Below are positions 1 through 64,000 of a stretch of 64,000 bases of DNA, piece by piece. Source of the stretch: an uncultured delta proteobacterium (GTDB lineage: Bacteria > Desulfobacterota > Binatia > Binatales > Binataceae); contig CAWFAJ010000010.1 of NCBI GenBank assembly GCA_963813785.1, positions 86,475 through 150,474 of the forward strand, given 5' to 3'. Position 1 is the first letter of the stretch, and every line of letters begins with the position of its first letter. The notes beneath the pieces were generated by a model, which did no database searches, was not told where the DNA came from, and saw only the letters and a list, made by a program, of their open reading frames with translations. Both the position numbers and the translations under genes were made by a program.

Positions 1-51
1 GGCTGGAGTGCTCGGCGCTCCAGCGAAGAGCGCGAAGCGTTAACTGCGGTT

Positions 52-501
52 TTACGTGGTTCGCGACAGCTGAACCGGCTGGACCGCATCCCGCTTGAAG
101 CCCAACGCCTTATAGAAATTCTCGGCGCCAGCGTTGTCGGCTAGAACCCACACGGTGCTGATCCGATGTTCGGTCATCCAGGTAACCATTGCCGCGATTA
201 GAGCTCTTCCGACGCCGCGTCGCCGATAGCCGTCCCGCACGCCAATTTCGTACAACATCACTTGGTACGGTCCGTCTGCGCGTCTGCGCTGGACGTGGCA
301 TAATAAGTGCCCCACTGCGACGCGGTTTTCTTCCGCAACCCAATGCAGGACATCAGCGTCACTCAAGTAGGCACGCGCGTCCGAAAGGCTTAGCGGCGTA
401 CGTGGGGACCCGCGGCCTTCCAAGTCGTAGGCGGCGTCCTGCCGTGCCAGAAGTTCTAATAACGGCTCGTCACCAAGCCCCAGTCTGCGTACTGCGATCA
501 T
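52..501 (-). CDS. GNAT family N-acetyltransferase
   Basis: 149 aa; acetyl-CoA motif A 'IGVRDGYRRRGVGRALI' and motif B 'NAGAENFYKALGF'. Confidence 0.88.
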   Translation of the reverse strand: MIAVRRLGLGDEPLLELLARQDAAYDLEGRGSPRTPLSLSDARAYLSDADVLHWVAEENRVAVGHLLCHVQRRRADGPYQVMLYEIGVRDGYRRRGVGRALIAAMVTWMTEHRISTVWVLADNAGAENFYKALGFKRDAVQPVQLSRTT

Positions 502-698
502 GCTCGTTCAGATGTTAGTCCCGCGATCGCTGGATCGTCCAGGCTCCACATTGACGCTAGCTTGCCCTCTCGACTTTTCGCACGGGCACTCGTCAACGAG
601 CACGATTGTGATCCTCACGAGCATCAGGGGGCCTATAACTAAACAGAGCGGCGAGGGGGAGGGTCCCTCTCGCGCTCCCCCTGTCAAGAGCGCCCCTA

Positions 699-763
699 AG
701 GTGGGTCAGTTTTACTTCGGCGACTCCCCGCCATAGTGGGTCAATATTCAACCGGCGTTGACA
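699..763. mobile_element. Solo IS21-family terminal end (no transposase in window)
   Basis: Minus strand reads TGTCAACGCCGGTTGAATATTGACCCACT...GTAAAACTGACCCACC: a 5'-TG terminus plus two reiterated TGACCCAC boxes, the architecture typical of IS21 ends. Confidence 0.7.
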
Positions 764-992
764 GCGCGGTGGACTGCTACATGGACGGAGTGCTGGCGGA
801 TCCCATCTTGCTGGTCTGCTTTGAATCCGGGTTGCGATTTCGGGGTTAGGGACAGGGTTTGCGGCGCGTCGGACAATTGCGCCGCAGTTGTCCCTCACCT
901 AACCTCTCCCGATACAGGACGAAGGGATTTTAAGAGAAAGAGTCGGGGCCGGGGACGCCGCTATCTTCCGAGGGTTGGTTGCGCGTGCGCCC

Positions 993-1400
993 TTACTTAT
1001 CCTTGAACTCCCACATGCGCGCCTCGCCCTGCGGGTTTTCCCGGGTGGATCTCGCGTAAGGGCCATCGTTATCCTCGTACAGCGAGGTCCATTGTTCGGA
1101 CCAGTCGGCCTCATCGGGATTCAGGACGATCTCATTGCCGTAGTAGCCGCCCCCGTAGAAGCCGTTCCCGTAGGGCGGGTAATAAGGGAAGCTCTGATAG
1201 GGGCCATAGAATCGGCGGTTGTGCTGATTAAGACCCGCCCGATGCCCCATGCCAGCGTGATTGGCAGCGTGGCTTGCGGCGTGCGCAGAGGATCCGTGCG
1301 CGGCACCATTTGATGTGCCGGCACCGGCGCCGGCAGGGCCAGCGATTGCGAGCGCCATAGCCGCAAACATCACGACGGTAATTAATTTCATGGCTTTCAT
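993..1400 (-). CDS. Secreted hypothetical protein, Gly/His/Tyr-rich low complexity
   Basis: Start re-assigned to ATG 1400 (MKAMKLITVVMFAAMALAIAG..., signal-peptide-like); no family recognised. Confidence 0.6.
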   Translation of the reverse strand: MKAMKLITVVMFAAMALAIAGPAGAGAGTSNGAAHGSSAHAASHAANHAGMGHRAGLNQHNRRFYGPYQSFPYYPPYGNGFYGGGYYGNEIVLNPDEADWSEQWTSLYEDNDGPYARSTRENPQGEARMWEFKDK

Positions 1401-1460
1401 TGCGATTAACCCCGTTAACGCAACTATATCATACGGCGGCACGAAGCGGCAGCGCAGCGG

Positions 1461-2693
1461 TCAACCCAGGGCGCGGGTGAATTCGTCGAGCAGATCGCGC
1501 CAGTGCTCGGTACCGACCGAGATGCGCACCAGCGAGTCGTTGATTCCGGCGGCAGAAAATTCCTCGGGCGAAAGCTCGCTGTGGGTGGTCGTCATCGGAT
1601 GGCATACGAGAGTTTCGACGCCGCCGAGGCTGACGGCGTTCTTGGCGATCTTCAAACGGCGCAGGAATTCGAAGGCGCCGGTCTTGCCGCCTTCAACCTC
1701 GAGCGACATGAGCGAGCCCGGGTAGTCGGTTTGCGCGTCGCGAATCCTCATCTGGGCGTCGTCGGTGAAGAGGGAAGGGTAGATGAGGCGTTTGACGCGT
1801 GGATGTTTGGCCAACTGCTCGGCGATTCGCTGTGCGTTCTTGCTTTGCCGGTTCATCCGCAGCGTGACGGTCGAAAGCCGCGAATCGAGCATCCAGCATT
1901 CGTCCGCCTGCAGGATGTTGCCGAGCAGCGCGCGGACTCCGCTCAAGGTCTCGATCAATTCCGCGTCCGTCGCCAGCACCGCGCCGGCAAGCAAGTCGCT
2001 GAATCCGCCGAGGAACTTGGTCGCCGAATAAATCACGAGGTCTGCGCCGTGAATCAGCGGATGCTGAAAGGTCGGACCAAGCAGAGTGTTGTCGATGGCG
2101 AGCAAGGGGCGCCTGGGCTTGCGGCGGACGGCGGCGGCCGCTTGCGCGATATCGGTCATCATGAGGGTGGGATTGGCGGGAGTCTCGATCAGAACGAGGC
2201 TCGGATTGTCCGCCTGTTCAATCGCCTCGGTCAGCGCGTTGCCATTGCCCGCGGGCACCCCGCGCGCGTCGAAACCGAGCGGTTCGATTATCTGGTGGAT
2301 CAAGTGCTGGCTGCCGCCATACAGCGGCTGCGTGTAGATGAGCGAACCGCCTCGTTCCAGGAACGCGAGCATCACGGTAAAGATCGCAGCCATGCCGGAA
2401 TTGAAGACGGCCGCGGAGTTGGCGCCGCGCTCGAGCGGGACGAGTTGTTGCTCGAGGATTTCGGCGTTGGGATGGTTCAGGCGCGCATAGATGAGGTCGG
2501 GACGATCGTCGCCGAGCGGATGGATTTTTCCAAGCACAATTCCAAAGGCACGCTCGGCCGCCTCGGGACTTGGAAATACGAACGTTGAACTGCGATAGAC
2601 CGGCGGTCTGGCCGAGCCGACCGACAACTTCGGGTCGAAGCCCCTGGTCAGCACGGCAGTTTCGGGGCGCACGCGATAGGAAATCTTGCGCAT
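1461..2693 (-). CDS. PLP-dependent Cys/Met metabolism enzyme (methionine gamma-lyase / cystathionine gamma-synthase family)
   Basis: YARLNHPN, SGMAAI, ETPANP, IDNT, PLP lysine motif SATKFLGG, VSLGG, RISVG. Confidence 0.92.
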   Translation of the reverse strand: MRKISYRVRPETAVLTRGFDPKLSVGSARPPVYRSSTFVFPSPEAAERAFGIVLGKIHPLGDDRPDLIYARLNHPNAEILEQQLVPLERGANSAAVFNSGMAAIFTVMLAFLERGGSLIYTQPLYGGSQHLIHQIIEPLGFDARGVPAGNGNALTEAIEQADNPSLVLIETPANPTLMMTDIAQAAAAVRRKPRRPLLAIDNTLLGPTFQHPLIHGADLVIYSATKFLGGFSDLLAGAVLATDAELIETLSGVRALLGNILQADECWMLDSRLSTVTLRMNRQSKNAQRIAEQLAKHPRVKRLIYPSLFTDDAQMRIRDAQTDYPGSLMSLEVEGGKTGAFEFLRRLKIAKNAVSLGGVETLVCHPMTTTHSELSPEEFSAAGINDSLVRISVGTEHWRDLLDEFTRALG

Positions 2694-2762
2694 AGGTATT
2701 TACTCCAGACGAATCCCCGTGTCAGCGATTCTCGTTGGCATTGCGCACGGAGAGGATCACTT

Positions 2763-2793
2763 CTTATCAACTAGCCGCGGCCGGCGACACTGG
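2763..2793. repeat. Direct repeat copy 1 (duplicate of MFS gene 3' end)
   Basis: CTTATCAACTAGCCGCGGCCGGCGACACTGG, 28/31 identical to 3877-3907. Confidence 0.8.
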
Positions 2794-2899
2794 CAGCGGC
2801 CTTGGGGATGGGCGTGATGCCGCAGGAATTGCGGCACAGCGTATCGTGAGTTGCGCGCGCAGTTATCCGCGCGCAGGTGGAACAAGGGGGGCAGACTGG

Positions 2900-3571
2900 C
2901 TAGCGCCAGCTTCGGCTCGGTCTGACTTTGAAGCGGCGGTAACCTCTGCGGGATCTGAGGTACACCGAAACCGCAATGCCTGCCACGAGCAGAGCTTCGA
3001 CCAAGAGCAGAATGTTGAACCGGTCGAGATTGCTGAACCAGGCAGCCGAAGGAGCAGCGTGGCCCAAGGGCATTGCGACGCTGTTCAGGAAGCTACTGCG
3101 CCAGCGCGACATCGCGACCAGGGAAAACCCCGCCAGCCCCACGACTATGGCGATCGTCCACAAAAGAATGCCGAACCGCTCGGAGCCGCGGCGACGAACC
3201 AACCCCTGAAGCGAACCCGACTGCCCGGGCGCGACGGCGCCAGCGAGACGAAGCAACATATGGCGGCGGTCCGGGGGGATGGGATCTTCTTCCATATCCT
3301 CGGGCAGAGCCGGCTGAGGGAAGAGGATCGTCTGATCGATGAAACCGCCCGACGCGGGGGCGCCCGCCGCGCGAATCTGTTGCAAGATGAAAAGCATATC
3401 CTGCTTGCAGGTCAGAGTTCCTAACAGCGCGCATTTCGACAGCGCCTCGAGCTCCTCAGAGGTTATACTGAGGCGCTCGATGAGTTCATGGTCACTTCGG
3501 ATCTCATCGAGGATCTCGCCATATTCAGACGGCACGACGGCCAGAAGATCTTGTGTGTGCTCTTTCATCAT
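2900..3571 (-). CDS. Hypothetical membrane protein with two C-terminal TM helices
   Basis: Soluble helical N-terminus, Pro/acidic linker, hydrophobic segments FGILLWTIAIVVGLAGFSLV and ILLLVEALLVAGIAVSVYL, basic tail; start uncertain (3568-3598). Confidence 0.65.
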   Translation of the reverse strand: MMKEHTQDLLAVVPSEYGEILDEIRSDHELIERLSITSEELEALSKCALLGTLTCKQDMLFILQQIRAAGAPASGGFIDQTILFPQPALPEDMEEDPIPPDRRHMLLRLAGAVAPGQSGSLQGLVRRRGSERFGILLWTIAIVVGLAGFSLVAMSRWRSSFLNSVAMPLGHAAPSAAWFSNLDRFNILLLVEALLVAGIAVSVYLRSRRGYRRFKVRPSRSWR

Positions 3572-3680
3572 GGTTAACATAGGCACAGAACAGGCCACAA
3601 AGCAAGACTAAGGATGTCGTGAGTAATATAGGATATTATAACGTCTATAAACAGCCTGAAAGGGACTGATAGATTGAGCA

Positions 3681-3707
3681 TACAGTAAGAAATACCTACC
3701 TACTGTA
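3681..3707. promoter_or_regulatory. Palindromic operator candidate in AT-rich upstream region
   Basis: TACAGTA-N13-TACTGTA perfect 7-bp inverted repeat, ~110 bp upstream of the 2900-3571 gene. Confidence 0.4.
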
Positions 3708-3831
3708 AGTTTAGGAATTTCAGATACAGCCTCGATGTAGGAAAATTGTACTTTGCGTACGGCTTGCGGTCTTCGCGCCGGAGCAACCGCGCAAGCATCG
3801 AAACCGGAAAAAGGCGCGAGTGGAATTTTCT

Positions 3832-3870
3832 AAAAAGTGCCCCGGCGGGCACGGGCCCGCCCGTCGCGCA
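3832..3870 (-). terminator. Rho-independent terminator after MFS gene
   Basis: GC stem (tgcccggcgggc / gcccgtcgcgca) followed on minus strand by CTTTTTA. Confidence 0.6.
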
Positions 3871-3876
3871 TCATTG

Positions 3877-3907
3877 CTTATCAACTAGCGGCGGTCGGCG
3901 ACACCGG
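3877..3907. repeat. Direct repeat copy 2 (spans MFS stop codon)
   Basis: CTTATCAACTAGCGGCGGTCGGCGACACCGG, 28/31 identical to 2763-2793. Confidence 0.8.
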
Positions 3908-5666
3908 ATTCGACCACGGCCGTGGGGGCGCCCTCGCGGAGAGCTTCGAAGACCTGGCCGAGATGGGCGCGGACGGCGTCGGCCGGCACCTCGCCGGCGG
4001 CAAGCCGGCGCGCAGGTCCAAGGCGCATGAGGTGAAAAACGAATATCGCGAACGCCAGCCCGGCGGTCACCACGATCAGCGAAGTTATCGCGCCGGGATC
4101 GGTGCGGAGCGAGGTGACGCGGCGCAGCACATAGATGACCGAAAGCATCGAGACTCCGATCGACAGCGCAGCCACGGTGAGCACGTCGCGCATCGGCCGC
4201 GAAGGTCCCATCGCGAGATAGCGCTTCAACTCGCCGACGGAGAAGTAGTCCAGGAACCAGCCCACATCCTCGTCGTGGCCGGCTTTCGGCGCCGGCACCA
4301 TCAGGCCCGTCATCGGATCGAGTGCTGGATTGCCGCGTTCGTGACGCTCGATGCCTTCGAGGATCGTGTTGTGGATCGCCTCGGTCATCGGGAACTTGCG
4401 CGCGATGAGGTATGAAAGCATCGAGCAAACCGCGGGGCCCAGCGCGAAGATGGCCCTGATCGCGAAGACCACCCGAGGCGTCTGTACGGCGTTGGGTATG
4501 TAGCCGAGCGAGGCAAGCACCGCGATGGGAATGGCGGCGCTGGGAATCGCGACGAACTTGGGGAGCATCGACCAGAAGGCGGTGTACTGCGCCTCGCGCC
4601 GCTTGCCGGTGTAGAGCTCGTCGTAGTCGATTACGTCGGCCTGCATCGAAGGCGTCAGGAACAAGCCGGCGCCGAGCCCGATACCGGCCCAGCAAATCAG
4701 CACCAGCAGCAACCAGGTGTCGCCGGGCCCGAGCAGGAACATCGCGCCGCCGCCGGTGATGCCGAGGAAAAAGCTGGCAAGATACGCGTTGAGCTTTCCG
4801 ACTCGGCGCGCAATCGCAAGCCAGACCGGCACCGACACAAATGCGAATGCAAAATAACCCAGCAGCAACATCGAGAGCCAGAAAGTGGGATTGGGCGGGC
4901 GGATCACGTAGGCGTTGAAGAACGGCATCATCGTGGCGGGGATCGCGCCGCTGATGCTCGACACGACGTAGCTGCCGAGCAGAATCGCGAACGGGCGATT
5001 GCGCAGCGCCCGCCTGACGCCGGGCACGAGCGGATTGGACTGGCGGGTGACGAAATCGGGGCGCTCCTTCACGGTCAGCACCAGCAAGCCGTAGAGCACA
5101 CTGAGCATAACGCCGAAGAAGATTCCGAGGCGGAAGAACACCTGCCGCTCGGTCATGTGGAACGCCTGCATCATGACGCCGGGGGCCGCTGCGGCCACGA
5201 TCGTTCCGAGGATGGTGAAAGACTCGCGCCACGCGAACAGGCTCGAGCGCTCGTGATAATTCTGGGTGAGTTCGGGGCCGAGCGCGTAGTGCGGCAATAC
5301 ATAGATGGTGTGGAATACGAAGTAGAGAATGAAGGTAACGCCGAACCAAATCGCCGCGCGGCCGCCAGTGAACGACGCCGGCGGATTCAACAAACAGAAA
5401 AAAGCCACGCCGCAAAGGGGAGCGCCAAACAGCATGTAGGGCCTGCGGCGGCCAAGGCGGGTGTGCGTGTGATCGGAGATCCAGCCCATCAGAGGATCGC
5501 TCAGAGCGTCGAGCGAGCGCGCGATCGCGATTGCCATCGCCAGGTATCCCAGCGGCACCAGCACCACGTCGGCATAGAACTTCGGCATGTGGATGAAGAT
5601 CGGGATGATCATAGCGGCGCCGGCGAAACTGGGGGCGCCGTAGAGAAGCTTGATCCTGAGAGGCAA
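3885..5666 (-). CDS. MFS transporter, GPH (MelB-like) cation symporter family, with C-terminal extension
   Basis: DALSDPLMGWISDHTHTRLGRRRP, ELTQNYHERSSL, ADVIDYDELYTGKRRE motifs; ~140 extra aa with 2 further TM segments. Confidence 0.9.
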   Translation of the reverse strand: MPLRIKLLYGAPSFAGAAMIIPIFIHMPKFYADVVLVPLGYLAMAIAIARSLDALSDPLMGWISDHTHTRLGRRRPYMLFGAPLCGVAFFCLLNPPASFTGGRAAIWFGVTFILYFVFHTIYVLPHYALGPELTQNYHERSSLFAWRESFTILGTIVAAAAPGVMMQAFHMTERQVFFRLGIFFGVMLSVLYGLLVLTVKERPDFVTRQSNPLVPGVRRALRNRPFAILLGSYVVSSISGAIPATMMPFFNAYVIRPPNPTFWLSMLLLGYFAFAFVSVPVWLAIARRVGKLNAYLASFFLGITGGGAMFLLGPGDTWLLLVLICWAGIGLGAGLFLTPSMQADVIDYDELYTGKRREAQYTAFWSMLPKFVAIPSAAIPIAVLASLGYIPNAVQTPRVVFAIRAIFALGPAVCSMLSYLIARKFPMTEAIHNTILEGIERHERGNPALDPMTGLMVPAPKAGHDEDVGWFLDYFSVGELKRYLAMGPSRPMRDVLTVAALSIGVSMLSVIYVLRRVTSLRTDPGAITSLIVVTAGLAFAIFVFHLMRLGPARRLAAGEVPADAVRAHLGQVFEALREGAPTAVVESGVADRR

Positions 5667-5812
5667 TGGCTCGGAGCTGTGTGCGGCAGGGCTGCAGCGC
5701 CAATTTTCGCTCCTGCTGGACCCATCAAGATCTCCGGACTTATCCGCGCGACTGGAAATGTGATGTTAGATTACTTGCCTGCTGGAGGGGAATGACGAAA
5801 ATTCCCGATTGA

Positions 5813-7000
5813 TCAGACTGCATTGCCCGCGCACCATCCGCTCGACCAGGCCCACTGGAAATTGTAGCCGCCGAGCCATCCGGTTACGTCCACCGCTTCG
5901 CCGATCGCGTATAGGCCGGGAACGGCGCGCGCCTCCATGGTCTTGGAAGACAGCGCGGCGGTGTCGATTCCGGCGACGGTCACCTCGGCTTTGGGCCATC
6001 CCTCGGAACCTGCCGGCTTGAGCTGCCATCGTCTGAGTCGATCCGCGAGTTCGGAAAGGCTGCGGTCCGGGATATTCGCGATGGGAAGATTGGACGCCGC
6101 AGCACCGGCAAGAGCATGCGCCAGGCGAGTCGGAATCACCTCGGCCATCACGGTTTTTAGTTCGGCCTTGGGCCGCGTGCGCTTTCGGTCCGCGAGGAAG
6201 CTTTCGATATCCAATGAAGGCGCAAGATCGAGAGACAGCGTGTCGCCATCGCGCCAGTAGGACGAAATCTGCAAAATCGCAGGACCTGAGAGACCGCGAT
6301 GCGTGAATAAAATGCTTTCGCGAAAACTGTCGCGGCCACATGAAGCGACTGCGTCCAGCGAAACGCCGGCAAGGGTTCGGCAAAGTTCGAGCGCCTCGCC
6401 GGCGACTCTCAACGGCACCAGGCCGGGGCGCGGCTCGATGACCGCAAGATCGAAGCGCCGCGCGACCTCGTAAGCGAAGCCGGTCGCGCCCATCTTTGGA
6501 ATTGAGAGGCCGCCGGTGGCGAGCACCAAAGCCGGCGCGATGAAGCCGGCTTTGTCGGTCTCGATGCGAAAGCGATCGGCGCGGGATATTTCGGTGACGC
6601 GGTGTCCGGTGCGCAAATCGACGCCGGCGGCCGCGCACTCCGCCAGCAGCATCGCGAGGATCTCGCGTGCCGATCCGTCGCAGAACAGCTGGCCGAGAGT
6701 CTTCTCGTGATAGGGAATGCGATGGCGCTCGACGAGCGCGATGAAATCGCGCTGGGTGTAACGGCTGAGCGCGGATTTGCAGAAATGCGGGTTGGCGGAA
6801 AGGAAGCGCTCCGGCGCTATTTCGAGATTGGTGAAATTGCAGCGGCCGCCGCCCGAGATGAGAATCTTGGCGCCTGGCTGATCATTATGTTCCAGCAGCA
6901 GCACGCGCCGGCCGCGATTCCCGGCCGTAATCGCGCACATCAGCCCGGCCGCTCCGGCTCCCACAATCACAACGTCGAACGATTCCATCGCCGAGGTCAT
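5813..7000 (-). CDS. HI0933/YhiN (BaiN-like) FAD-dependent oxidoreductase
   Basis: GAGAAG, GAKILISGGGRCNFTN, LFTHRGLSGPAIL, GWLGGYNFQWAWSSG; start 7000 or 6988. Confidence 0.93.
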   Translation of the reverse strand: MTSAMESFDVVIVGAGAAGLMCAITAGNRGRRVLLLEHNDQPGAKILISGGGRCNFTNLEIAPERFLSANPHFCKSALSRYTQRDFIALVERHRIPYHEKTLGQLFCDGSAREILAMLLAECAAAGVDLRTGHRVTEISRADRFRIETDKAGFIAPALVLATGGLSIPKMGATGFAYEVARRFDLAVIEPRPGLVPLRVAGEALELCRTLAGVSLDAVASCGRDSFRESILFTHRGLSGPAILQISSYWRDGDTLSLDLAPSLDIESFLADRKRTRPKAELKTVMAEVIPTRLAHALAGAAASNLPIANIPDRSLSELADRLRRWQLKPAGSEGWPKAEVTVAGIDTAALSSKTMEARAVPGLYAIGEAVDVTGWLGGYNFQWAWSSGWCAGNAV

Positions 7001-7102
7001 TAGGCGCGCCGCGCGGTGGCCGCGCAAGGCCGGCATGATGCCAAAGCGCGCGAGATTCGCTACAACAATTCACATAACGATCGAAGCCCGGTGAAGTGAA
7101 AA

Positions 7103-7888
7103 ATGGATCTTCAACTCAAAGGAAAAACGGCGCTGATTCTCGGCGGCAGCAAGGGACTCGGACGCGGCGTAGCCGACGCGCTCGCGGCCGAGGGCGTGGC
7201 GGTCGCGCTGGTGGCACGCGGCCAGGAAGGGCTGAATCGCGCGGTCTCCGAAATCACGTCGCGCGGCGCCAAGGCTGTGGGATTTGCGGCGGACCTCGCG
7301 AATTGGCCGAGCATCGAAGACGCCGCCAACGCGGCGCGCAAACAGCTCGGGGCGATCGACATCCTGCTCAACAATTCCGGCGGCCCGCCGCCGTCGGGCG
7401 TGGCCGGGGTGTCGGCCAAAGTCTGGGAGGAGCAGTTCCAGGCGATGGTGCTGCCGCTGTTTCGAATAACGGATTTGTTGCTCGGGGACATGCGCGCGCG
7501 AAAGTGGGGCCGAATCCTGAACGTGGCCTCGATGAGCGTGGTCGAGCCGATCGCTACGATCGGAGTGTCGAATACGCTGCGCAGCGCGATCGTCGGCTGG
7601 GCCAAGACGCTGGCGACGGAGACAGCGCGCGACGGAATTACCGTCAACACGCTTCTGCCGGGCCCGATTGCGACCGATCGTACGGTGCAGCTCAGCCGCG
7701 CGGCTGCGGAACGTGAGAAGATTTCCATCGAGGAAGCAATCAAGCGCAGCGCGCAGTCGATTCCGGTCGGACGGCTCGGCACGCCCGCAGAATTCGGGGC
7801 AGTGGCGGCGTTTTTGGCGAGCCCGCTGGCGGCCTACGTGACGGGTTCGTTGATTCGGGTCGACGGCGGCGCGATTCGATCAGTTTGA
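7103..7888 (+). CDS. SDR family oxidoreductase
   Basis: GGSKGLG, NNSGGPP, SNTLR atypical catalytic motif, VTGSLIRVDGG. Confidence 0.9.
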   Translation: MDLQLKGKTALILGGSKGLGRGVADALAAEGVAVALVARGQEGLNRAVSEITSRGAKAVGFAADLANWPSIEDAANAARKQLGAIDILLNNSGGPPPSGVAGVSAKVWEEQFQAMVLPLFRITDLLLGDMRARKWGRILNVASMSVVEPIATIGVSNTLRSAIVGWAKTLATETARDGITVNTLLPGPIATDRTVQLSRAAAEREKISIEEAIKRSAQSIPVGRLGTPAEFGAVAAFLASPLAAYVTGSLIRVDGGAIRSV

Positions 7889-7904
7889 GGATGCGGATAG
7901 GGGC

Positions 7905-8858
7905 GTGGACATGAGCGATGCTCTTCCGCTGAATTCCAAAGTCAGGTTCGGCGTGCTGGCGGCGGCGGCCGATCGCGAGCACGCGCGCAGGACCGTCAGT
8001 TCGCTGTCGCAGTGGGGTTACGAAAGCATCTGGGCGGGAGATCACGTTGCGTTCATGGGTCCGATCGACGATCCGCTGACCCAGTTGACATACTTGTCCG
8101 CGCTGAACCCGAGCCTGATTTTCGGCACCAGCATCTACCTGTTGCCACTGCGTAATCCCGCGGCGGTGGCAAAGATGGTCGCGACGGTGGACCGGCTCAT
8201 GGGCGCTGGACATTTCATTTTCGGGGTCGGGGTCGGCGGTGAATTTCCCCGCGAGTACGACGCGTGCGGCGTACCGCTCAAGCAACGCGGCGGGCGCGCG
8301 AACGAGGGAATCGAAATAATCAAGCGGCTGTGGACTGGAGAACCGGTCGAGTACCACGGCAAATATTTCAACTTCGGGAAAATTACGATGCTGCCGAAAC
8401 CTCGCACTCCCGGCGGACCTCCGGTGTGGGTGGGGGGACGAGCCGAAGCCGCGCTGCGACGCGCGGCGCGGCTGGGCGACGGATGGATGCCATACGTGGT
8501 GACGCCCAAGCGGGTCGGCGAGGGACTGGAGTTCATCGCGCGCGAGGCGGAAAAGGCCGGGCGCAAGTTCGAGCGTTTCGGCACGGCGATTCATTTGTTC
8601 GTGCGGCTTGGGCCGAGCTACGAAGATGCGCTCGAGGTCACGGCAGAGCATCTGAGCAAGCGCTACGCGATGGATTTCCGCGAGCCTGCCAAGCGATACG
8701 CGGCCGTGGGAAAGGCCGCCGATGTCGCCGCGCGAATCGATGAGTTCATCAAAGCGGGAATTCGCGATGTCAACGTGGACATCGTGTCGTCTGCGGGCGA
8801 GCGCGACGTGCAGAACGAGCAGTTCGCCAGGGAAGTGATCCCGATGCTGCGGCGCTGA
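7905..8858 (+). CDS. LLM class flavin-dependent oxidoreductase
   Basis: WAGDH, FGVGVGG, GGPPVWVGG, RRAARLGDGW. Confidence 0.9.
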   Translation: MDMSDALPLNSKVRFGVLAAAADREHARRTVSSLSQWGYESIWAGDHVAFMGPIDDPLTQLTYLSALNPSLIFGTSIYLLPLRNPAAVAKMVATVDRLMGAGHFIFGVGVGGEFPREYDACGVPLKQRGGRANEGIEIIKRLWTGEPVEYHGKYFNFGKITMLPKPRTPGGPPVWVGGRAEAALRRAARLGDGWMPYVVTPKRVGEGLEFIAREAEKAGRKFERFGTAIHLFVRLGPSYEDALEVTAEHLSKRYAMDFREPAKRYAAVGKAADVAARIDEFIKAGIRDVNVDIVSSAGERDVQNEQFAREVIPMLRR

Positions 8859-8859
8859 T

Positions 8860-8887
8860 CGATGCCGCCGCCAAACTCGCGGCATCG
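8860..8887. terminator. Hairpin between convergent genes
   Basis: CGATGCCGC-N10-GCGGCATCG perfect 9-bp stem right after LLM stop; no U tract. Confidence 0.4.
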
Positions 8888-8927
8888 GCACGCAAATCGG
8901 CGGCGGCTCTAATGGCGGATAGTTCGA

Positions 8928-9362
8928 CTAATCGGTGTTCGCCGAGGTAACCACCATAAGCTGGTTATCCACGCGCACAACGCCAGTGGTTTGGCCGGCC
9001 ACCTGCCCGGCATGCTGCGCCATCTCGGGCGAAGACACATTGCCCCTGAGAGTGACGACGCCGGCGGTAGTGGTGACATGTATTCCGGAGGAACTGACAT
9101 TCTTGTCGCGCACCAACGCGGTCTTGACCTGGGCGGTGATCGTCGTGTCTTTAATCACCCGCTCGGTTCCGTGGAATGCGTCCTTCGCGGCCGCGGCGGT
9201 ATCGGAACCAACCTGCTCGACCTTGTCACCAGCCTGATGCATCGACTGACTCGCTGGCGCATTGTCGTCCTGAGCGAAAGCAGGAACCGACAAGACCATA
9301 CCGAACAGAATTGCCGGTACGATTAGTTTGAATGAGTATTTGATTTTCATAAGCCTCTTCAC
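8928..9362 (-). CDS. BON domain (OsmY-like) periplasmic protein
   Basis: Signal peptide ending AFA; DTTITAQVKTAL..IHVTTTAGVVTLRG..GVVRVDNQL; start may be 9350. Confidence 0.9.
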   Translation of the reverse strand: MKRLMKIKYSFKLIVPAILFGMVLSVPAFAQDDNAPASQSMHQAGDKVEQVGSDTAAAAKDAFHGTERVIKDTTITAQVKTALVRDKNVSSSGIHVTTTAGVVTLRGNVSSPEMAQHAGQVAGQTTGVVRVDNQLMVVTSANTD

Positions 9363-9600
9363 TGTACGAGATGTTCCAAACGCGCGGGAACCAGCTCGAT
9401 GATCCCAGCGCTGATGAACAATAGCGAGGTTGATACGGGAACAGTGGTTACCGGGGGCACGCTAAGGTGCGTATAATCGAGCTGAATCGGGGAGTTTCGG
9501 GAACGGCGCGATTATAGTTCAACGATATAGACTAGCTCGGTTGGGGCGCAGAACAAGCGTCAGCACAGAGCAGCGGCTGAAGCTCGGCAATGGCGGAGTG

Positions 9601-11445
9601 ATGGCAGTGGCGGACATCGAAAAACAAACAGAGCTAGCGTACGGCGAAAGTGAGGATCGCTTCGCGCTGCTATCGGTTGCCGCACCGGTTTGCGCACTGA
9701 TCATCGCTACCGGCGCATTGTACCTGGGCAGATCGGTCCTGTTTCCGCTGACGATTGCACTGATTCTGAGCGTGGTCTTCAGTCCGGTCGCAACCCGGCT
9801 CGAGCGATACTTCGGGCGCCTGATAAGCGCCGCACTAGTAGTACTAGTGGTAATCGGCGCAATTGCGGCGACTGCGTATTTTCTGACTATTGAACTGACT
9901 ACCGTTGCCGACCAGGTCGCTGGATACTCGGACAATATCGGAAACAAATTGGCGTCGCTTGAAAAAATCGCGCCCCCATGGCTCCAGCATATCAAGGACG
10001 CGGTATCCGACGTTCAGCGTCGCATAGCAAGCACCAATCCGGCGCCCCGCCAGCCGCGAGAAGTGATGGCTCTTCCGGTTCCAACCTCTCTTAGCGACAG
10101 CTTGAAGCCGGTTGTTCCGATCGTCGATGGCATGCTCAAGACGCTGCTCATCATCATGCTGCTGTTTTTTCTGCTTTACAGCCGAAAGGATTTGCGCGAT
10201 CGATTTGTCCGGCTGGCGGCACGGGGAAGAATTCCGATCGCAGCGCAAGCGATAGACACCGCAGGCCACACCGTCGGCCGCTACCTGCTGCTCTTTTCGG
10301 CGATCAATCTTGCCTACGGCGTCGCCGCCGGAACCGTGGCCTGGTTTATCGGACTGCCGAGTGCTCCGCTGTGGGGTCTGCTCGCATTCCTGTTACGATT
10401 CATTCCATATGTCGGCGCGATCAGCTCGGCGCTGCTGCCCGCGCTGGTCGCTTTTGCATTGTTTCCCGGATGGAGCAAAGCGCTCGAGATACTTGGCGCC
10501 TTTGTGATTATCGACCAGGTTGCGGCGCAGTTTGCGGAGCCATTTATCATCGGCCGTGGGATTGGCGTCTCTCCGGTGGCGCTGCTGATATCCGCGATGT
10601 ACTGGTATTGGCTGTGGGGAATACCCGGGCTGCTGCTATCGACGCCGTTGACCGCTTGTCTTAAGGTTGCGGGCGACTTTATCCCGCCGCTGGGGTTTCT
10701 CTCGATTCTGCTCGGCGCGGACCGAGGACTCGACGACTATCACGACTTCTACCGCTTGCTGCTTGAACTCAACCCGTCAGGAGCGAGAGAAGTTGCGATC
10801 CGCCATTGCGATGAGAATGGGCTGGAGGGAACTTTTGACGACGTGATTGAGCCGGCGCTGGTGCTGATGGGTGAGGAGCGCGCGGACGGCCATATCAGTG
10901 ACGAGAATCAGCAGCTCATCATCGATACAACCCATCAACTGATTGCTGAACTTGGAAACAGGTTCATCAAATCCCGCATTTCACCGAGCGTGCGAGTACT
11001 GGGCGTGTTGGCGCCAGGCGAGATGCACTTTCTGGGATTGTTGATATTGCTCGAGCTGCTGCGCAAAGAGGGCGTGATCGCAACCTTTGCCGGCGAGAAT
11101 AAATCACCGGAGGAGATTTGCGATCTGGTCAAACGGTTCATGCCGGACTTCGTCTTCGTCTCGTGCGTAACCGCCGACTGTTTGCCAGCCGCGCTGGAAC
11201 TGGTGGCGGCTTTACGATCCGTCTCGTCTCGCGTAACGATCATTGCAGGCGGCGAGGCAGCGTTGCACCAGTTGACCGAGCTCATAAATGCGGGATGCTC
11301 GCAGATCTGCGCCAACCCCAACGAAGCCCGGCGCGCGGTCCGGCGCTTCATTCTCCAACGCGCAAAATCCCGGCTTGCCTTCGGAGCGCTCCTGCCACGA
11401 CGCTATGCACGCGCGGCGCTACCCGCATCCGAAAAAGCAAAATGA
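9601..11445 (+). CDS. AI-2E family transporter fused to C-terminal cap + cobalamin-binding domain
   Basis: AI-2E motifs LRFIPYVG, EPFIIG..GVSP, WLWGIPGLLLSTPLT; C-terminal VIEPALVLMGE and PGEMHFLG...PDFVFVS...IIAGG; start uncertain (9541-9601). Confidence 0.85.
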   Translation: MAVADIEKQTELAYGESEDRFALLSVAAPVCALIIATGALYLGRSVLFPLTIALILSVVFSPVATRLERYFGRLISAALVVLVVIGAIAATAYFLTIELTTVADQVAGYSDNIGNKLASLEKIAPPWLQHIKDAVSDVQRRIASTNPAPRQPREVMALPVPTSLSDSLKPVVPIVDGMLKTLLIIMLLFFLLYSRKDLRDRFVRLAARGRIPIAAQAIDTAGHTVGRYLLLFSAINLAYGVAAGTVAWFIGLPSAPLWGLLAFLLRFIPYVGAISSALLPALVAFALFPGWSKALEILGAFVIIDQVAAQFAEPFIIGRGIGVSPVALLISAMYWYWLWGIPGLLLSTPLTACLKVAGDFIPPLGFLSILLGADRGLDDYHDFYRLLLELNPSGAREVAIRHCDENGLEGTFDDVIEPALVLMGEERADGHISDENQQLIIDTTHQLIAELGNRFIKSRISPSVRVLGVLAPGEMHFLGLLILLELLRKEGVIATFAGENKSPEEICDLVKRFMPDFVFVSCVTADCLPAALELVAALRSVSSRVTIIAGGEAALHQLTELINAGCSQICANPNEARRAVRRFILQRAKSRLAFGALLPRRYARAALPASEKAK

Positions 11446-11446
11446 T

Positions 11447-12088
11447 CTAGAAGCCTGGACGAAGCGCGTCTTGGGCAATCCGCTCGGGCGGAGGCGGGAA
11501 GCATGGCAGCGTGCTGGTGACCACGTAATGGTAATAGTTCCCGTTCCACGTGAACGTTCCGGCCGGTTTGCCAAAATTCGAAGCCATCGCGGCAAACCGA
11601 TCGGCGTCGGCTACCGAGATGAATTGCGAGGGCGTAAACGCCATAAAGTTGCTCGCCGTCTCGGGAACCACTGCGCCCAGCGGCGGCGAGAAATTCATCT
11701 GAAGAAAATTAACCGCCGGCCGCCAACCATCGGTCGTCGTTTCACTGTCCGCTATCGGTATCCATTGCCACTCGTCGAGCGAATCGCTAAGCCGCAACTC
11801 ACGATACTCGGGCGTGCCGGCAGTACTCCTTCGCAACTCGATCACGCCCGGAACTTCGGCTTCGAGCTGGTCACATCTGTCAGCGCTATTCATTGCACGG
11901 TCACGCGCGTCTGCTTCCTGCTTTGCGCGACCGGCCCCTGGATGCCTACTCGCGCTCACGCTCGAGCCAATACCCGCCGTCAGTTCAATTGCACCAGCGC
12001 CGACCTCCTCGGCGGCGCTAGCCATGATGGGCGCGAATTGAGCCGCTGCCATCCAGCATCCGCTGACCCCAACTGCGACCGCAGTCAC
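11447..12088 (-). CDS. Putative lipoprotein, hypothetical
   Basis: Lipobox-like VSGC after a hydrophobic stretch; frame stays open upstream (LRRQFCSSLVAILVTAVAVGVSGC), so true start may be CTG at 12127. Confidence 0.6.
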   Translation of the reverse strand: MTAVAVGVSGCWMAAAQFAPIMASAAEEVGAGAIELTAGIGSSVSASRHPGAGRAKQEADARDRAMNSADRCDQLEAEVPGVIELRRSTAGTPEYRELRLSDSLDEWQWIPIADSETTTDGWRPAVNFLQMNFSPPLGAVVPETASNFMAFTPSQFISVADADRFAAMASNFGKPAGTFTWNGNYYHYVVTSTLPCFPPPPERIAQDALRPGF

Positions 12089-12326
12089 GAGTATCGCAAC
12101 GAGCGATGAGCAGAATTGTCGCCTCAGGTGATCGATAAAACCCCCGACCCGGACCGTCAGCGCACCAATGAACTTCTCAAGGACGGACGCCGTCCTCCGG
12201 TCGCGGTTAGCCTAGCAGAAATTGCGAAATATAAATGCCGGGGAAAGCATCGCGCAGATCGGTCTCGTAGATAGCGAGTCGCCGCTGATTAGGCGAATCG
12301 CGCGCCCGCAATGATCCGGTATTCGA

Positions 12327-12442
12327 GAAAAAGAACGGCCGGGCTACGAGTGGGGACCGTGGTGGGGAGCCTACGGTTCAAGTAGCCCGGCCTGCTTGGG
12401 AACAGACGCTGTTCGTCTCGGGGGAGGAGATTATCAGCGTAA
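12327..12442 (-). ncRNA. Candidate sigma54-dependent small RNA with C-rich loops
   Basis: Lies between a sigma54 motif (12453-12469) and an 11-bp perfect stem GGCCGGGCTAC/GTAGCCCGGCC followed by GTTCTTTTTC; CUCCCC in two loops; no credible ORF. Confidence 0.6.
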
Positions 12443-12452
12443 CAGGAGTTGG

Positions 12453-12469
12453 AGCAAAGTTTGTGCCGA
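12453..12469 (-). promoter_or_regulatory. sigma54 (-24/-12) promoter
   Basis: Minus strand TCGGCACAAACTTTGCT = GG-N10-GC with GGCAC and TTGCT, close to consensus TGGCAC-N5-TTGCW. Confidence 0.7.
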
Positions 12470-12840
12470 GAAAAAACCTAGGCAAAATCAAGGCATCGCA
12501 GTCAGATTTTTTCTCTTTCTGCGACTGGGAACATCCGAAAGTCTCGAATTCAACCACTTTTCCGGCCAAAAGCGCGAGTTTTGCAAGTTGCGACCTCACC
12601 ACCGGATGCGATCCCAAAATTCGCATCTCACGTATGTAATCCGGCGGATTGCGCTAGGAAGACTGCGCCGGGCGCAGTGCTGATCATGCGTGGATGGAGA
12701 TTAAACGCCGGGACCGACATGAGGCGCTCGACAAGACGGCGCTCGGAATTCAAGCTGCCGCCATCGACAGGATCGTGTGCCGCGCGGGCTGTCTCACGAA
12801 TAGATTTGGTGAACAAAACCGAGATGCGAACGATCATCGG

Positions 12841-12869
12841 TTGAGAGCCGATCGTCGGTGTGTTACTTC
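12841..12869 (+). promoter_or_regulatory. Possible sigma70 promoter of tRNA operon
   Basis: TTGAGA-17 nt-TACTTC ending 10 nt before tRNA-Pro; -10 element weak. Confidence 0.3.
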
Positions 12870-12878
12870 CTAAGGGCT

Positions 12879-12952
12879 CGGGGCGTAGCGCAGCTTGGTA
12901 GCGCACCTGCCTTGGGAGCAGGGGGTCGGCCGTTCAAATCGGCTCGCCCCGA
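12879..12952 (+). tRNA. tRNA-Pro(TGG)
   Basis: CGGGGCG acceptor, anticodon arm CCTGC-CTTGGGA-GCAGG, GTTCAAATC T-loop; CCA not encoded. Confidence 0.97.
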
Positions 12953-12954
12953 TC

Positions 12955-13031
<77 letters not shown>

Positions 13032-13091
13032 CGGAGGCGAATTCTGAATCGGCGGCTCGATGCGCCGGGCGGATTGAAACAGAGCGAGAGT

Positions 13092-13168
13092 GGTGAGTGT
13101 AGCTCAGTTGGCAGAGCATCGGATTGTGGCTCCGGCGGTCGAGGGTTCAAATCCCTTCACTCACCCCA
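13092..13168 (+). tRNA. tRNA-His(GTG)
   Basis: G-1, GTGAGTG acceptor, TCGGA-TTGTGGC-TCCGG, C discriminator + CCA. Confidence 0.97.
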
Positions 13169-13201
13169 AACATCCTGCTACGTAAGCGTGGTTTCGACGG
13201 T

Positions 13202-13277
<76 letters not shown>

Positions 13278-13311
13278 AAAAACCCGGAAACAATCCATAG
13301 TCGCGGCTGCT

Positions 13312-14346
13312 TCAGTGCGCGATTTTCTCTCGGGCACTTAGGCGGTACACGAACACGAAATAGACCGCGACCAGCGCCATGCCGGGGATGAACCAGTAAA
13401 GGCCCACGGTAAGGCCGTAGGATCCGGCGGCGCTGTTGGAAACCGCAAGCCCCGCGGCCGCCTCGGTACTCGAGGGCAAAAGGTACGGATAGAGGCCGAA
13501 CGCCGCGCTGGTGAGCATCCCGACGATGTACAGGCAGGAGGCGAGAAACGCCGCCATCGGCCGCCCGGCGCCATTCAACAGTTTCATCCCGAACATCCCG
13601 GTTGCCGCGGCGAGCGGAAAGACGAATCCCCACGGGGCGTCCGCGAAGCGGTGGCCGAGGTGCGGCTGGACCAGGGGAACGATGATCACCAGGAGCGCGG
13701 TGATGACCAGCACCGCCCACCACGCGACCTCGGCGGCTTGGTGGGCGCGTGCCGCGACGGCACCCTCGGTCTTCATCGCGACCCACAACGCTCCGTGCAC
13801 GGTGAGCGCCGCGAAGCTTCCGAGTGCGACGATTATCGTGAACCAGTCGAGGATCCCGGCCGTGGGCATCAGGCGCAGGTTGGCCCACAGCGGCAGGAAG
13901 AAGAAGCCCGAGTGGTCAAGCGGAACGCCGCGTACGACGTTGCCGATCGCGGCGCCGAAGAAGATCGCGAGCATCGCGCTTGCGGCGGCGAACACCACGT
14001 CCCACAACGGATACCACACCAGGCTCGAGACCTTGTTGCGAAACTCGATCGCGATGCCGCGCAGGATGAGGAGCCAGAGCACGATTATGAGCGGCAGATA
14101 AAATCCCTGGAAGCCCGAGGCATAAACCGCGGGGAAGGCGAAAAACAGGATACCGCCGCCGGCCACCAGCCAGACCTCGTTGCCGTCCCATACGGGGCCC
14201 ACCGAGGCCAGCACCAAGCGGCGTTCGGCCTCGGAGCGCGCGACGAAAAGATGGACGATGCCGGCGCCGAGATCGAACCCGTCGAACACGGCATAGCCGG
14301 CGATCATTATCGCCACCAGGCAGAACCAGAGCGTTTCCGTATGCAC
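13312..14346 (-). CDS. cydB: Cytochrome bd ubiquinol oxidase subunit II
   Basis: DGFDLGAG, GPVWDGNEVWL, LRGIAIEFR; real start near 14340-14346 after AGGAGG (ORF-track N-terminal extension overlaps cydA). Confidence 0.95.
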   Translation of the reverse strand: MHTETLWFCLVAIMIAGYAVFDGFDLGAGIVHLFVARSEAERRLVLASVGPVWDGNEVWLVAGGGILFFAFPAVYASGFQGFYLPLIIVLWLLILRGIAIEFRNKVSSLVWYPLWDVVFAAASAMLAIFFGAAIGNVVRGVPLDHSGFFFLPLWANLRLMPTAGILDWFTIIVALGSFAALTVHGALWVAMKTEGAVAARAHQAAEVAWWAVLVITALLVIIVPLVQPHLGHRFADAPWGFVFPLAAATGMFGMKLLNGAGRPMAAFLASCLYIVGMLTSAAFGLYPYLLPSSTEAAAGLAVSNSAAGSYGLTVGLYWFIPGMALVAVYFVFVYRLSAREKIAH

Positions 14347-14351
14347 CTCCT

Positions 14352-15722
14352 TCAATCGGCCGCGAGCGCCGACCCGCTTTCGCCAGCCGCACCGTGCTCG
14401 TCCGCCGCAGCCTCGGGTCCGCGCTGCACTTCGAGATAGAGCAGGAACAGGAACAGGACCGCGAGCAGGCTGTACATTCCGGCAAAGCCTATCAAGGTGA
14501 ACATCGCGTTGCCCGCGGAAACCTCGATCGAGCTGCCGACGGCGGTCCGCATTAGCCCATAGACCACCCATGGTTGTCGCCCGACCTCCGCGGTTAACCA
14601 TCCAGCGGTCGTTGCAATATAGGGAAACGGCGCGAGCAGCATCAGCGCCCATAGCATTAGTGGCGTATCGTAAAGCCGCCCGCGCCAGAGCATATAAGCC
14701 GCAAGCGCGAGCACCCCGACAAAGGTTGTGCCGAGGCCCGCCATGATGTGGTAGGCGAAGTAAAGCAGCGGGATGTTGTCGGGCCAGCGGTCCTCGGGAA
14801 AGGCGTCGAGCCCTTTCACCTCGGCCTTCCATCGCCGGAAGGTAAGAAAGCTCAGCAGCCGCGGCAGATAGATAGGATTGTCGAGCTTCTTCTCGGTCAT
14901 GTTGGGCTGCCCTACCAGCATGAGCGGCGCGCCGCGTTCGTTGGTGAAGAGTCCTTCCATAGCAGCCAGCGTAACCGGCTGGTCATAAGCGATGTTCCTG
15001 CCCTGGGCGTCTCCGGTCGGGAAAATCATCAGGCATGAGGCTATGAGCCCCGCCGTCACCCCCATCGCGACGAATATCCGTGCGTACTCGAGGTGCTGGC
15101 GGGTAAGCAGGTAGAAGGCGCCGAGCGCCGCCATCACCACGCTGGCAGTCACCACCGATGCGGTCATGGTGTGCATATACTGCCACCAGGCCCATTGATT
15201 CATAAGCAACGCCCAGAAGCTTGACAGCGCGAAGCGGCCATCAGGCAAAAGCTGGTAGCCGACCGGATGCTGCATCCAGGCGTTGGTCGCGATGATGAAG
15301 AAGCCGGAAAGCCATGCGCCGAGGAACACGAGGAAGGCGCTGAGCCAATGCAGGCGGGGCCCAAGCCGCCTTTCCCCGAACAGGAAGGCGCCGAGAAAGC
15401 TCGATTCAAGGAAAAACGAAAACACTCCCTCCATCGCGAGCGTCTGGCCGATGACACCGCCTGTGGCGCGCGAAAAAAGCGCCCAGTTGGTGCCGAACTG
15501 AAACTCCATCGGGATCCCGGTGACCACTCCCATCGCGAAATTGATCCCGAAGATACGGCCCCAGAAGCGGGCGGCGTGGTTGTAACACTCCTTGCCCGTT
15601 CTCAGCGCTTGAGTCTTCAGGATGACCAGCAACAGCGCCAGGCCCATCGTGAGCTGGGGAAACAGATAGTGGAACACTGCGGTAAACGCGAAGTGCAGGC
15701 GATGAACCGTAACTGCGTCCAT
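14352..15722 (-). CDS. cydA: Cytochrome bd ubiquinol oxidase subunit I
   Basis: HYLFPQLTMG, GVVTGIPMEFQFGTNW, NAWMQHP, QPVTLAAMEG, GWLTAEVGRQPW. Confidence 0.97.
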   Translation of the reverse strand: MDAVTVHRLHFAFTAVFHYLFPQLTMGLALLLVILKTQALRTGKECYNHAARFWGRIFGINFAMGVVTGIPMEFQFGTNWALFSRATGGVIGQTLAMEGVFSFFLESSFLGAFLFGERRLGPRLHWLSAFLVFLGAWLSGFFIIATNAWMQHPVGYQLLPDGRFALSSFWALLMNQWAWWQYMHTMTASVVTASVVMAALGAFYLLTRQHLEYARIFVAMGVTAGLIASCLMIFPTGDAQGRNIAYDQPVTLAAMEGLFTNERGAPLMLVGQPNMTEKKLDNPIYLPRLLSFLTFRRWKAEVKGLDAFPEDRWPDNIPLLYFAYHIMAGLGTTFVGVLALAAYMLWRGRLYDTPLMLWALMLLAPFPYIATTAGWLTAEVGRQPWVVYGLMRTAVGSSIEVSAGNAMFTLIGFAGMYSLLAVLFLFLLYLEVQRGPEAAADEHGAAGESGSALAAD

Positions 15723-16139
15723 CAGTTGTTCTTCCTCCCGGCTAGTTCACTCGGGCCCGGCAAGCGGCATGCGCCTGCGGGGGTGAATGGCTGTGCAGCG
15801 CAGAATATCTCCAATCACTACTACAGAAACGATTCAAGGACCATGAACGATTAACGCCACAGGCGGCACATCACGAGAGCAAAGATTTTTAACGAATGCG
15901 ACGCCGTTCCCAGCAAACAGGACGCTTGCTCTCTGCACTCAGGACCCTCAGCTGGATTTCGGACAGCGCCCAGCGGAGTTTGCTCCTCCGCTTCCCGCTT
16001 GAAGAGAGTCCGGTGGCGCATGGTGCCCGTGGCTCATCGGTGCTGCTGTTCTCCTACGGTCCGGATGCCGCCGAAGAGCCATGGCCAACGCCCGCTATGC
16101 TGCAGCTTTCCGTGTGTTACGTCCACCAGCTCGATGGGT

Positions 16140-16247
16140 TTCCGACCACACTGACTTTGGGACCATCTTGTGCACGCGCACCACGAACACATCCTCATAG
16201 TGCGACCGGTTGAAGATCACGACTTGTCCGTTGCCCGGCGTGTGGCG
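16140..16247 (-). pseudogene. Polyphosphate kinase 2 (PPK2) internal fragment
   Basis: Translates [36 protein letters not shown], the PPK2 class [12 protein letters not shown] signature; only ~36 codons, no start. Confidence 0.8.
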
Positions 16248-16492
16248 TTGGAGGAGTCAGCCTTCGGAGCCTCTGCGGAAGCTGATGCCTCTGCCTTTTG
16301 CCAGTCGCCGAGCGCACTTCCGGGTCCACCATCGCGTGCCTGGAATATCTCGTAGGCGCGCTTGCGAGTCTCATCCACGCTGGGCTTCGATTCATTGGAT
16401 TTCGGAACACTGGCTTTGGACTCGGCTTGCGCAGAGTCTTTTGAATCGTTTACGTCCTTCGCATCTTCTGGGGAACTCTTATCAGCAGCCAT
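16217..16492 (-). CDS. DUF2934-like small protein (3' end runs into PPK2 relic)
   Basis: [28 protein letters not shown] matches the DUF2934 pattern. Confidence 0.7.
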
Positions 16493-16495
16493 CTT

Positions 16496-16747
16496 TTAAC
16501 TCCTGCCAGATTCCTTCCATACAGCGCCGACTGACCTTGGTCGCGCGCTCTGCGGTGGCCTGCGAGGCCGCCACGCCAGGTCATCGCTCATCACATAGGT
16601 AAGCAGGGCCACAAGCATCAAACTCACGGCGACCCACAAGCGCCAATCATGATGCGCATGTTTCCAGTACGGACGATGGAAGCCATGAGGAACACTGTCG
16701 CTATCCTGACCTTCGTGCGGGTGGTGACTGTGCTTCGTCTTATTCAT
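16496..16747 (-). CDS. Small His-rich single-TM hypothetical protein
   Basis: [12 protein letters not shown]...[26 protein letters not shown]; start re-assigned to ATG 16747 overlapping xfp end. Confidence 0.6.
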
Positions 16748-19169
16748 CAATTGCCTGCCTTCCCGATCCCATCCCGAATGATCTCGGGTCGGCGTTGTTA
16801 CTGCTCGGCTGCTTCCACTTCCAGTTACGGATTTCCGGCAAGTCCTGGCCGTGTTTGTCAATGTACTGCTTGTGCTCGATGAGCTTGTCCTGCATCATCT
16901 GCTTCAGATAGGAGCCCTTGGCGCCCAGATGTGGCAGGCGATCCACCACGTCTTGCACCAAGTGAAATCGGTCAAGGTCGTTCTGCACCCTGATGTCAAA
17001 GGCGGTCGTGATGGTGCCCTCTTCCTTGTAGCCCCGGACGTGCAAGTTGCGGTTGTTGCGCCGGTAGGCCAGCCGGTGGACCAGCCAGGGGTATCCATGG
17101 AAGCCAAAGATGATGTGCTTGTCTTTGGTGAAGAGCGAGTCATAATCCTTATCACTAAGCCCATGCGGGTGTTCCGTGCTGGGCTGAAGCTTCATTAGAT
17201 CGACGACATTGATCACTCGGATTTTCAGCTCGGGCAGATGCTCGCGAAGGATGGAAACGGCAGCCAGGATCTCGAGCGTGGGCGTATCTCCGCAACACGC
17301 CATCACCACGTCGGGCTCGGCGCCCTGATCGTTGCTGGCCCATTGCCAGATGCCAATTCCTTCCGTGCAATGCACGACCGCCGCATCCATGGTCAGCCAT
17401 TGCGGCAGTGCATGTTTGCCTGCAACCACCACGTTGACGTAATGCCGGCTGCGCAGGCAGTGATCGAAGACCGACAGCAAGCAATTGGCATCGGGCGGCA
17501 GGTAGACGCGTACGATATCGGCCTTCTTGTTGATGACGTGGTCGAGAAAACCGGGATCCTGGTGCGTGAAGCCATTGTGATCCTGCTGCCAGACGTGGGA
17601 GGCCAGCAGATAGTTCAGAGACGAGATCTTCCGGCGCCAAGGGAGTTCCAACGTCACCTTCAGCCACTTGGCGTGCTGGTTGAACATCGAGTCGACGATA
17701 TGAATAAAGGCCTCGTAGCAGTTGAACAAGCCATGCCGTCCGGTCAGTAGATATCCTTCCAACCAACCTTCGCACTGATGCTCGCTAAGCATCGAGTCCA
17801 GCACGCGTCCGGCGGGCGCAAGGAATTCATCATTCTTAACTTCCCGGGCGTCCCACTGACGGTCGGTGACTTCAAAAACCGCGCCCAGGAGATTCGAGAG
17901 CGTCTCATCGGGACCGAAGACCCGGAAATTGCGCTGGTCCTGATTCAGTTTGGCCACGTCACGCAAAAACTTGCCCAGCACCAGCGTATCCTGGCCGTTG
18001 ACGGCGCCGGGCGAAGGCACCTTCACCGCGTGATCATGGAAGTCCGGCATTCGCAGGTCGCGCAACAGAATGCCGCCGTTGGCGTGTGGATTGGCGCCCA
18101 TCCGCCGCTCGCCCTTGGGCGCCAGTTCGGCTAATTCCGGCATGAGTCGGCCGTGCTCATCGAATAGCTCCTCGGCCTTGTAGCTCTTCATCCAGCTTTC
18201 AAGCAGCTTGACATGGTCGGGATGCTCGGGGTCCACCAGGAGCGGCACCTGGTGCGATCGGAAGGTGCCCTCGATTTGCAGACCGTCGACGACTTTCGGT
18301 CCCGTCCAGCCCTTGGGTGACTTAAGGACGATCATTGGCCAGCGCCGCCGAGTGGTGTCGTTCTTGTTGCGCGCATTGCTTTGGATTTGCCGAATGTCTT
18401 CGATGACCTCTTCCAAAGTACCGGCCATGAGTTGATGCATCTTTCCCGGCTCATCACCTTCCACAAAGTAGGGCGTCCAGCCGCAGCCACGTAGGAATTG
18501 CTCCAACTCCTCATGCTCGATGCGCGCGAGCAAGGTCGGGTTGCTGATCTTGTAGCCATTGAGGTGCAGGATCGGCAGCACGGCTCCGTCGGTAATTGGG
18601 TTGAGAAATTTGTTGGACTGCCATGCAGTCGCCAGCGGACCTGTTTCCGCCTCACCGTCGCCGATGATGCAGGCGACGATCAGATCGGGATTGTCGAACG
18701 CGGCCCCGAAGGCATGGCTGAGCGAGTAGCCCAGCTCGCCACCTTCGTGAATCGAGCCCGGCGTCGTCGGCGCGACATGGCTGGAAATCCCGCCGGGAAA
18801 CGAGAATTGCTTGAACAGCTTTTTCATCCCGGCTTCGTCCTGGCTGACGTTCGGATAAATCTCACTATAGGTGCCTTCGAGGTAAGTGTTACCCACCAGC
18901 GCCGGGCCGCCGTGCCCGGGACCGGCGATATAGAACATATCCAGGTCATATTTCTTGATGACCCGGTTCAGGTGCACATAGATGAAGTTCTGGCCGGGCG
19001 TCGTGCCCCAGTGTCCGACCACCAGCGGCTTCACGTGCGATAGTTTCAGCGGCTCCTTCAGCAGCGGATTGTCGTAGAGATAAATCTGGCCGACCGACAG
19101 ATAGTTGGCGGCGCGCCAGTATGCATCAATCTTGTGGAGCAGTTCCGGGGAAAGAGTTGTCGTCTTCAT
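16740..19169 (-). CDS. xfp: Xylulose-5-P/fructose-6-P phosphoketolase
   Basis: [18 protein letters not shown] motif [27 protein letters not shown]. Confidence 0.97.
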
Positions 19170-19172
19170 GGT

Positions 19173-20372
19173 TCAATTGCCTTTCTTTGAGCCAAGACCT
19201 AGAACGCGGCATACCGTCCTGGCGATCATGAGTTCTTCGTCCGTATGAATGACGCGGACAGCGACCCGGCCGGGCGCCGCGGAAATCACGCCCGCGTTCG
19301 CCGCGTTTCGCTTCTCTTCGAGTTCTATTCCCAGGAATCCCAGCCCATCGCAAATCCGGGTGCGGACCACGGGCGCGTTTTCGCCGATGCCGCCAGCGAA
19401 CACCAGCGTGTCCAGTCCGCCCAATGCCGCCGCGAATGCGCCGATCCATTTCTTGACCTGGTAGCAAAACAGCGCGACCGCCTCAGCCGCCCGCACGTCC
19501 TGCGTTTCATGCTCAAGCAAGTCATGCATGTCGGAACTGGTCTCCGACACGCCGAGCAGCCCGGACCGGAAATTGACCATCTCGTTGAATTGTTTCGCGT
19601 TCATTTTTTCAGTGCGCGCCAGATACCAAACCAGTCCGGGATCGAGATCGCCCGAGCGGGTGCTCATCGGCACTCCGGCGGTCGGAGTGAAACTCATGCT
19701 TGTGTCGATCGATTTGCCGTGACGAACTGCCGCCAGGCTCGCGCCGTTGCCTAGGTGAGCGAGAATGACCCGGCCTTGCACCGTTTCCGATCCTTCCAGG
19801 CGGGCCAGTTCTCCCATCAGAAACGCATACGACAACCCGTGGAACCCGTACCGCCGCACCCCTTGCGCTTCGTAGCGGCGCGGGATCGGCAACAAGCGGG
19901 CGACTTGCGGCAGGTCATGGTGAAAAGCCGTGTCGAAACACGCCACTTGGGGCAGGTCAGGAAATCGGCGATGAAACGCCTCGGTCAAGAGGATCTCTTC
20001 GGGCAAATGGTCTGGATCGAAGGGACTGAGGTGGTGCAGTTCCTCAACCATCTCCGGAGTGATTCGATCCGCCTCGAAATACTTCGGCCCGCCATGCACC
20101 ACGCGATGCCCCACCGCGGTCAATGCATCGCGGCCGCTGCGTTCTTCGATCCAATCCATCAACACATTCACCGCGACCGTGTGGTTCGGCACAGCCAACG
20201 GTCGGGAAAAGTTCTCCGAACCTTTGACTGCAAACGTGGCGCCCGCCAGGCCGATCCGTTCGATACTCCCATCCAACGCGCGGCGGATCGACTCGCCAGC
20301 TTCGAACAACGCGAACTTGATGCTCGACGAACCGCCATTGACCGTCAGAATGCGCGGGCTAGCCGGCTTCAT
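19173..20372 (-). CDS. ackA: Acetate/propionate kinase
   Basis: NGGSSSIK, GHRVVHGG, FDTAFH, RYGFHGLS, HLGNGAS, TRSGD, GGIGEN, TDEE. Confidence 0.95.
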   Translation of the reverse strand: MKPASPRILTVNGGSSSIKFALFEAGESIRRALDGSIERIGLAGATFAVKGSENFSRPLAVPNHTVAVNVLMDWIEERSGRDALTAVGHRVVHGGPKYFEADRITPEMVEELHHLSPFDPDHLPEEILLTEAFHRRFPDLPQVACFDTAFHHDLPQVARLLPIPRRYEAQGVRRYGFHGLSYAFLMGELARLEGSETVQGRVILAHLGNGASLAAVRHGKSIDTSMSFTPTAGVPMSTRSGDLDPGLVWYLARTEKMNAKQFNEMVNFRSGLLGVSETSSDMHDLLEHETQDVRAAEAVALFCYQVKKWIGAFAAALGGLDTLVFAGGIGENAPVVRTRICDGLGFLGIELEEKRNAANAGVISAAPGRVAVRVIHTDEELMIARTVCRVLGLGSKKGN

Positions 20373-20386
20373 GGATGACTCCTTTA

Positions 20387-20767
20387 TCAGTGCGCAATCC
20401 GAACGAAGCCAGTTTCGCGCACGTGGAGATGTAATCCGTGTGAAGAATGCCCGTACCGGACCTTGAGCTGAGCGACCATCTCAATCATGTCGGGGTAAGG
20501 TTTCGATTGCGCGAACATGAAGCGCTGAAACTGAGCCCGGGTGAATGGCCGCTTTTGGTAGAAGACCACCCGGCCTAAATATTCTTCCAGCGTGAGCTTC
20601 CCCTCCTCATAGGTGTCGAAGGTCAGGTGATGCCGATCCTCCATCTCGGCCAACTCCAGCTTGAAGTTAGCCGCCGCCCGCTTGCGGGCGTTATGATCCC
20701 ACCCGTTGCTGAGCAGGACACCGCCGATATCGAGAAACATGCAGGTGATTGCAGTCGCGTTCTTCAT
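20387..20767 (-). pseudogene. HAD-family hydrolase with internal deletion and frameshift
   Basis: Motif I FLDIGGVL and cap present; breaks after LKVRYG, so motifs II-IV are absent; the family-like C-terminus GILHTDYISTCAKLASFGL follows immediately in another frame. Confidence 0.75.
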
Positions 20768-20774
20768 CGCCCTT

Positions 20775-22073
20775 TCATAACCAACCCCCGCAAAATCCGG
20801 CTCGATGCAAGCCACTGGCGATGTATGGGCAGTCTCGCATCAATCGCCACAATAAGCCGGTGCGATAGTTTTCGATCATCAAGACAATCGGCCCTTGATT
20901 AAGCCCGTAATGCCATGGTGATACCCAGCCATAGGGATTGCCGGATTTTACCGGGTAGGTCGGGTTAAAAGTCGCTTTGAAGCCGTAGGGGTTAAACTCT
21001 GTCAATTTAACCTGACTAATAAAGTAGTCGATCGTGGGCAGCACGATCTCGGGCGCAAACGGCAGCGATGTAACTACTGCCCACGGCGCGATGGTGCCGT
21101 CGTCGGGTCCATACGGCACGCCTCGTCCCAGGTAATCGAAGAATTGGCGCTCGATGCCGTTCAGTTTGATTGTCTCGAAGCCGGGGCCGTCGCTCGCAGT
21201 AATTCCCCAGCAATAGCGGCCATAGCCGGCGAACTTGTGCGGGTTGTCCATCGCGTACTGTTGCTGGACATAGGTCGCGCGACGGCTGTTCTCGAAATAG
21301 TCGATGCCCTTTGCGCGCATGTACGCGTCCTGAATACCGCGAAAATCAATCCAGAGGTGGGAGAGCTGGTGCGTGAACAATGGCCCGGCGTAAAGGTATT
21401 CATACCCGTAACAGTGTTCCCACCGATAAGTCGAACTCCAAGCCGTGTAGCAACTCTCGGGCAGCGGATGAGCGGGCGAGCCCAGCCCCAGGATATACAG
21501 CAGCATTGCCTCGTCGTAGCCTGCCCAACGGTATTTGAGAAACCCGCTCTCGGGCTTCCATCCATGCGTAAGCGTTGCGCCACGGTTTTGCGCCCATTGA
21601 AAATCCGCGCGGCGATAGAGTTGGTCGGCGAGGGTTCGGATTTCATGCTCGTCGACAGAATCCGCGTCAAAATAAACTCCGGCCGTCAACGCACCCGCGA
21701 GCAGAAAAGCGCTATCTATCGTTGACAGCTCACATTGCCAGGCGCGCCGGCCGCTCCGCATGTCGAGAAAGTGATAGTACAGGCCCTGGTAGCCGGTGGC
21801 GTCTGGTTCGGGACCTTGCGGGCTGTTCCAGAAAAAACGCAGCGTGGTCAGCGTTCGTTCTACCGCTGAGGCACGCGGCATAAATCCGCGCTCGACAGAC
21901 ACCGGGTAAGCCGCCAACGCGAAGCCGGTAGCGGCAATACTGGCAGGCCAATTCGCTGCGGTCTTGTCGATCACCAGCCCGTTCTCTGTATTCGTCTCAT
22001 GCAGAAAGTAGCTGAATGATTGGTGCTGAAGCCTTTCCAGCTCAGCTTCGCCGATTGGTTGCGCGCCGCTCAT
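20775..22073 (-). CDS. Glucoamylase-family (GH144-like beta-1,2-glucanase) protein
   Basis: SIAATGF, YYHFLD, ELSTID, GWKPE, GYDEA, GPLFTHQ, WGITAS, DGTIAP, QGPIV. Confidence 0.88.
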   Translation of the reverse strand: MSGAQPIGEAELERLQHQSFSYFLHETNTENGLVIDKTAANWPASIAATGFALAAYPVSVERGFMPRASAVERTLTTLRFFWNSPQGPEPDATGYQGLYYHFLDMRSGRRAWQCELSTIDSAFLLAGALTAGVYFDADSVDEHEIRTLADQLYRRADFQWAQNRGATLTHGWKPESGFLKYRWAGYDEAMLLYILGLGSPAHPLPESCYTAWSSTYRWEHCYGYEYLYAGPLFTHQLSHLWIDFRGIQDAYMRAKGIDYFENSRRATYVQQQYAMDNPHKFAGYGRYCWGITASDGPGFETIKLNGIERQFFDYLGRGVPYGPDDGTIAPWAVVTSLPFAPEIVLPTIDYFISQVKLTEFNPYGFKATFNPTYPVKSGNPYGWVSPWHYGLNQGPIVLMIENYRTGLLWRLMRDCPYIASGLHRAGFCGGWL

Positions 22074-22162
22074 GGATTCACCTGGACGCAGTCACCAGTC
22101 CCGGCACATTCACCAGCATCGAGAGCGGCGCGGCTTTCCTGCCAGCGGGCTAACCTTCGTGC

Positions 22163-23251
22163 TCATTTCTGGCTCTTGAGCTGAGCGCTCTTGTGCGCGA
22201 TGCCGTCGAGAAGGTCGTCCCAGGACTTGACGAACGACGCCGCTCCCTCGCGCTGCAGTTGTTCCGCCAGAGCGTAGAGGTCGATACCCGCCTGCGTGAA
22301 CCGCTCGAGGTCTTGCTCCGCGTGGCCGCCGTCGGGCGGCATCGCCGCGCCGATGTCGCCGTGGTTGGCGAACGCCTGCAAGGTATTCTCCGGCATGGTG
22401 TTCACCGAGTACGGCGCGGCCAGCGACTTGACGTACAGGATGTCCGACGCTTTCGGATCCTTGGTGCCGGTGCTCGCCCATAACATGCGCTGCGAGCGCG
22501 CGCCGGCATTGAGGAGACGCAGCCAGCGATCGGAAGCGAGCAGATCGCGGTAGGCTTTATAGGTATCCATGGCCACCGCGATACCGAGCTGGTTCAGGAG
22601 GCTTGCGGGCGCCTTCGCCGCTATGGCCACGTCCCAGCGGCTGACGAACAGCGAGGCGACGGAGGCTACCTGTGGATTCAAGCCCGCGGCGACGCGTCGT
22701 TCGATACCACGGATGTACGCCTCGGCAGCCGCCACGTATTGCTGGCGCGAGAAGAGCAGTGTCACGTTGACCGGCACACCTGCGAAGATCGACTCCTCGA
22801 TGGCCGGGAGGCCCTCGCGCGTGCCGGGAATCTTGATGAACAGGTTGGGCCGGGCCGCCCGCGCGTGAAGTTCCTGCGCCGCCGCGATGGTGCTCTTGGT
22901 GTCGTAGGCAAGCTTGGGTGAGACCTCGAGCGACACCCAGCCGTCGACCCGATTGGTCGCCTCGTGGATCGGACGGAAGAGATCGGCGGCGGACGTCAGG
23001 TCTTCGATCGCGAGCTCGAAGAACAGCGCCTCGCCCGACTTGCCTTCCTTCAATTTCTGGCGGATGCCGTCGTCGTAGTCGTGACTGTTCTTCATGGCGT
23101 GGTCGAAGATTGTGGGGTTCGAGGTAAGCCCACTGACTGAGAACTCCTGAATGTAGCGGCGGAGCGTGCCGCTGGTCAGCAGACCACGGGTGATATTGTC
23201 GAGCCAGAGGCTCTGGCCCATTTCGTGGAGTTGTTGGGTCGCTTTCATCAT
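22163..23251 (-). CDS. tal: Transaldolase
   Basis: LWLDN, GLTSNPTIF, VSLEVSP, FIKIPGT, NVTLLFS, LWASTGTK. Confidence 0.95.
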   Translation of the reverse strand: MMKATQQLHEMGQSLWLDNITRGLLTSGTLRRYIQEFSVSGLTSNPTIFDHAMKNSHDYDDGIRQKLKEGKSGEALFFELAIEDLTSAADLFRPIHEATNRVDGWVSLEVSPKLAYDTKSTIAAAQELHARAARPNLFIKIPGTREGLPAIEESIFAGVPVNVTLLFSRQQYVAAAEAYIRGIERRVAAGLNPQVASVASLFVSRWDVAIAAKAPASLLNQLGIAVAMDTYKAYRDLLASDRWLRLLNAGARSQRMLWASTGTKDPKASDILYVKSLAAPYSVNTMPENTLQAFANHGDIGAAMPPDGGHAEQDLERFTQAGIDLYALAEQLQREGAASFVKSWDDLLDGIAHKSAQLKSQK

Positions 23252-23331
23252 TTCTCTCCTGGACAGAACGGTGCGGCGTTAGTGTGGCCGGCGGCGATCA
23301 GGCCGAGCAGGGGCGCGGCCGCGGGGGACCG

Positions 23332-24729
23332 TCATCCGGATGCCTCCTTGAGTTTAGGGTCGTGCCAACGATCGTGTGAAGCGAGGATCGCATCAGCCGC
23401 TTTCGGCCCCCAACTGTGGCGCTTATAGGGCCGAACCCGGTGATGGTTCTTAAGGACCGGGTCGACTACCGACCAGGCGGCCTCAACCGCATCCTCACGG
23501 GTGAACAGCGCTCCGTCGCCGACCATGGCGTCGGTCAAAAGCCGCTCGTAGGGCGCTTCCTCTCCCGGCTGCTCTTCGGACAGGTAGAGCTCTCGCTGGT
23601 CGCCGACGAACTCCTTGCCAGCGCGCTTGACGCGAGCCGCGAGCGCGACGGCGGAGCCGGGAGAGAGCCGGAAGCGCACATAGTTGGTGCGGCCAATGAC
23701 AGGCGCTGAGTCGGCGAAAAGCCTCTGCGGCGGCGGCTGCAGTTCCACCAGGACCTCGGTCGCCGTTTCGGCCAGGTATTTGCCCGAGCGCAGGTACCAC
23801 GGCACCCCGGCCCATCGCCACGAGTCGATGAACAGCCGCAGCGCGCAGAAAGTCTCGACGTCGGAGTTCTTCGCCACGTCCGGCTCGTTGCGGTAGCCAG
23901 CGTACTGGCCGCGCACCAAGTCGTCGGGCTTCAGCGGGCGCATGGCTTGAAAGACCTTGGCTTTCTCGCTGTGCACGGCTCCAAAGTCCCTATCGGCCGG
24001 CGGCTCCATGGCAAGCAGCGCGACGATCTGGAAAAGGTGGTTCTCGATCACGTCGCGCAGGCAGCCGGCGGTTTCGTAAAACGCGCCGCGGTCCTCCACG
24101 CCGATTTCCTCGGATAGGGTTACCTGGACGCTGGCCACGCAGTTGCGGTTCCAGATCGGCTCGAGAAAGGAATTGGCGAAGCGGAAATAGAGGATGTTCA
24201 TGATCGCCTCCTTTCCCAGGAAGTGATCGATGCGGAAAATCGAGTCTTGCGTGAACACTTTCTGCGCGACGCGGTTGAGCTCCCGCGCGGACGCCAGGTC
24301 GCGTCCGAACGGCTTTTCAACAATGACGCGCGCATGCTCGGCCAAGTTCGCGGCACCCAGCCCTTTGATCACCGTCTCGAAGAGCGGAGGCGGGATGGCG
24401 AGGTAGTGCGCCGGGCGCCTGGCGTCACCGAGCGCCTCCCTTATCGCCGCGAACGTGCGTTGATCATTATAATCCCCACTCACGTACTTGAGGTGGGACA
24501 GAAGGTGGTGGAGGGCGCGCTGGTTATCGATCCCGCCCGATCGCCTGATGCTGTCCGTCACGCGTTTGTGCAGACGCACCAGACTCCACTTCGGGAAGGC
24601 GACGCCGATTACCGGGACCTTCAGCGTGCCTCGTTTCGCCATCGCATAGAGGGCGGGGAAGATCATCTTGTGGGCGAGATCTCCCGTCACACCGAAGAGC
24701 ACCAGCGCGTCAGAACGAGACGCGGTCAT
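23332..24729 (-). CDS. zwf: Glucose-6-phosphate 1-dehydrogenase
   Basis: FGVTGDLA, VEKPFG, RIDHFLGKE, RWAGVP. Confidence 0.96.
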   Translation of the reverse strand: MTASRSDALVLFGVTGDLAHKMIFPALYAMAKRGTLKVPVIGVAFPKWSLVRLHKRVTDSIRRSGGIDNQRALHHLLSHLKYVSGDYNDQRTFAAIREALGDARRPAHYLAIPPPLFETVIKGLGAANLAEHARVIVEKPFGRDLASARELNRVAQKVFTQDSIFRIDHFLGKEAIMNILYFRFANSFLEPIWNRNCVASVQVTLSEEIGVEDRGAFYETAGCLRDVIENHLFQIVALLAMEPPADRDFGAVHSEKAKVFQAMRPLKPDDLVRGQYAGYRNEPDVAKNSDVETFCALRLFIDSWRWAGVPWYLRSGKYLAETATEVLVELQPPPQRLFADSAPVIGRTNYVRFRLSPGSAVALAARVKRAGKEFVGDQRELYLSEEQPGEEAPYERLLTDAMVGDGALFTREDAVEAAWSVVDPVLKNHHRVRPYKRHSWGPKAADAILASHDRWHDPKLKEASG

Positions 24730-24818
24730 CAGGCGCCTCGCTGGCCGGCGGCGGCCGGAGTTTTAAAAAACATGCGGCCCGTGCGGCCGAAGCCGTTGAA
24801 CGCAATACTGGCTGACAC
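24729..24818 (-). pseudogene. GAPDH 5' fragment fused to an unrelated tail; 29-aa ORF coupled to zwf
   Basis: GTG start with GAGGG upstream; VSASIAFNGFGRTGRMFF resembles GAPDH INGFGRIGR; stop overlaps zwf start (TGATG). Confidence 0.7.
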
Positions 24819-25340
24819 TTTTGTAAGTCCCTCGGATTCGAAAATGGACCGTAACACGACAAAATCACCCAACACCTTGAGCTAGAATTGCTCGGTGCTG
24901 GTACGAACAACGCTTCGCGAGTTATTTTAGCGCAGATTCGGCGTTCGGCTCATCCCGCAATCGGCAATATTTGTTCCTCGGATTACAAAGCGCGCTTAAC
25001 GTCTTGACGGAGTTGCACGCATACGGAGTCCAGGGAGTTCCCGTAAAACCGTTCGGTTGATGGAACAGATGACATCCTTATGAAAGCCCGCATTGTGGAG
25101 AATTCTTGAGTTCTTCGTGAGATAGGAGTCGTAGCTATTGTCGTCGCACGCCGTCAGCCCGATATTTCAGAGGTGGCGAGCCGGTTGGAGCAAACAATCA
25201 AGATTCGTCGATGAGAAGTGGAAGGATTATAGCGGCGCTGTTTGCGCGTATCGGCACATCCGCGCTATGCGTTAGATCGTCGTGACACGCTTGGTGTTCT
25301 GCAATTTCCAGTTGCGTTTAGCAAAACTGCCGGGGGCCGC

Positions 25341-26666
25341 ATGGCCGAACGCTGTGACGTAGCGATCGTTGGAGCCGGGCCGGGCGCTTCGATTGCCGCA
25401 TATATCCTCGCCAAGGGCGGGCTCGAAGTGATTATGTTCGAGCGCGGCGACTACCCGGGCTCAAAGGCGATGTTCGGTGGTGTGCTCTACACGACCGTGC
25501 TCAGCAAGTACTTTCCGGACTTTCCGGGAGCAGGCTGCGTCGAGCGCCACGTCATCGAAAAGCGTTTCTCGATGCTTTCGGCGAGCGATGAGCTTGCGCT
25601 CTCGTTCAAGTTCCTCGATTTCGAGCCTCCTTATTACAACCATTCGTTCACGGCCCTGCGCGCTATATTCGACCGCTACCTGGCCAAAAAGGCGGAAGCG
25701 GCAGGCGCGCTGCTGGTCACGCAGACGGTTGTCGACGAGGTAATCGCGAGCGAAGGCCGGGTGGTGGGAGTTCGCGCGCGGCGCGAGGGTGGCGAGGTGC
25801 TCGCCAACGTGGTGATCGCCGCGGACGGCGCGAATTCGCTGATCGCGCAGTCGGCGGGGCTTCGCGGCGAGCTTCCGCTCTCGGTGATTCTCGGCGTCAA
25901 GGAGGTGGTCTCCCTGCCGCGCGAAGTCATCGAGGATCGCTTTTCGCTGGAAGGAGACGAAGGCGCGGCGTACGAGTATCTCGGCGGCGGCGCGGTGCGG
26001 GGCGCGATGGGGGCGGGTTTCCTCTACACCAACCGCGACACGATTTCCGTAGGCTACGGGATCCCGCTAGGCGCGCTCAAAGCGCTGGGCGCCCAGCCCG
26101 ACGAGCTGTTGAACGAATTCAAGATGCATCCGGTGGTGCGCCGTCTACTGCGTGGCACCACGCCCGAGGAGTACTCGGCGCATCTGATTCCGGAGATGAC
26201 GCCGCGCGACCTGCCGCATTTCGTGGGCGACGGAATTGTCGTAATCGGCGGCGCTGCCGGGCTGGTCAATGCGAACCCGCTATTCCACGAGGGCACCAAC
26301 ATGGCGATGGCCTCGGGGGTGATGGCGGCCGAGACGATTCTCCAGGCGCACAAGGCGGGCGACTATTCGGCCAAGGCGCTCGAGCCCTACGCGAGCCGCC
26401 TTCGCGAGAGCTTCGCGTGGCAGGATTACGATCGCTATCAGGGGCTGACGCGGATGGCCGAGACCCATCCCCAGTTCTTCAGCAAATACCCCTACGAATT
26501 CACCAAGCTCGCGCGCAAGTTGTTTTCCGTCGAGCCCACCGATGACGGGATGCAGGTGCCCAAGCGCACGCTGGAGCTGGCCGTCGCGGATCACGTACTC
26601 GCCGAGCTCGGGCTGATGAGCCTCGGCCTGGACCTTCTCGCGGCCGGCAAGGCGGCTATACTCTAA
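25341..26666 (+). CDS. fixC: FixC-like FAD-dependent (ETF:quinone) oxidoreductase
   Basis: GAGPG, ERGDYPGSKAMFGG, ADGANS, GAGFLYTNRDT, EYSAHLIPE, EGTNMAMASG. Confidence 0.85.
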   Translation: MAERCDVAIVGAGPGASIAAYILAKGGLEVIMFERGDYPGSKAMFGGVLYTTVLSKYFPDFPGAGCVERHVIEKRFSMLSASDELALSFKFLDFEPPYYNHSFTALRAIFDRYLAKKAEAAGALLVTQTVVDEVIASEGRVVGVRARREGGEVLANVVIAADGANSLIAQSAGLRGELPLSVILGVKEVVSLPREVIEDRFSLEGDEGAAYEYLGGGAVRGAMGAGFLYTNRDTISVGYGIPLGALKALGAQPDELLNEFKMHPVVRRLLRGTTPEEYSAHLIPEMTPRDLPHFVGDGIVVIGGAAGLVNANPLFHEGTNMAMASGVMAAETILQAHKAGDYSAKALEPYASRLRESFAWQDYDRYQGLTRMAETHPQFFSKYPYEFTKLARKLFSVEPTDDGMQVPKRTLELAVADHVLAELGLMSLGLDLLAAGKAAIL

Positions 26667-26698
26667 GGGCACAGACCAGGGAAGGAGAACTGGTTGCA

Positions 26699-27055
26699 AT
26701 GGCAGCGGAAGTCAAAAATTCATCCGGCATTGCGAAGCTCAGCGGGTTGGCGAACTTTCTAGGGCCGCCCAAGTTGCTCGGCCGCGATGACAAACTCGCG
26801 ACCCTGGTGATGAAGGTTGACGAAGGAAGTCCGCACCTCAAGATCATCGATCAGGGGGTCTGCCTCAAATGCCTCGACAAACCCTGCACGGTGACATGCC
26901 CGGTTGAAAACTACAAAGTCGAGGACAACGGTCACACGACGATATACTGGAGCAACTGTATCGAGTGCGGCACCTGCAGGATCATCTGCCCGTTCCACAA
27001 CATCTCGTGGCGATACCCAAGTGGCGGATTCGGCATGACCTACCGCTACGGCTGA
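26699..27055 (+). CDS. fixX: FixX-like ferredoxin
   Basis: PHLKI, CLKCLDKPCTVTCP, CIECGTCRIICP, WRYPSGGFGMTYRYG. Confidence 0.88.
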   Translation: MAAEVKNSSGIAKLSGLANFLGPPKLLGRDDKLATLVMKVDEGSPHLKIIDQGVCLKCLDKPCTVTCPVENYKVEDNGHTTIYWSNCIECGTCRIICPFHNISWRYPSGGFGMTYRYG

Positions 27056-27072
27056 AGCGAGGAGATCGGAAG

Positions 27073-27360
27073 ATGCGAATTAAATCGCGCGCCGGCAATT
27101 TCAATATGACGATCGAGGACGTCGGGGTCGAGGACGGCGAACTCATAATGACCGGCAAGATGGGAGTGTGGTCGGCCAAGACCATGCTCAGCGTCGATGA
27201 GCTGCGGGAAATGCTGGGCACAATGAAGGTCAGCGCCAAGGTAGTCGATTTCGCCGCGCTGTTCGCCTTCCGCTACCTGGTCGGGCTGGTCGAGGAAGAT
27301 CGCCGCCGACGGCTTGCTCCCACCGCACCACCCGCCGCGCCGGCACCGAAGCCGCAATGA
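27073..27360 (+). CDS. Hypothetical protein (95 aa)
   Basis: RBS GAGGAG, co-oriented between fixX and next gene; beta-rich N-terminus plus amphipathic/hydrophobic helix. Confidence 0.75.
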   Translation: MRIKSRAGNFNMTIEDVGVEDGELIMTGKMGVWSAKTMLSVDELREMLGTMKVSAKVVDFAALFAFRYLVGLVEEDRRRRLAPTAPPAAPAPKPQ

Positions 27361-27391
27361 ATCGCGCTCGCGAGCGCAGGAGGATATTGAC

Positions 27392-28747
27392 ATGGCTGAT
27401 GACATCAAGCTCTCGGAACTAGAACAGGTCGACGAGGCGTTCAACTTCCCGCTCTTCGACGCAATCTTCAACCGCCGCTCGCGCCGCTTCGGCTTGGGCA
27501 TGGAGATCAAGGAGGGCCCCAACAAGCACAAGTCGCAGCACCCGCCGCTGCCGCTCGATGAAGTCGAGGAAGCGATCCTGATCGCGGCCGGCACCGGGGT
27601 CTCGGGCCTCAACCTGTCCGACATGCCGCACACGCCGCGTCCGGACAATCTCGATGCCGTCCAGAACTGGGATGGGATGTGCAATACGATGGTCGAGCAC
27701 GTGGGGCGCACCTGGGCGAGCCCGTGCGGAAATCACGGCACCGAGCTCTTTTATACCAATGACGAGGGTGTTTACCTGATGAAGTTGCGCGACGTGCAGC
27801 CGGTGCATTTGCAGGAGGTCGCCTCCAGGAGCGATCGCGATCGGCTGCTCGATTTCGTGCGCCAGAACCGCGTCAAGCTGTTCGACGGGCGGCTCGATGT
27901 TCCGCGCAATACCGGCGCAATCATGTCATTCAACCTGTGGAACGCAAACATGCCCGGCAGCACCCTGTTCATGCCGGTGACCGACATCACCGAGGAAATG
28001 ATCAATGCGGTGATGTTGCAGGCGGACCTGGGTCAATATGTCGTCGATGATCGCAACAATATGCGTCCCTGCATCGACCAGCGCTGGATTCGCGAGGGCT
28101 GGGTTGACACGCCGGTGCCGCTCTCGATGTTCGAGAACCAAATGATGCTTGCCACTGCCGGCGCTGAGGGCGCGTTCATCGGCCACAACATACTGCTGGC
28201 CGAGCAGGCGCTGGGCCTGGGCGGATGGTTGTACGGCGGAATGAATAGCCTGGTGGTCATGGGCGGCACACCGACAGGCTGCGGACTCGGCTTTCGCTTC
28301 GAGTCGAACCCGAAGAACCCGGACGCCTTTGCAGCTCCGGTCGGAATCGACGGCCAGTTCGAGACCTTCCGGCCGCCCTACTACAAGGACATGGACGCGG
28401 CGGTCGATGCGGTGGTGGCGAAGAAGTTCGGCCCCAACGGCACCTTCAACCCGTTCGCGAAAAAGCCCGTGCCGTACAAGAACCGCGCAGACTTCCTGCG
28501 CCAGGTACCGCACACGCCGGAAAAGACCATCCAGATCTGCAAGGAGACTTGCCGCTATGTCTGGGATACGTTCGGCACCTTCCCCGCGTTCGCTCCGCCG
28601 GCGGTGCTCTACGTGTACATCCAGGCGCAGCACATCGAGCTTGAATTTTACGACAAGTACTATGATGGCCCCGCCTATCTGAAGAGCCACAAGGATCACA
28701 TGAGCAAGTGGCATGCGGGGGCGGCGAGGATGCGCAAGGTCGCCTAA
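27392..28747 (+). CDS. Large nitroreductase-like putative FMN protein of unknown function
   Basis: RBS AGGAGG; FMN-phosphate-type motif NRRSRRF, RTWASP, GHNILLAEQALGLGGW. Confidence 0.7.
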   Translation: MADDIKLSELEQVDEAFNFPLFDAIFNRRSRRFGLGMEIKEGPNKHKSQHPPLPLDEVEEAILIAAGTGVSGLNLSDMPHTPRPDNLDAVQNWDGMCNTMVEHVGRTWASPCGNHGTELFYTNDEGVYLMKLRDVQPVHLQEVASRSDRDRLLDFVRQNRVKLFDGRLDVPRNTGAIMSFNLWNANMPGSTLFMPVTDITEEMINAVMLQADLGQYVVDDRNNMRPCIDQRWIREGWVDTPVPLSMFENQMMLATAGAEGAFIGHNILLAEQALGLGGWLYGGMNSLVVMGGTPTGCGLGFRFESNPKNPDAFAAPVGIDGQFETFRPPYYKDMDAAVDAVVAKKFGPNGTFNPFAKKPVPYKNRADFLRQVPHTPEKTIQICKETCRYVWDTFGTFPAFAPPAVLYVYIQAQHIELEFYDKYYDGPAYLKSHKDHMSKWHAGAARMRKVA

Positions 28748-28781
28748 GCGATGCGGGTGGTGTTCGAAGAGGAGTCGATCC

Positions 28782-29258
28782 ATGGCTGACTCGACCGGAA
28801 TTGGCAAAGTTCTGCGCGACATAACACAAGCATATGTTGATGGCCTCTCGACCATCGGTGGCGCGATCGGTGATGTCGCCAAGCGCCGCATGCCCGACGG
28901 CCAACGGAGGATGGAACACTGGATCGGAGTTGCGCGCGCAGCCAAGGACGGCTACGTAGCGGCAATCGATCAGGGCTTCGCCATTTGGGAGCGGCGGATT
29001 CGTCAGACGATGGCGCCCGCGCAGTCGTCCTCCTCTGGAAGGGAGTCGAAGAGCGACCAGCAGGCTCCAGCCAGCCAAATCGAAACGTGGCTCGAGACAT
29101 GGCGCAATGCGAATGAGTCCTTCATGCAATCGATTCGCGAGAGTGGACTCGGCGAGGAAGCTCTCAAGCAAACCAGGGAATTGCGCAAGACGCTTGAGGA
29201 TGGCCTCAAAAGCTTGCAGAAGCTATGGCAGCCCTCAAGCAAGCGCCGCCGGAGATGA
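28782..29258 (+). CDS. Hypothetical all-helical (phasin-like) protein
   Basis: RBS GAGGAG; amphipathic helices with Trp, Ser-rich linker, basic tail. Confidence 0.65.
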   Translation: MADSTGIGKVLRDITQAYVDGLSTIGGAIGDVAKRRMPDGQRRMEHWIGVARAAKDGYVAAIDQGFAIWERRIRQTMAPAQSSSSGRESKSDQQAPASQIETWLETWRNANESFMQSIRESGLGEEALKQTRELRKTLEDGLKSLQKLWQPSSKRRRR

Positions 29259-29430
29259 GCTCGGCAGAACTGAGCGCTGCCAAGGGAGAGCACGCAAAAA
29301 TTAAAGATGTAGTTCCTCGATAAGCTCCAGCGCCTTGGTAAAGTTATCAATGGGACAGCATCCTGGATGTTGTTCATCGATCAAGTGCGGCTCGTCGCGC
29401 ATTCTCGCCGCAGGAAAGACGCTGCTTAAG

Positions 29431-30210
29431 TCATGCGTTGCGGACCATCAAGCCTCCATCGACGGGAATGATCGCGCCGGTGATGTACGAAGCGGCCGGA
29501 AGGCAGAGGCTGAACGTGATGTGCGCGACTTCTTCCGGATAGCCGTAGCGTCTCAACGCGGTCCGGCGTTTGGCAAAAATCGTCTTGTGCTCTTCGGGAA
29601 TCGCGTCAGTGAGGGCGGTGCGGATCGGTCCGGGGCAAATGCAATTGACGGTGATTCCCTCGGGGCCGAGATCAACCGCCAGCGCGCGCGTCAGCCCGAT
29701 GATACCGGTCTTGGCGACCGCGTAAGGACTGTCGCCGGGAGTCGCGCCGAGGCCCTCGGTCGATGCGATATTGACAATTCGCGCGGCGTCGGACTTACGC
29801 AGATGCACGAGCGCGGCGCGGACCATCCGCTGTTGCGCGGTCAACAAACCGGCGATGGTGCGGTCCCAGATGCGGTCGTAGTCGTCGCTGTCGAGCGCAG
29901 CGACGCCGCCGAAACCGGCGTTGTTGATGAGGATGTCGAGCCGGCCGAAACGTGCGGCCACGCCGCCAACGACGCGCTTGATCTCGGCCGCATCGGATAC
30001 GTCGAGGCGCCATCCGTGCGCGGTTCCGCCGGCGGCGGCGATCTCCTCGACGACGCGCGCAACGCCGGCTTCGTTGATGTCGGTAATCGCGACGAGCGCG
30101 CCTTCGCTGGCGAACAGATGCGCGGTGGCGCGGCCCATTCCGCTGGCGGCGCCGGTGATCAGCACCGCGCGTCCCTTGACCGAGCGATCGAGTCTTCTCA
30201 GTGGATCCAT
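29431..30210 (-). CDS. SDR family oxidoreductase
   Basis: TGAASGMG, NNAG, YAVAK, CPGPIRT, VDGG. Confidence 0.93.
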   Translation of the reverse strand: MDPLRRLDRSVKGRAVLITGAASGMGRATAHLFASEGALVAITDINEAGVARVVEEIAAAGGTAHGWRLDVSDAAEIKRVVGGVAARFGRLDILINNAGFGGVAALDSDDYDRIWDRTIAGLLTAQQRMVRAALVHLRKSDAARIVNIASTEGLGATPGDSPYAVAKTGIIGLTRALAVDLGPEGITVNCICPGPIRTALTDAIPEEHKTIFAKRRTALRRYGYPEEVAHITFSLCLPAASYITGAIIPVDGGLMVRNA

Positions 30211-30325
30211 TTCAATTCTCCCTGTCGAACCAGCGACGTGACGATTGCCGAGCTATCACACCCGGTGTTAGTTGGGATAGCTGAAGGCCAGTCTTACTCC
30301 AGACGAACGGGGAGAAAAATATCCG

Positions 30326-31378
30326 ATGGCGAGCAACGAACAGGAACGCGACGCGTGGCTCGCGCAAGTCAGTGAGGCTGCGCTCGAGCCGGAACTGCCG
30401 ATAGTCGATCCGCATCATCACCTGTGGGACCATCCTGGCAGCCGCTACATGCTCGATGAGATAGTCCGTGACACGGCGTCGGGGCATCGCGTGCTCGCGA
30501 CGGTGTTCGTGGAATGCCTTTCGATGTATCGCGCGGACGGCCCGGAGCCGATGCGGCCGGTTGGCGAGACCGAGTTCGTCAATGGCATCGCGGCCCAAAG
30601 CGCGAGCGGGCAATATGGCGAAACGCGCGTCGCGGCGGGAATTGTGGGCTTTGCGGATTTGACGTTGGGAGCCGCGGTCGAACCGGTATTGCAGGCGCAT
30701 ATCGCCGCGGCGCCGGCGCGCTTTCGTGGCATCCGCCACGCCGGGGGCTTCGACCCGAATCCAGCGGTGAGGAATTCGCATACCAACCCGCCCGCGGATT
30801 TGTACGAATCGACGCGCTTCCGCGAAGGCTTCGCCAAATTGCGGGGCTTGGGTCTCAGCTTCGAGGCGTGGCAGTACCATCCGCAGATGCCGGCGGTGAT
30901 CGCGCTCGCCAGAGCGTTCCCGGATACGATGATCGTGCTCGATCACTTCGGCGGCCCGCTGGGAATCGGTCCTTACGAAGGCCGGCGCGCGCAGATATTC
31001 GGCCAATGGAAGAAGAACCTCGCGGAACTCGCGCGATGTCCAAATGTCGTGGCCAAGCTCGGTGGAATCAACATGCCGGTGAATGGATTCGGCTGGCATC
31101 GGAGGCCGTCGCCGCCGAACTCCGACGAACTCGTGGCGGCGACGCGGGACTACTATCTCCACACGATCGATCAGTTTGGGCCGCGACGATGCATGTTCGA
31201 GAGCAACTTCCCGGTGGACAGGATCTCATGCTCGTACGTCGTGCTCTGGAACGCATTCAAGAAGATCGCGGCGGGTTTCACGAAGGACGAAAAAGCACAG
31301 CTATTCCGGCGCACCGCGTCGGAGGTCTATCGCTTGACGCTCACGCCCAAGGCACCGAGCCAGGCGCCGGCGCGGTAA
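30326..31378 (+). CDS. Amidohydrolase family protein (lactonase-like)
   Basis: DPHHHLW, RFRGIR, LDHFG, KLGG, MFESNFP. Confidence 0.9.
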   Translation: MASNEQERDAWLAQVSEAALEPELPIVDPHHHLWDHPGSRYMLDEIVRDTASGHRVLATVFVECLSMYRADGPEPMRPVGETEFVNGIAAQSASGQYGETRVAAGIVGFADLTLGAAVEPVLQAHIAAAPARFRGIRHAGGFDPNPAVRNSHTNPPADLYESTRFREGFAKLRGLGLSFEAWQYHPQMPAVIALARAFPDTMIVLDHFGGPLGIGPYEGRRAQIFGQWKKNLAELARCPNVVAKLGGINMPVNGFGWHRRPSPPNSDELVAATRDYYLHTIDQFGPRRCMFESNFPVDRISCSYVVLWNAFKKIAAGFTKDEKAQLFRRTASEVYRLTLTPKAPSQAPAR

Positions 31379-31379
31379 C

Positions 31380-31868
31380 TCACGCGGCGTGAGTGCGTTG
31401 CCCGGGCAATCCACGCTTCCTGAGTGCGGGACCCGGACGCGCGCTCATCTCACGCGGCACTATAGTTTCGCTGCAACTGGGGCAAGTCAGCTTCGGATTG
31501 ATCGCGTGACCGCAGCGCCGATGGACCAGCTCGACCGGCGCGCCCGCGTGCCCTGCCATCCAGTGGTCGCCCCACGTGATCATCGCGACGAGAAGCGGGT
31601 AGAGGTCAATGCCCTTCTGGGTAAGTCGATACTCGAATCGGCGCGGTCGCTTCTGGTATTCGATCCGGCGCAGGATGCCATCGCGCACCAGCTTGCGAAG
31701 CCGATCGGACAGACGATGAGGCGTCATGCCGAGGTCGTCGCGCAAGCCATCGAACCGCCGGATTCCGAGGAAGGCGTCGCGGATAATGAGCATCGTCCAT
31801 CGATCGCCGACGACCGACAGGGTCCGCGCGACCGAGCAGGTCATCGTGTTGATTTCGTTCCAGCGCAT
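31380..31868 (-). CDS. HxlR-family winged-helix regulator
   Basis: CSVARTLSVVGDRWTMLIIR, EYRLTQKG, C-terminal HRRCG..CPSC. Confidence 0.92.
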   Translation of the reverse strand: MRWNEINTMTCSVARTLSVVGDRWTMLIIRDAFLGIRRFDGLRDDLGMTPHRLSDRLRKLVRDGILRRIEYQKRPRRFEYRLTQKGIDLYPLLVAMITWGDHWMAGHAGAPVELVHRRCGHAINPKLTCPSCSETIVPREMSARPGPALRKRGLPGQRTHAA

Positions 31869-31889
31869 CGTTGAGGGTAGCGGCTTGTG

Positions 31890-31929
31890 CTTGACTCAAT
31901 AGTAAGTTCCAAAATAGAAGTTAGTCAAG
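31890..31929. promoter_or_regulatory. Overlapping divergent promoters with palindromic operator (probable HxlR site)
   Basis: CTTGACT...AGTCAAG gives a TTGACT -35 on both strands; minus strand TACTAT at 18-nt spacing; inner TAAGTTC-N7-GAAGTTA palindrome (1 mismatch). Confidence 0.6.
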
Positions 31930-31957
31930 AACGCGCGCCCCCCCAAGGAGTTCTCAG

Positions 31958-34211
31958 ATGAGCGATGAATGGCGGCCGACCGTGTGCATCCTGTGTTCCG
32001 TCAACTGCGGAATCGAAGTCAAGCTCGACGGGCGCCATATCGCGCGCGTCCGCGGCAATCGCGCGCACGTCGCCTCGCGCGGCTACGCTTGCGAAAAGGC
32101 CCAGCGCCTCGACTACTACCAGAACGGGCGCGATCGTTTGACCGCGCCGCTGCGCCGCAGGCCTGACGGCACGTTCGAAGAGATCGACTGGGACACCGCG
32201 ATTGCCGAGGTCGCCGCCGGTCTCATGCGAGTGCGCGACCGGTGGGGCGGCCCGAGCATCTTCTATTACGGCGGCGGCGGCCAGGGAAACCATCTGGTCG
32301 GCAGTTATGGAGCAGCGACCAAGCGCGCGCTCGGCGGAGTCTTTTCGTCCAACGCGCTCGCCCAGGAAAAGACCGGAGAATTCTGGGTCGACGAGATGCT
32401 CTGCGGTGCGCGCCTCAACGGCGACTACGAGCATGCGGAGGTGGCGGTATTCGTGGGCAAGAATCCGTGGCAGTCGCACGGCTTTCAGCGCGCACGCCCG
32501 GTGTTACGCGAGCTCTCGTCCGATCCGAATCGTGCGCTGATGGTGATCGATCCGCGCCGGACCGAAACCGCGGCGATGGCAGACTACCATCTCCGTGTTC
32601 GTCCGGGCACCGACGCATTCTGCCTCGCCGCGATTCTCGGCGCACTGGTGCAGGAGGATCTGATCGATCACGACTTCATCCGCGATCGCACGCGCGACGG
32701 CGATGAGCTGATCGCGACGCTGAAGGACGTACCCGTCGCCGACTACTGCGCCCGCAGCCGGCCTCAGCGAGGAGTCCGTGCGCGAGGTGGCGCGCCGAAT
32801 CGCGCGCGCATCGAGCGTTTCGGTCCTCGAAGATCTCGGCATCGAGCAGTCGCTCCACAGCACGCTCAACTCGTATCTGGAAAAACTGATCTTCGTGCTG
32901 ACTGGAAATATCGGGAAGCGGGGCGCAATGAACGCGGGCACGAGTCTCATCGGGCTGGCGAGCGGCCGGGTTGCGGCCTACACGAGCCCCGTCGGCGGAC
33001 ATCGCATTATCGGCGGTCTGGTCCCCTGCAATGTGATTCCCGATGAAATCCTGACCGACCATCCGAAACGTTTTCGCGCAATGATCATCGAAAGCGCCAA
33101 CCCGGTTCACTCGGTCGCCGACAGCGCGCGGATGCGCGAGGCGCTCAAGGCGCTCGAATTCGTCGTGTGCATCGACGTTGCGATGACCGAGAGCGCGCGG
33201 CTGGCGAACTACGTGCTCCCGGCATCGTCGCAATACGAAAAGTGGGAAGCGACCTTCTTCGGCGCCGCATTTGAGACCGATACCACCACCGCGAACACCT
33301 TCACGTTGCGCGCCCCGATTCTCGATCCGCAGCCCGGAACCCTTGCCGAAGGCGAGATTCATCGCCGGCTGGTTCGCGCGATAGGCGCGATGACCGACGA
33401 GGACGTCGCGCCGCTGCGCGCGGCGGCGGCCATGGGACGCAGCGCCTTCGCGACAGAGTTACAGCGGGTCGTCGCCGAGCGGCCGCAGCTGGCGGCGGTG
33501 ATGACCGTCCTTCTTTACGAGACGCTCGGCCCGACACTTGGCGCCGGCAACGAGAACGCGGCGTCTCTGTGGGGAGCGTCGCAAAACTTCGCGCGCAGAT
33601 ATCCGGAATCGCTCCGCCGCGCCGGGTTCAACGGCGGAGCCCATGAGCTTGGCGACGCTCTATTCGACGCGATGCTGAAGAATCGCTCCGGAGTTGTGAT
33701 CAGCGTCGATCCGTTCGCTGAGACCTGGCGGCGGATTCCGGATGGGCGGATTAATCTGACGATTTCCGAATTGATGAATGAACTCAAGTCGCTGCGCGAT
33801 GAGCATCCGACGCGCAACGCCGAGTTCCCGTTTGTGCTGTCAGCAGGTCAACGACGCTCCTCGACTGCGAACACGATCATTCGCGACCCTCAATGGCGGC
33901 CCAAGGATCCAGTGGGTGCGCTCTGGATGAATCCGATTGACGCGTCCGGGCTTGGAGTCGAAAGCGGCGGCCGCGTGCGCTTGGTCACGAAGCGAGCCAG
34001 CACGGAGACGGTTGTCGAGGTGACCGACAGTATGCTGCCCGGACACGTCGCGCTGCCGAACGGGTCGGGGCTGTGGTACCCCGATCGCGAAGGGCAGGAG
34101 TTTTTGCATGGCGTGCCGCCTAACGAGCTGACGGCATCCGAGGATCGCGACTGGATCGCGGGCACGCCGTTTCACAAGCAGGTGCCGGCCCGGATCGAGC
34201 GGGTGGGTTAG
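31958..34211 (+). CDS. Molybdopterin (bis-MGD) oxidoreductase, split by +1 frameshift at ~32756
   Basis: CILCSVNCG..CEK 4Fe-4S motif, GKNP, IDPRRTETA, PGTD; continues in next frame with SANP, ADY-type VLP, molybdopterin dinucleotide domain MNPIDA. Confidence 0.85.
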
Positions 34212-34245
34212 GTTCGCCTGACCAGGTGATTGCGCGGCCAGGAGA

Positions 34246-35461
34246 TCAGACGCTGACAGTGGTCCCATGATAGTAGTGCTGCAAGATTTCCATGTAAGTC
34301 TTGCCCTCATTTGCCATAACTGCCGCGCCGATCTGGCATAGGCCGACACCATGTCCCCAGCCGGCTCCTATCAAGACAAAGCGGCCGGACTCCTTGTCTA
34401 CGACGAATGCAGAGCTGTACAGATGCGTGCGCGATAAAGCGCGGCGAATTTCAAGTTCTTTACCGACGATGATGTAGTCGCGTTCCCCGGTGATCTTGAG
34501 CCGATATATTCGGCCTGAAGGGCCGCGAGCGAGCGCCTGCAGGTCGCGAATAGGACCAAGATCCGCGCCAAGCCTGGATCCGATCAGATCAGCGAGTTCT
34601 TCGGGCGTGTACGCGACCCGCCAGCGATAGAAATCTCTGGTCTCCTGATCGAATCCCGGGAGAACGCGTGAGAGAAGCTCCGAATCGTGAGTATCGCAGT
34701 AGGCAGGCGGGCTTGAACGTATCCATGTCTCAGGACTGTAAGAGCTGGATTGCGCCGGACCGTCGTAGATTGATTCAAGATAGGGAATATCTTCATCTTC
34801 CCAAGCGGTAGCATAGCGCTCGGTCATTCCGCCGCAGCATTTGGAAAACCGTGCGTCGCAGATAGCGCCCTTGTAACGGAGAAACTCGCCGGCCGTGGCG
34901 CGAGCCGCTTCGGCTGCGGCTGGAGAGAATGCTTTCGTGATGCCCTGATAGCGCTGGCAGTGGTCGTCGGCGCACACATCGAAATCCGGATGCGCTTCGC
35001 GGCCGTACCAGCGAAGGATTTCGTGAGAATTGAGACGCTGCCCGTTCCCGGAGCGCGGCGGATTTGCTTTAGGAAACCACAGCCAGCTGCGCGAAATCAC
35101 CGCGTGAGCTTTCAGCAGTTCGAGCGGACAGGAGGCGCTCATCTCGGACGAAATCACGCTCGTGACGTAGTCTTCGAGCGCAACATCATTGATCACCGTC
35201 AGCCCGGTTTCTCGTTTCATGAGGCGAAAAGCCCCGCGGAATACCTGGCGCTCCTTGCGCTGCCAATGAAATCCGATTCCGATCGTGACGTCGTCCAGCG
35301 CAAAGGCGCACGATGCCAGGCTCCGACGGAGTGAGCGTAACTTCAGAAGTAAATCTGTAGCGCGCGGGGGTGTACGGCTTGCCGGAAGTATCGGTAAACC
35401 TACCCGTCAATTCGACTTCGACAGCGGATTGTCCTTCGATGAGGCCTACCGATACGTTCAA
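34246..35461 (-). CDS. SpoIID/LytB domain protein, split by +1 frameshift at ~35317
   Basis: LEDYVTSVISSEM, KAHAVISRS, VCADDHCQRYQG, GWGHGVGLCQIGA; N-terminus in ORF 35186-35461. Confidence 0.85.
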
Positions 35462-36351
35462 CGCTCACTCTCCAGCTTGCGGGCGACTTCCTGAAACTGA
35501 CCGTCAGGCAGAGTGACCTCTCGAAAAATTGCGGCGATGGCGTCAGCCGTGATTCTTTCGAAATGCTGTGCCAGCGGCACGACAAATATTCCGCACAAAT
35601 CAATCGATGCCGGACTGACCGTCAGTTCCCCTGTATGAAAGACCTCTGGCCGATGTTTTCCTCGCGGAAACAGATATGTGACCCACTCCCCTCTCTCATG
35701 AAAGACCGCGATGTTGACCAGCGGTTCCGGCTGTTTGCCCGTCGTTTCCGCGAGCAGATCGATGGCACGATCCATTCGATGGATCAAAGCAGATCGATCC
35801 CGTCCACGAAGCAGGAACACATTTCTCCGGTAATTCGGAACAGTGACGCCAGTCAGTCCGGCGGTGTCCTTCGCGATCGGAAACAATCCTCGCGAGCCTG
35901 CCTGAAAGTGCATGTGGTCCGGCGCGGATGCTCCGCATTCCGGACCGTTATAGACGACGAAATATCCAGCGAGGGCTGCGGCAATGTCGAGCATATTTCC
36001 GAACTGGTTCGCGATGCGCTGCAAGCCGTGTTCCCGGTGAGCGATCGTCAGGTGATGATCGACGATCGGAAACGGATTGCAGTAGATCGTGAAGTCCTGA
36101 TCGAACCGCAGACCCTCTTCCTCCGAAGGCAGATTCCCCGCACATAGGAAGCAGGGGCGTTTCGCAACCGACTCGCGGTCGACCGACGCCGTGGTGCTAG
36201 CCATACGATGGGGAATGTGACGGATGAAGATGTCGAACCAATCGATCCGTACCGGCCGCGTCCTTGCCCGCGCAAGGCCTTCAACGCCTTTCGCAAGCTG
36301 CGGCCATGCCCGCGCCTGCCGTTCGAACAGTTCTTCTATTTCGTGGATCAT
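35458..36351 (-). CDS. DUF4922 (HIT-like nucleotide-sugar/Ap4A phosphorylase-like) protein
   Basis: RPCFLC, NPFPI, YNGPECGASAPDHMHFQAG, SPASIDLCG. Confidence 0.85.
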   Translation of the reverse strand: MIHEIEELFERQARAWPQLAKGVEGLARARTRPVRIDWFDIFIRHIPHRMASTTASVDRESVAKRPCFLCAGNLPSEEEGLRFDQDFTIYCNPFPIVDHHLTIAHREHGLQRIANQFGNMLDIAAALAGYFVVYNGPECGASAPDHMHFQAGSRGLFPIAKDTAGLTGVTVPNYRRNVFLLRGRDRSALIHRMDRAIDLLAETTGKQPEPLVNIAVFHERGEWVTYLFPRGKHRPEVFHTGELTVSPASIDLCGIFVVPLAQHFERITADAIAAIFREVTLPDGQFQEVARKLESER

Positions 36352-37619
36352 CGGCGCATTCGAGCCTGAATCTCGATAGTTCGGAGCCAGTCCTTGTACA
36401 GGTCGTATCGATTGGCAACCTCGAGAGACAGGGCGCTGTCGCTATTGCCTTCCCAACGGCGGCAAAGATAAACGGACTCATAGATCCGGGCGATCTCATA
36501 ATCACGGCTGATGCGCAACGCGACGGCGTAATCCTCGCCATAGCTGACATTGGGAAATCCTATACGGCGCAGAACCGAGGTATTGAATGCGCGCGGCGCG
36601 CCGAGACCATTGATCCGGAGCGCATTGTTTCGTCCATTCTCGCGACTCCACTCGCGATGGTCGATCAGGCCGGGCGGAATCTCTTTCAACGAAAAGTCGA
36701 CCATCGTATAGGAGCCTATGACCATCGCATAAGGACCAGCTTCAAGTTCTGCAACAATCCGGCGAAGGACGCCGTCATTGACATACAGGTCGTCAGAATC
36801 AAGTTGGACGGCGTATTGTCCGCAGTGCCTGGAGTAAATCGCCTCGTTCCAGCACCCGCCGATTCCAAGGTCCCGGCGTTCGGGCACGATGTGTATAAGA
36901 CGCGAGTCGCCAATTCCGCGCAGAATTTCTGTCGTCCGATCGGTCGAATGGTTATCGACGACGATCACATTGAATTCGAAATCAGCGCTCTGGACGAGGG
37001 CGCTTTCAACGGCGTCGAGAACAGTCCGCTCGCGACTGCGAACCGGGATCACGACGCTGGCTTTTACGGGAAATGTTTCCGTCGCGGCCGGAATGTTCTC
37101 GAAGTGCGGCTGCAACCAGGCGCCGATTCGTTTGAGATGCGCCGTCGCGATGCGCTCCATTTCGATTTGGTAATCGCGATTGCGCGGATCCACATAATCG
37201 AATTGCTTTTGACCCGTCGGCCGCGCATCAACCATCGACGCGCTGTACAACGGTTCGGGAATCCGCACGATGGCGTGGTTTTCCGAAATCCTTAAGCGCA
37301 GATCGTATAGTCCTCCCCATTTCCAGGTGCTATCGATTCCCGACTGACGCGCAGCCTGAACCGACACACCGACGACCGGGCCAAAGTCGAAACTGTCGCG
37401 GATGCTACCGCTTCGATAGTCGATACGCGGATGGCCTACTGCGTCGGAATAAACCCAGCCGCCGGTTTCACGTATGACCTGCGCCATTCGATCGAACATG
37501 CGCGGTCCGGGTTCGATGTTCACCCGCGGATCACCGAGAAAGAGAACATCGGAATCGGCAGCGTCGAGAAGTCGCTGAATACTCGCGGATGAGTAGTCCT
37601 TTGGATAGACGAGGTTCAC
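36348..37619 (-). CDS. Glycosyltransferase family 2 protein
   Basis: GSIRDSFDFG, YDLRL, FDYVDPRNR, VDNHSTD, QLDSDD, GLGAPRAF, YGEDY. Confidence 0.9.
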   Translation of the reverse strand: MNLVYPKDYSSASIQRLLDAADSDVLFLGDPRVNIEPGPRMFDRMAQVIRETGGWVYSDAVGHPRIDYRSGSIRDSFDFGPVVGVSVQAARQSGIDSTWKWGGLYDLRLRISENHAIVRIPEPLYSASMVDARPTGQKQFDYVDPRNRDYQIEMERIATAHLKRIGAWLQPHFENIPAATETFPVKASVVIPVRSRERTVLDAVESALVQSADFEFNVIVVDNHSTDRTTEILRGIGDSRLIHIVPERRDLGIGGCWNEAIYSRHCGQYAVQLDSDDLYVNDGVLRRIVAELEAGPYAMVIGSYTMVDFSLKEIPPGLIDHREWSRENGRNNALRINGLGAPRAFNTSVLRRIGFPNVSYGEDYAVALRISRDYEIARIYESVYLCRRWEGNSDSALSLEVANRYDLYKDWLRTIEIQARMRR

Positions 37620-37890
37620 GTTTCTGACTGACCGAATGCAGGCGGAAAGGTAACTTTATACCATAGGTTGTGGTTGTGAGACGGTTCCACCACAAGGGCT
37701 AGCTTTGTTCCGTCAAAAAAAATTTGGGCGCGAACCAGAGGGCGTCCGATTGCGAGTTGGCCACGCGAGTCTCGGGCATCCTGACAGTTGCGCATACCGT
37801 GAGCGTAGCACGCCGAGTGCATCGGTATCAGGCTGAAAAGTTCATCCCCAAAGCCGACCTGAAATCCGTAACCGAACCAGTGCCGTCGTC

Positions 37891-38619
37891 TTAGTTACTA
37901 ACCGCGATGCGCCGCGCCACCGCCTGCGGCCGCACGACGATGACGCCAGCCATTCGATTTGCCTTGAGAAACTCGCTCAATTCCTGTTCCACGACAAAGC
38001 CATTGCTGCGCGACGCGTGACGCATCAAAATTTTTTTGCCATCGCGCACGATGATTCCAGCATGAAACACGTCGAGGTGCTTGCGTGTGGACACAAAAAA
38101 GATCAGGTCACCGCTTTGCAAATATCGTTCGAGCCGTGGCACCGCCGCCTTCGGCACACATTTCACGCGAGTCCGCTGTACAGCGAGTCCCGGTACAACA
38201 TTCAGAACGCGTTCCCTGAAGAGTATCGGGACAGCCGGCATCGAAACCGGCCTGATTATCCCTTCGCGTACATTATTGCGAATCCAGAGCGTCATGTAGT
38301 GATTGCGCCGATCCCATTGAATGCGGCCTCGTTCATAGCGAATCTTTCGCAGCGACTCGGTGAAGCCATCGACGCTGGAGGCGCGGGCGAGCGCCACAAT
38401 TGTTTCGATGTAGGTGACACAGTCGAATCCATCGAGGGAAGCCGTGAACACTTCGACGGTGCCGGCCGATCCAATCAGCGGATTTGGTTTGTAGGGATGT
38501 CCAAGGAAGTGGCGCGAAAAAGCGTCAATTCGGCTAGCGGCGGAGCGATCATGCTTCGTTTCCGATAGAAGCTGCTCCACGCGCCGCCGGCTGAGACCTC
38601 GTGGTTGTGCGTGCTTCAT
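37891..38619 (-). CDS. DUF1460 N-acetylmuramoyl-L-alanine amidase-like (NlpC/P60 fold)
   Basis: FLGHPY, catalytic FDCVTYIE, RNHY, GDLIFF, LDVFHAG, RHAS. Confidence 0.85.
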   Translation of the reverse strand: MKHAQPRGLSRRRVEQLLSETKHDRSAASRIDAFSRHFLGHPYKPNPLIGSAGTVEVFTASLDGFDCVTYIETIVALARASSVDGFTESLRKIRYERGRIQWDRRNHYMTLWIRNNVREGIIRPVSMPAVPILFRERVLNVVPGLAVQRTRVKCVPKAAVPRLERYLQSGDLIFFVSTRKHLDVFHAGIIVRDGKKILMRHASRSNGFVVEQELSEFLKANRMAGVIVVRPQAVARRIAVSN

Positions 38620-38654
38620 CAGGATTTCATAACTTCACGGCGGTCGAGACCTAG

Positions 38655-38808
38655 CAGGCTGTTGAAAAAGTAATTTTCAACGCCTGCTCCCTCTCTCTTG
38701 TCTCCCCCAAAGGGGGAGATGTTGCAGGTGGGGAAGCCATCTTTCACGCAGGGTGTTGAATGGTTCAAGACCCGAACTGCCCTTCGATAAGAGTTTTTCA
38801 ACACCCTG
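38655..38808. mobile_element. MITE (non-autonomous, IS5/IS1182-like ends), 154 bp, flanked by CTAG
   Basis: 15-bp TIR CAGGCTGTTGAAAAA / CAGGGTGTTGAAAAA (1 mismatch); CTAG at 38651-38654 and 38809-38812; internal hairpins. Confidence 0.8.
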
Positions 38809-39375
38809 CTAGGGCTCGGGGCCTGGCGGCGCAAGCAGCAAGGCGAATCCATCGGCGTCATGAAAATCCGGTTTGCCGGCCGGATGGCGAAGCGCCCAGT
38901 ACGAGAGCCCATCGCTCGCCTCGATGACCGCCGAGAGCCCGATACGCAGCGAAGCACGCGGGTGGATGGCAGACAGACTATCGAGACGGACAAGGGCGTC
39001 GAGCTCAAGCCGACTACCCGTAGAGCGAACGGCAATATGCGGGCGCATCATTTCATTCGCAACAGGACCGCCGTCGCGATAGCCGCGGAAAGCGTAGACG
39101 GCCCACTCCCCCGACGGCGCGAAGTTGAACTCGTGGTACGCCGGTTGCCCGTCCACCGCGATGAAGGCCTCGAAGCAGGTGTGGCGCCAGAGCTGGGTAG
39201 CGATGCGCGACACGCCCGGCGGAGAGACCCGGATTCGGGGAATATCTCCGTCGAGACGGAAGGTCATCTGGAGTTCAGCGCCGGCCGAGCGGCGTACGAG
39301 CACTCCAATGGCGCGCACCGTCTCAGGGTGTGTCGACGGATGGCACCTGAGGTCGATCCAGCGTTCGACGGTCAT
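38809..39375 (-). CDS. DOMON-like domain protein
   Basis: LWRHTCFEAF, YHEFNFAPSGEW, GLSAVIE, SYWALRHP, PDFH; start uncertain (39375-39471). Confidence 0.85.
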   Translation of the reverse strand: MTVERWIDLRCHPSTHPETVRAIGVLVRRSAGAELQMTFRLDGDIPRIRVSPPGVSRIATQLWRHTCFEAFIAVDGQPAYHEFNFAPSGEWAVYAFRGYRDGGPVANEMMRPHIAVRSTGSRLELDALVRLDSLSAIHPRASLRIGLSAVIEASDGLSYWALRHPAGKPDFHDADGFALLLAPPGPEP

Positions 39376-39732
39376 AACGGGCTCGGTGGCCGCAATGGGA
39401 TCGCTCTCCGATCGGAATATCGAGTCAATCGTGTTCGTGTGCGGAGAGTCTGGCGTCCGACGATGCGGCATCAGCAGACAGCTTTTCCAGCTCGGTTTCG
39501 GAAGTTGGGCTACGCTTGCCGGTCATAGACCTCGCGCCGAACACAGCGCTCAGGTTCAGGTTGCCTGAATCTGCGCTATTGGCCCGCTGACGTCAAACCT
39601 CCGCTCCGGCGCCTCAAGCAGTTTGCCCCGGGGAACCGCCGGATTTTCCTCGAGCGGCAATGATGATAGTTGAAGCGATCTGTTCAGGTTGCAGGCTCTA
39701 AGTCACAAGTCAGCGGATCCAAGAGAAAGACC

Positions 39733-40783
39733 ATGGATTTTGGAATTGCGTTACCCTCGATGCTCGATGCGTGGAAAACCGTCAAGCGCGCCGAGGAGCT
39801 GGGTCTCTCACACGCGTGGTTCTACGACACCCAGATGGTGTCGCCGGACATATTTCGTCACGATGGCTCTGGCAGCGGACAAGACCTCCCGAATAAAGCT
39901 CGGCATGGGAGTCATGGTGCCAACCAACCGGATCGCGCCGGTCGCGGCCAATGGGCTCGCGTCACTCAACAAGCTCGCGCCCGGCCGGATTATTTTCGGT
40001 GTAGGTACCGGCTTCACTGCGCGCAATACGATGGGGCTGGGGCCGATGCCGCTTGCAGAGATGCGTGAGTATATCCGCGTCGTTCGCGAGTTGTTGTCCG
40101 GCAACATGGTCGAATGGGAGTGTGAGGGCGCGCGCCGCAAGATCCGTTTTCTGAATCCGGAGGGTTTTATCAATATTACCGATAGGATTCCGCTGCATAT
40201 TTCGGCTTTCGCGCCCAAGGCGCGCAAACTCACCGCCGAGATCGCAGACGGATGGATGACGTTTTCGTCCTCGGTAGCGCGTGCGATCTACGAAGCCGGC
40301 GAGCTGGCGAAATCGTGCGAGGCTCTTGGGCGCGCTCCCCGGAGTCTGTACCGAACGGTGTTTGCGCTGGGATGCGTGCTGGGCGAAAAAGAATCTGCGG
40401 CGAGCGCGCGAGCCAAGGCTCAGGCGGGTCCGATGTCCGCGGTATTTCTGCATGGATTGGTCGAAGCCACGCTCGGACTGAATCTGCCGCCGGAAATTCA
40501 GCCGGTGCTCGAGAGTTATCGCAAGCAGCACGCTAGCTATCAGCCGGCCGATGCGCGCTACCTGCAGATGCACACTATGCATTTACTCGGCGTGCGGCCG
40601 GAAGAGGAGAAATTCCTGTCTCCGGAATTTATCGCGGCAACCACTTTTACCGCGACCGCGCCCGAACTGCGCGATCGGATCCGCGCGCTCGGCGAAGGTG
40701 GCTACGATCAATTCGTCGTTCAACTCGTGCCGGGACATGAGTCCGCGCTGGAAGACTGGGTGCGGGTCTTCGAAAGCGTCTGA
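39733..40783 (+). CDS. LLM class flavin-dependent oxidoreductase, split by +1 frameshift at ~39855
   Basis: MDFGIALP..AWFYDTQ..SPDIF then next frame VTMALAA..APGRIIFGVGTG..IADGW. Confidence 0.85.
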
Positions 40784-40903
40784 TACTGAACGCATCGAGG
40801 GACACGAATTCGCCGGCGACCATTATCAATACGTACGGCTTCAGGTTTTGAATAGGCACGCGGGCGGGCGTCCGCATTCACGGCGCGCGGAGGATCAAAA
40901 GTC

Positions 40904-41075
40904 ATGAACGCTGAAGAGTTCCATCGGACGCGGAAATTTGCAGACACACCGTTTGGCCGTATTGCTTATGTCGAGCGCGGCTCGGGGCCGGTGGCGCTGT
41001 TCCTACACGGCTTTCCGCTCAACGGTTTCGCCTGGCGCGACTTGCTTGGCGAACTCGGCAGGGTACGGCGCGCTG
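40904..41075 (+). pseudogene. Alpha/beta hydrolase 5' fragment
   Basis: GRIAYVERGSGPVALFLHGFPLNGFAWRD..L..VRR; similarity then ends and no nucleophile motif follows. Confidence 0.7.
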
Positions 41076-41211
41076 CGCCGCGTAAGGCCGGCGATGGCGC
41101 AGCGCGGGATGCGCTTTGGCGGCTATACCCTGGCCCTCGACGACAAATGGGCCGCGCGCCGCAAAATCAGGCTTGCTCCGACGCGACTCGGAGCGATACA
41201 AGCGGTGCTTG

Positions 41212-41694
41212 ATGCTTAGTCTCCGCTTGGGCGTGCTGTTCATCCATATCGTCGCCGTGATCGTCGCGCTGGGCGGCTCGCTGTTCAGCACTTTCGCGCT
41301 CGCTCCCGTTTTGGCGGCGGAACTCGATCCGCCGGCGCGGCTGCGCGTCGCGCGCCGAATCGTTCGCCGCCTGGGCGCGATCGTGCTTACCTCGCTGGCG
41401 GTGCTGGTGGTGACGGGAATCTTCAACGTGCTGTTCATCGGCGGCGTTTCGATTCTGCTGGCGATCAAATTGATTCTCGTCGTTGTGGTTATCGCCCTGG
41501 CGCTTTATCAATATGGAAGCATCGGCGCGCAGATCTGGATGATCTCGGCGGCGGGTCCGAGTCCGGAAGTCGCAGACCTCCAGGCGCGCTTTCGCCGCGT
41601 CGGTCTGGCCGCCGGCGCGATCGTGTTGCTGATTGTCTATCTCTCGATCGGACTCACGCGCGGCTCAGGCGCGATTGTCACGTCCATTCGCTGA
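41212..41694 (+). CDS. 4-TM membrane protein (CopD/DUF4149-like)
   Basis: LFIHIVAVIVALGG, LVVTGIFN, LAIKLILV. Confidence 0.7.
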   Translation: MLSLRLGVLFIHIVAVIVALGGSLFSTFALAPVLAAELDPPARLRVARRIVRRLGAIVLTSLAVLVVTGIFNVLFIGGVSILLAIKLILVVVVIALALYQYGSIGAQIWMISAAGPSPEVADLQARFRRVGLAAGAIVLLIVYLSIGLTRGSGAIVTSIR

Positions 41695-41704
41695 GGGTCC
41701 ACGG

Positions 41705-42259
41705 ATGCCACGAAAAAAATCGCCGCGCGCAACGCCCGCCTGGATGCGGCGGCTAACCGCGCTCGCGATCGCTCTGGGCGTTATCGCGACGCTCAGCTAC
41801 GGCACGGGCGCGCATATAGCAGTGCGATACCTCAATCCGCCGCTGGGCGCGTGGTGGAATTCCAGCGAGTTTGCAATCGTCGAGTGCGCCGCGGCGGCGG
41901 CCGGAATGTTGATCGGAATTCGCATCGGGGCGCGATTGGTAACTGGCGGCGCGCTCAGGAACCGCTCGATGATAGCCGCGGTAATTGTTTGCGCGCTGAT
42001 GCTGCCGATCGTCGGGCGGGTCGGCGCCGAAATTGCCCGGCTTAGATTCACCAGCGGCGCATCCGCCAACGCATGGCTCATCGACCGCTTCGGCTACGAC
42101 GTGGGAATGACCTTTGACAAGCTTCTGGCAGCAGGCGTTTACTCGATCAAAATCGCGGCATTTGCGCTTCCGGTAGGGATGGTTCTCTTCGGTGCGGCGA
42201 TTGCTATGTTCATGACTGCAAAACCTGTTGGCGACACCGCCGCCGCAATTTCCAAATGA
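41705..42259 (+). CDS. Hypothetical membrane protein (4 TM)
   Basis: Hydrophobic segments; stop overlaps next start (ATGA). Confidence 0.65.
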   Translation: MPRKKSPRATPAWMRRLTALAIALGVIATLSYGTGAHIAVRYLNPPLGAWWNSSEFAIVECAAAAAGMLIGIRIGARLVTGGALRNRSMIAAVIVCALMLPIVGRVGAEIARLRFTSGASANAWLIDRFGYDVGMTFDKLLAAGVYSIKIAAFALPVGMVLFGAAIAMFMTAKPVGDTAAAISK

Positions 42260-42927
42260 ATCGAGACGACCGCAAACCCCGCAAACCGCCCGGCATCAGC
42301 CGCCGATCGTTCATCAAGGGCGCCGGCGCGGTCGCTGCGGCGGCGGGCCTGGTGCGCGCGCGGCCGGCAGCCGCCGATGAAAAGCGGCTACCGGCAGGTG
42401 TCGCAGAAAAGCTCGGGCCTGAAGCTGCGACGATCGAACTGAATATCAACGGCAAGCCCGTGGCGCTCGAGGTCGAGCCACGCGTAACCCTGCTAAGCGC
42501 GCTCCGGGAACATCTTGGACTGACAGGCACGAAGCTCGTCTGCGATCGGGGCGCGTGCGGGGCATGCACCGTGCATCTCGACGGCAAATCGGTGACGTCG
42601 TGCATGGTGCTGGCGATCGACGCGCGTGGACACCAAATCACCACCATCGAAGGTCTCGGCACGCCGTCGAATATGCATCCGGTGCAGGCCGCATTCGTCG
42701 AAACCGACGCGCTGCAATGCGGGTTCTGCACGCCGGGGATGGTGATGTCGGTCGCGGCCGCGCTCGAGCGCAATCCGGCAGCCACGACTGACGAAATCAA
42801 ACACGCAACCGCCGGAAATATCTGCCGATGCGGCACTTATCCGCACGTCTTCGCGGCCGCTCTCAGAGCCGTTAAGCCTGCACCTGCGAGATCCGCGCGT
42901 TCGGTCCGCGCGGCAAAGGACGCCTGA
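42256..42927 (+). CDS. Xanthine dehydrogenase family 2Fe-2S subunit with TAT signal (PaoA/YagT-like)
   Basis: SRRSFIK twin-Arg; CDRGACGAC..C; QCGFCTPG; CRC. Confidence 0.93.
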   Translation: MNRDDRKPRKPPGISRRSFIKGAGAVAAAAGLVRARPAAADEKRLPAGVAEKLGPEAATIELNINGKPVALEVEPRVTLLSALREHLGLTGTKLVCDRGACGACTVHLDGKSVTSCMVLAIDARGHQITTIEGLGTPSNMHPVQAAFVETDALQCGFCTPGMVMSVAAALERNPAATTDEIKHATAGNICRCGTYPHVFAAALRAVKPAPARSARSVRAAKDA

Positions 42928-45134
42928 TGTCGCGGCGCGTCACGCTCAACCTCGGCTTTGAGGGCAACACCCGCGAGGTCACGGTCGTCATTCCCGACGA
43001 CGAGCCGACGCCGTGGCAATGGGGCGAGCGCCTGTCCGTGGTCGGCAAGCCCACGGCGCGCGTTGACGGACCACTGAAAGCGACCGGCGCTGCGCGTTAC
43101 ACTTACGATATCGAATTGCCGGGGATGCTTTACGGCGCGATCCTGCGCAGTCCGTGGCCGCACGCGCGGATTCGCGACATCGATCTGTCCGCGGCTCAGC
43201 ATCTCGAAGGCGTGCGCGCGGTTCTTGCACTTGAAGATCGCGAAATCCGTTTCGCCGGCCAGGAAGTCGCAGCGGTTGCCGCCATCAGTTCCGATCTGGC
43301 CGCCGACGCGCTCAAGTTGATCAAAGTCGATTACGAAACGCTGCGGTTCGTGGTTAATATGGACCGCGCAATGTCGGATTCCGCCCCGCGCGTTTTCGGC
43401 AGCGGATCCAACGTGGGCAGGACCTCGACTTCGAGCGTCGGCGACGTCGCGCGAGGACTCGAGGTCGCGGCGAACACGATCGAGGCTACCTACACGACGC
43501 CCGTGCAGACGCACGTCTGCCTCGAGACGCACGGCGCGGTTGCGAGCTTCAACCCGGCGGGAGACCAGCTCACGGTTTGGTGCTCGACGCAGGGTGTTTT
43601 TTCCGCGCGCGACGATCTGGCGGTGTATTTCAGTTTGCCACCCGACAATGTGCGCGTAGTCTGCGAGTTCCTCGGCGGCGGCTTCGGCTCGAAATTCGGT
43701 GCGACTCCCGAAATGATTGTTGCCGCGCGCCTGGCCAAGGCGGCCGGTGTGCCGGTCAAGGTGATGCTCCCGCGCGGCGACGAGCATCGTTCGACAGGTA
43801 ACCGCCCGAACTCGGAGCAGAAGGTCAGGCTGGGGGTCGATCGCGACGGAAAGTTGACCGCGATCGATCTGGTGCAACGCGGAAGCGGCGGGATCGGCGG
43901 CGGTTCGGGCAGCGCGGGTCCGTTCAAGTCGATCTATCGATGCGCCAATATCCGCACCGAGGAACGCAACATCTATACGAACGCCGGTCCCTCGTCTCCG
44001 ATGCGCGCGCCCGGCTGGCCGCAGGGATGCTTCGCGCTGGAACTCGCGATGGACGAGATGGCGCGCAAGGCGGGAATCGACAGACTCGAGTTGCGCCGCC
44101 GCAACAGCGACAACCCGGTTCGCGGGGCCGAATACGAGATCGGCGCGCGCGCGTTCGGATGGGCCGAAAAAAATTCGTCAGCGAAATCCAGCGGCGCCGT
44201 CAAGCGCGGAGTCGGCGTCGCGTCCGCCGAGTGGCACGCGGTCGGAGTGTCGGGCCCGGAGGCGCAGGTGATCGCGCATCGCGACGGGATCGTCGAGGTC
44301 CGCGTCGGCACCCAGGACATCGGCACCGGCACGCGCACGATTCTCGCGATCGTCGCGGCCGAGGAACTCGGCCTGCCCGTGGATCGCGTAAAGTCCGAAA
44401 TCGGCGACACCCGATTTCTCTTTTCAGTACCCAGCGGCGGCAGCCTGACCGCGCCCTCGAATACACCCGCGGTGCGCCAGGCCGCGGCGCATCTCAAGGA
44501 CAAGCTGTTGCGGATCGCGGCGCCGCTACTTGGCGCCGAACCCGGCGACCTCGAGGCGTCCGACGGATTCATTCGGGTGCGCACCAACCCCTCGCGCTCG
44601 CTGGCGTTTGCCGACGTATGCAAGCGAATCCCCGGCGATTCGATTTCCGCGCAGGGCGAGCGGGTGCCCAACTACGAAGGCTTTCGGACCGATCAGGCGG
44701 GATGTCAGTTCGCCGAAGTCGAGGTCGATACCGAAACCGGGATCGTCCGCGTGACGCAGGTGGTCGCGGTCCACGACGCGGGACGGATTATCGATCCGCT
44801 GATGGCGCGCAGCCAGGTCAACGGCGGGATCCTGATGGGAATCGGGTTCGCGCTGTTCGAGGATCGACGGATGGATCCGCAGCTCGGCATCATGGTGAAT
44901 CCCACGATGGACGACTACAAGCTTCCCGGCTCGCTCGACGTCCCGCGGATCGACGTGACGTTTTTCGAAGTCGCCAACGGCATCACCAATACCGGCGTGA
45001 TGGGACTCGGCGAGGTGGCGCACGTAGCAAGCACGGCCGCGATTGCATGTGCGGTGTACGACGCGATAGGCGTGCCGGTGCGTTCACTTCCGATCACGCC
45101 CGATCGCGTGCTGGCGGCTCTGGGACGCGCGTGA
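42927..45134 (+). CDS. Xanthine dehydrogenase family molybdopterin-binding subunit (PaoC/YagR-like)
   Basis: KATGAARY, GGGFGSK, MRAPG, QDIGTG, QVNGG, GLGE. Confidence 0.93.
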   Translation: MSRRVTLNLGFEGNTREVTVVIPDDEPTPWQWGERLSVVGKPTARVDGPLKATGAARYTYDIELPGMLYGAILRSPWPHARIRDIDLSAAQHLEGVRAVLALEDREIRFAGQEVAAVAAISSDLAADALKLIKVDYETLRFVVNMDRAMSDSAPRVFGSGSNVGRTSTSSVGDVARGLEVAANTIEATYTTPVQTHVCLETHGAVASFNPAGDQLTVWCSTQGVFSARDDLAVYFSLPPDNVRVVCEFLGGGFGSKFGATPEMIVAARLAKAAGVPVKVMLPRGDEHRSTGNRPNSEQKVRLGVDRDGKLTAIDLVQRGSGGIGGGSGSAGPFKSIYRCANIRTEERNIYTNAGPSSPMRAPGWPQGCFALELAMDEMARKAGIDRLELRRRNSDNPVRGAEYEIGARAFGWAEKNSSAKSSGAVKRGVGVASAEWHAVGVSGPEAQVIAHRDGIVEVRVGTQDIGTGTRTILAIVAAEELGLPVDRVKSEIGDTRFLFSVPSGGSLTAPSNTPAVRQAAAHLKDKLLRIAAPLLGAEPGDLEASDGFIRVRTNPSRSLAFADVCKRIPGDSISAQGERVPNYEGFRTDQAGCQFAEVEVDTETGIVRVTQVVAVHDAGRIIDPLMARSQVNGGILMGIGFALFEDRRMDPQLGIMVNPTMDDYKLPGSLDVPRIDVTFFEVANGITNTGVMGLGEVAHVASTAAIACAVYDAIGVPVRSLPITPDRVLAALGRA

Positions 45135-45150
45135 AGGATTTGGAATTGCG

Positions 45151-46143
45151 ATGAACCGATTCGAGGTGATCACGCCGACCGATCTCGCAAGCGCCTCACG
45201 ACTGCTTGCCCAGGACGGCCACGTCGCATTCGCAGGCGGGGTCGATGTCCTCGATCTGTCGAAGCAAGGCGTCGTATCTCCAACCGCGCTGGTGAATTTG
45301 AAGGGTCTGAAGGAACTCGGTGGAATCGAGGTGCGCCCGTCGGGGGACCTTCGCCTCGGTGCGACCGCGAAGCTGAGCGAAGTCGCCGAGCATCCCGCGA
45401 TCCGCGCCCGCTTCACCGTTATTGCGCAAGCCGCGAGCGAGACGGCCACGGCGCAGATTCGCAATCTCGGCACGGTCGGCGGCAATCTCCTGCAGCGCCC
45501 GCGATGCTGGTATTTTCGCAATCCCGACGTGAATTGCCTGAAGAAGGGCGGCGACACGTGCTACGCGATCAGCGGCCTCAATCGTTACCACGCGATTTTG
45601 GGCGGTGGTCCGGCGTTCATCGTGCATCCGTCGAATCTTGCGCCCGCGTTGATCGCGATGCGCGCGAGCGCGACGATCCTTGGCCCGGCCGGCGAGCGCA
45701 CGATAGAGCTTGAAAAATTTTTCACGCTTCCTACTGTCGATCCGAAGCGCGAAAATTCTCTCAAGTCCGGCGAAATAATCACCGCAGTGATAGTGCCCGC
45801 GCCGTCTGCGGGCGTGAGCAGCCATTACCGGGAGGCGCGCGAGAAGCAGAGTTTCGATTGGCCGCTGGTCAGCGTCGCGATCGCGCTGGATCGCGCGCCC
45901 GGCGCGAAGACCGTCCGCGATGCGCGCGTGGTCATGGGCGCGGTGGCTCCGGTGCCGTGGCGATCGTACGAAGCGGAAGCCGCGCTCAAAGGCGGACCGC
46001 TCGACGAGTCGCGTGCTCGCGCCGCGGCCGAAGCCGCGCTGAAAGACGCGCGGCCGATGTCCGACAACGGGTACAAGGTGGTGATTGCCAGGGTGATCGT
46101 GCGCCGCGCAATCATGGCCGCCGCCGGCCTGGAGGCCGCCTGA
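45151..46143 (+). CDS. Xanthine dehydrogenase family FAD subunit (PaoB/YagS-like)
   Basis: AGGVD, QIRNLGTVGGNLLQRPRCWYFR, GAVAPVPW. Confidence 0.93.
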   Translation: MNRFEVITPTDLASASRLLAQDGHVAFAGGVDVLDLSKQGVVSPTALVNLKGLKELGGIEVRPSGDLRLGATAKLSEVAEHPAIRARFTVIAQAASETATAQIRNLGTVGGNLLQRPRCWYFRNPDVNCLKKGGDTCYAISGLNRYHAILGGGPAFIVHPSNLAPALIAMRASATILGPAGERTIELEKFFTLPTVDPKRENSLKSGEIITAVIVPAPSAGVSSHYREAREKQSFDWPLVSVAIALDRAPGAKTVRDARVVMGAVAPVPWRSYEAEAALKGGPLDESRARAAAEAALKDARPMSDNGYKVVIARVIVRRAIMAAAGLEAA

Positions 46144-46144
46144 A

Positions 46145-46351
46145 ATGCCCGCACCGTCCGCCAGATTCTGCGCTCATCTGCGCACCAAGACCGCCTACTA
46201 CCGCACGCCCGACGGCGAGCGGATTTTCAAACCCGACGACTCGACGGCGTGCTACACGTGCCTGAAGACGCAGCGGCCGGTGGGACCTGACGGGCGGCCG
46301 GCAGATGCGCAATCATGCGGGACGGACCGGGGATGTTTCGAGCAGGAATAA
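46145..46351 (+). CDS. Small Cys-rich protein (68 aa, 5 Cys)
   Basis: GGAGG RBS, starts 1 nt after FAD subunit stop; C9, C36-x2-C39, C58, C64, GPDG turn. Confidence 0.7.
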   Translation: MPAPSARFCAHLRTKTAYYRTPDGERIFKPDDSTACYTCLKTQRPVGPDGRPADAQSCGTDRGCFEQE

Positions 46352-46530
46352 AAAAATCCTGGACGAGGACCGAAACGCCGGCGCAAGGCGGCCGATGAGC
46401 GGCGAGAACCCGCTGTGGCGCGCGCCGCGCCTGAGCCAATCGGTTGACCGGCGATCGAGACACGATGATGCTGATGCAAGATTGAGGATTGTGACTGCGT
46501 GAAGAGCGCCGTGTCATTGCGGAGGACGAC

Positions 46531-47076
46531 ATGAGCCGCGTAGCGCCGATTTCAGAAGCCCAGGCCGAACCGGCCGCGCGCGAGGAGTTGCATCGCCAGC
46601 GCCTCGCGCACGGGCGCGTGACCAACATGAAGCTCACGCTGGCGCACTCACCGATCGCGCTGGAGGCGCTGATGCAGTGGTATCCGCTGCACGACGCGGT
46701 CGCGCGCTTCCTCGGCGAACGCGCGACGACGCTTTTCGTCCACGCGATCTCGGCCCAGACCGATTGCCTCATCTGTTCCACGTTCTTCCGCCGCCTGCTG
46801 ATCGAAGCCGGCGAAGACCCCGATTCGCTGAAGCTCAACGAGACCGAGCGCGCGGTGGTTGACTACGGCCGCCAGCTGGTCGTAGACGCCAATCGGGTGA
46901 GCGACGAGCTGTACGCGCGGCTTGAGAGTTTTCTTAAGCCCGCACAGATCGTCGAGCTTACGGCGTTCGGCGGAATTATGATCGCGACCAACGTCTTCAA
47001 CAACGCGCTGCGCGTCGATCTGGACGAATATCTCCAGCCGTTTCGGCACAAGGGTACCCCGCCGACGGCTGAATAG
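46531..47076 (+). CDS. Carboxymuconolactone decarboxylase / AhpD-like protein
   Basis: GGAGG RBS; TLAHSP, CLIC, VSDELYARL, QIVELT, NVFNNAL. Confidence 0.82.
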   Translation: MSRVAPISEAQAEPAAREELHRQRLAHGRVTNMKLTLAHSPIALEALMQWYPLHDAVARFLGERATTLFVHAISAQTDCLICSTFFRRLLIEAGEDPDSLKLNETERAVVDYGRQLVVDANRVSDELYARLESFLKPAQIVELTAFGGIMIATNVFNNALRVDLDEYLQPFRHKGTPPTAE

Positions 47077-47121
47077 CTCCGGCCGATGCATCATTGCGCG
47101 GAAATCCTTCGGGAGCGCATC

Positions 47122-47928
47122 GTGTACGACGACCTTCGAGACAAAGTGGCGCTGATTACCGGGGCGGCTCACGGTCAGGGCCGGGCCTGCGCTATCGCGC
47201 TCGCCCGCGAGGGTGTTCACATCGCTGCGCTGGACGTGGCGAGGCAGCTGGCTTACCCCGGTTACGCGCTCGGAACCGAGCACGAGCTGGACTCGGTTGC
47301 GGCCGAGATTCGGAGCCTCGGCGTGCGCGCGCTCGCGCTGGTCGCCGACGTGCGCGACAGCCGCGCCGTGGCGGCAGCCGTCGGGGAGGCGATCGAGACT
47401 TTCGGACGAATCGACATCCTCTTCAACAACGCGGGCATCTGCGCCTACGGTCTCGCGCAAGAGCTCAGCGAGGAAGCCTGGGACGCGATGTTGGACATCA
47501 ATCTGAAGGGCGCGTGGCTGGTGGCGAAGAACGTGATTCCGCGGATGATTTCCCGCCAGTCGGGAGTGATCATCAATAACTCGTCGGTTGCCGGGCTACG
47601 CGGCATGGCGCGGTTAAGTCACTATGCCGCCTCCAAGTGGGGACTGGTCGGATTGACGAAGTCGTGGGCGATCGAACTGGCGCCGCACAAAATTCGCGTG
47701 GTTTCGATTCATCCCACCGGCGTGAACACGCCAATGAATGACGGCCTGGCGTCGCTCGAGGGGAGTACGCCGCGGGAAATCGCCGAGCGCTCCGCCGGCA
47801 ATCTCCTCCCGGTGCCGTGGATCGAGCCCGAAGATGTGGCCGCGGCGGTGGTCTTTCTGTGCTCGGAACAGGCGCGATTCATCACGGGCTCCCAGTTCGT
47901 AATCGACGCGGGGTTGCTGAGCCGATGA
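47122..47928 (+). CDS. Mycofactocin-coupled-type SDR oxidoreductase
   Basis: TGAAHGQGR, insertion loop DVARQLAYPGYALGTEHEL, HYAASK, HPTGVNTPM, LLPVPWIEPED. Confidence 0.85.
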   Translation: MYDDLRDKVALITGAAHGQGRACAIALAREGVHIAALDVARQLAYPGYALGTEHELDSVAAEIRSLGVRALALVADVRDSRAVAAAVGEAIETFGRIDILFNNAGICAYGLAQELSEEAWDAMLDINLKGAWLVAKNVIPRMISRQSGVIINNSSVAGLRGMARLSHYAASKWGLVGLTKSWAIELAPHKIRVVSIHPTGVNTPMNDGLASLEGSTPREIAERSAGNLLPVPWIEPEDVAAAVVFLCSEQARFITGSQFVIDAGLLSR

Positions 47929-47965
47929 TGCACCGCGCGCCGCAACCGCGATGAGGGAGTCTCCA

Positions 47966-48934
47966 ATGAGCACGCGCAAATGGAATTACACCAAGGGCCT
48001 GCACGACCTTAGCAACGGCTGCTACGCGTACCTGCAGCCCGATGGCGGATGGGGTTGGAGCAACGCGGGCCTGGTCGCAGACGGCGGCGAGTCTTTGCTG
48101 GTCGACACGCTGTTCGATCTAAAGCTCACCCGCGAGATGCTCGACACAATGCGCCGGGCAGAGCCGAATGCCGCGGCCCGCATCGGCACGCTGGTGAACA
48201 CGCACTCCAATGGCGATCACTGTTTCGGCAACGAACTGGTCAACGGCGCTGAGATCATCGCGTCGAAAGCGTGCGCCGAGGAGATGGCTCACGACGGCGG
48301 CGCCGGCCGGCTCGCCGATATGAAACGCAACGCGAGCTCGATCGGAGAGGCGGGAAAATTCTTTGCCGAGATTTTCGCGCCGTTCGACTTCGAGGGCATC
48401 AACGTCGCGATGCCGACGCGGACGTTCGAGCGCCGAATGGACCTGCGCGTCGGCAGCAAGACCATCCGTCTCATCGAAGTCGGTCCGGCACACACGCGCG
48501 GCGACGTGCTGGCGCAGGCCGTCGAGGATCGTGTCATGTACACCGGCGACATCCTGTTCATCGAGGGCCATCCGATCATATGGGCCGGGCCGGTGCGCAA
48601 CTGGATCGCGGCGTGCCAGCTCATCATCGACTCCAATGTCGATGTCATCGTTCCGGGCCACGGGCCGATCACCGACAAGAAGGGCGTCGCGGCGCTGAAA
48701 AACTATTTCGAATACATCGAGCGAGAGGCTCGACGCCGCTACGACGCGGGCATGACGGTGTTGGAGGCGGCGCGAGACATCTCGCTAGCCGATTACTCGT
48801 CCTGGGGCGATGGCGAACGCATCGTCGTGAACGTCGCATCGCTGTACCGGGAGTTTTCCGCCGGCAAAATCACGTCGAATATCGTCGAGCTGTTCGCAAT
48901 GATGGCGCAAATCCGGCGCGACCGCCGGAGTTGA
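47966..48934 (+). CDS. MBL-fold metallo-hydrolase (cyclase-like)
   Basis: WGWSNAG, VDT, THSNGDH, AHTRGD, GD, PGHG. Confidence 0.9.
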   Translation: MSTRKWNYTKGLHDLSNGCYAYLQPDGGWGWSNAGLVADGGESLLVDTLFDLKLTREMLDTMRRAEPNAAARIGTLVNTHSNGDHCFGNELVNGAEIIASKACAEEMAHDGGAGRLADMKRNASSIGEAGKFFAEIFAPFDFEGINVAMPTRTFERRMDLRVGSKTIRLIEVGPAHTRGDVLAQAVEDRVMYTGDILFIEGHPIIWAGPVRNWIAACQLIIDSNVDVIVPGHGPITDKKGVAALKNYFEYIEREARRRYDAGMTVLEAARDISLADYSSWGDGERIVVNVASLYREFSAGKITSNIVELFAMMAQIRRDRRS

Positions 48935-48977
48935 GTCGAGCGGGCCGCTCGTATCCCGATTTGCCAGGGTAGCCACG

Positions 48978-50208
48978 ATGAACGAAGCATCCTTCAACAC
49001 CGGTGACCAGGCGCAACGCAGCCGAATTGTCATCGTCCTCATGATTGACGGACTTTCAGAAGTGATGCTCGATTCAGTCGCGACTCCCAATTTTGCCAGG
49101 ATTCGGACCGAAGGCGTGTGGACCCATCATTTGACGCCGGTCTTTCCTTCGATATCCGAGCCGAATTGGGTTTCAGCTTCCACGGGCTGTTGGCCCGAGA
49201 ATCATGGTGTGGTCAGCGCCCAGTTCATCGATCCTCGGCTGGGGCTGTTCAACCATGACGTCGATGCGGACTGGCTCGCCGGAGGCGAACTCCTGCATCA
49301 GGTCGCCGAGCGCCAAGGGGTCAGGGCGGCGGCACTCGGATGGTTTGGGCGATACTCGAGGAGTCGCGGAGCGCTGGCGACCTATGTATCGCCTGAGCGG
49401 AAAGTGCCGTGGCAACTCTCGGAGTATGCCAGTGAGCCGAAACGGACGGAGTGAGATCATCCACTATCTGGAAATGCCCGAAGATCGAAGGCCGCGCCTG
49501 ATCCTCGGGTACTTCGCTCAGCCCGACGAGGTAGTTCATAGCGACGGGCTCCATTCGCAGCGGGCGCGTGCGGCGATTATCCGGGCCGACAGCGAAGTGG
49601 GCAGGCTACTGGAGGCGATCAATCGACTCCCTTACCGGGACCAGGTCACGTTGTTCGTCATGTCGGACCATGGCCATCTCCCAGTCACGCACCTCATCAA
49701 TGTGCGGCGAATCCTGAGCCGGCATGATATTCGCGCGCGCGACGTAACCACCGGTACCACGAGTTTCGTCTACTTTGACGACAAGTCGCAGGTCGATCGC
49801 GCTTACCAGATGCTCGCCACGCACCACGAGTTCGACGTACTTCGCCGGGATAATCAGCCGCAGTTCGCGCAGCTCGGGCAGAGCGATCGAGTAGGCGACC
49901 TGATTCTTTCAGCGCATCCGGGTTACTACATGGTCGATCCCGATCTCGCGCCCTGGTATCTGAAACCATTAGCGACATTTGGCCGCGACATTTATCCGAG
50001 TCCCTTTATGGGTGTCGGATTAGTGTCGGCTCATGGCTACCCTCCCGACACGCCGGGTATCCATGGGATTCTCTACGGTTGGGGGAGCGGACTGCCGCGC
50101 GGCCGTGAGATCAAGGGCGCGCGCATGATCGATGTCCATCCAACTGTGACCCGTTTCCTGGGAATCGAGCCTGGACGGATGGTCGACGGCGTGCCTCTTG
50201 AGTTTTAA
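48978..50208 (+). CDS. Alkaline phosphatase superfamily nucleotide pyrophosphatase/phosphodiesterase, split by +1 frameshift at ~49452
   Basis: IDG, PVFPSISEPNW..TG..PENHG; next frame QPDEVVH, SDHG, AHGY, IDVHPT. Confidence 0.82.
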
Positions 50209-50304
50209 ACGGCGGCCTAATGAGGGTTTGCGCGGGCTTGCATGCTATGGGCACTCGCCGTGTTGGCAGGCTCCATCATAAATGCGCTCGGGTAGAGGTA
50301 CGTC

Positions 50305-51750
50305 ATGAGTGATGATCTCGCGAAATTAGACGCCACCGCGCAGGCGGAGCTTGTCCGTCGCGGCGAAGTATTGCCGCTTGAACTGGTTCAGGCCGCAATT
50401 GAGCGGATCGAACGGCTCAACCCCAAGCTCAACGCGGTGATCCATCGCAGCTTTGAGCGCGCGATGGCACAAGCGCGCAGCGGGCCGCCCGACGGGCCGT
50501 TTCGCGGCGTACCGTTTTTGTTGAAGGACCTTGGAGGCGGAAACCTGGCAGGTGATCCAATCCACTGGGGCACTCGCGTTCTCAAAGAAGCCAACTACCG
50601 GGCTACCACGACCTCGCACCTGGTGAACAAGTTCCGCGCCGCCGGCTTGGTGATAGTCGGGCGCACGAATGTCCCCGAGCTTGGCGCATGGTCGACGACC
50701 GAGCCCGCCGCATACGGCCCCACGCGCAACCCCTGGAATCCAGAGCGCTCCTCTGGCGGATCCAGCGGCGGCGCTGCCGCTGCCACCGCAGCCGGAATCG
50801 TGCCGTTCGCACATGCCAGCGATGGGGGAGGATCGATCCGCAACCCTTCCAGCCAATGCGGCCTTATCGGTTTGAAGCCCAGCCGCGGGCGAATCTCGTT
50901 GGGACCCGACGCCGGCGAGTTCTGGGCGGGGATGGTCTTCGAGTTCGCGGTGACGCGCACGGTGCGCGATACGGCGGCCCTGCTCGATTGCGTGCAAGGC
51001 CCGATGCCGGGTGACCCGTATGGAGCGACTCCGCCTGGGCGGCCCTACCGCGAGGAGGTCGGGACGCCGCCGGGCAGGCTGCGCATCGGCCTCATGGACA
51101 GCTACCCCGGCCATGAGGTTCACCCCGATTGCAGCGAAGCGGTGCGAGCGGCCGGCCGTCTCCTCGAACGGCTGGGCCACAACGTCGAAGTATCGCACCC
51201 GGCCGCGCTGGTGGAGATGGATACGATGCAGTCCGTCCTGAAAGTGATCCCCGCATCGCAGGCACGCGAAGTAGAATGGCTCGGACAGGCAGTCGGGCGC
51301 GAGATACGTCCCGACGACCTGGACTCTGACAACTGGCTCGTCTCCGAATCAGGCAAAGGAGTCTCGGCAACGCAGTATCTGGGGGCGCTCGAAGACTATA
51401 ACCACTTCAGCCGAGCGATGTCCTCATGGTGGGCGGGCGGCTTTGATATCCTCATTACCCCGACTATCACGCGTCCTTCACCAAGGATTGGCGAGTTCGT
51501 ACCCGACCCGGCCAAACCGCTCGATGCCTTTACCCGCAGCGGCGCGATTCTCGCCTTTTGCATACCGTTCAACATCACCGGCCAGCCCGCGGTCTCCCTA
51601 CCGCTGCACTGGAACGGCGAAGGTCTTCCGATCGGAGTTCAGTGCGTCGCCGCGATGGGCCGCGAAGATCTTCTGTTCCGTCTTGCGGCGCAGCTCGAAG
51701 GCGAGGTTCGCTGGAGCGAGCGGCGGCCGCCGATCCACGCCGCAGCGTAG
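50305..51750 (+). CDS. Amidase signature family enzyme
   Basis: GVPFLLKD, GGSSGG, SDGGGSIRNP, GLKPSRG, GLPIG. Confidence 0.93.
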   Translation: MSDDLAKLDATAQAELVRRGEVLPLELVQAAIERIERLNPKLNAVIHRSFERAMAQARSGPPDGPFRGVPFLLKDLGGGNLAGDPIHWGTRVLKEANYRATTTSHLVNKFRAAGLVIVGRTNVPELGAWSTTEPAAYGPTRNPWNPERSSGGSSGGAAAATAAGIVPFAHASDGGGSIRNPSSQCGLIGLKPSRGRISLGPDAGEFWAGMVFEFAVTRTVRDTAALLDCVQGPMPGDPYGATPPGRPYREEVGTPPGRLRIGLMDSYPGHEVHPDCSEAVRAAGRLLERLGHNVEVSHPAALVEMDTMQSVLKVIPASQAREVEWLGQAVGREIRPDDLDSDNWLVSESGKGVSATQYLGALEDYNHFSRAMSSWWAGGFDILITPTITRPSPRIGEFVPDPAKPLDAFTRSGAILAFCIPFNITGQPAVSLPLHWNGEGLPIGVQCVAAMGREDLLFRLAAQLEGEVRWSERRPPIHAAA

Positions 51751-51823
51751 CGGCCAATTGACTTTACACCGCTGCAAACCGCTCGACGATGTTCGATGCG
51801 AATTTGCCGGTTTAGCCCTCGCG

Positions 51824-53269
51824 CTACCGCAGCATCAAAAGCTTCAGCATAAAATCGGCGAGCTTGCCGAAGGGCGGACGCAGCATCCACGCGCTGTTGA
51901 AGCGGCTCTGCAAAAACACGCCCTTGCGGTGCGAGAAGGTCTGGAAGCCGAACTCGCCGTGATAGGCGCCGATGCCGGAGGCGCCGATGCCGCCGAACGG
52001 CAAATCATCGACCGCGAGATGCATCAGCGTCTCGTTGACCCCCACGCCGCCTGAAGTCGTCCGGTGCAGAACTTCATCGCGCTGCTTGGGGTCCAGCCCG
52101 AAATAGTAGAGCGCCAGCGGCCGTGGCCGGCGATTGACGTACTCGATCGCATCGTCAAGCCGGTCGTAGCTTTTGATCGGCAGGATCGGACCGAAAATCT
52201 CGTCGCGCATCACGCCGAGGCCGTCTTCCGGATCGAGCACAAGGGATGGAAGGAACTTGCGCGCGCCCGGCTCCAGCGCCTCGCCAGCCGGATTAATTTC
52301 GACGACCGCGGCGCCTTTCGCCTTGGCCTCGTCGATATAGTTTGAGAGGCGGCGGTAATGGCGTTCATTGACGATACTGGTGTAGTCGGGATTTGACTCG
52401 AGGCTTGGATAGAACTTACGAACCGCGGCCTCGGCCTGCCGGACGAATTCCTCCCGCCGCGCCCTGGGCACAAGAACGTAATCCGGTGCGACGCACGTCT
52501 GACCGGCATTCATCAATTTGCCGAAGATGATGCTTTCGACCGCGGCGGGCATCGAGGCGTCGTCGCCGACGATGCACGGCGATTTGCCGCCAAGCTCCAG
52601 CGTGACCGGCGTCAGGTTCTCCGCGGCCGCGCGCATCACATTGCGGCCCACGGCGGTCGAGCCGGTATAGAAAAGATGATCGAACGGCAGCCGGGAAAAC
52701 GCCTCGCCGACCTCCGGCCCTCCTTGCACCACCGCGACCTTATCGGCGGGAAAGAGACCGGAAAGAAACTCGGCCAGGAATGCCGAGGTGCGCGGCGTCA
52801 GTTCCGACGGCTTCAGCATCACGCAATCGCCGGCCGCAATCGCCGCCGTCAGCGGCAAAATCGAAAGCTGAAACGGGTAATTCCACGGGCTGATAATGCC
52901 GACGACGCCGACCGGCTGATACATGATGCGCGCCCGTCCCGGCATCAGTTCCAGGCTGACCGAAACCCGCTTTGGCTTCATCCACTTGCCCAGATGACTG
53001 CTGGTATGGCGGATTCCTGCCAGCGTGGTCCAGATCTCGGCAAACCGGGTCTCATGCGCCGAGCGATTGCCGAAATCCGACGAGATTACCTCGGCGATCC
53101 GTCCCGTATTTTCCTTAATCGCTTGTTTGAGCTTGGCGAGGTCGGCGCGCCGCGCTTCGAGCGAGGGCGCTCCGCTGCGAACAAACGCCTCGCGCTGGCG
53201 GGCAAGGATCGCGCCGAGATCGTCTGCGCCATTCGATTGCGGGAAGTGCTGTACAGCTATGGCCGTCAT
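51824..53269 (-). CDS. calB: Coniferyl aldehyde dehydrogenase-like ALDH
   Basis: PWNYP, KPSE, TGST, LELGGKSP, NAGQTCVAPDY, EIFGP, PFGG. Confidence 0.85.
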   Translation of the reverse strand: MTAIAVQHFPQSNGADDLGAILARQREAFVRSGAPSLEARRADLAKLKQAIKENTGRIAEVISSDFGNRSAHETRFAEIWTTLAGIRHTSSHLGKWMKPKRVSVSLELMPGRARIMYQPVGVVGIISPWNYPFQLSILPLTAAIAAGDCVMLKPSELTPRTSAFLAEFLSGLFPADKVAVVQGGPEVGEAFSRLPFDHLFYTGSTAVGRNVMRAAAENLTPVTLELGGKSPCIVGDDASMPAAVESIIFGKLMNAGQTCVAPDYVLVPRARREEFVRQAEAAVRKFYPSLESNPDYTSIVNERHYRRLSNYIDEAKAKGAAVVEINPAGEALEPGARKFLPSLVLDPEDGLGVMRDEIFGPILPIKSYDRLDDAIEYVNRRPRPLALYYFGLDPKQRDEVLHRTTSGGVGVNETLMHLAVDDLPFGGIGASGIGAYHGEFGFQTFSHRKGVFLQSRFNSAWMLRPPFGKLADFMLKLLMLR

Positions 53270-53447
53270 GCTCGTGATTATCGATTTTTGCCGATTCGCA
53301 AGCGAGACCCAGAGCTTACGAGATTGCGGCGGTGAATCAGAAAGCTCCAGACTTTTCGCTGCCTTCGGATTTTTCAGTAGCTACCGCCGGTTAAAACATG
53401 AGCCGCAACTACCGACCATCGCTGCCACCCGTCATCCGGGCTGAAAT

Positions 53448-54200
53448 TCACGGGAGCGAGCGGGCGAGTTCGCGGTAGACCGCCGGATTGTAAACCAGGC
53501 CCGAGTGCGTGCCCGACACCTCGACGTTGCGCGCGCCGGTCACGATTGATGCTTGCGGCGCAACGATCGGATCCTCGCGGCTGTAGATCGAAAGCACAGT
53601 CGTCTCCGGAGCGAGCGAAGCGCGCATGTTAGCGACGAATTTGCATCCACAATCCGGGAAGCGGCATTCAGGATCGAGAATTTGGCGCGCGGTGTTGCTC
53701 GCCTGCGCGACCCTGCTCATCGTTGGATGCGCGATTTGCGGCATGTTTCCGCGCTGCGCGAACGCCGATACGAGCCCCACCGGCGATCCAAGCGTGATGA
53801 GATGTGACACCCGGCGCCCAAGCCGTACGGCCAGCGCTCGCGCAAGCAGGCCTCCGCGGCTATGACCGATCAGCACGAGAGGTCGATCGTGGCGCGGCTC
53901 CTGGCGTTCGACCCATTTCTCGATGTCTGACGTGAGCCGGTCGGGACATCCCGCGTTGACCCACAGTCCCGAGGTGCTCGCGCGAAAGCCGATGCGAGAA
54001 ATCCATCGCCGCAAGGGCCAGAGATAGAAGTCGCTGCCGAAAAGTCCGGGAATGATTACGACCAGGCGTCCGTCGCCGCGCAGCACGCCCTCGCCGCGAT
54101 AGATCGGATCCCTCAGCAGCGAGGCGATCTCTCTGAATGCGAACGCCTCGCTCGCCATCACTTGCCATCGCGATTGTTCCGCTGGCGGATGATTTTCCAT
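53448..54200 (-). CDS. Alpha/beta hydrolase (esterase/lipase)
   Basis: IPGL, GHSRGG nucleophile, TLGSP, YSREDPIV, HSGL. Confidence 0.88.
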   Translation of the reverse strand: MENHPPAEQSRWQVMASEAFAFREIASLLRDPIYRGEGVLRGDGRLVVIIPGLFGSDFYLWPLRRWISRIGFRASTSGLWVNAGCPDRLTSDIEKWVERQEPRHDRPLVLIGHSRGGLLARALAVRLGRRVSHLITLGSPVGLVSAFAQRGNMPQIAHPTMSRVAQASNTARQILDPECRFPDCGCKFVANMRASLAPETTVLSIYSREDPIVAPQASIVTGARNVEVSGTHSGLVYNPAVYRELARSLP

Positions 54201-54205
54201 TCTGG

Positions 54206-54283
54206 CTATTTCCTGCGCACGATGGTGATTCCGTCGGTGACCGGGATCATCAGGGCGTCAACGCGGGTATCGATGACCGCAGG
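54206..54283 (-). pseudogene. O-methyltransferase (caffeoyl-CoA type) 3' fragment
   Basis: VIDTRVDALMIPVTDGITIVRRK* resembles the DxRV...P..DG.T..R C-terminus; in-frame stop upstream, no start. Confidence 0.65.
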
Positions 54284-54395
54284 CTATCTCCGGCCCATCG
54301 AAACCACCAACGAATTCGCGCGGATTAAGTTTTGAGGAACCACAGATAGATCCGCGGCCCGTCGGGCGCAAGCGGTCCAGCCGTTGACTCGCTCG

Positions 54396-55598
54396 CTACA
54401 GGCTCTCAGCAGCTTTCAGGCTCAGGAGATCGTTGCAGCCGTCCTCGATCATCGAAGCGCGGGCGTCGCGCATCAGCTTCTCGATCGGGTACTCGCGGCT
54501 CAGCCCGTTGCCCCCGAAGATCTGCAGGGCGCTGCTCGCCACCTCGAAGGCCGTGTTCGTCGACGTGACCTTCGAAGCGACTGCCAAGTGCAGCTGCGAA
54601 GGCAGATTCATCGAGTTGTAGAGCGTCACCTGCCGGCTCAGTGCCCTGGCTGCCTGGACCTTCCGGAACATCTTGAACAGGCGCATCTTCACGTTCTGGT
54701 GCTGGAAGATCGGCACTCCACCCTGCACGCGTTGCTTGGCGTAGTCGATCGCGAGATCGAGCGCGGCCTGCGCCACGCCGACGAAGATCGAGCCCATCCC
54801 CCCGTTCGCGTTGGTCAGGATCATCTCGGTCGCGAACCCGTACGCATCCGGCGGGATCACCATGTATTCGGCAGGGATGCGCACGTGGTCGAAGAAGATC
54901 TCTCCCTGATTCAGCGCGCGCTGTCCGATCTTGTTCAGCGGCCTGCCCTTCGACACGCCGGGGACGTCGAGCGGCACCAGGAACCCGCCGTCGGCGCGTT
55001 TCCCGTCACCCATGTCCACGGCGCAGAACATCGCGGCCGCCTTGGCGATGGTTCCGTTCGAGACCCAGGCCGCCTTCTGTCCGCTCAGGACGAAGGAGTC
55101 GCCGTCCTTGCGCGCGATGCAGTTGGGCCGACCCGGCTGCTCGACGCCCTGTCTGTTCATGTAATAGATCAGGTCGCTGCCGTGGTCCGGCTCAGTGCCC
55201 GCCCAGCAGCCGATGCAGTCCTCGGCGCTGAAGCGCTCGATCAACTCGGGCTTGCCGGACATCTGGGCCATCATCCGCGGGAAGCCAGCGACGCCGAAGC
55301 TGATTGCCAGTCCCGAATCACCCCAGCCCAGCTCTTCGCTGATGATGCAGCGCAGTCTCGCCTGCTGTGCGGGCGTCAGGTCGCTGTTGGGAGCCGTGAA
55401 ATCGGCGAGGCCGAGCGCGCGGTATTTCTTGAACACCTCCCAGAGGATGGAGTCCTCGGCGATGACGTCCTGGGGGTCCGCCATCGCGTCGAGCGCTACG
55501 CCCGCCGGTCGCATGACCTCCGCGGCAAATCTGTGAGCCGTCTCCCGAACGGCTCGCTCTCCCTCCGTCAGCTCCACTTCGTAGTCGATGCTGGCCAT
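54396..55598 (-). CDS. Acyl-CoA dehydrogenase
   Basis: EELGWGD, TEPDHGSD, GQKAWVSN, KIGQR, RVQGG, QIFGGNG; RBS AGGAG. Confidence 0.93.
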   Translation of the reverse strand: MASIDYEVELTEGERAVRETAHRFAAEVMRPAGVALDAMADPQDVIAEDSILWEVFKKYRALGLADFTAPNSDLTPAQQARLRCIISEELGWGDSGLAISFGVAGFPRMMAQMSGKPELIERFSAEDCIGCWAGTEPDHGSDLIYYMNRQGVEQPGRPNCIARKDGDSFVLSGQKAAWVSNGTIAKAAAMFCAVDMGDGKRADGGFLVPLDVPGVSKGRPLNKIGQRALNQGEIFFDHVRIPAEYMVIPPDAYGFATEMILTNANGGMGSIFVGVAQAALDLAIDYAKQRVQGGVPIFQHQNVKMRLFKMFRKVQAARALSRQVTLYNSMNLPSQLHLAVASKVTSTNTAFEVASSALQIFGGNGLSREYPIEKLMRDARASMIEDGCNDLLSLKAAESL

Positions 55599-55974
55599 AG
55601 TACGCTCCTGAGTTGATTGGGCCTCTCGGTCCAGCTGTTCACACTCACCTTTGATGGTCGGATCGCTCTCATGAAACGCCGTCGTCACCCGTCGAGATTG
55701 CCGCTGGCGCCCACGTAGGCTTCTCTAGCGCAGACCGTGATGGAGTCCAACTCCCCGCGCTTATGGTCGCATCCGGAATGCAGGCGGCTGGAAGCCGCGC
55801 GTACCGATGTGGCTCCCGAAAACTCCGAATGCGCCGAAAAGCCCTTAGGTTTGGGATTCATCGATGCAATATCTGCGGCATGCTTATGCTCGTGCGATCG
55901 AACGTCTCTCGGCTTGTATGCCGATTGCGCAGTCGGGCGGTTGATGAAGCTGCGTTCGAGGGTTGTTCGCCGAC

Positions 55975-56034
55975 CTCAACCTCAAGCTCGATGATTGGGT
56001 GCTGCGCCCTGTAGCCAGCGGATACGCCGACATC
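55975..56034 (+). pseudogene. MlaA/VacJ lipoprotein fragment (tentative)
   Basis: LNLKLDDWVLRPVASGYADI resembles the VacJ 'N..LD..VL+PVA.GY' motif; only ~20 codons. Confidence 0.5.
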
Positions 56035-56140
56035 TGCGGCGCTGCTCAGGACGAGTAGCTGCAGACACGCGTGCACGACGTCAAGTAGCTCCGCGAGGAA
56101 CAGTGGTAAGCCTGCGCCGGATTGGTTGGCTAACCTGAGA

Positions 56141-57109
56141 TCAGGCCCTCGGTTTCAGTGCCGCGACGAAGAAATCCGCGATCGCGGGCGCCAGACGCGC
56201 GTGAACCGCTTTCCTCTCGACGCCAGCCCGATCGATAAACAGCGGCACTCCGTTCGCCGCCAATTCGGACGTGGCACAATTCAGATAGACGAAGTGGCCC
56301 TCGCCCGCATCGAGCTTGAGCAAAGAGGCGCGCGGTAGATTTGCCGCGTAGCGGCCCGCGTGATTCCCAAACGGAAGAAAATCGTTTTGCACCGAACCGA
56401 CCACGAAGACAGGCACGCGCACCGCCGCCAGCGAAGCCGTGCTGTAGCCGGGGCCGGCCGCCGGATCGAGCGCTACTATCGCCCTGACCCGCGCGTCGCG
56501 GTACGAAGCCGACGCTTGCGCAGGCGCCGGCACGGCCACGCCGGTCGATTCGCCGTACTTGCATCCCAAGTCGCCCGCCGCCGCGTCGCTATGGCAGTAT
56601 GCGGCAAGCGCGGCCGGATCGAAGGTGGCCCCGCCCAGTGCGATCGCGGTCGCACCTCCCGACGAATGCCCGATTGCGCCGATTCGCGCCGCGTCGACAC
56701 GACCCGTGAAGTCGTCGTGATCGAGGATGCGGTCGATCGCGAATGAACAATCCGGCGGACGCATCCACAGCCGCGTGACAGCGGCGGGCTCGATCGTGTC
56801 AGGTCCGTATATCCACGACTCTCCGAAGTGCGACACACCCGCGACGACGAACCCACGGCGCGCAAGGTACTCGGCAATCCATCCATAGTCGCGCGCTGCG
56901 CCCAAAGCGCCGTGCGACATCACAATCAGGGGAAACGGCGGGTCGCGCGAGTCGATGGCGCCATCGAGCGCCGCCGATCCCGTGCCGAGTCCATAGACGA
57001 TCGGCTGCTCCGCGGTATCTGCGGCGACCGGATACCAGACATCGACCCACACGGGCCGCTTGCGCGCAGAATCACGCCATTGATATTGGCGAAAACCGGC
57101 TTGGTGCAT
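56141..57109 (-). CDS. Alpha/beta hydrolase (predicted dienelactone hydrolase / PAF-AH-like)
   Basis: VWYP, MSHG, LARRGFVV, GHSSGG, DARVRA, GHF. Confidence 0.85.
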   Translation of the reverse strand: MHQAGFRQYQWRDSARKRPVWVDVWYPVAADTAEQPIVYGLGTGSAALDGAIDSRDPPFPLIVMSHGALGAARDYGWIAEYLARRGFVVAGVSHFGESWIYGPDTIEPAAVTRLWMRPPDCSFAIDRILDHDDFTGRVDAARIGAIGHSSGGATAIALGGATFDPAALAAYCHSDAAAGDLGCKYGESTGVAVPAPAQASASYRDARVRAIVALDPAAGPGYSTASLAAVRVPVFVVGSVQNDFLPFGNHAGRYAANLPRASLLKLDAGEGHFVYLNCATSELAANGVPLFIDRAGVERKAVHARLAPAIADFFVAALKPRA

Positions 57110-57145
57110 TCGAAACCCTCCCCGGACGCGATCGTTCTTTCAACC

Positions 57146-57275
57146 CGCGCCGTGGCGATGATCGGCTTGTCGGTGGTGATGCCCAGGGTCTTGATGCAGC
57201 GCCAAAGCTCGAGCTGGTTGGTGAAATCGGCGCCGGCGGAGAACTCGTTCCCGTCCGCGCCGGTCGACCGCACGC
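57146..57275 (-). pseudogene. Enoyl-CoA hydratase internal fragment
   Basis: TGADGNEFSAGADF..ELWRCIKTLGITTDKPIIA carries the crotonase FSAGAD and KPIIA motifs. Confidence 0.65.
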
Positions 57276-57344
57276 GCTGAGGGAGGCTTCGAAGGCCGCA
57301 AAGGCGGACTGCAAGTCGAGCACGACTTGTCCGCTGGACACCGA

Positions 57345-57588
57345 TTGGCGGATAGATGAACGACGGTGGCGGCGCCAACCGGCCATATGGCGACTTCGCT
57401 GCATACGCTGGGTCGCACCACAATGGTTATCGTCGCCGATTCCGTGTGCCCAATGGCGGATGTTGTCGCGCGTGGCCTCATGACACCATGGCTCGAGCGT
57501 ATCTTCTATCGGTGCGCCGATCAGTTGGCGCAAGTCCGCCTTTCTCCGTGATCAGCGAGAAGCGTTGCTGCTTTACCGGGTCCGGCAT
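57345..57588 (-). pseudogene. MaoC/FAS1-like dehydratase 5' fragment with two frameshifts
   Basis: MPDPVKQQRFSLITEKG / LRQLIGAPIEDTLEPWCHEATRDNIRHWAHGIGDDN / LWCDPAYAAKSPYGRLAPPPSF across three frames. Confidence 0.75.
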
Positions 57589-57619
57589 GCGCTGTTCGTG
57601 TTTCTGTGGCGACTTCCCG

Positions 57620-58861
57620 TCACGCCCGCATCATCACGAGCTGCATCCCGCTCAGGCTCAGCACGTCGTTGGTGCCGTCCTCGATTAGCGAGGCACGGGC
57701 ATCGCGGAAGATTTTCTCGATCCCGTACTCCTTGCTCAGCCCGTTGCCGCCAAACACCTGCAGCGCATCGCTGGCGACCTCGAAGGCCGCCTGAGTACAG
57801 AAAACTTTCGCTGCCATCGCGTACTCGAGCGCCGGGATCGCCGCGGCGTCGTTGTATTCCATCGCCGCACGCGACAGGCGTCGGCAGGCCTCAACCTTGG
57901 TAAACATTTCGAACAGACGCTTCTGAACCAGTTGATGCTCGGAGATCGGCTTGCCGCCCTGGATTCGTTGCTTCGAGTAGTCCAGCGCCGCCTCGAACGC
58001 CGCTCGCGCGACGCCGGTGAACACGGCGCTCATAGTGCCGTTGGCCTTCGTCAACACCTGCATCCCGAACAGTTCGAAGCTGCCCGGCTCGGCAAGCATG
58101 AAGCGAGCGGGAATGCGAACGTTGTCGAAGAAGATTTCGCCCTGATTGAGCGCACGCTGTCCAATTTTGTTAAGCGGCTTGCCCTTGGACACCCCTGGCA
58201 AGTCGAACGGAACGAAAGCCGCGGCGCCGGCGCGCGGTTGGCCGCTGTCTGATGCCGCCATCAGGTAGGTCAGTCCGTGGGTCGCGATGGTGCCGTTGGA
58301 TACCCACGCCGCCTTTTGACCGTTGATGACGTAATCGTCGCCCTCGCGGCGCGCGATGACGCGCCCTCCGCGATTGCTAGGATCCGCGTCGTCGAGGATC
58401 GAGGAGCCCCAATCGGAGCCGTGCGCCGGCTCGGTGACCGGCCAGCATCCGATGTATTTGGCCTCGCGATCGGCGACAAACGGCTTGACGTATCGATCTA
58501 TCAACTCGCGATTGCCGCTAGCCGCGAGCGCCTCGAACGGAAAGCCGGCAACCGCGAGACTGATCGCGAGGCCTGCGCTGCCCCATCCTAATTCCTCGAG
58601 GAAAACGTGCATTCCAAGGCCGTGCAGCCCCAAGCCTCCAAACTCCGTCGGAATCATCGCCGCGTGGTAGCCGAGTTGGTACGCCGACCTATAGAACTTC
58701 CACAGGATCGAGTCAGGCGCGATCACCTGCTGCGGGTCGGCGAGGCGGTCGAGCGCGATCGCCGCGGGGCGCAGCACGTTTTTCGCGAAGCGATGGACCG
58801 CGTCCTTGAGTTCCGCGATCTCCTGGGGGAAATCGACGTCGAGTTCCAGGTAAGTCTCCAT
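57620..58861 (-). CDS. Acyl-CoA dehydrogenase (paralog of 54396-55598)
   Basis: EELGWG, TEPAHGSD, GQKAWVSN, KIGQRALNQGEIFFD, QVFGGNG. Confidence 0.93.
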   Translation of the reverse strand: METYLELDVDFPQEIAELKDAVHRFAKNVLRPAAIALDRLADPQQVIAPDSILWKFYRSAYQLGYHAAMIPTEFGGLGLHGLGMHVFLEELGWGSAGLAISLAVAGFPFEALAASGNRELIDRYVKPFVADREAKYIGCWPVTEPAHGSDWGSSILDDADPSNRGGRVIARREGDDYVINGQKAAWVSNGTIATHGLTYLMAASDSGQPRAGAAAFVPFDLPGVSKGKPLNKIGQRALNQGEIFFDNVRIPARFMLAEPGSFELFGMQVLTKANGTMSAVFTGVARAAFEAALDYSKQRIQGGKPISEHQLVQKRLFEMFTKVEACRRLSRAAMEYNDAAAIPALEYAMAAKVFCTQAAFEVASDALQVFGGNGLSKEYGIEKIFRDARASLIEDGTNDVLSLSGMQLVMMRA

Positions 58862-58891
58862 CGCGCTTGCTCCTCTTTGTTTCTTGCGGGT

Positions 58892-59743
58892 TCAATCCTT
58901 GTTGGCGTTGGGCGCGGGAGGCACGAAGTTGGGGACTATCTCGAGCGCCTTGTGCAGGAATTCCAGTTCTTTCTGCCGGTACTTAAGCGGCGCGGACGCC
59001 TGGATCATGCCGTCGCGCTTGAGCTCCTCGACCACCCGCAGGTCGCGCTCGAACGGATTGCCGTGCTCGTTGACGAAGTAGAGCTGCTCGAAGGGAAGCT
59101 TGGGGCGCTGGCCGCCGGCCTCGCGGCTCTCGAGCGGGTACCCGACCGTCATCAGCACCAGCAGATGCGCCGATTCAGGCAGCTTGAACAGCTTGCGCAT
59201 CTTCTTCTCGCGCGGGCCGTCCAGTGAGCCGGTGCCGATGCAGCAGGTGCCGAGCCCCTCGTCGTAGGCGACCAGGGTCGCCTGCGCGATGCCCTGTCCG
59301 CAGTCCATGTCGGTGAGCCCGGTCTGCATGATCCCGTCGTAGTTCTGCTTGAAGTAGGGGATGACCACGGCGTCGAGGAACTGATGCTCGACTGCGGGAT
59401 CCAGACCCATCACGCGCGCGTCGGTCAACTCATGCAGGCGGTCGCCCTGAGTGGCGTGACCGGTCTTGCGATCGAAAATTGCTTCCTCGACCCAGTACCA
59501 GAGAATCACAACCGGCGCGTGTTTCAACTGCGAGGTCCCAAGCGGTGCAACCAGCGCGGCCCATTTCTCCGGCGGCGATTCTCCGCGGACCATCACGATC
59601 GCGCGCAGCGCCTGCACATTGCCCCAGAACGAGGCGATCCGCGCCGCCTCCAGCATCTTCTGGATCTTTTCCCGCTCGACCGGGCGATACGGGTTATAGA
59701 AGCGGATCGTGCGCCTGATTCCGATAGCCTGTTTAAGTTCCAT
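58892..59743 (-). CDS. Nitroreductase family protein (long, with insertion)
   Basis: AIGIRRTIRFY, LEAARIAS, DCGQ..LVAYDEGLGTC, VGYP. Confidence 0.85.
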   Translation of the reverse strand: MELKQAIGIRRTIRFYNPYRPVEREKIQKMLEAARIASFWGNVQALRAIVMVRGESPPEKWAALVAPLGTSQLKHAPVVILWYWVEEAIFDRKTGHATQGDRLHELTDARVMGLDPAVEHQFLDAVVIPYFKQNYDGIMQTGLTDMDCGQGIAQATLVAYDEGLGTCCIGTGSLDGPREKKMRKLFKLPESAHLLVLMTVGYPLESREAGGQRPKLPFEQLYFVNEHGNPFERDLRVVEELKRDGMIQASAPLKYRQKELEFLHKALEIVPNFVPPAPNANKD

Positions 59744-59759
59744 TGCGTGCTTCTCCCTC

Positions 59760-61346
59760 TCAGCTGGCGCGGGCCGGCGGCGGCGCCGCGGCCTTGTCAT
59801 AATCCCAGGTCGTGGCGGTCACCCCCTGTTTCTTGAGCACCGCTTTCTGGACCCGATGGGTTTCGGTCTTGGGCAGGCTTTCGCGGAAGTCGAGGTAGCG
59901 CGGCACCATGAACTTCGCCATCCGCTCCTCGCAAAAGCGGCGCAGTTCCGCGGGCGCGACGCTATGCCCCGGGCGCAGCACCACCGCGACCATCACGTCA
60001 TCCTCGCCCAGCTCGGACGGCACGCCAAAGGCGCCCGACTCGAGCACCGCGGGATGCTGGTTGACGATCTTCTCGACTTCGTAGGATGAGATATTCTCGC
60101 CGCGCCGGCGCATCGAGTCGGTTTTGCGATCGGCGAAGAAATAATTGCCCTCGGCGTCGCAGTACGCCATGTCGCCGGTGTACAGCCATCCATCGCGGAT
60201 CTTGGCGTCGGTGGCGTCGGGGTTCTTGAAATACTCGACCCGGCGCGCATTCGGGTCATCGATCTTGAAGATAAGGTTGCCCGCTTCTCCGACCGCGCAT
60301 TCGGCGCCGTTGTCGTCAACCACCTTGGCCTGGATTCCCGGCGGTGCTTTGCCCATCGAGCCCTTGGGTGAAGTCCCCGCGTTGAACAGGCTGAATCCGC
60401 CGCCATCGACCGCTCCGTAGCCTTCCCACACGGTCAGGTTGAAGCGCTTCTCGAATTCCGCCCATGCCCATGCCGGAGTCGCGGCACTGAAGACGATCCG
60501 CACCGTGTTGTCGGCGTCATCGGGGCGCGGCGGCTGCTTGAGCAGGATCGGAATCATCGCGCCGAGTGCGTTGAAAGTCGTCGCGCGGTAGCGGCGGATA
60601 TCGTCCCAGAAGCGGCTCGCGCTGAAGCGGCGTCCGAGCGCGACCACGTAGCCTGCCACCAGCCCGCGAATCACGCTCAGGAACAGAGCGTTGGCGTGAA
60701 ACAGCGGCAGGCAGGTATAGAGGACGTCGCCCGGCTGGTAGCCCGCGCCGGCCGCGGCGAACATCCCGAACCCGCGATACCGAAAAACCACGCCCTTGGG
60801 CAGCCCGGTGGTGCCCGACGTGTACAGCAGCGCCGCGATCGCGCCGGCGTCGAGCGTGACCTGGGGCTCGTCGGCCGGCGCCTTCGCCAGTTCGGCCAGC
60901 GTGATTGCCCCGGGCGGCATCGCGAAGCCCGCAGGCGCTTCAATCGTGTCCACGATGAGATGCTTGATCGCAGGAAGGGTCCCGCGAATCGGCAGCAGCG
61001 CCTCGACCAGATCGGCCGAGATGAACAGCGCCTTTGCTTCCGAGTGATTCAGAATGTACGCGAGGCCCTCGCCCTTGAGCGCGATATTGACCGGAACCGC
61101 GTAGGTGCCAAGCTTCTGGGTGGCGAAGAACGCATCGAGGAACTCCGGCCGGTTCGGCATCATGATCGCGATACCGTCGCGCGGCTTGATACCCAGTCCG
61201 GTAAGCCCATTGGCAACCCGGTTGGTGCGCTGGTTGAGCTGCCCGTAGGTGATTTGCTGGTCCTCGAACCGCAAGAAGACCTTGTCGGGATCGGCTGCGG
61301 CCTTCTCCCGCAGGGCTTTTGCCAATGAGAAGAATTCCTCCGCCAT
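59760..61346 (-). CDS. Acyl-CoA synthetase (CaiC/crotonobetaine-CoA ligase-like)
   Basis: YTSGTTGLPKG, LPLFH, EGYG, TGD, RRRGENISS, LPKT. Confidence 0.93.
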   Translation of the reverse strand: MAEEFFSLAKALREKAAADPDKVFLRFEDQQITYGQLNQRTNRVANGLTGLGIKPRDGIAIMMPNRPEFLDAFFATQKLGTYAVPVNIALKGEGLAYILNHSEAKALFISADLVEALLPIRGTLPAIKHLIVDTIEAPAGFAMPPGAITLAELAKAPADEPQVTLDAGAIAALLYTSGTTGLPKGVVFRYRGFGMFAAAGAGYQPGDVLYTCLPLFHANALFLSVIRGLVAGYVVALGRRFSASRFWDDIRRYRATTFNALGAMIPILLKQPPRPDDADNTVRIVFSAATPAWAWAEFEKRFNLTVWEGYGAVDGGGFSLFNAGTSPKGSMGKAPPGIQAKVVDDNGAECAVGEAGNLIFKIDDPNARRVEYFKNPDATDAKIRDGWLYTGDMAYCDAEGNYFFADRKTDSMRRRGENISSYEVEKIVNQHPAVLESGAFGVPSELGEDDVMVAVVLRPGHSVAPAELRRFCEERMAKFMVPRYLDFRESLPKTETHRVQKAVLKKQGVTATTWDYDKAAAPPPARAS

Positions 61347-61353
61347 AGTTCTC

Positions 61354-62481
61354 CTATGCCGCCAGAATGTGGATGCAGGCGGCGCCGCCGAAGCCCTGAC
61401 AATGCGCCAGGCCGATCTTCGCGTCGCGTACCTGGCGCGGTCCCGACTCGCCTCTGAGTTGCTCGACGATTTCCACAATTTGCGCAACTCCGGTTGCGCC
61501 GAGCGGATGGCCCTTGGCCAGCAGCCCGCCGGAGCTGCTCACGGACACCCGTCCGTTGATGGCGCTCAACCCCTGTTCGACAAACTTTCCGCCTTCGCCA
61601 CGCTCGCACAGTCCAAGGTTTTCATAGTGGACGATTTCGGCGATCGCGAAGCAGTCGTGCAGTTCGATCACGTCGAGGTCGTCGGGCTTGAGGCCGGACT
61701 GCTGATATGCGAGCGACGCCGCGCGCGTGTTTATCTCGGTCACGAACGCCAGCGGGTCGCTTGCGGCTCGCTCCGATTGCAGCACGGAGGCGACGATGGT
61801 CGCCGGCTTGCGCGGCGTGGTGCGCGCGAAGTCCGCGCGCGCGATGATCGCGGCGGCCGCTCCTGAACTGGTCGGACAGCACATCATCAGGGTCAGCGGA
61901 TCGGCGACCATGCGAGAGCCGATGACATCTTCCACCCCGACCTCGATGCCGTACTGCGCTTTGGGATTGTGCGAGGCGTTGCGATGGTTCTTCACCGATA
62001 CCATCGCCATCTGCTCAACCGTGGTACCGTACTTCTTGCTGTGCGCGCGGAAGACCTCGGCGAACATCTCGGGCATCGGCGCCGAGCGTTTCGCTTGCGA
62101 CGGAGCCGCCAGTCGCGGGTCGGCTGCCAGCGGCCCACGCTGCATCTTCTCGAATCCCACCGCCAACGCCACGTCGACCACGCCGGCCCGCACCGCCATC
62201 ACCGCCTGGTGAAAGGCGGTCGAACCGGTCGCGCACGCATTCTCCACGTTGATGATTGGGATGCCGGTGGCACCGACGCGATTGAGGAGCCGCTGGCCGG
62301 CCGTGATCCCCTGCATCGCGTGGCCGCAGCAGGCCATTTGGATCGCCGAATAGTCGAGTCCCGCATCGGCCAGAGCGGCATCAATCGCTTCCTTACCGAA
62401 ATCCTCGAAGGATTCCTCCGGGTGCCGTCCGAACGCCGACATTCCGACTCCGATCACGCACACATTGGGACTGTCAATCAT
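61354..62481 (-). CDS. Thiolase family protein (SCP-x type)
   Basis: VENACATG, KNH, CCPTSSG, ELHDCF, GGLLAKGHPLGATG. Confidence 0.92.
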   Translation of the reverse strand: MIDSPNVCVIGVGMSAFGRHPEESFEDFGKEAIDAALADAGLDYSAIQMACCGHAMQGITAGQRLLNRVGATGIPIINVENACATGSTAFHQAVMAVRAGVVDVALAVGFEKMQRGPLAADPRLAAPSQAKRSAPMPEMFAEVFRAHSKKYGTTVEQMAMVSVKNHRNASHNPKAQYGIEVGVEDVIGSRMVADPLTLMMCCPTSSGAAAAIIARADFARTTPRKPATIVASVLQSERAASDPLAFVTEINTRAASLAYQQSGLKPDDLDVIELHDCFAIAEIVHYENLGLCERGEGGKFVEQGLSAINGRVSVSSSGGLLAKGHPLGATGVAQIVEIVEQLRGESGPRQVRDAKIGLAHCQGFGGAACIHILAA

Positions 62482-62522
62482 TTTAAGCCTCCAGCAAGCT
62501 ATTTTTGGGGAACAATGATGGA

Positions 62523-62539
62523 ATGCAACCGATATGCCA
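62523..62539 (-). promoter_or_regulatory. sigma54 (-24/-12) promoter of thiolase operon
   Basis: Minus strand TGGCATATCGGTTGCAT = TGGCA..GG-N10-GC..TTGCA, ~40 nt upstream of thiolase ATG. Confidence 0.75.
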
Positions 62540-62807
62540 TGGGCATGGTGAGATGGACCGGTACTGCTGGGCAATCAACATTTCGAATTAAGCAGCCTAA
62601 TCGCCAGCCCGCACATGATGCCGTTCGCATCATAGAGGTCGGCTGTGATGCGAACGGAAGCACTCGGGCGCTTCGACGCGTTCGAGCGCGCCTCGGGTGC
62701 GTTTCGCGCCGCGGCTGAGGATTTCGAGCGGACGGGAACCTCGGCAAAGGAACCAATCGCTACGGGTTGATGAAATCGGAGACTCAAAAGAAATTTCGGG
62801 TTCTGGG

Positions 62808-63230
62808 TCATGAACCAAAAGCCCCGGCAAGCTTTCGAACTGTCGCGACGATATCGTCGCTCGACGTTCCTGCGCCGAAGACTGCGGACACACCCTTTTC
62901 GAGGAGGCGCGCCTTATCTGAAGGGCTGATAACCGACCCGCCGATCATGAGTGGGATGCGTTCACCTCCTCGCTCGAGGGCTCGGAGAAGGTCCTCCAAA
63001 TAATGAATGTACTCCCACGAATGACAGCTTATGCCGACTACGTCAGCCGACTCTTCAACCGCAGCCGCAGCGACCGATTCGGGCGAGGCAAACCGGCCAA
63101 GGTAGATCACCTCCACGCCCGCATCGCGAAGCATCGCGCTGACAGCCAAAGCTCCCGTCTCATGTTGGTCGAGGCCGAGAATCGCGATCAGCACTCGTAC
63201 CCGTTTACCGTTTCGAGCTTCAGCTTCCAT
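62808..63230 (-). CDS. Cobalamin-binding small subunit of acyl-CoA mutase
   Basis: GLDQHETGA (DxHxxG), LRDAGVEVIYLG, VGIS, IGG. Confidence 0.9.
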   Translation of the reverse strand: MEAEARNGKRVRVLIAILGLDQHETGALAVSAMLRDAGVEVIYLGRFASPESVAAAAVEESADVVGISCHSWEYIHYLEDLLRALERGGERIPLMIGGSVISPSDKARLLEKGVSAVFGAGTSSDDIVATVRKLAGAFGS

Positions 63231-63238
63231 CGTGCGTC

Positions 63239-64000
63239 CTAGAAGGGAGCGGGCGTGCCGGAGAGTGGATCGTACCGCATCCCGTACGCCATCCGCATAG
63301 CACCTGAGACCTCGCCGAGCGTGGCGTCGGCCGCAAGCGCTGAGATCGCCGGCTCGATCAACGATTCTTTGGGGTCGGCGGCGCGCGAGCGGAGCTCCGT
63401 CAGGGTGGCGCGGACACGTGCGTGGTCGCGCGTTCGCTTGAACTCACGGATGCGCTCGATGTGATCCAGGGACGGCTCGATCTTCGTCTCGACGACCTCC
63501 CGGAGCATCGTGTCCTCTTCCTCCGGGATCTGACAGACGTTCACGCCAACCTTCGCAACCGATCCGTTCTGGATCTCCGCGGCACGCGTTATCATCGCCT
63601 GCTCCAGGAGGCGCCGGAAATAACCTCTGTTGCTCAGATCCACCGGGTCGCCCAGAGCCTCGATCTCGTGGATGCGGTCCGCGATCCGGCGTTCCAGCTT
63701 GTTAGTGAGACTTTCCACATAATACGAGCCACCCAGGGGATCGGCGACTTTGGTGCAATCGGTTTCGAGCCCGATGATCTGCTGGGTCCGAAGTGCGAGG
63801 AGATGGGCCTCCCGGCTGGGCGTCCGATACGCCTCGTCGAATGTCGAGATTTCCATTGCCTGTACCCCGGCGAGCGCGAGCGCCACGGCCTGAACCGCGC
63901 CGCGGACGACGTTGTTTGCCGGCTGCTGGGCAGTCAACGCGCTACCCGCAGTATGCGCAGTAATGTTGGCCGACCACGAACGCGAGTCCTTCGCTCCGAA
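63239..64000 (-). CDS. Methylmalonyl-CoA mutase-family large subunit (5'-truncated by window edge), divergent
   Basis: LTAQQPANNVVR, DEA, ALRTQQII, DPLGGSYYVESLT, VGVN, ATLGE; frame open to 64000. Confidence 0.9.
   Translation of the reverse strand, partial: FGAKDSRSWSANITAHTAGSALTAQQPANNVVRGAVQAVALALAGVQAMEISTFDEAYRTPSREAHLLALRTQQIIGLETDCTKVADPLGGSYYVESLTNKLERRIADRIHEIEALGDPVDLSNRGYFRRLLEQAMITRAAEIQNGSVAKVGVNVCQIPEEEDTMLREVVETKIEPSLDHIERIREFKRTRDHARVRATLTELRSRAADPKESLIEPAISALAADATLGEVSGAMRMAYGMRYDPLSGTPAPF

Follow-up and report, generated by a model that had tools for sequence, protein, structure and literature searches.

Small RNAs under sigma-54 control and small RNAs with C-rich loops

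Small RNAs (sRNAs) that depend on sigma-54 and an enhancer-binding protein (EBP) include, besides Qrr with LuxO in Vibrio and GlmY with GlrR, CrcZ with CbrB, NrsZ/NfiS with NtrC, and Pxr in Myxococcus. The locus described here, in a 64-kb window (the whole stretch of DNA analysed, 64,000 nucleotides) of a Candidatus Binataceae genome, is laid out like Qrr and GlmY, as a predicted stand-alone sRNA gene with a -24/-12 promoter and an EBP site upstream, and like the multi-copy qrr genes it occurs in three tandem copies in one genome. Qrr and GlmZ-type systems use Hfq, whereas the genome of the window, which is 98.5% complete, has no match to Hfq or CsrA. The LuxO sites at the qrr promoters, given as ttgcaaaatgcaa and ttgcaatttgcaa in the available part of PMC10328515, have the 5-N3-5 dyad geometry of the Binataceae site and a left half-site, T[T/C]GCA, in common with it, a resemblance and not a test. 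In sequence and structure the RNA has no similarity to Qrr (no Rfam match at E up to 10), and the putative seed here is C-rich.

RsaE/RoxS and IsrR of Firmicutes are chaperone-independent, with ResD/Rex and Fur as their regulators, and like the Binataceae RNA they carry several unpaired C-rich regions, which are thought to bind G-rich ribosome-binding sites (RBSs). They differ in that sequence and fold are unrelated (no Rfam match) and in that the Binataceae RNA would answer to sigma-54 and not to ResD/Rex or Fur. The 6C sRNA of Actinobacteria, according to the available text of PMC6486639, regulates multiple targets by G-C pairing independently of a chaperone, and the lack of an Hfq or CsrA match in our genome fits pairing of that kind. 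Both RNAs come from high-GC organisms and present C-rich unpaired loops as presumed pairing sites, but phylum, fold and promoter type are different, and the Binataceae RNA has one of its motifs in a linker and another in the terminator hairpin. Cuckoo RNAs (CcsR, Alphaproteobacteria) consist, in the accessible portion of PMC4615179, of 2-4 adjacent hairpins, each with the same anti-Shine-Dalgarno-like loop motif CCUCCUCCC. Loop 1 of our RNA, UCUCCUCCCCC in the genus of the window, holds CUCCUCCC, which agrees with that motif in 8 of 9 letters; the hairpins here are nevertheless unlike each other, loop 1 is family-wide CUCCCCCC and not CCUCCUCCC, and the other motifs read UCCCCA. Set against that portion of the cuckoo description, the RNA has a single near match, loop 1, which is confined to the genus; its other loops read CUCCCCA. 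Promoter type and taxon differ as well, and the sRNA is without an Rfam match.

Scanning the window at gathering threshold with Rfam 15 (4227 models, which we take to include RsaE, 6C, Qrr, GlmY/GlmZ and Acido-1) returned only 4 tRNAs, and the same scan of seven divergent loci of the family returned tRNAs only. Between 12000 and 12900, at E values up to 10, three chance-level matches were seen elsewhere or on the other strand, with 11-17 bits compared to gathering thresholds of 42-80. By analogy with the systems above, the sRNA would work most like two kinds at once, those driven by sigma-54 with an EBP and those with C-rich loops that act without a chaperone, and it is a member of no such family. 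The absence of a family match agrees with an earlier sequence-only reading of this DNA, made without database searches, which had put the element forward as a candidate for something new.

Promoter, upstream site and fold of the locus

That reading had described, on the minus strand, a complete promoter-structure-terminator unit of about 115 nt, driven by sigma-54, and had proposed EBP control for it. Re-reading 12327-12469 finds every described element in its place on that strand, and the elements of the locus sit within this segment. The features, including the candidate enhancer and the divergent neighbour further upstream, are as follows.

12327-12442, minus strand: predicted sRNA transcript, about 115-116 nt, with predicted +1 and predicted 3' end
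12453-12468, minus strand: -24/-12 promoter CGGCACAAACTTTGCT, GG at 12467-12466 and GC at 12455-12454, 1 mismatch to TGGCAC-N5-TTGCW
12511-12524, minus strand: candidate EBP-binding (enhancer) site TCGCAGAAAGAGAA, starting 57 nt upstream of the -24 GG
12406-12440, minus strand: stem-loop 1, outer stem ACGCUG/CAGCGU (12440-12435 / 12411-12406), inner stem UCUC/GAGA (12430-12427 / 12419-12416)
12420-12426, minus strand: C-rich loop 1, CUCCCCC, unpaired; UCUCCUCCCCC with its 5' flank, including the anti-Shine-Dalgarno core CCUCC
12393-12405, minus strand: linker CUGUUCCCAAGCA, C-rich motif 2, unpaired in the consensus; family consensus GUCCCCAAGC
12337-12392, minus strand: long terminator hairpin, 11-bp base stem GGCCGGGCUAC/GUAGCCCGGCC, inner stem ACCGU(A)GG/CCACGGU, in the MFE fold and the alifold consensus
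12363-12369, minus strand: apical loop CUCCCCA, C-rich motif 3, in the MFE fold and the alifold consensus
12348-12355, minus strand: internal-loop CCCCACUC, C-rich motif 4, kept in the genus and nearest relatives only
12327-12336, minus strand: U-rich tail GUUCUUUUUC (GTTCTTTTTC in DNA letters), directly 3' of the hairpin, intrinsic-terminator tail
12878-13277, plus strand: tRNA operon Pro(TGG)-Arg(TCT)-His(GTG)-Lys(CTT), divergent neighbour, not part of the RNA

Within the 64-kb window the promoter box alone is not above chance (2 matches with up to one mismatch, 1.69 expected, and at least 2 in 56 of 100 shuffles), so its reality rests on conservation among relatives. Conservation was assessed in 89 distinct loci among 99 matches to a covariance model of the RNA, loci that had not been selected on the promoter. 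The pattern GG[CT][AG][CT]-N5-[TC]TGC is present in 88 of these 89, its -12 C lying 8-15 nt ahead of the first model position and, in 83 of the 88, 10-12 nt ahead of it, whereas shuffled upstream regions yield the box in 0.06%. The strict form GGCAC-N5-TTGC is kept in 60 of the 89. Canonical -24/-12 spacing at a fixed distance from the transcript is, by sequence, what marks a sigma-54 promoter; a promoter scan of 11000-14000 detected no sigma-70-like promoter, and the genome carries one rpoN and 11 strong EBP genes. Promoters of this type depend for transcription on sigma-54 and on ATP hydrolysis by an EBP.

With the predicted +1 as reference, the candidate enhancer occupies about -82 to -69, which suits the range of about 70-150 bp upstream expected of EBP sites, and is dyad-like, T(C/T)GCA-N3-NGMGA(A), becoming a perfect dyad in some genera (for example TCGCA-AGG-TGCGA). 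The pattern T[CT]GCA-N4-5-[GCA][ACT]GAA is found in 74 of the 89 distinct family loci, 65 of which have it 55-59 nt ahead of the GG on the upstream side, and shuffled upstream regions yield such a site in 0.2%. Its position and symmetry fit the enhancer of an NtrC-type EBP, which would presumably bind there. Among 272 sigma-54-like boxes in the genome of the window, the sRNA promoter is the one that has the site upstream (about 1.6 such boxes are expected by chance); the combination, being unique in the genome, is reminiscent of a dedicated EBP.

Searches for this EBP gave no single candidate gene. None of the 11 EBP genes lies on the contig of the window, and the eight loci described below that have no tRNA operon nearby have no EBP gene beside the RNA, as judged by eye from their ORFs. 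Ten of the EBPs were scanned against NCBIfam and none reached an equivalog cut-off, the nearest being EBP3 to NtrC with 499 compared to 558.6 bits. We also looked for EBP1-7, EBP9 and EBP10 in five genomes from genera without a model match (G044, G070, G058, G074 and G041), taking 56-91% identity as an orthologue-level match; the paralogue matches listed were at most 47% identical. EBP3, EBP4, EBP5 and EBP9 have orthologues in all five genomes, EBP10 and EBP2 in four (EBP2 as fragments in the fifth), EBP6 and EBP7 in three and EBP1 in two, and thus none of the nine is missing from all five model-negative genomes, a comparison that is weakened because G044 holds a divergent copy of the sRNA.

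Folded as RNA, a stretch of 131 nt reaches -44.9 kcal/mol (z -4.39), and none of 200 shuffles is as stable. Both the MFE fold and the alifold consensus contain stem-loop 1, in which the inner hairpin, TCTC-CTCCCCC-GAGA in DNA letters at 12430-12416 (minus strand), is nested within the outer stem. RNAalifold on the genus alignment gives the nested stem-loop 1 and, 3' of it, an unpaired linker containing CCCAAGC that leads into the long hairpin, whose 11-bp base stem in DNA letters is GGCCGGGCTAC/GTAGCCCGGCC (12392-12382 / 12347-12337, minus strand) and whose inner stem is ACCGTAGG/CCACGGT. The sequence-only reading had drawn a separate second hairpin, GAACAG-CGT-CTGTTC (GAACAGCGTCTGTTC, 12414-12400), between these two. 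It can indeed be drawn in the window, but it is absent from the MFE and the conserved fold; most relatives retain just 3-4 bp of it, and in G009 and G018 it is disrupted. As a conserved element we have replaced it with the nested outer stem ACGCUG/CAGCGU.

Across the family, stem-loop 1 shows double changes at all 6 outer and 3 inner pairs. In the long hairpin they occur at 3 of 11 base-stem and 5 of 6 inner pairs, with 99.9% and 95.6% of alignment cells paired, respectively. The family alignment A3 as a whole has 98.3% paired cells and changes on both sides at 17 of its 26 pairs, whereas helix 3 is largely invariant, four of its pairs never varying and four varying on one side only. None of 500 shuffles of A3 reaches the observed values, and slid partners pair in 29-49% of cells; A3 is an alignment fitted to the model, and kinship among the relatives makes the shuffle test overstate. 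For these two reasons the analysis was repeated with plain MAFFT and RNAalifold on 35 diverse sequences, an alignment independent of the model, which recovered the outer, base and inner stems with 10 of 21 pairs compensatory. Compensatory changes that keep G-C, A-U or G-U pairs on one strand point to selection on RNA.

A GC-rich hairpin followed by a U-run, the form of an intrinsic terminator, closes the unit in the window. A simple terminator scan omitted the long hairpin because it takes loops of 3-8 nt only. The tail is T-rich in most genus members and weak in several genera, for example in L069 and L083-L087. The -12 element puts the predicted +1 at about 12442, within 2 nt either way, and we placed the predicted 3' end in the U-tract. 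Sequence conservation sets in at the predicted +1 and ends just past the U-tract, the stretch from the -12 to the RNA body being variable, and an RNA body conserved between these two points with flanks that are not is the signature of a transcription unit.

These findings uphold the earlier description of a complete unit of about 115 nt, bounded as it is by the predicted +1 and the U-tract. They also favour the sigma-54 and EBP control that it proposed, through the box at a fixed offset (88 of 89 loci), the stems that covary in both alignments, the upstream site and the presence of rpoN with 11 EBP genes. We conclude that 12327-12442 on the minus strand is very probably a real, independently transcribed sRNA gene and that, granted such a gene, its expression is in all likelihood driven by sigma-54 and an EBP. 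The gene is thus well supported, and its function, discussed below, is what we infer.

C-rich motifs and their possible partners

The unpaired C-rich motifs are conserved more than the stems. By a heuristic parse of the 89 loci, a run of at least four C is present in stem-loop 1 in 85, in the linker in 70 (13 being unparsed) and in the terminator hairpin in 87. Family-wide the motifs take the forms CUCC(U)CCCCC in loop 1 (CUCCCCCC outside the genus), GUCCCCAAGC in the linker, where CCCAAGC is nearly invariant, and (C/U)CCCCA in the apical loop. The fourth motif, CCCCACTC in DNA letters at 12355-12348 (minus strand), lies inside the 11-bp stem, and other genera have unrelated sequence at its position.

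We propose that an EBP would bind the dyad-like site at about -76 and, once bound, would activate sigma-54 RNA polymerase at the -24/-12 box, transcription being ended by the long GC-rich hairpin and the U-tract. The resulting sRNA would expose three family-wide C-rich unpaired motifs, and a fourth in the genus, that may pair with the G-rich Shine-Dalgarno/start regions of several mRNAs and block ribosome binding. Pairing would proceed without Hfq, with G-C-rich pairing in place of a chaperone, an arrangement reported for 6C (PMC6486639) and proposed for the cuckoo motif that resembles an anti-Shine-Dalgarno sequence (PMC4615179). We infer an anti-Shine-Dalgarno function for the C-rich motifs, and on balance we lean slightly towards their base-pairing with G-rich RBSs. 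The best explanation of the locus as a whole, which we hold to be fairly probable, is a stand-alone, EBP-activated, trans-acting sRNA, specific to Candidatus Binataceae, whose C-rich motifs pair with G-rich RBSs independently of a chaperone.

For four unpaired segments we calculated duplex energies with 26,604 candidate starts, which belong to 3,149 crude gene calls in one genome. The top matches overlapping a Shine-Dalgarno sequence, as read by eye, are unrelated: a CrtI-like oxidoreductase, an acyl-CoA mutase-like protein, an MFS transporter, DnaE, a hydrolase and an NHL-repeat protein. The scan of this genome gave no coherent target set, no functional theme and no long perfect complement anywhere, and as a C-rich probe pairs with any strong Shine-Dalgarno sequence, a single-genome scan cannot discriminate among targets. 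Exact complements of the C-rich motifs are rare in the same genome and are not concentrated at starts.

The main rival explanation is that the RNA is a protein sponge, whose three or four repeated UCCCC(A) motifs in two loops and the linker would titrate a C-rich-RNA-binding regulator, in the manner in which CsrB/RsmZ titrate CsrA via GGA motifs and CrcZ titrates Hfq/Crc. The recurrence of one short motif in loops and linker, conserved more than the stems, suits a sponge, and so does a one-genome scan without a coherent set of mRNA targets. Tandem copies, three in one genome here, are common among sponge and Qrr-type sRNAs, and CrcZ offers a precedent in being sigma-54/CbrB dependent. Yet no candidate binding protein was found; the genome has no CsrA or Hfq match, and these proteins bind GGA or A/U-rich motifs anyway. 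Moreover, three motifs are few for a sponge, and the experimentally studied C-rich-loop sRNAs that were checked act by base pairing, as far as the available parts of PMC6486639 and PMC4615179 describe them. A sponge therefore appears to us rather unlikely, and we retain pairing with RBSs as the preferred reading.

A bolder extension of the pairing model is conceivable, in which the sRNA would be the sole output of a dedicated two-component/EBP pathway, LuxO-Qrr-like and independently invented, such that one EBP, one enhancer in the genome and one sRNA (three tandem copies in one genus) would reprogram many mRNAs with G-rich RBSs chaperone-free. The linkage to the tRNA operon would then be a shared control region coupling this switch to translation capacity. 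We regard this extension as doubtful.

Distribution, neighbouring genes and significance

The element is single-copy in the 3.58-Mb genome of the window, and a full-length match with 75-93% identity was found in 23 of 24 genomes of the same genus, the one lacking it being 82% complete; the same search in 16 genomes from other families gave short chance matches only. A covariance model (R1) built from 24 genus sequences (alignment A1), with which the copy in the window scores 139.9 bits, matched 112 of 151 sampled family genomes, 20 of 30 genera and 79 of 95 high-quality genomes, almost always with one copy per genome. A second model (R2), built from 99 family sequences, matched 112 of the 151 genomes and 21 of the 30 genera. 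When genomes were sampled across the class, the covariance model matched 14 of 17 that belong to the family, and the 133 taken from 18 other families yielded no convincing match. Two of these 133 had weak matches at 27-28 bits (G025 and G272), which on inspection proved to be a coding region and a generic terminator. The genus and model counts take in the unpublished genomes G018 and G023, and the family tallies also G082, G084 and G111; none of these genomes is needed for any conclusion.

When 185,579 species genomes were scanned for an exact pattern, 106 stretches came up, and nearly all of the records listed bear the title Candidatus Binatus, Binataceae, Binatia or 'uncultured delta proteobacterium'. 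Thirteen of the listed records bear other taxon labels; the covariance model recognised three of them as true copies and rejected the other ten as chance matches. Absence is harder to judge within the family: model-negative G044 carries, at the syntenic place, a divergent copy with a sigma-54 box, the C-rich loop 1 and the long hairpin, in which the CCCCAAGC motif has shifted to the 3' side of the hairpin. As both models missed this copy, model-negative genera need not be true absences. The sRNA is most likely specific to the family Candidatus Binataceae and previously undescribed.

The position of the tRNA operon at 12878-13277 on the plus strand confirms the earlier remark that the two units stand back-to-back, and of 31 related loci examined, 23 likewise have the tRNA Pro-Arg-His-Lys operon upstream in divergent orientation. 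This tight linkage would suit an element conserved as DNA and not as an RNA gene, such as a protein-binding or structural region tied to the operon, whose sigma-54 box is silent or a 'parked' holoenzyme site; in E. coli, non-productive sigma-54 binding sites are reportedly widespread. The remaining 8 of the 31 loci, however, have no tRNA operon within about 1.5 kb and yet keep both promoter and structure. The one-strand compensatory changes preserve G-C, A-U and G-U pairs and so point to selection on RNA, and an element bounded as sharply as this one, by +1 and U-tract, has the outline of a transcription unit. A DNA element is in our estimate improbable, and we continue with the locus as an sRNA gene.

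On the other side of the locus lies a lipoprotein-like ORF of 213 aa (11447-12088, minus strand; lipobox-like VSGC, by eye), and the sequence-only reading had offered, as its alternative, an attenuator of this gene, that is, a cis-acting 5' leader in which the promoter drives the ORF and the hairpin with its U-tract is a regulated terminator. The ORF does follow the RNA on the same strand, about 240 nt downstream, in the window and its two closest loci, but it does so in these three only. Elsewhere, as judged by eye, the downstream gene is PolX-like on the same strand, or Gfo/Idh/MocA-like oxidoreductase, GST-like or Hsp70-like on the opposite strand. As downstream genes vary between genera and some lie on the opposite strand, a general leader or attenuator function is ruled out; in addition, sequence conservation ends at the U-tract and no conserved alternative antiterminator pairing is seen. 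The attenuator alternative, already largely refuted by this synteny, is very improbable. An own promoter, an own terminator and neighbours that vary between genera are instead the marks of an independent transcription unit.

A small-protein-coding or dual-function transcript is exceedingly improbable, in line with the earlier reading of 'no ORF': the mechanical ORFs that overlap the sRNA (30 aa at 12289-12381, a TTG ORF on the minus strand beginning inside the hairpin, and 82 aa at 12378-12626) are not conserved and extend across the terminator or through the promoter region, which is poorly conserved and rich in indels. The RNA body has no AUG, and the 30-aa ORF continues past the terminator into unconserved sequence, its frame being interrupted among relatives by single-nucleotide indels inside the hairpin.

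Uncultured and widespread in soils and sediments, the Binataceae (Binatota) are known solely through metagenome-assembled genomes. The papers listed on Binatia-related taxa are, by title, ecological or genomic. A full-text literature search returned no paper pairing Binatota with a small RNA.

The covariance-model alignments A1 and A3 could seed an Rfam family. If our reading of the sRNA is correct, it would extend the C-rich-loop, chaperone-independent design beyond Gram-positive bacteria and Alphaproteobacteria and join it to sigma-54 control. The sRNA is testable in heterologous systems and could be quantified in metatranscriptomes as a reporter of the sigma-54/EBP signal. For a lineage known only from its assembled genomes, it would be the first defined riboregulator, with a delimited promoter, enhancer site, structure and seed motifs.

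Region upstream of the RNA gene and other features of the window

A second conserved block lies upstream of the enhancer site, the candidate EBP-binding site of the small RNA gene, and its conservation is limited to the genus. Possible roles for this block are a second activator site, an IHF site or a part of the promoter of the divergent tRNA operon. In the same upstream region, a weak match resembling the 2dG-II purine riboswitch (17 bits, gathering score 60, E value 0.75) was taken as a chance match. The tRNA operon is adjoined by a cytochrome bd oxidase pair, recognized by eye from ORF translations, and the CydA-like ORF of this pair carries, again by eye, a GRQPW motif. A 634-aa membrane protein and a second sigma-54-like box were also recorded in the window.

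Features of the window
9541-11445 (+), 634-aa membrane protein, extended at its C-terminus by a long soluble stretch (ORF translation, by eye)
about 12536-12575, second conserved block, reading GAAAAGTGG..GAATTCGAGACTTTC on the minus strand
12629-12692 (+), 2dG-II-like match, taken as chance
13312-15722 (-), cytochrome bd oxidase pair (ORF translations, by eye)
62524-62539 (-), second sigma-54-like box TGGCATATCGGTTGCA, 1 mismatch

The EBP1 gene

EBP1 (L203; G000:C1:109440-110930), one of the EBP genes of the genome that holds the window, is 84% identical to relatives over residues 1-380 only. Arg is abundant in the last roughly 120 residues of the protein, which are apparently out of frame; the HTH may therefore have been lost via a frameshift or an assembly error.

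Copies of the RNA in other records and the width of the family

Bona fide copies, scored by covariance model at 130, 107 and 58 bits, were found in records L149, L155 and L108, titled Acidiferrales, Thermodesulfobacteriota and Nitrospiraceae, respectively; in all three cases the probable explanation is a Binataceae contig that was mislabelled or misbinned. In one genus, model R2, built from 99 family sequences, detects three copies in tandem.

RNA copies in L082 (genome G068), with R2 scores
1501-1612, outer copy, 70.9 bits
1722-1842, middle copy, 37.4 bits
1940-2056, outer copy, 63.8 bits

Both outer copies have sigma-54 boxes of their own. The middle copy, in which stem-loop 1 is different yet covarying and carries a CCCUCCUCC-type loop, shows no obvious sigma-54 box at the right offset and may therefore be co-transcribed.

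A divergent copy occupies the syntenic position upstream of the tRNA operon in G044 (L217, about 900-1090, minus strand). It keeps the sigma-54 box, the C-rich loop 1 and the long hairpin; the CCCCAAGC motif sits 3' of the hairpin, which is followed by no U-tract. As this copy is missed by both covariance models, the RNA family is wider than the model tallies.
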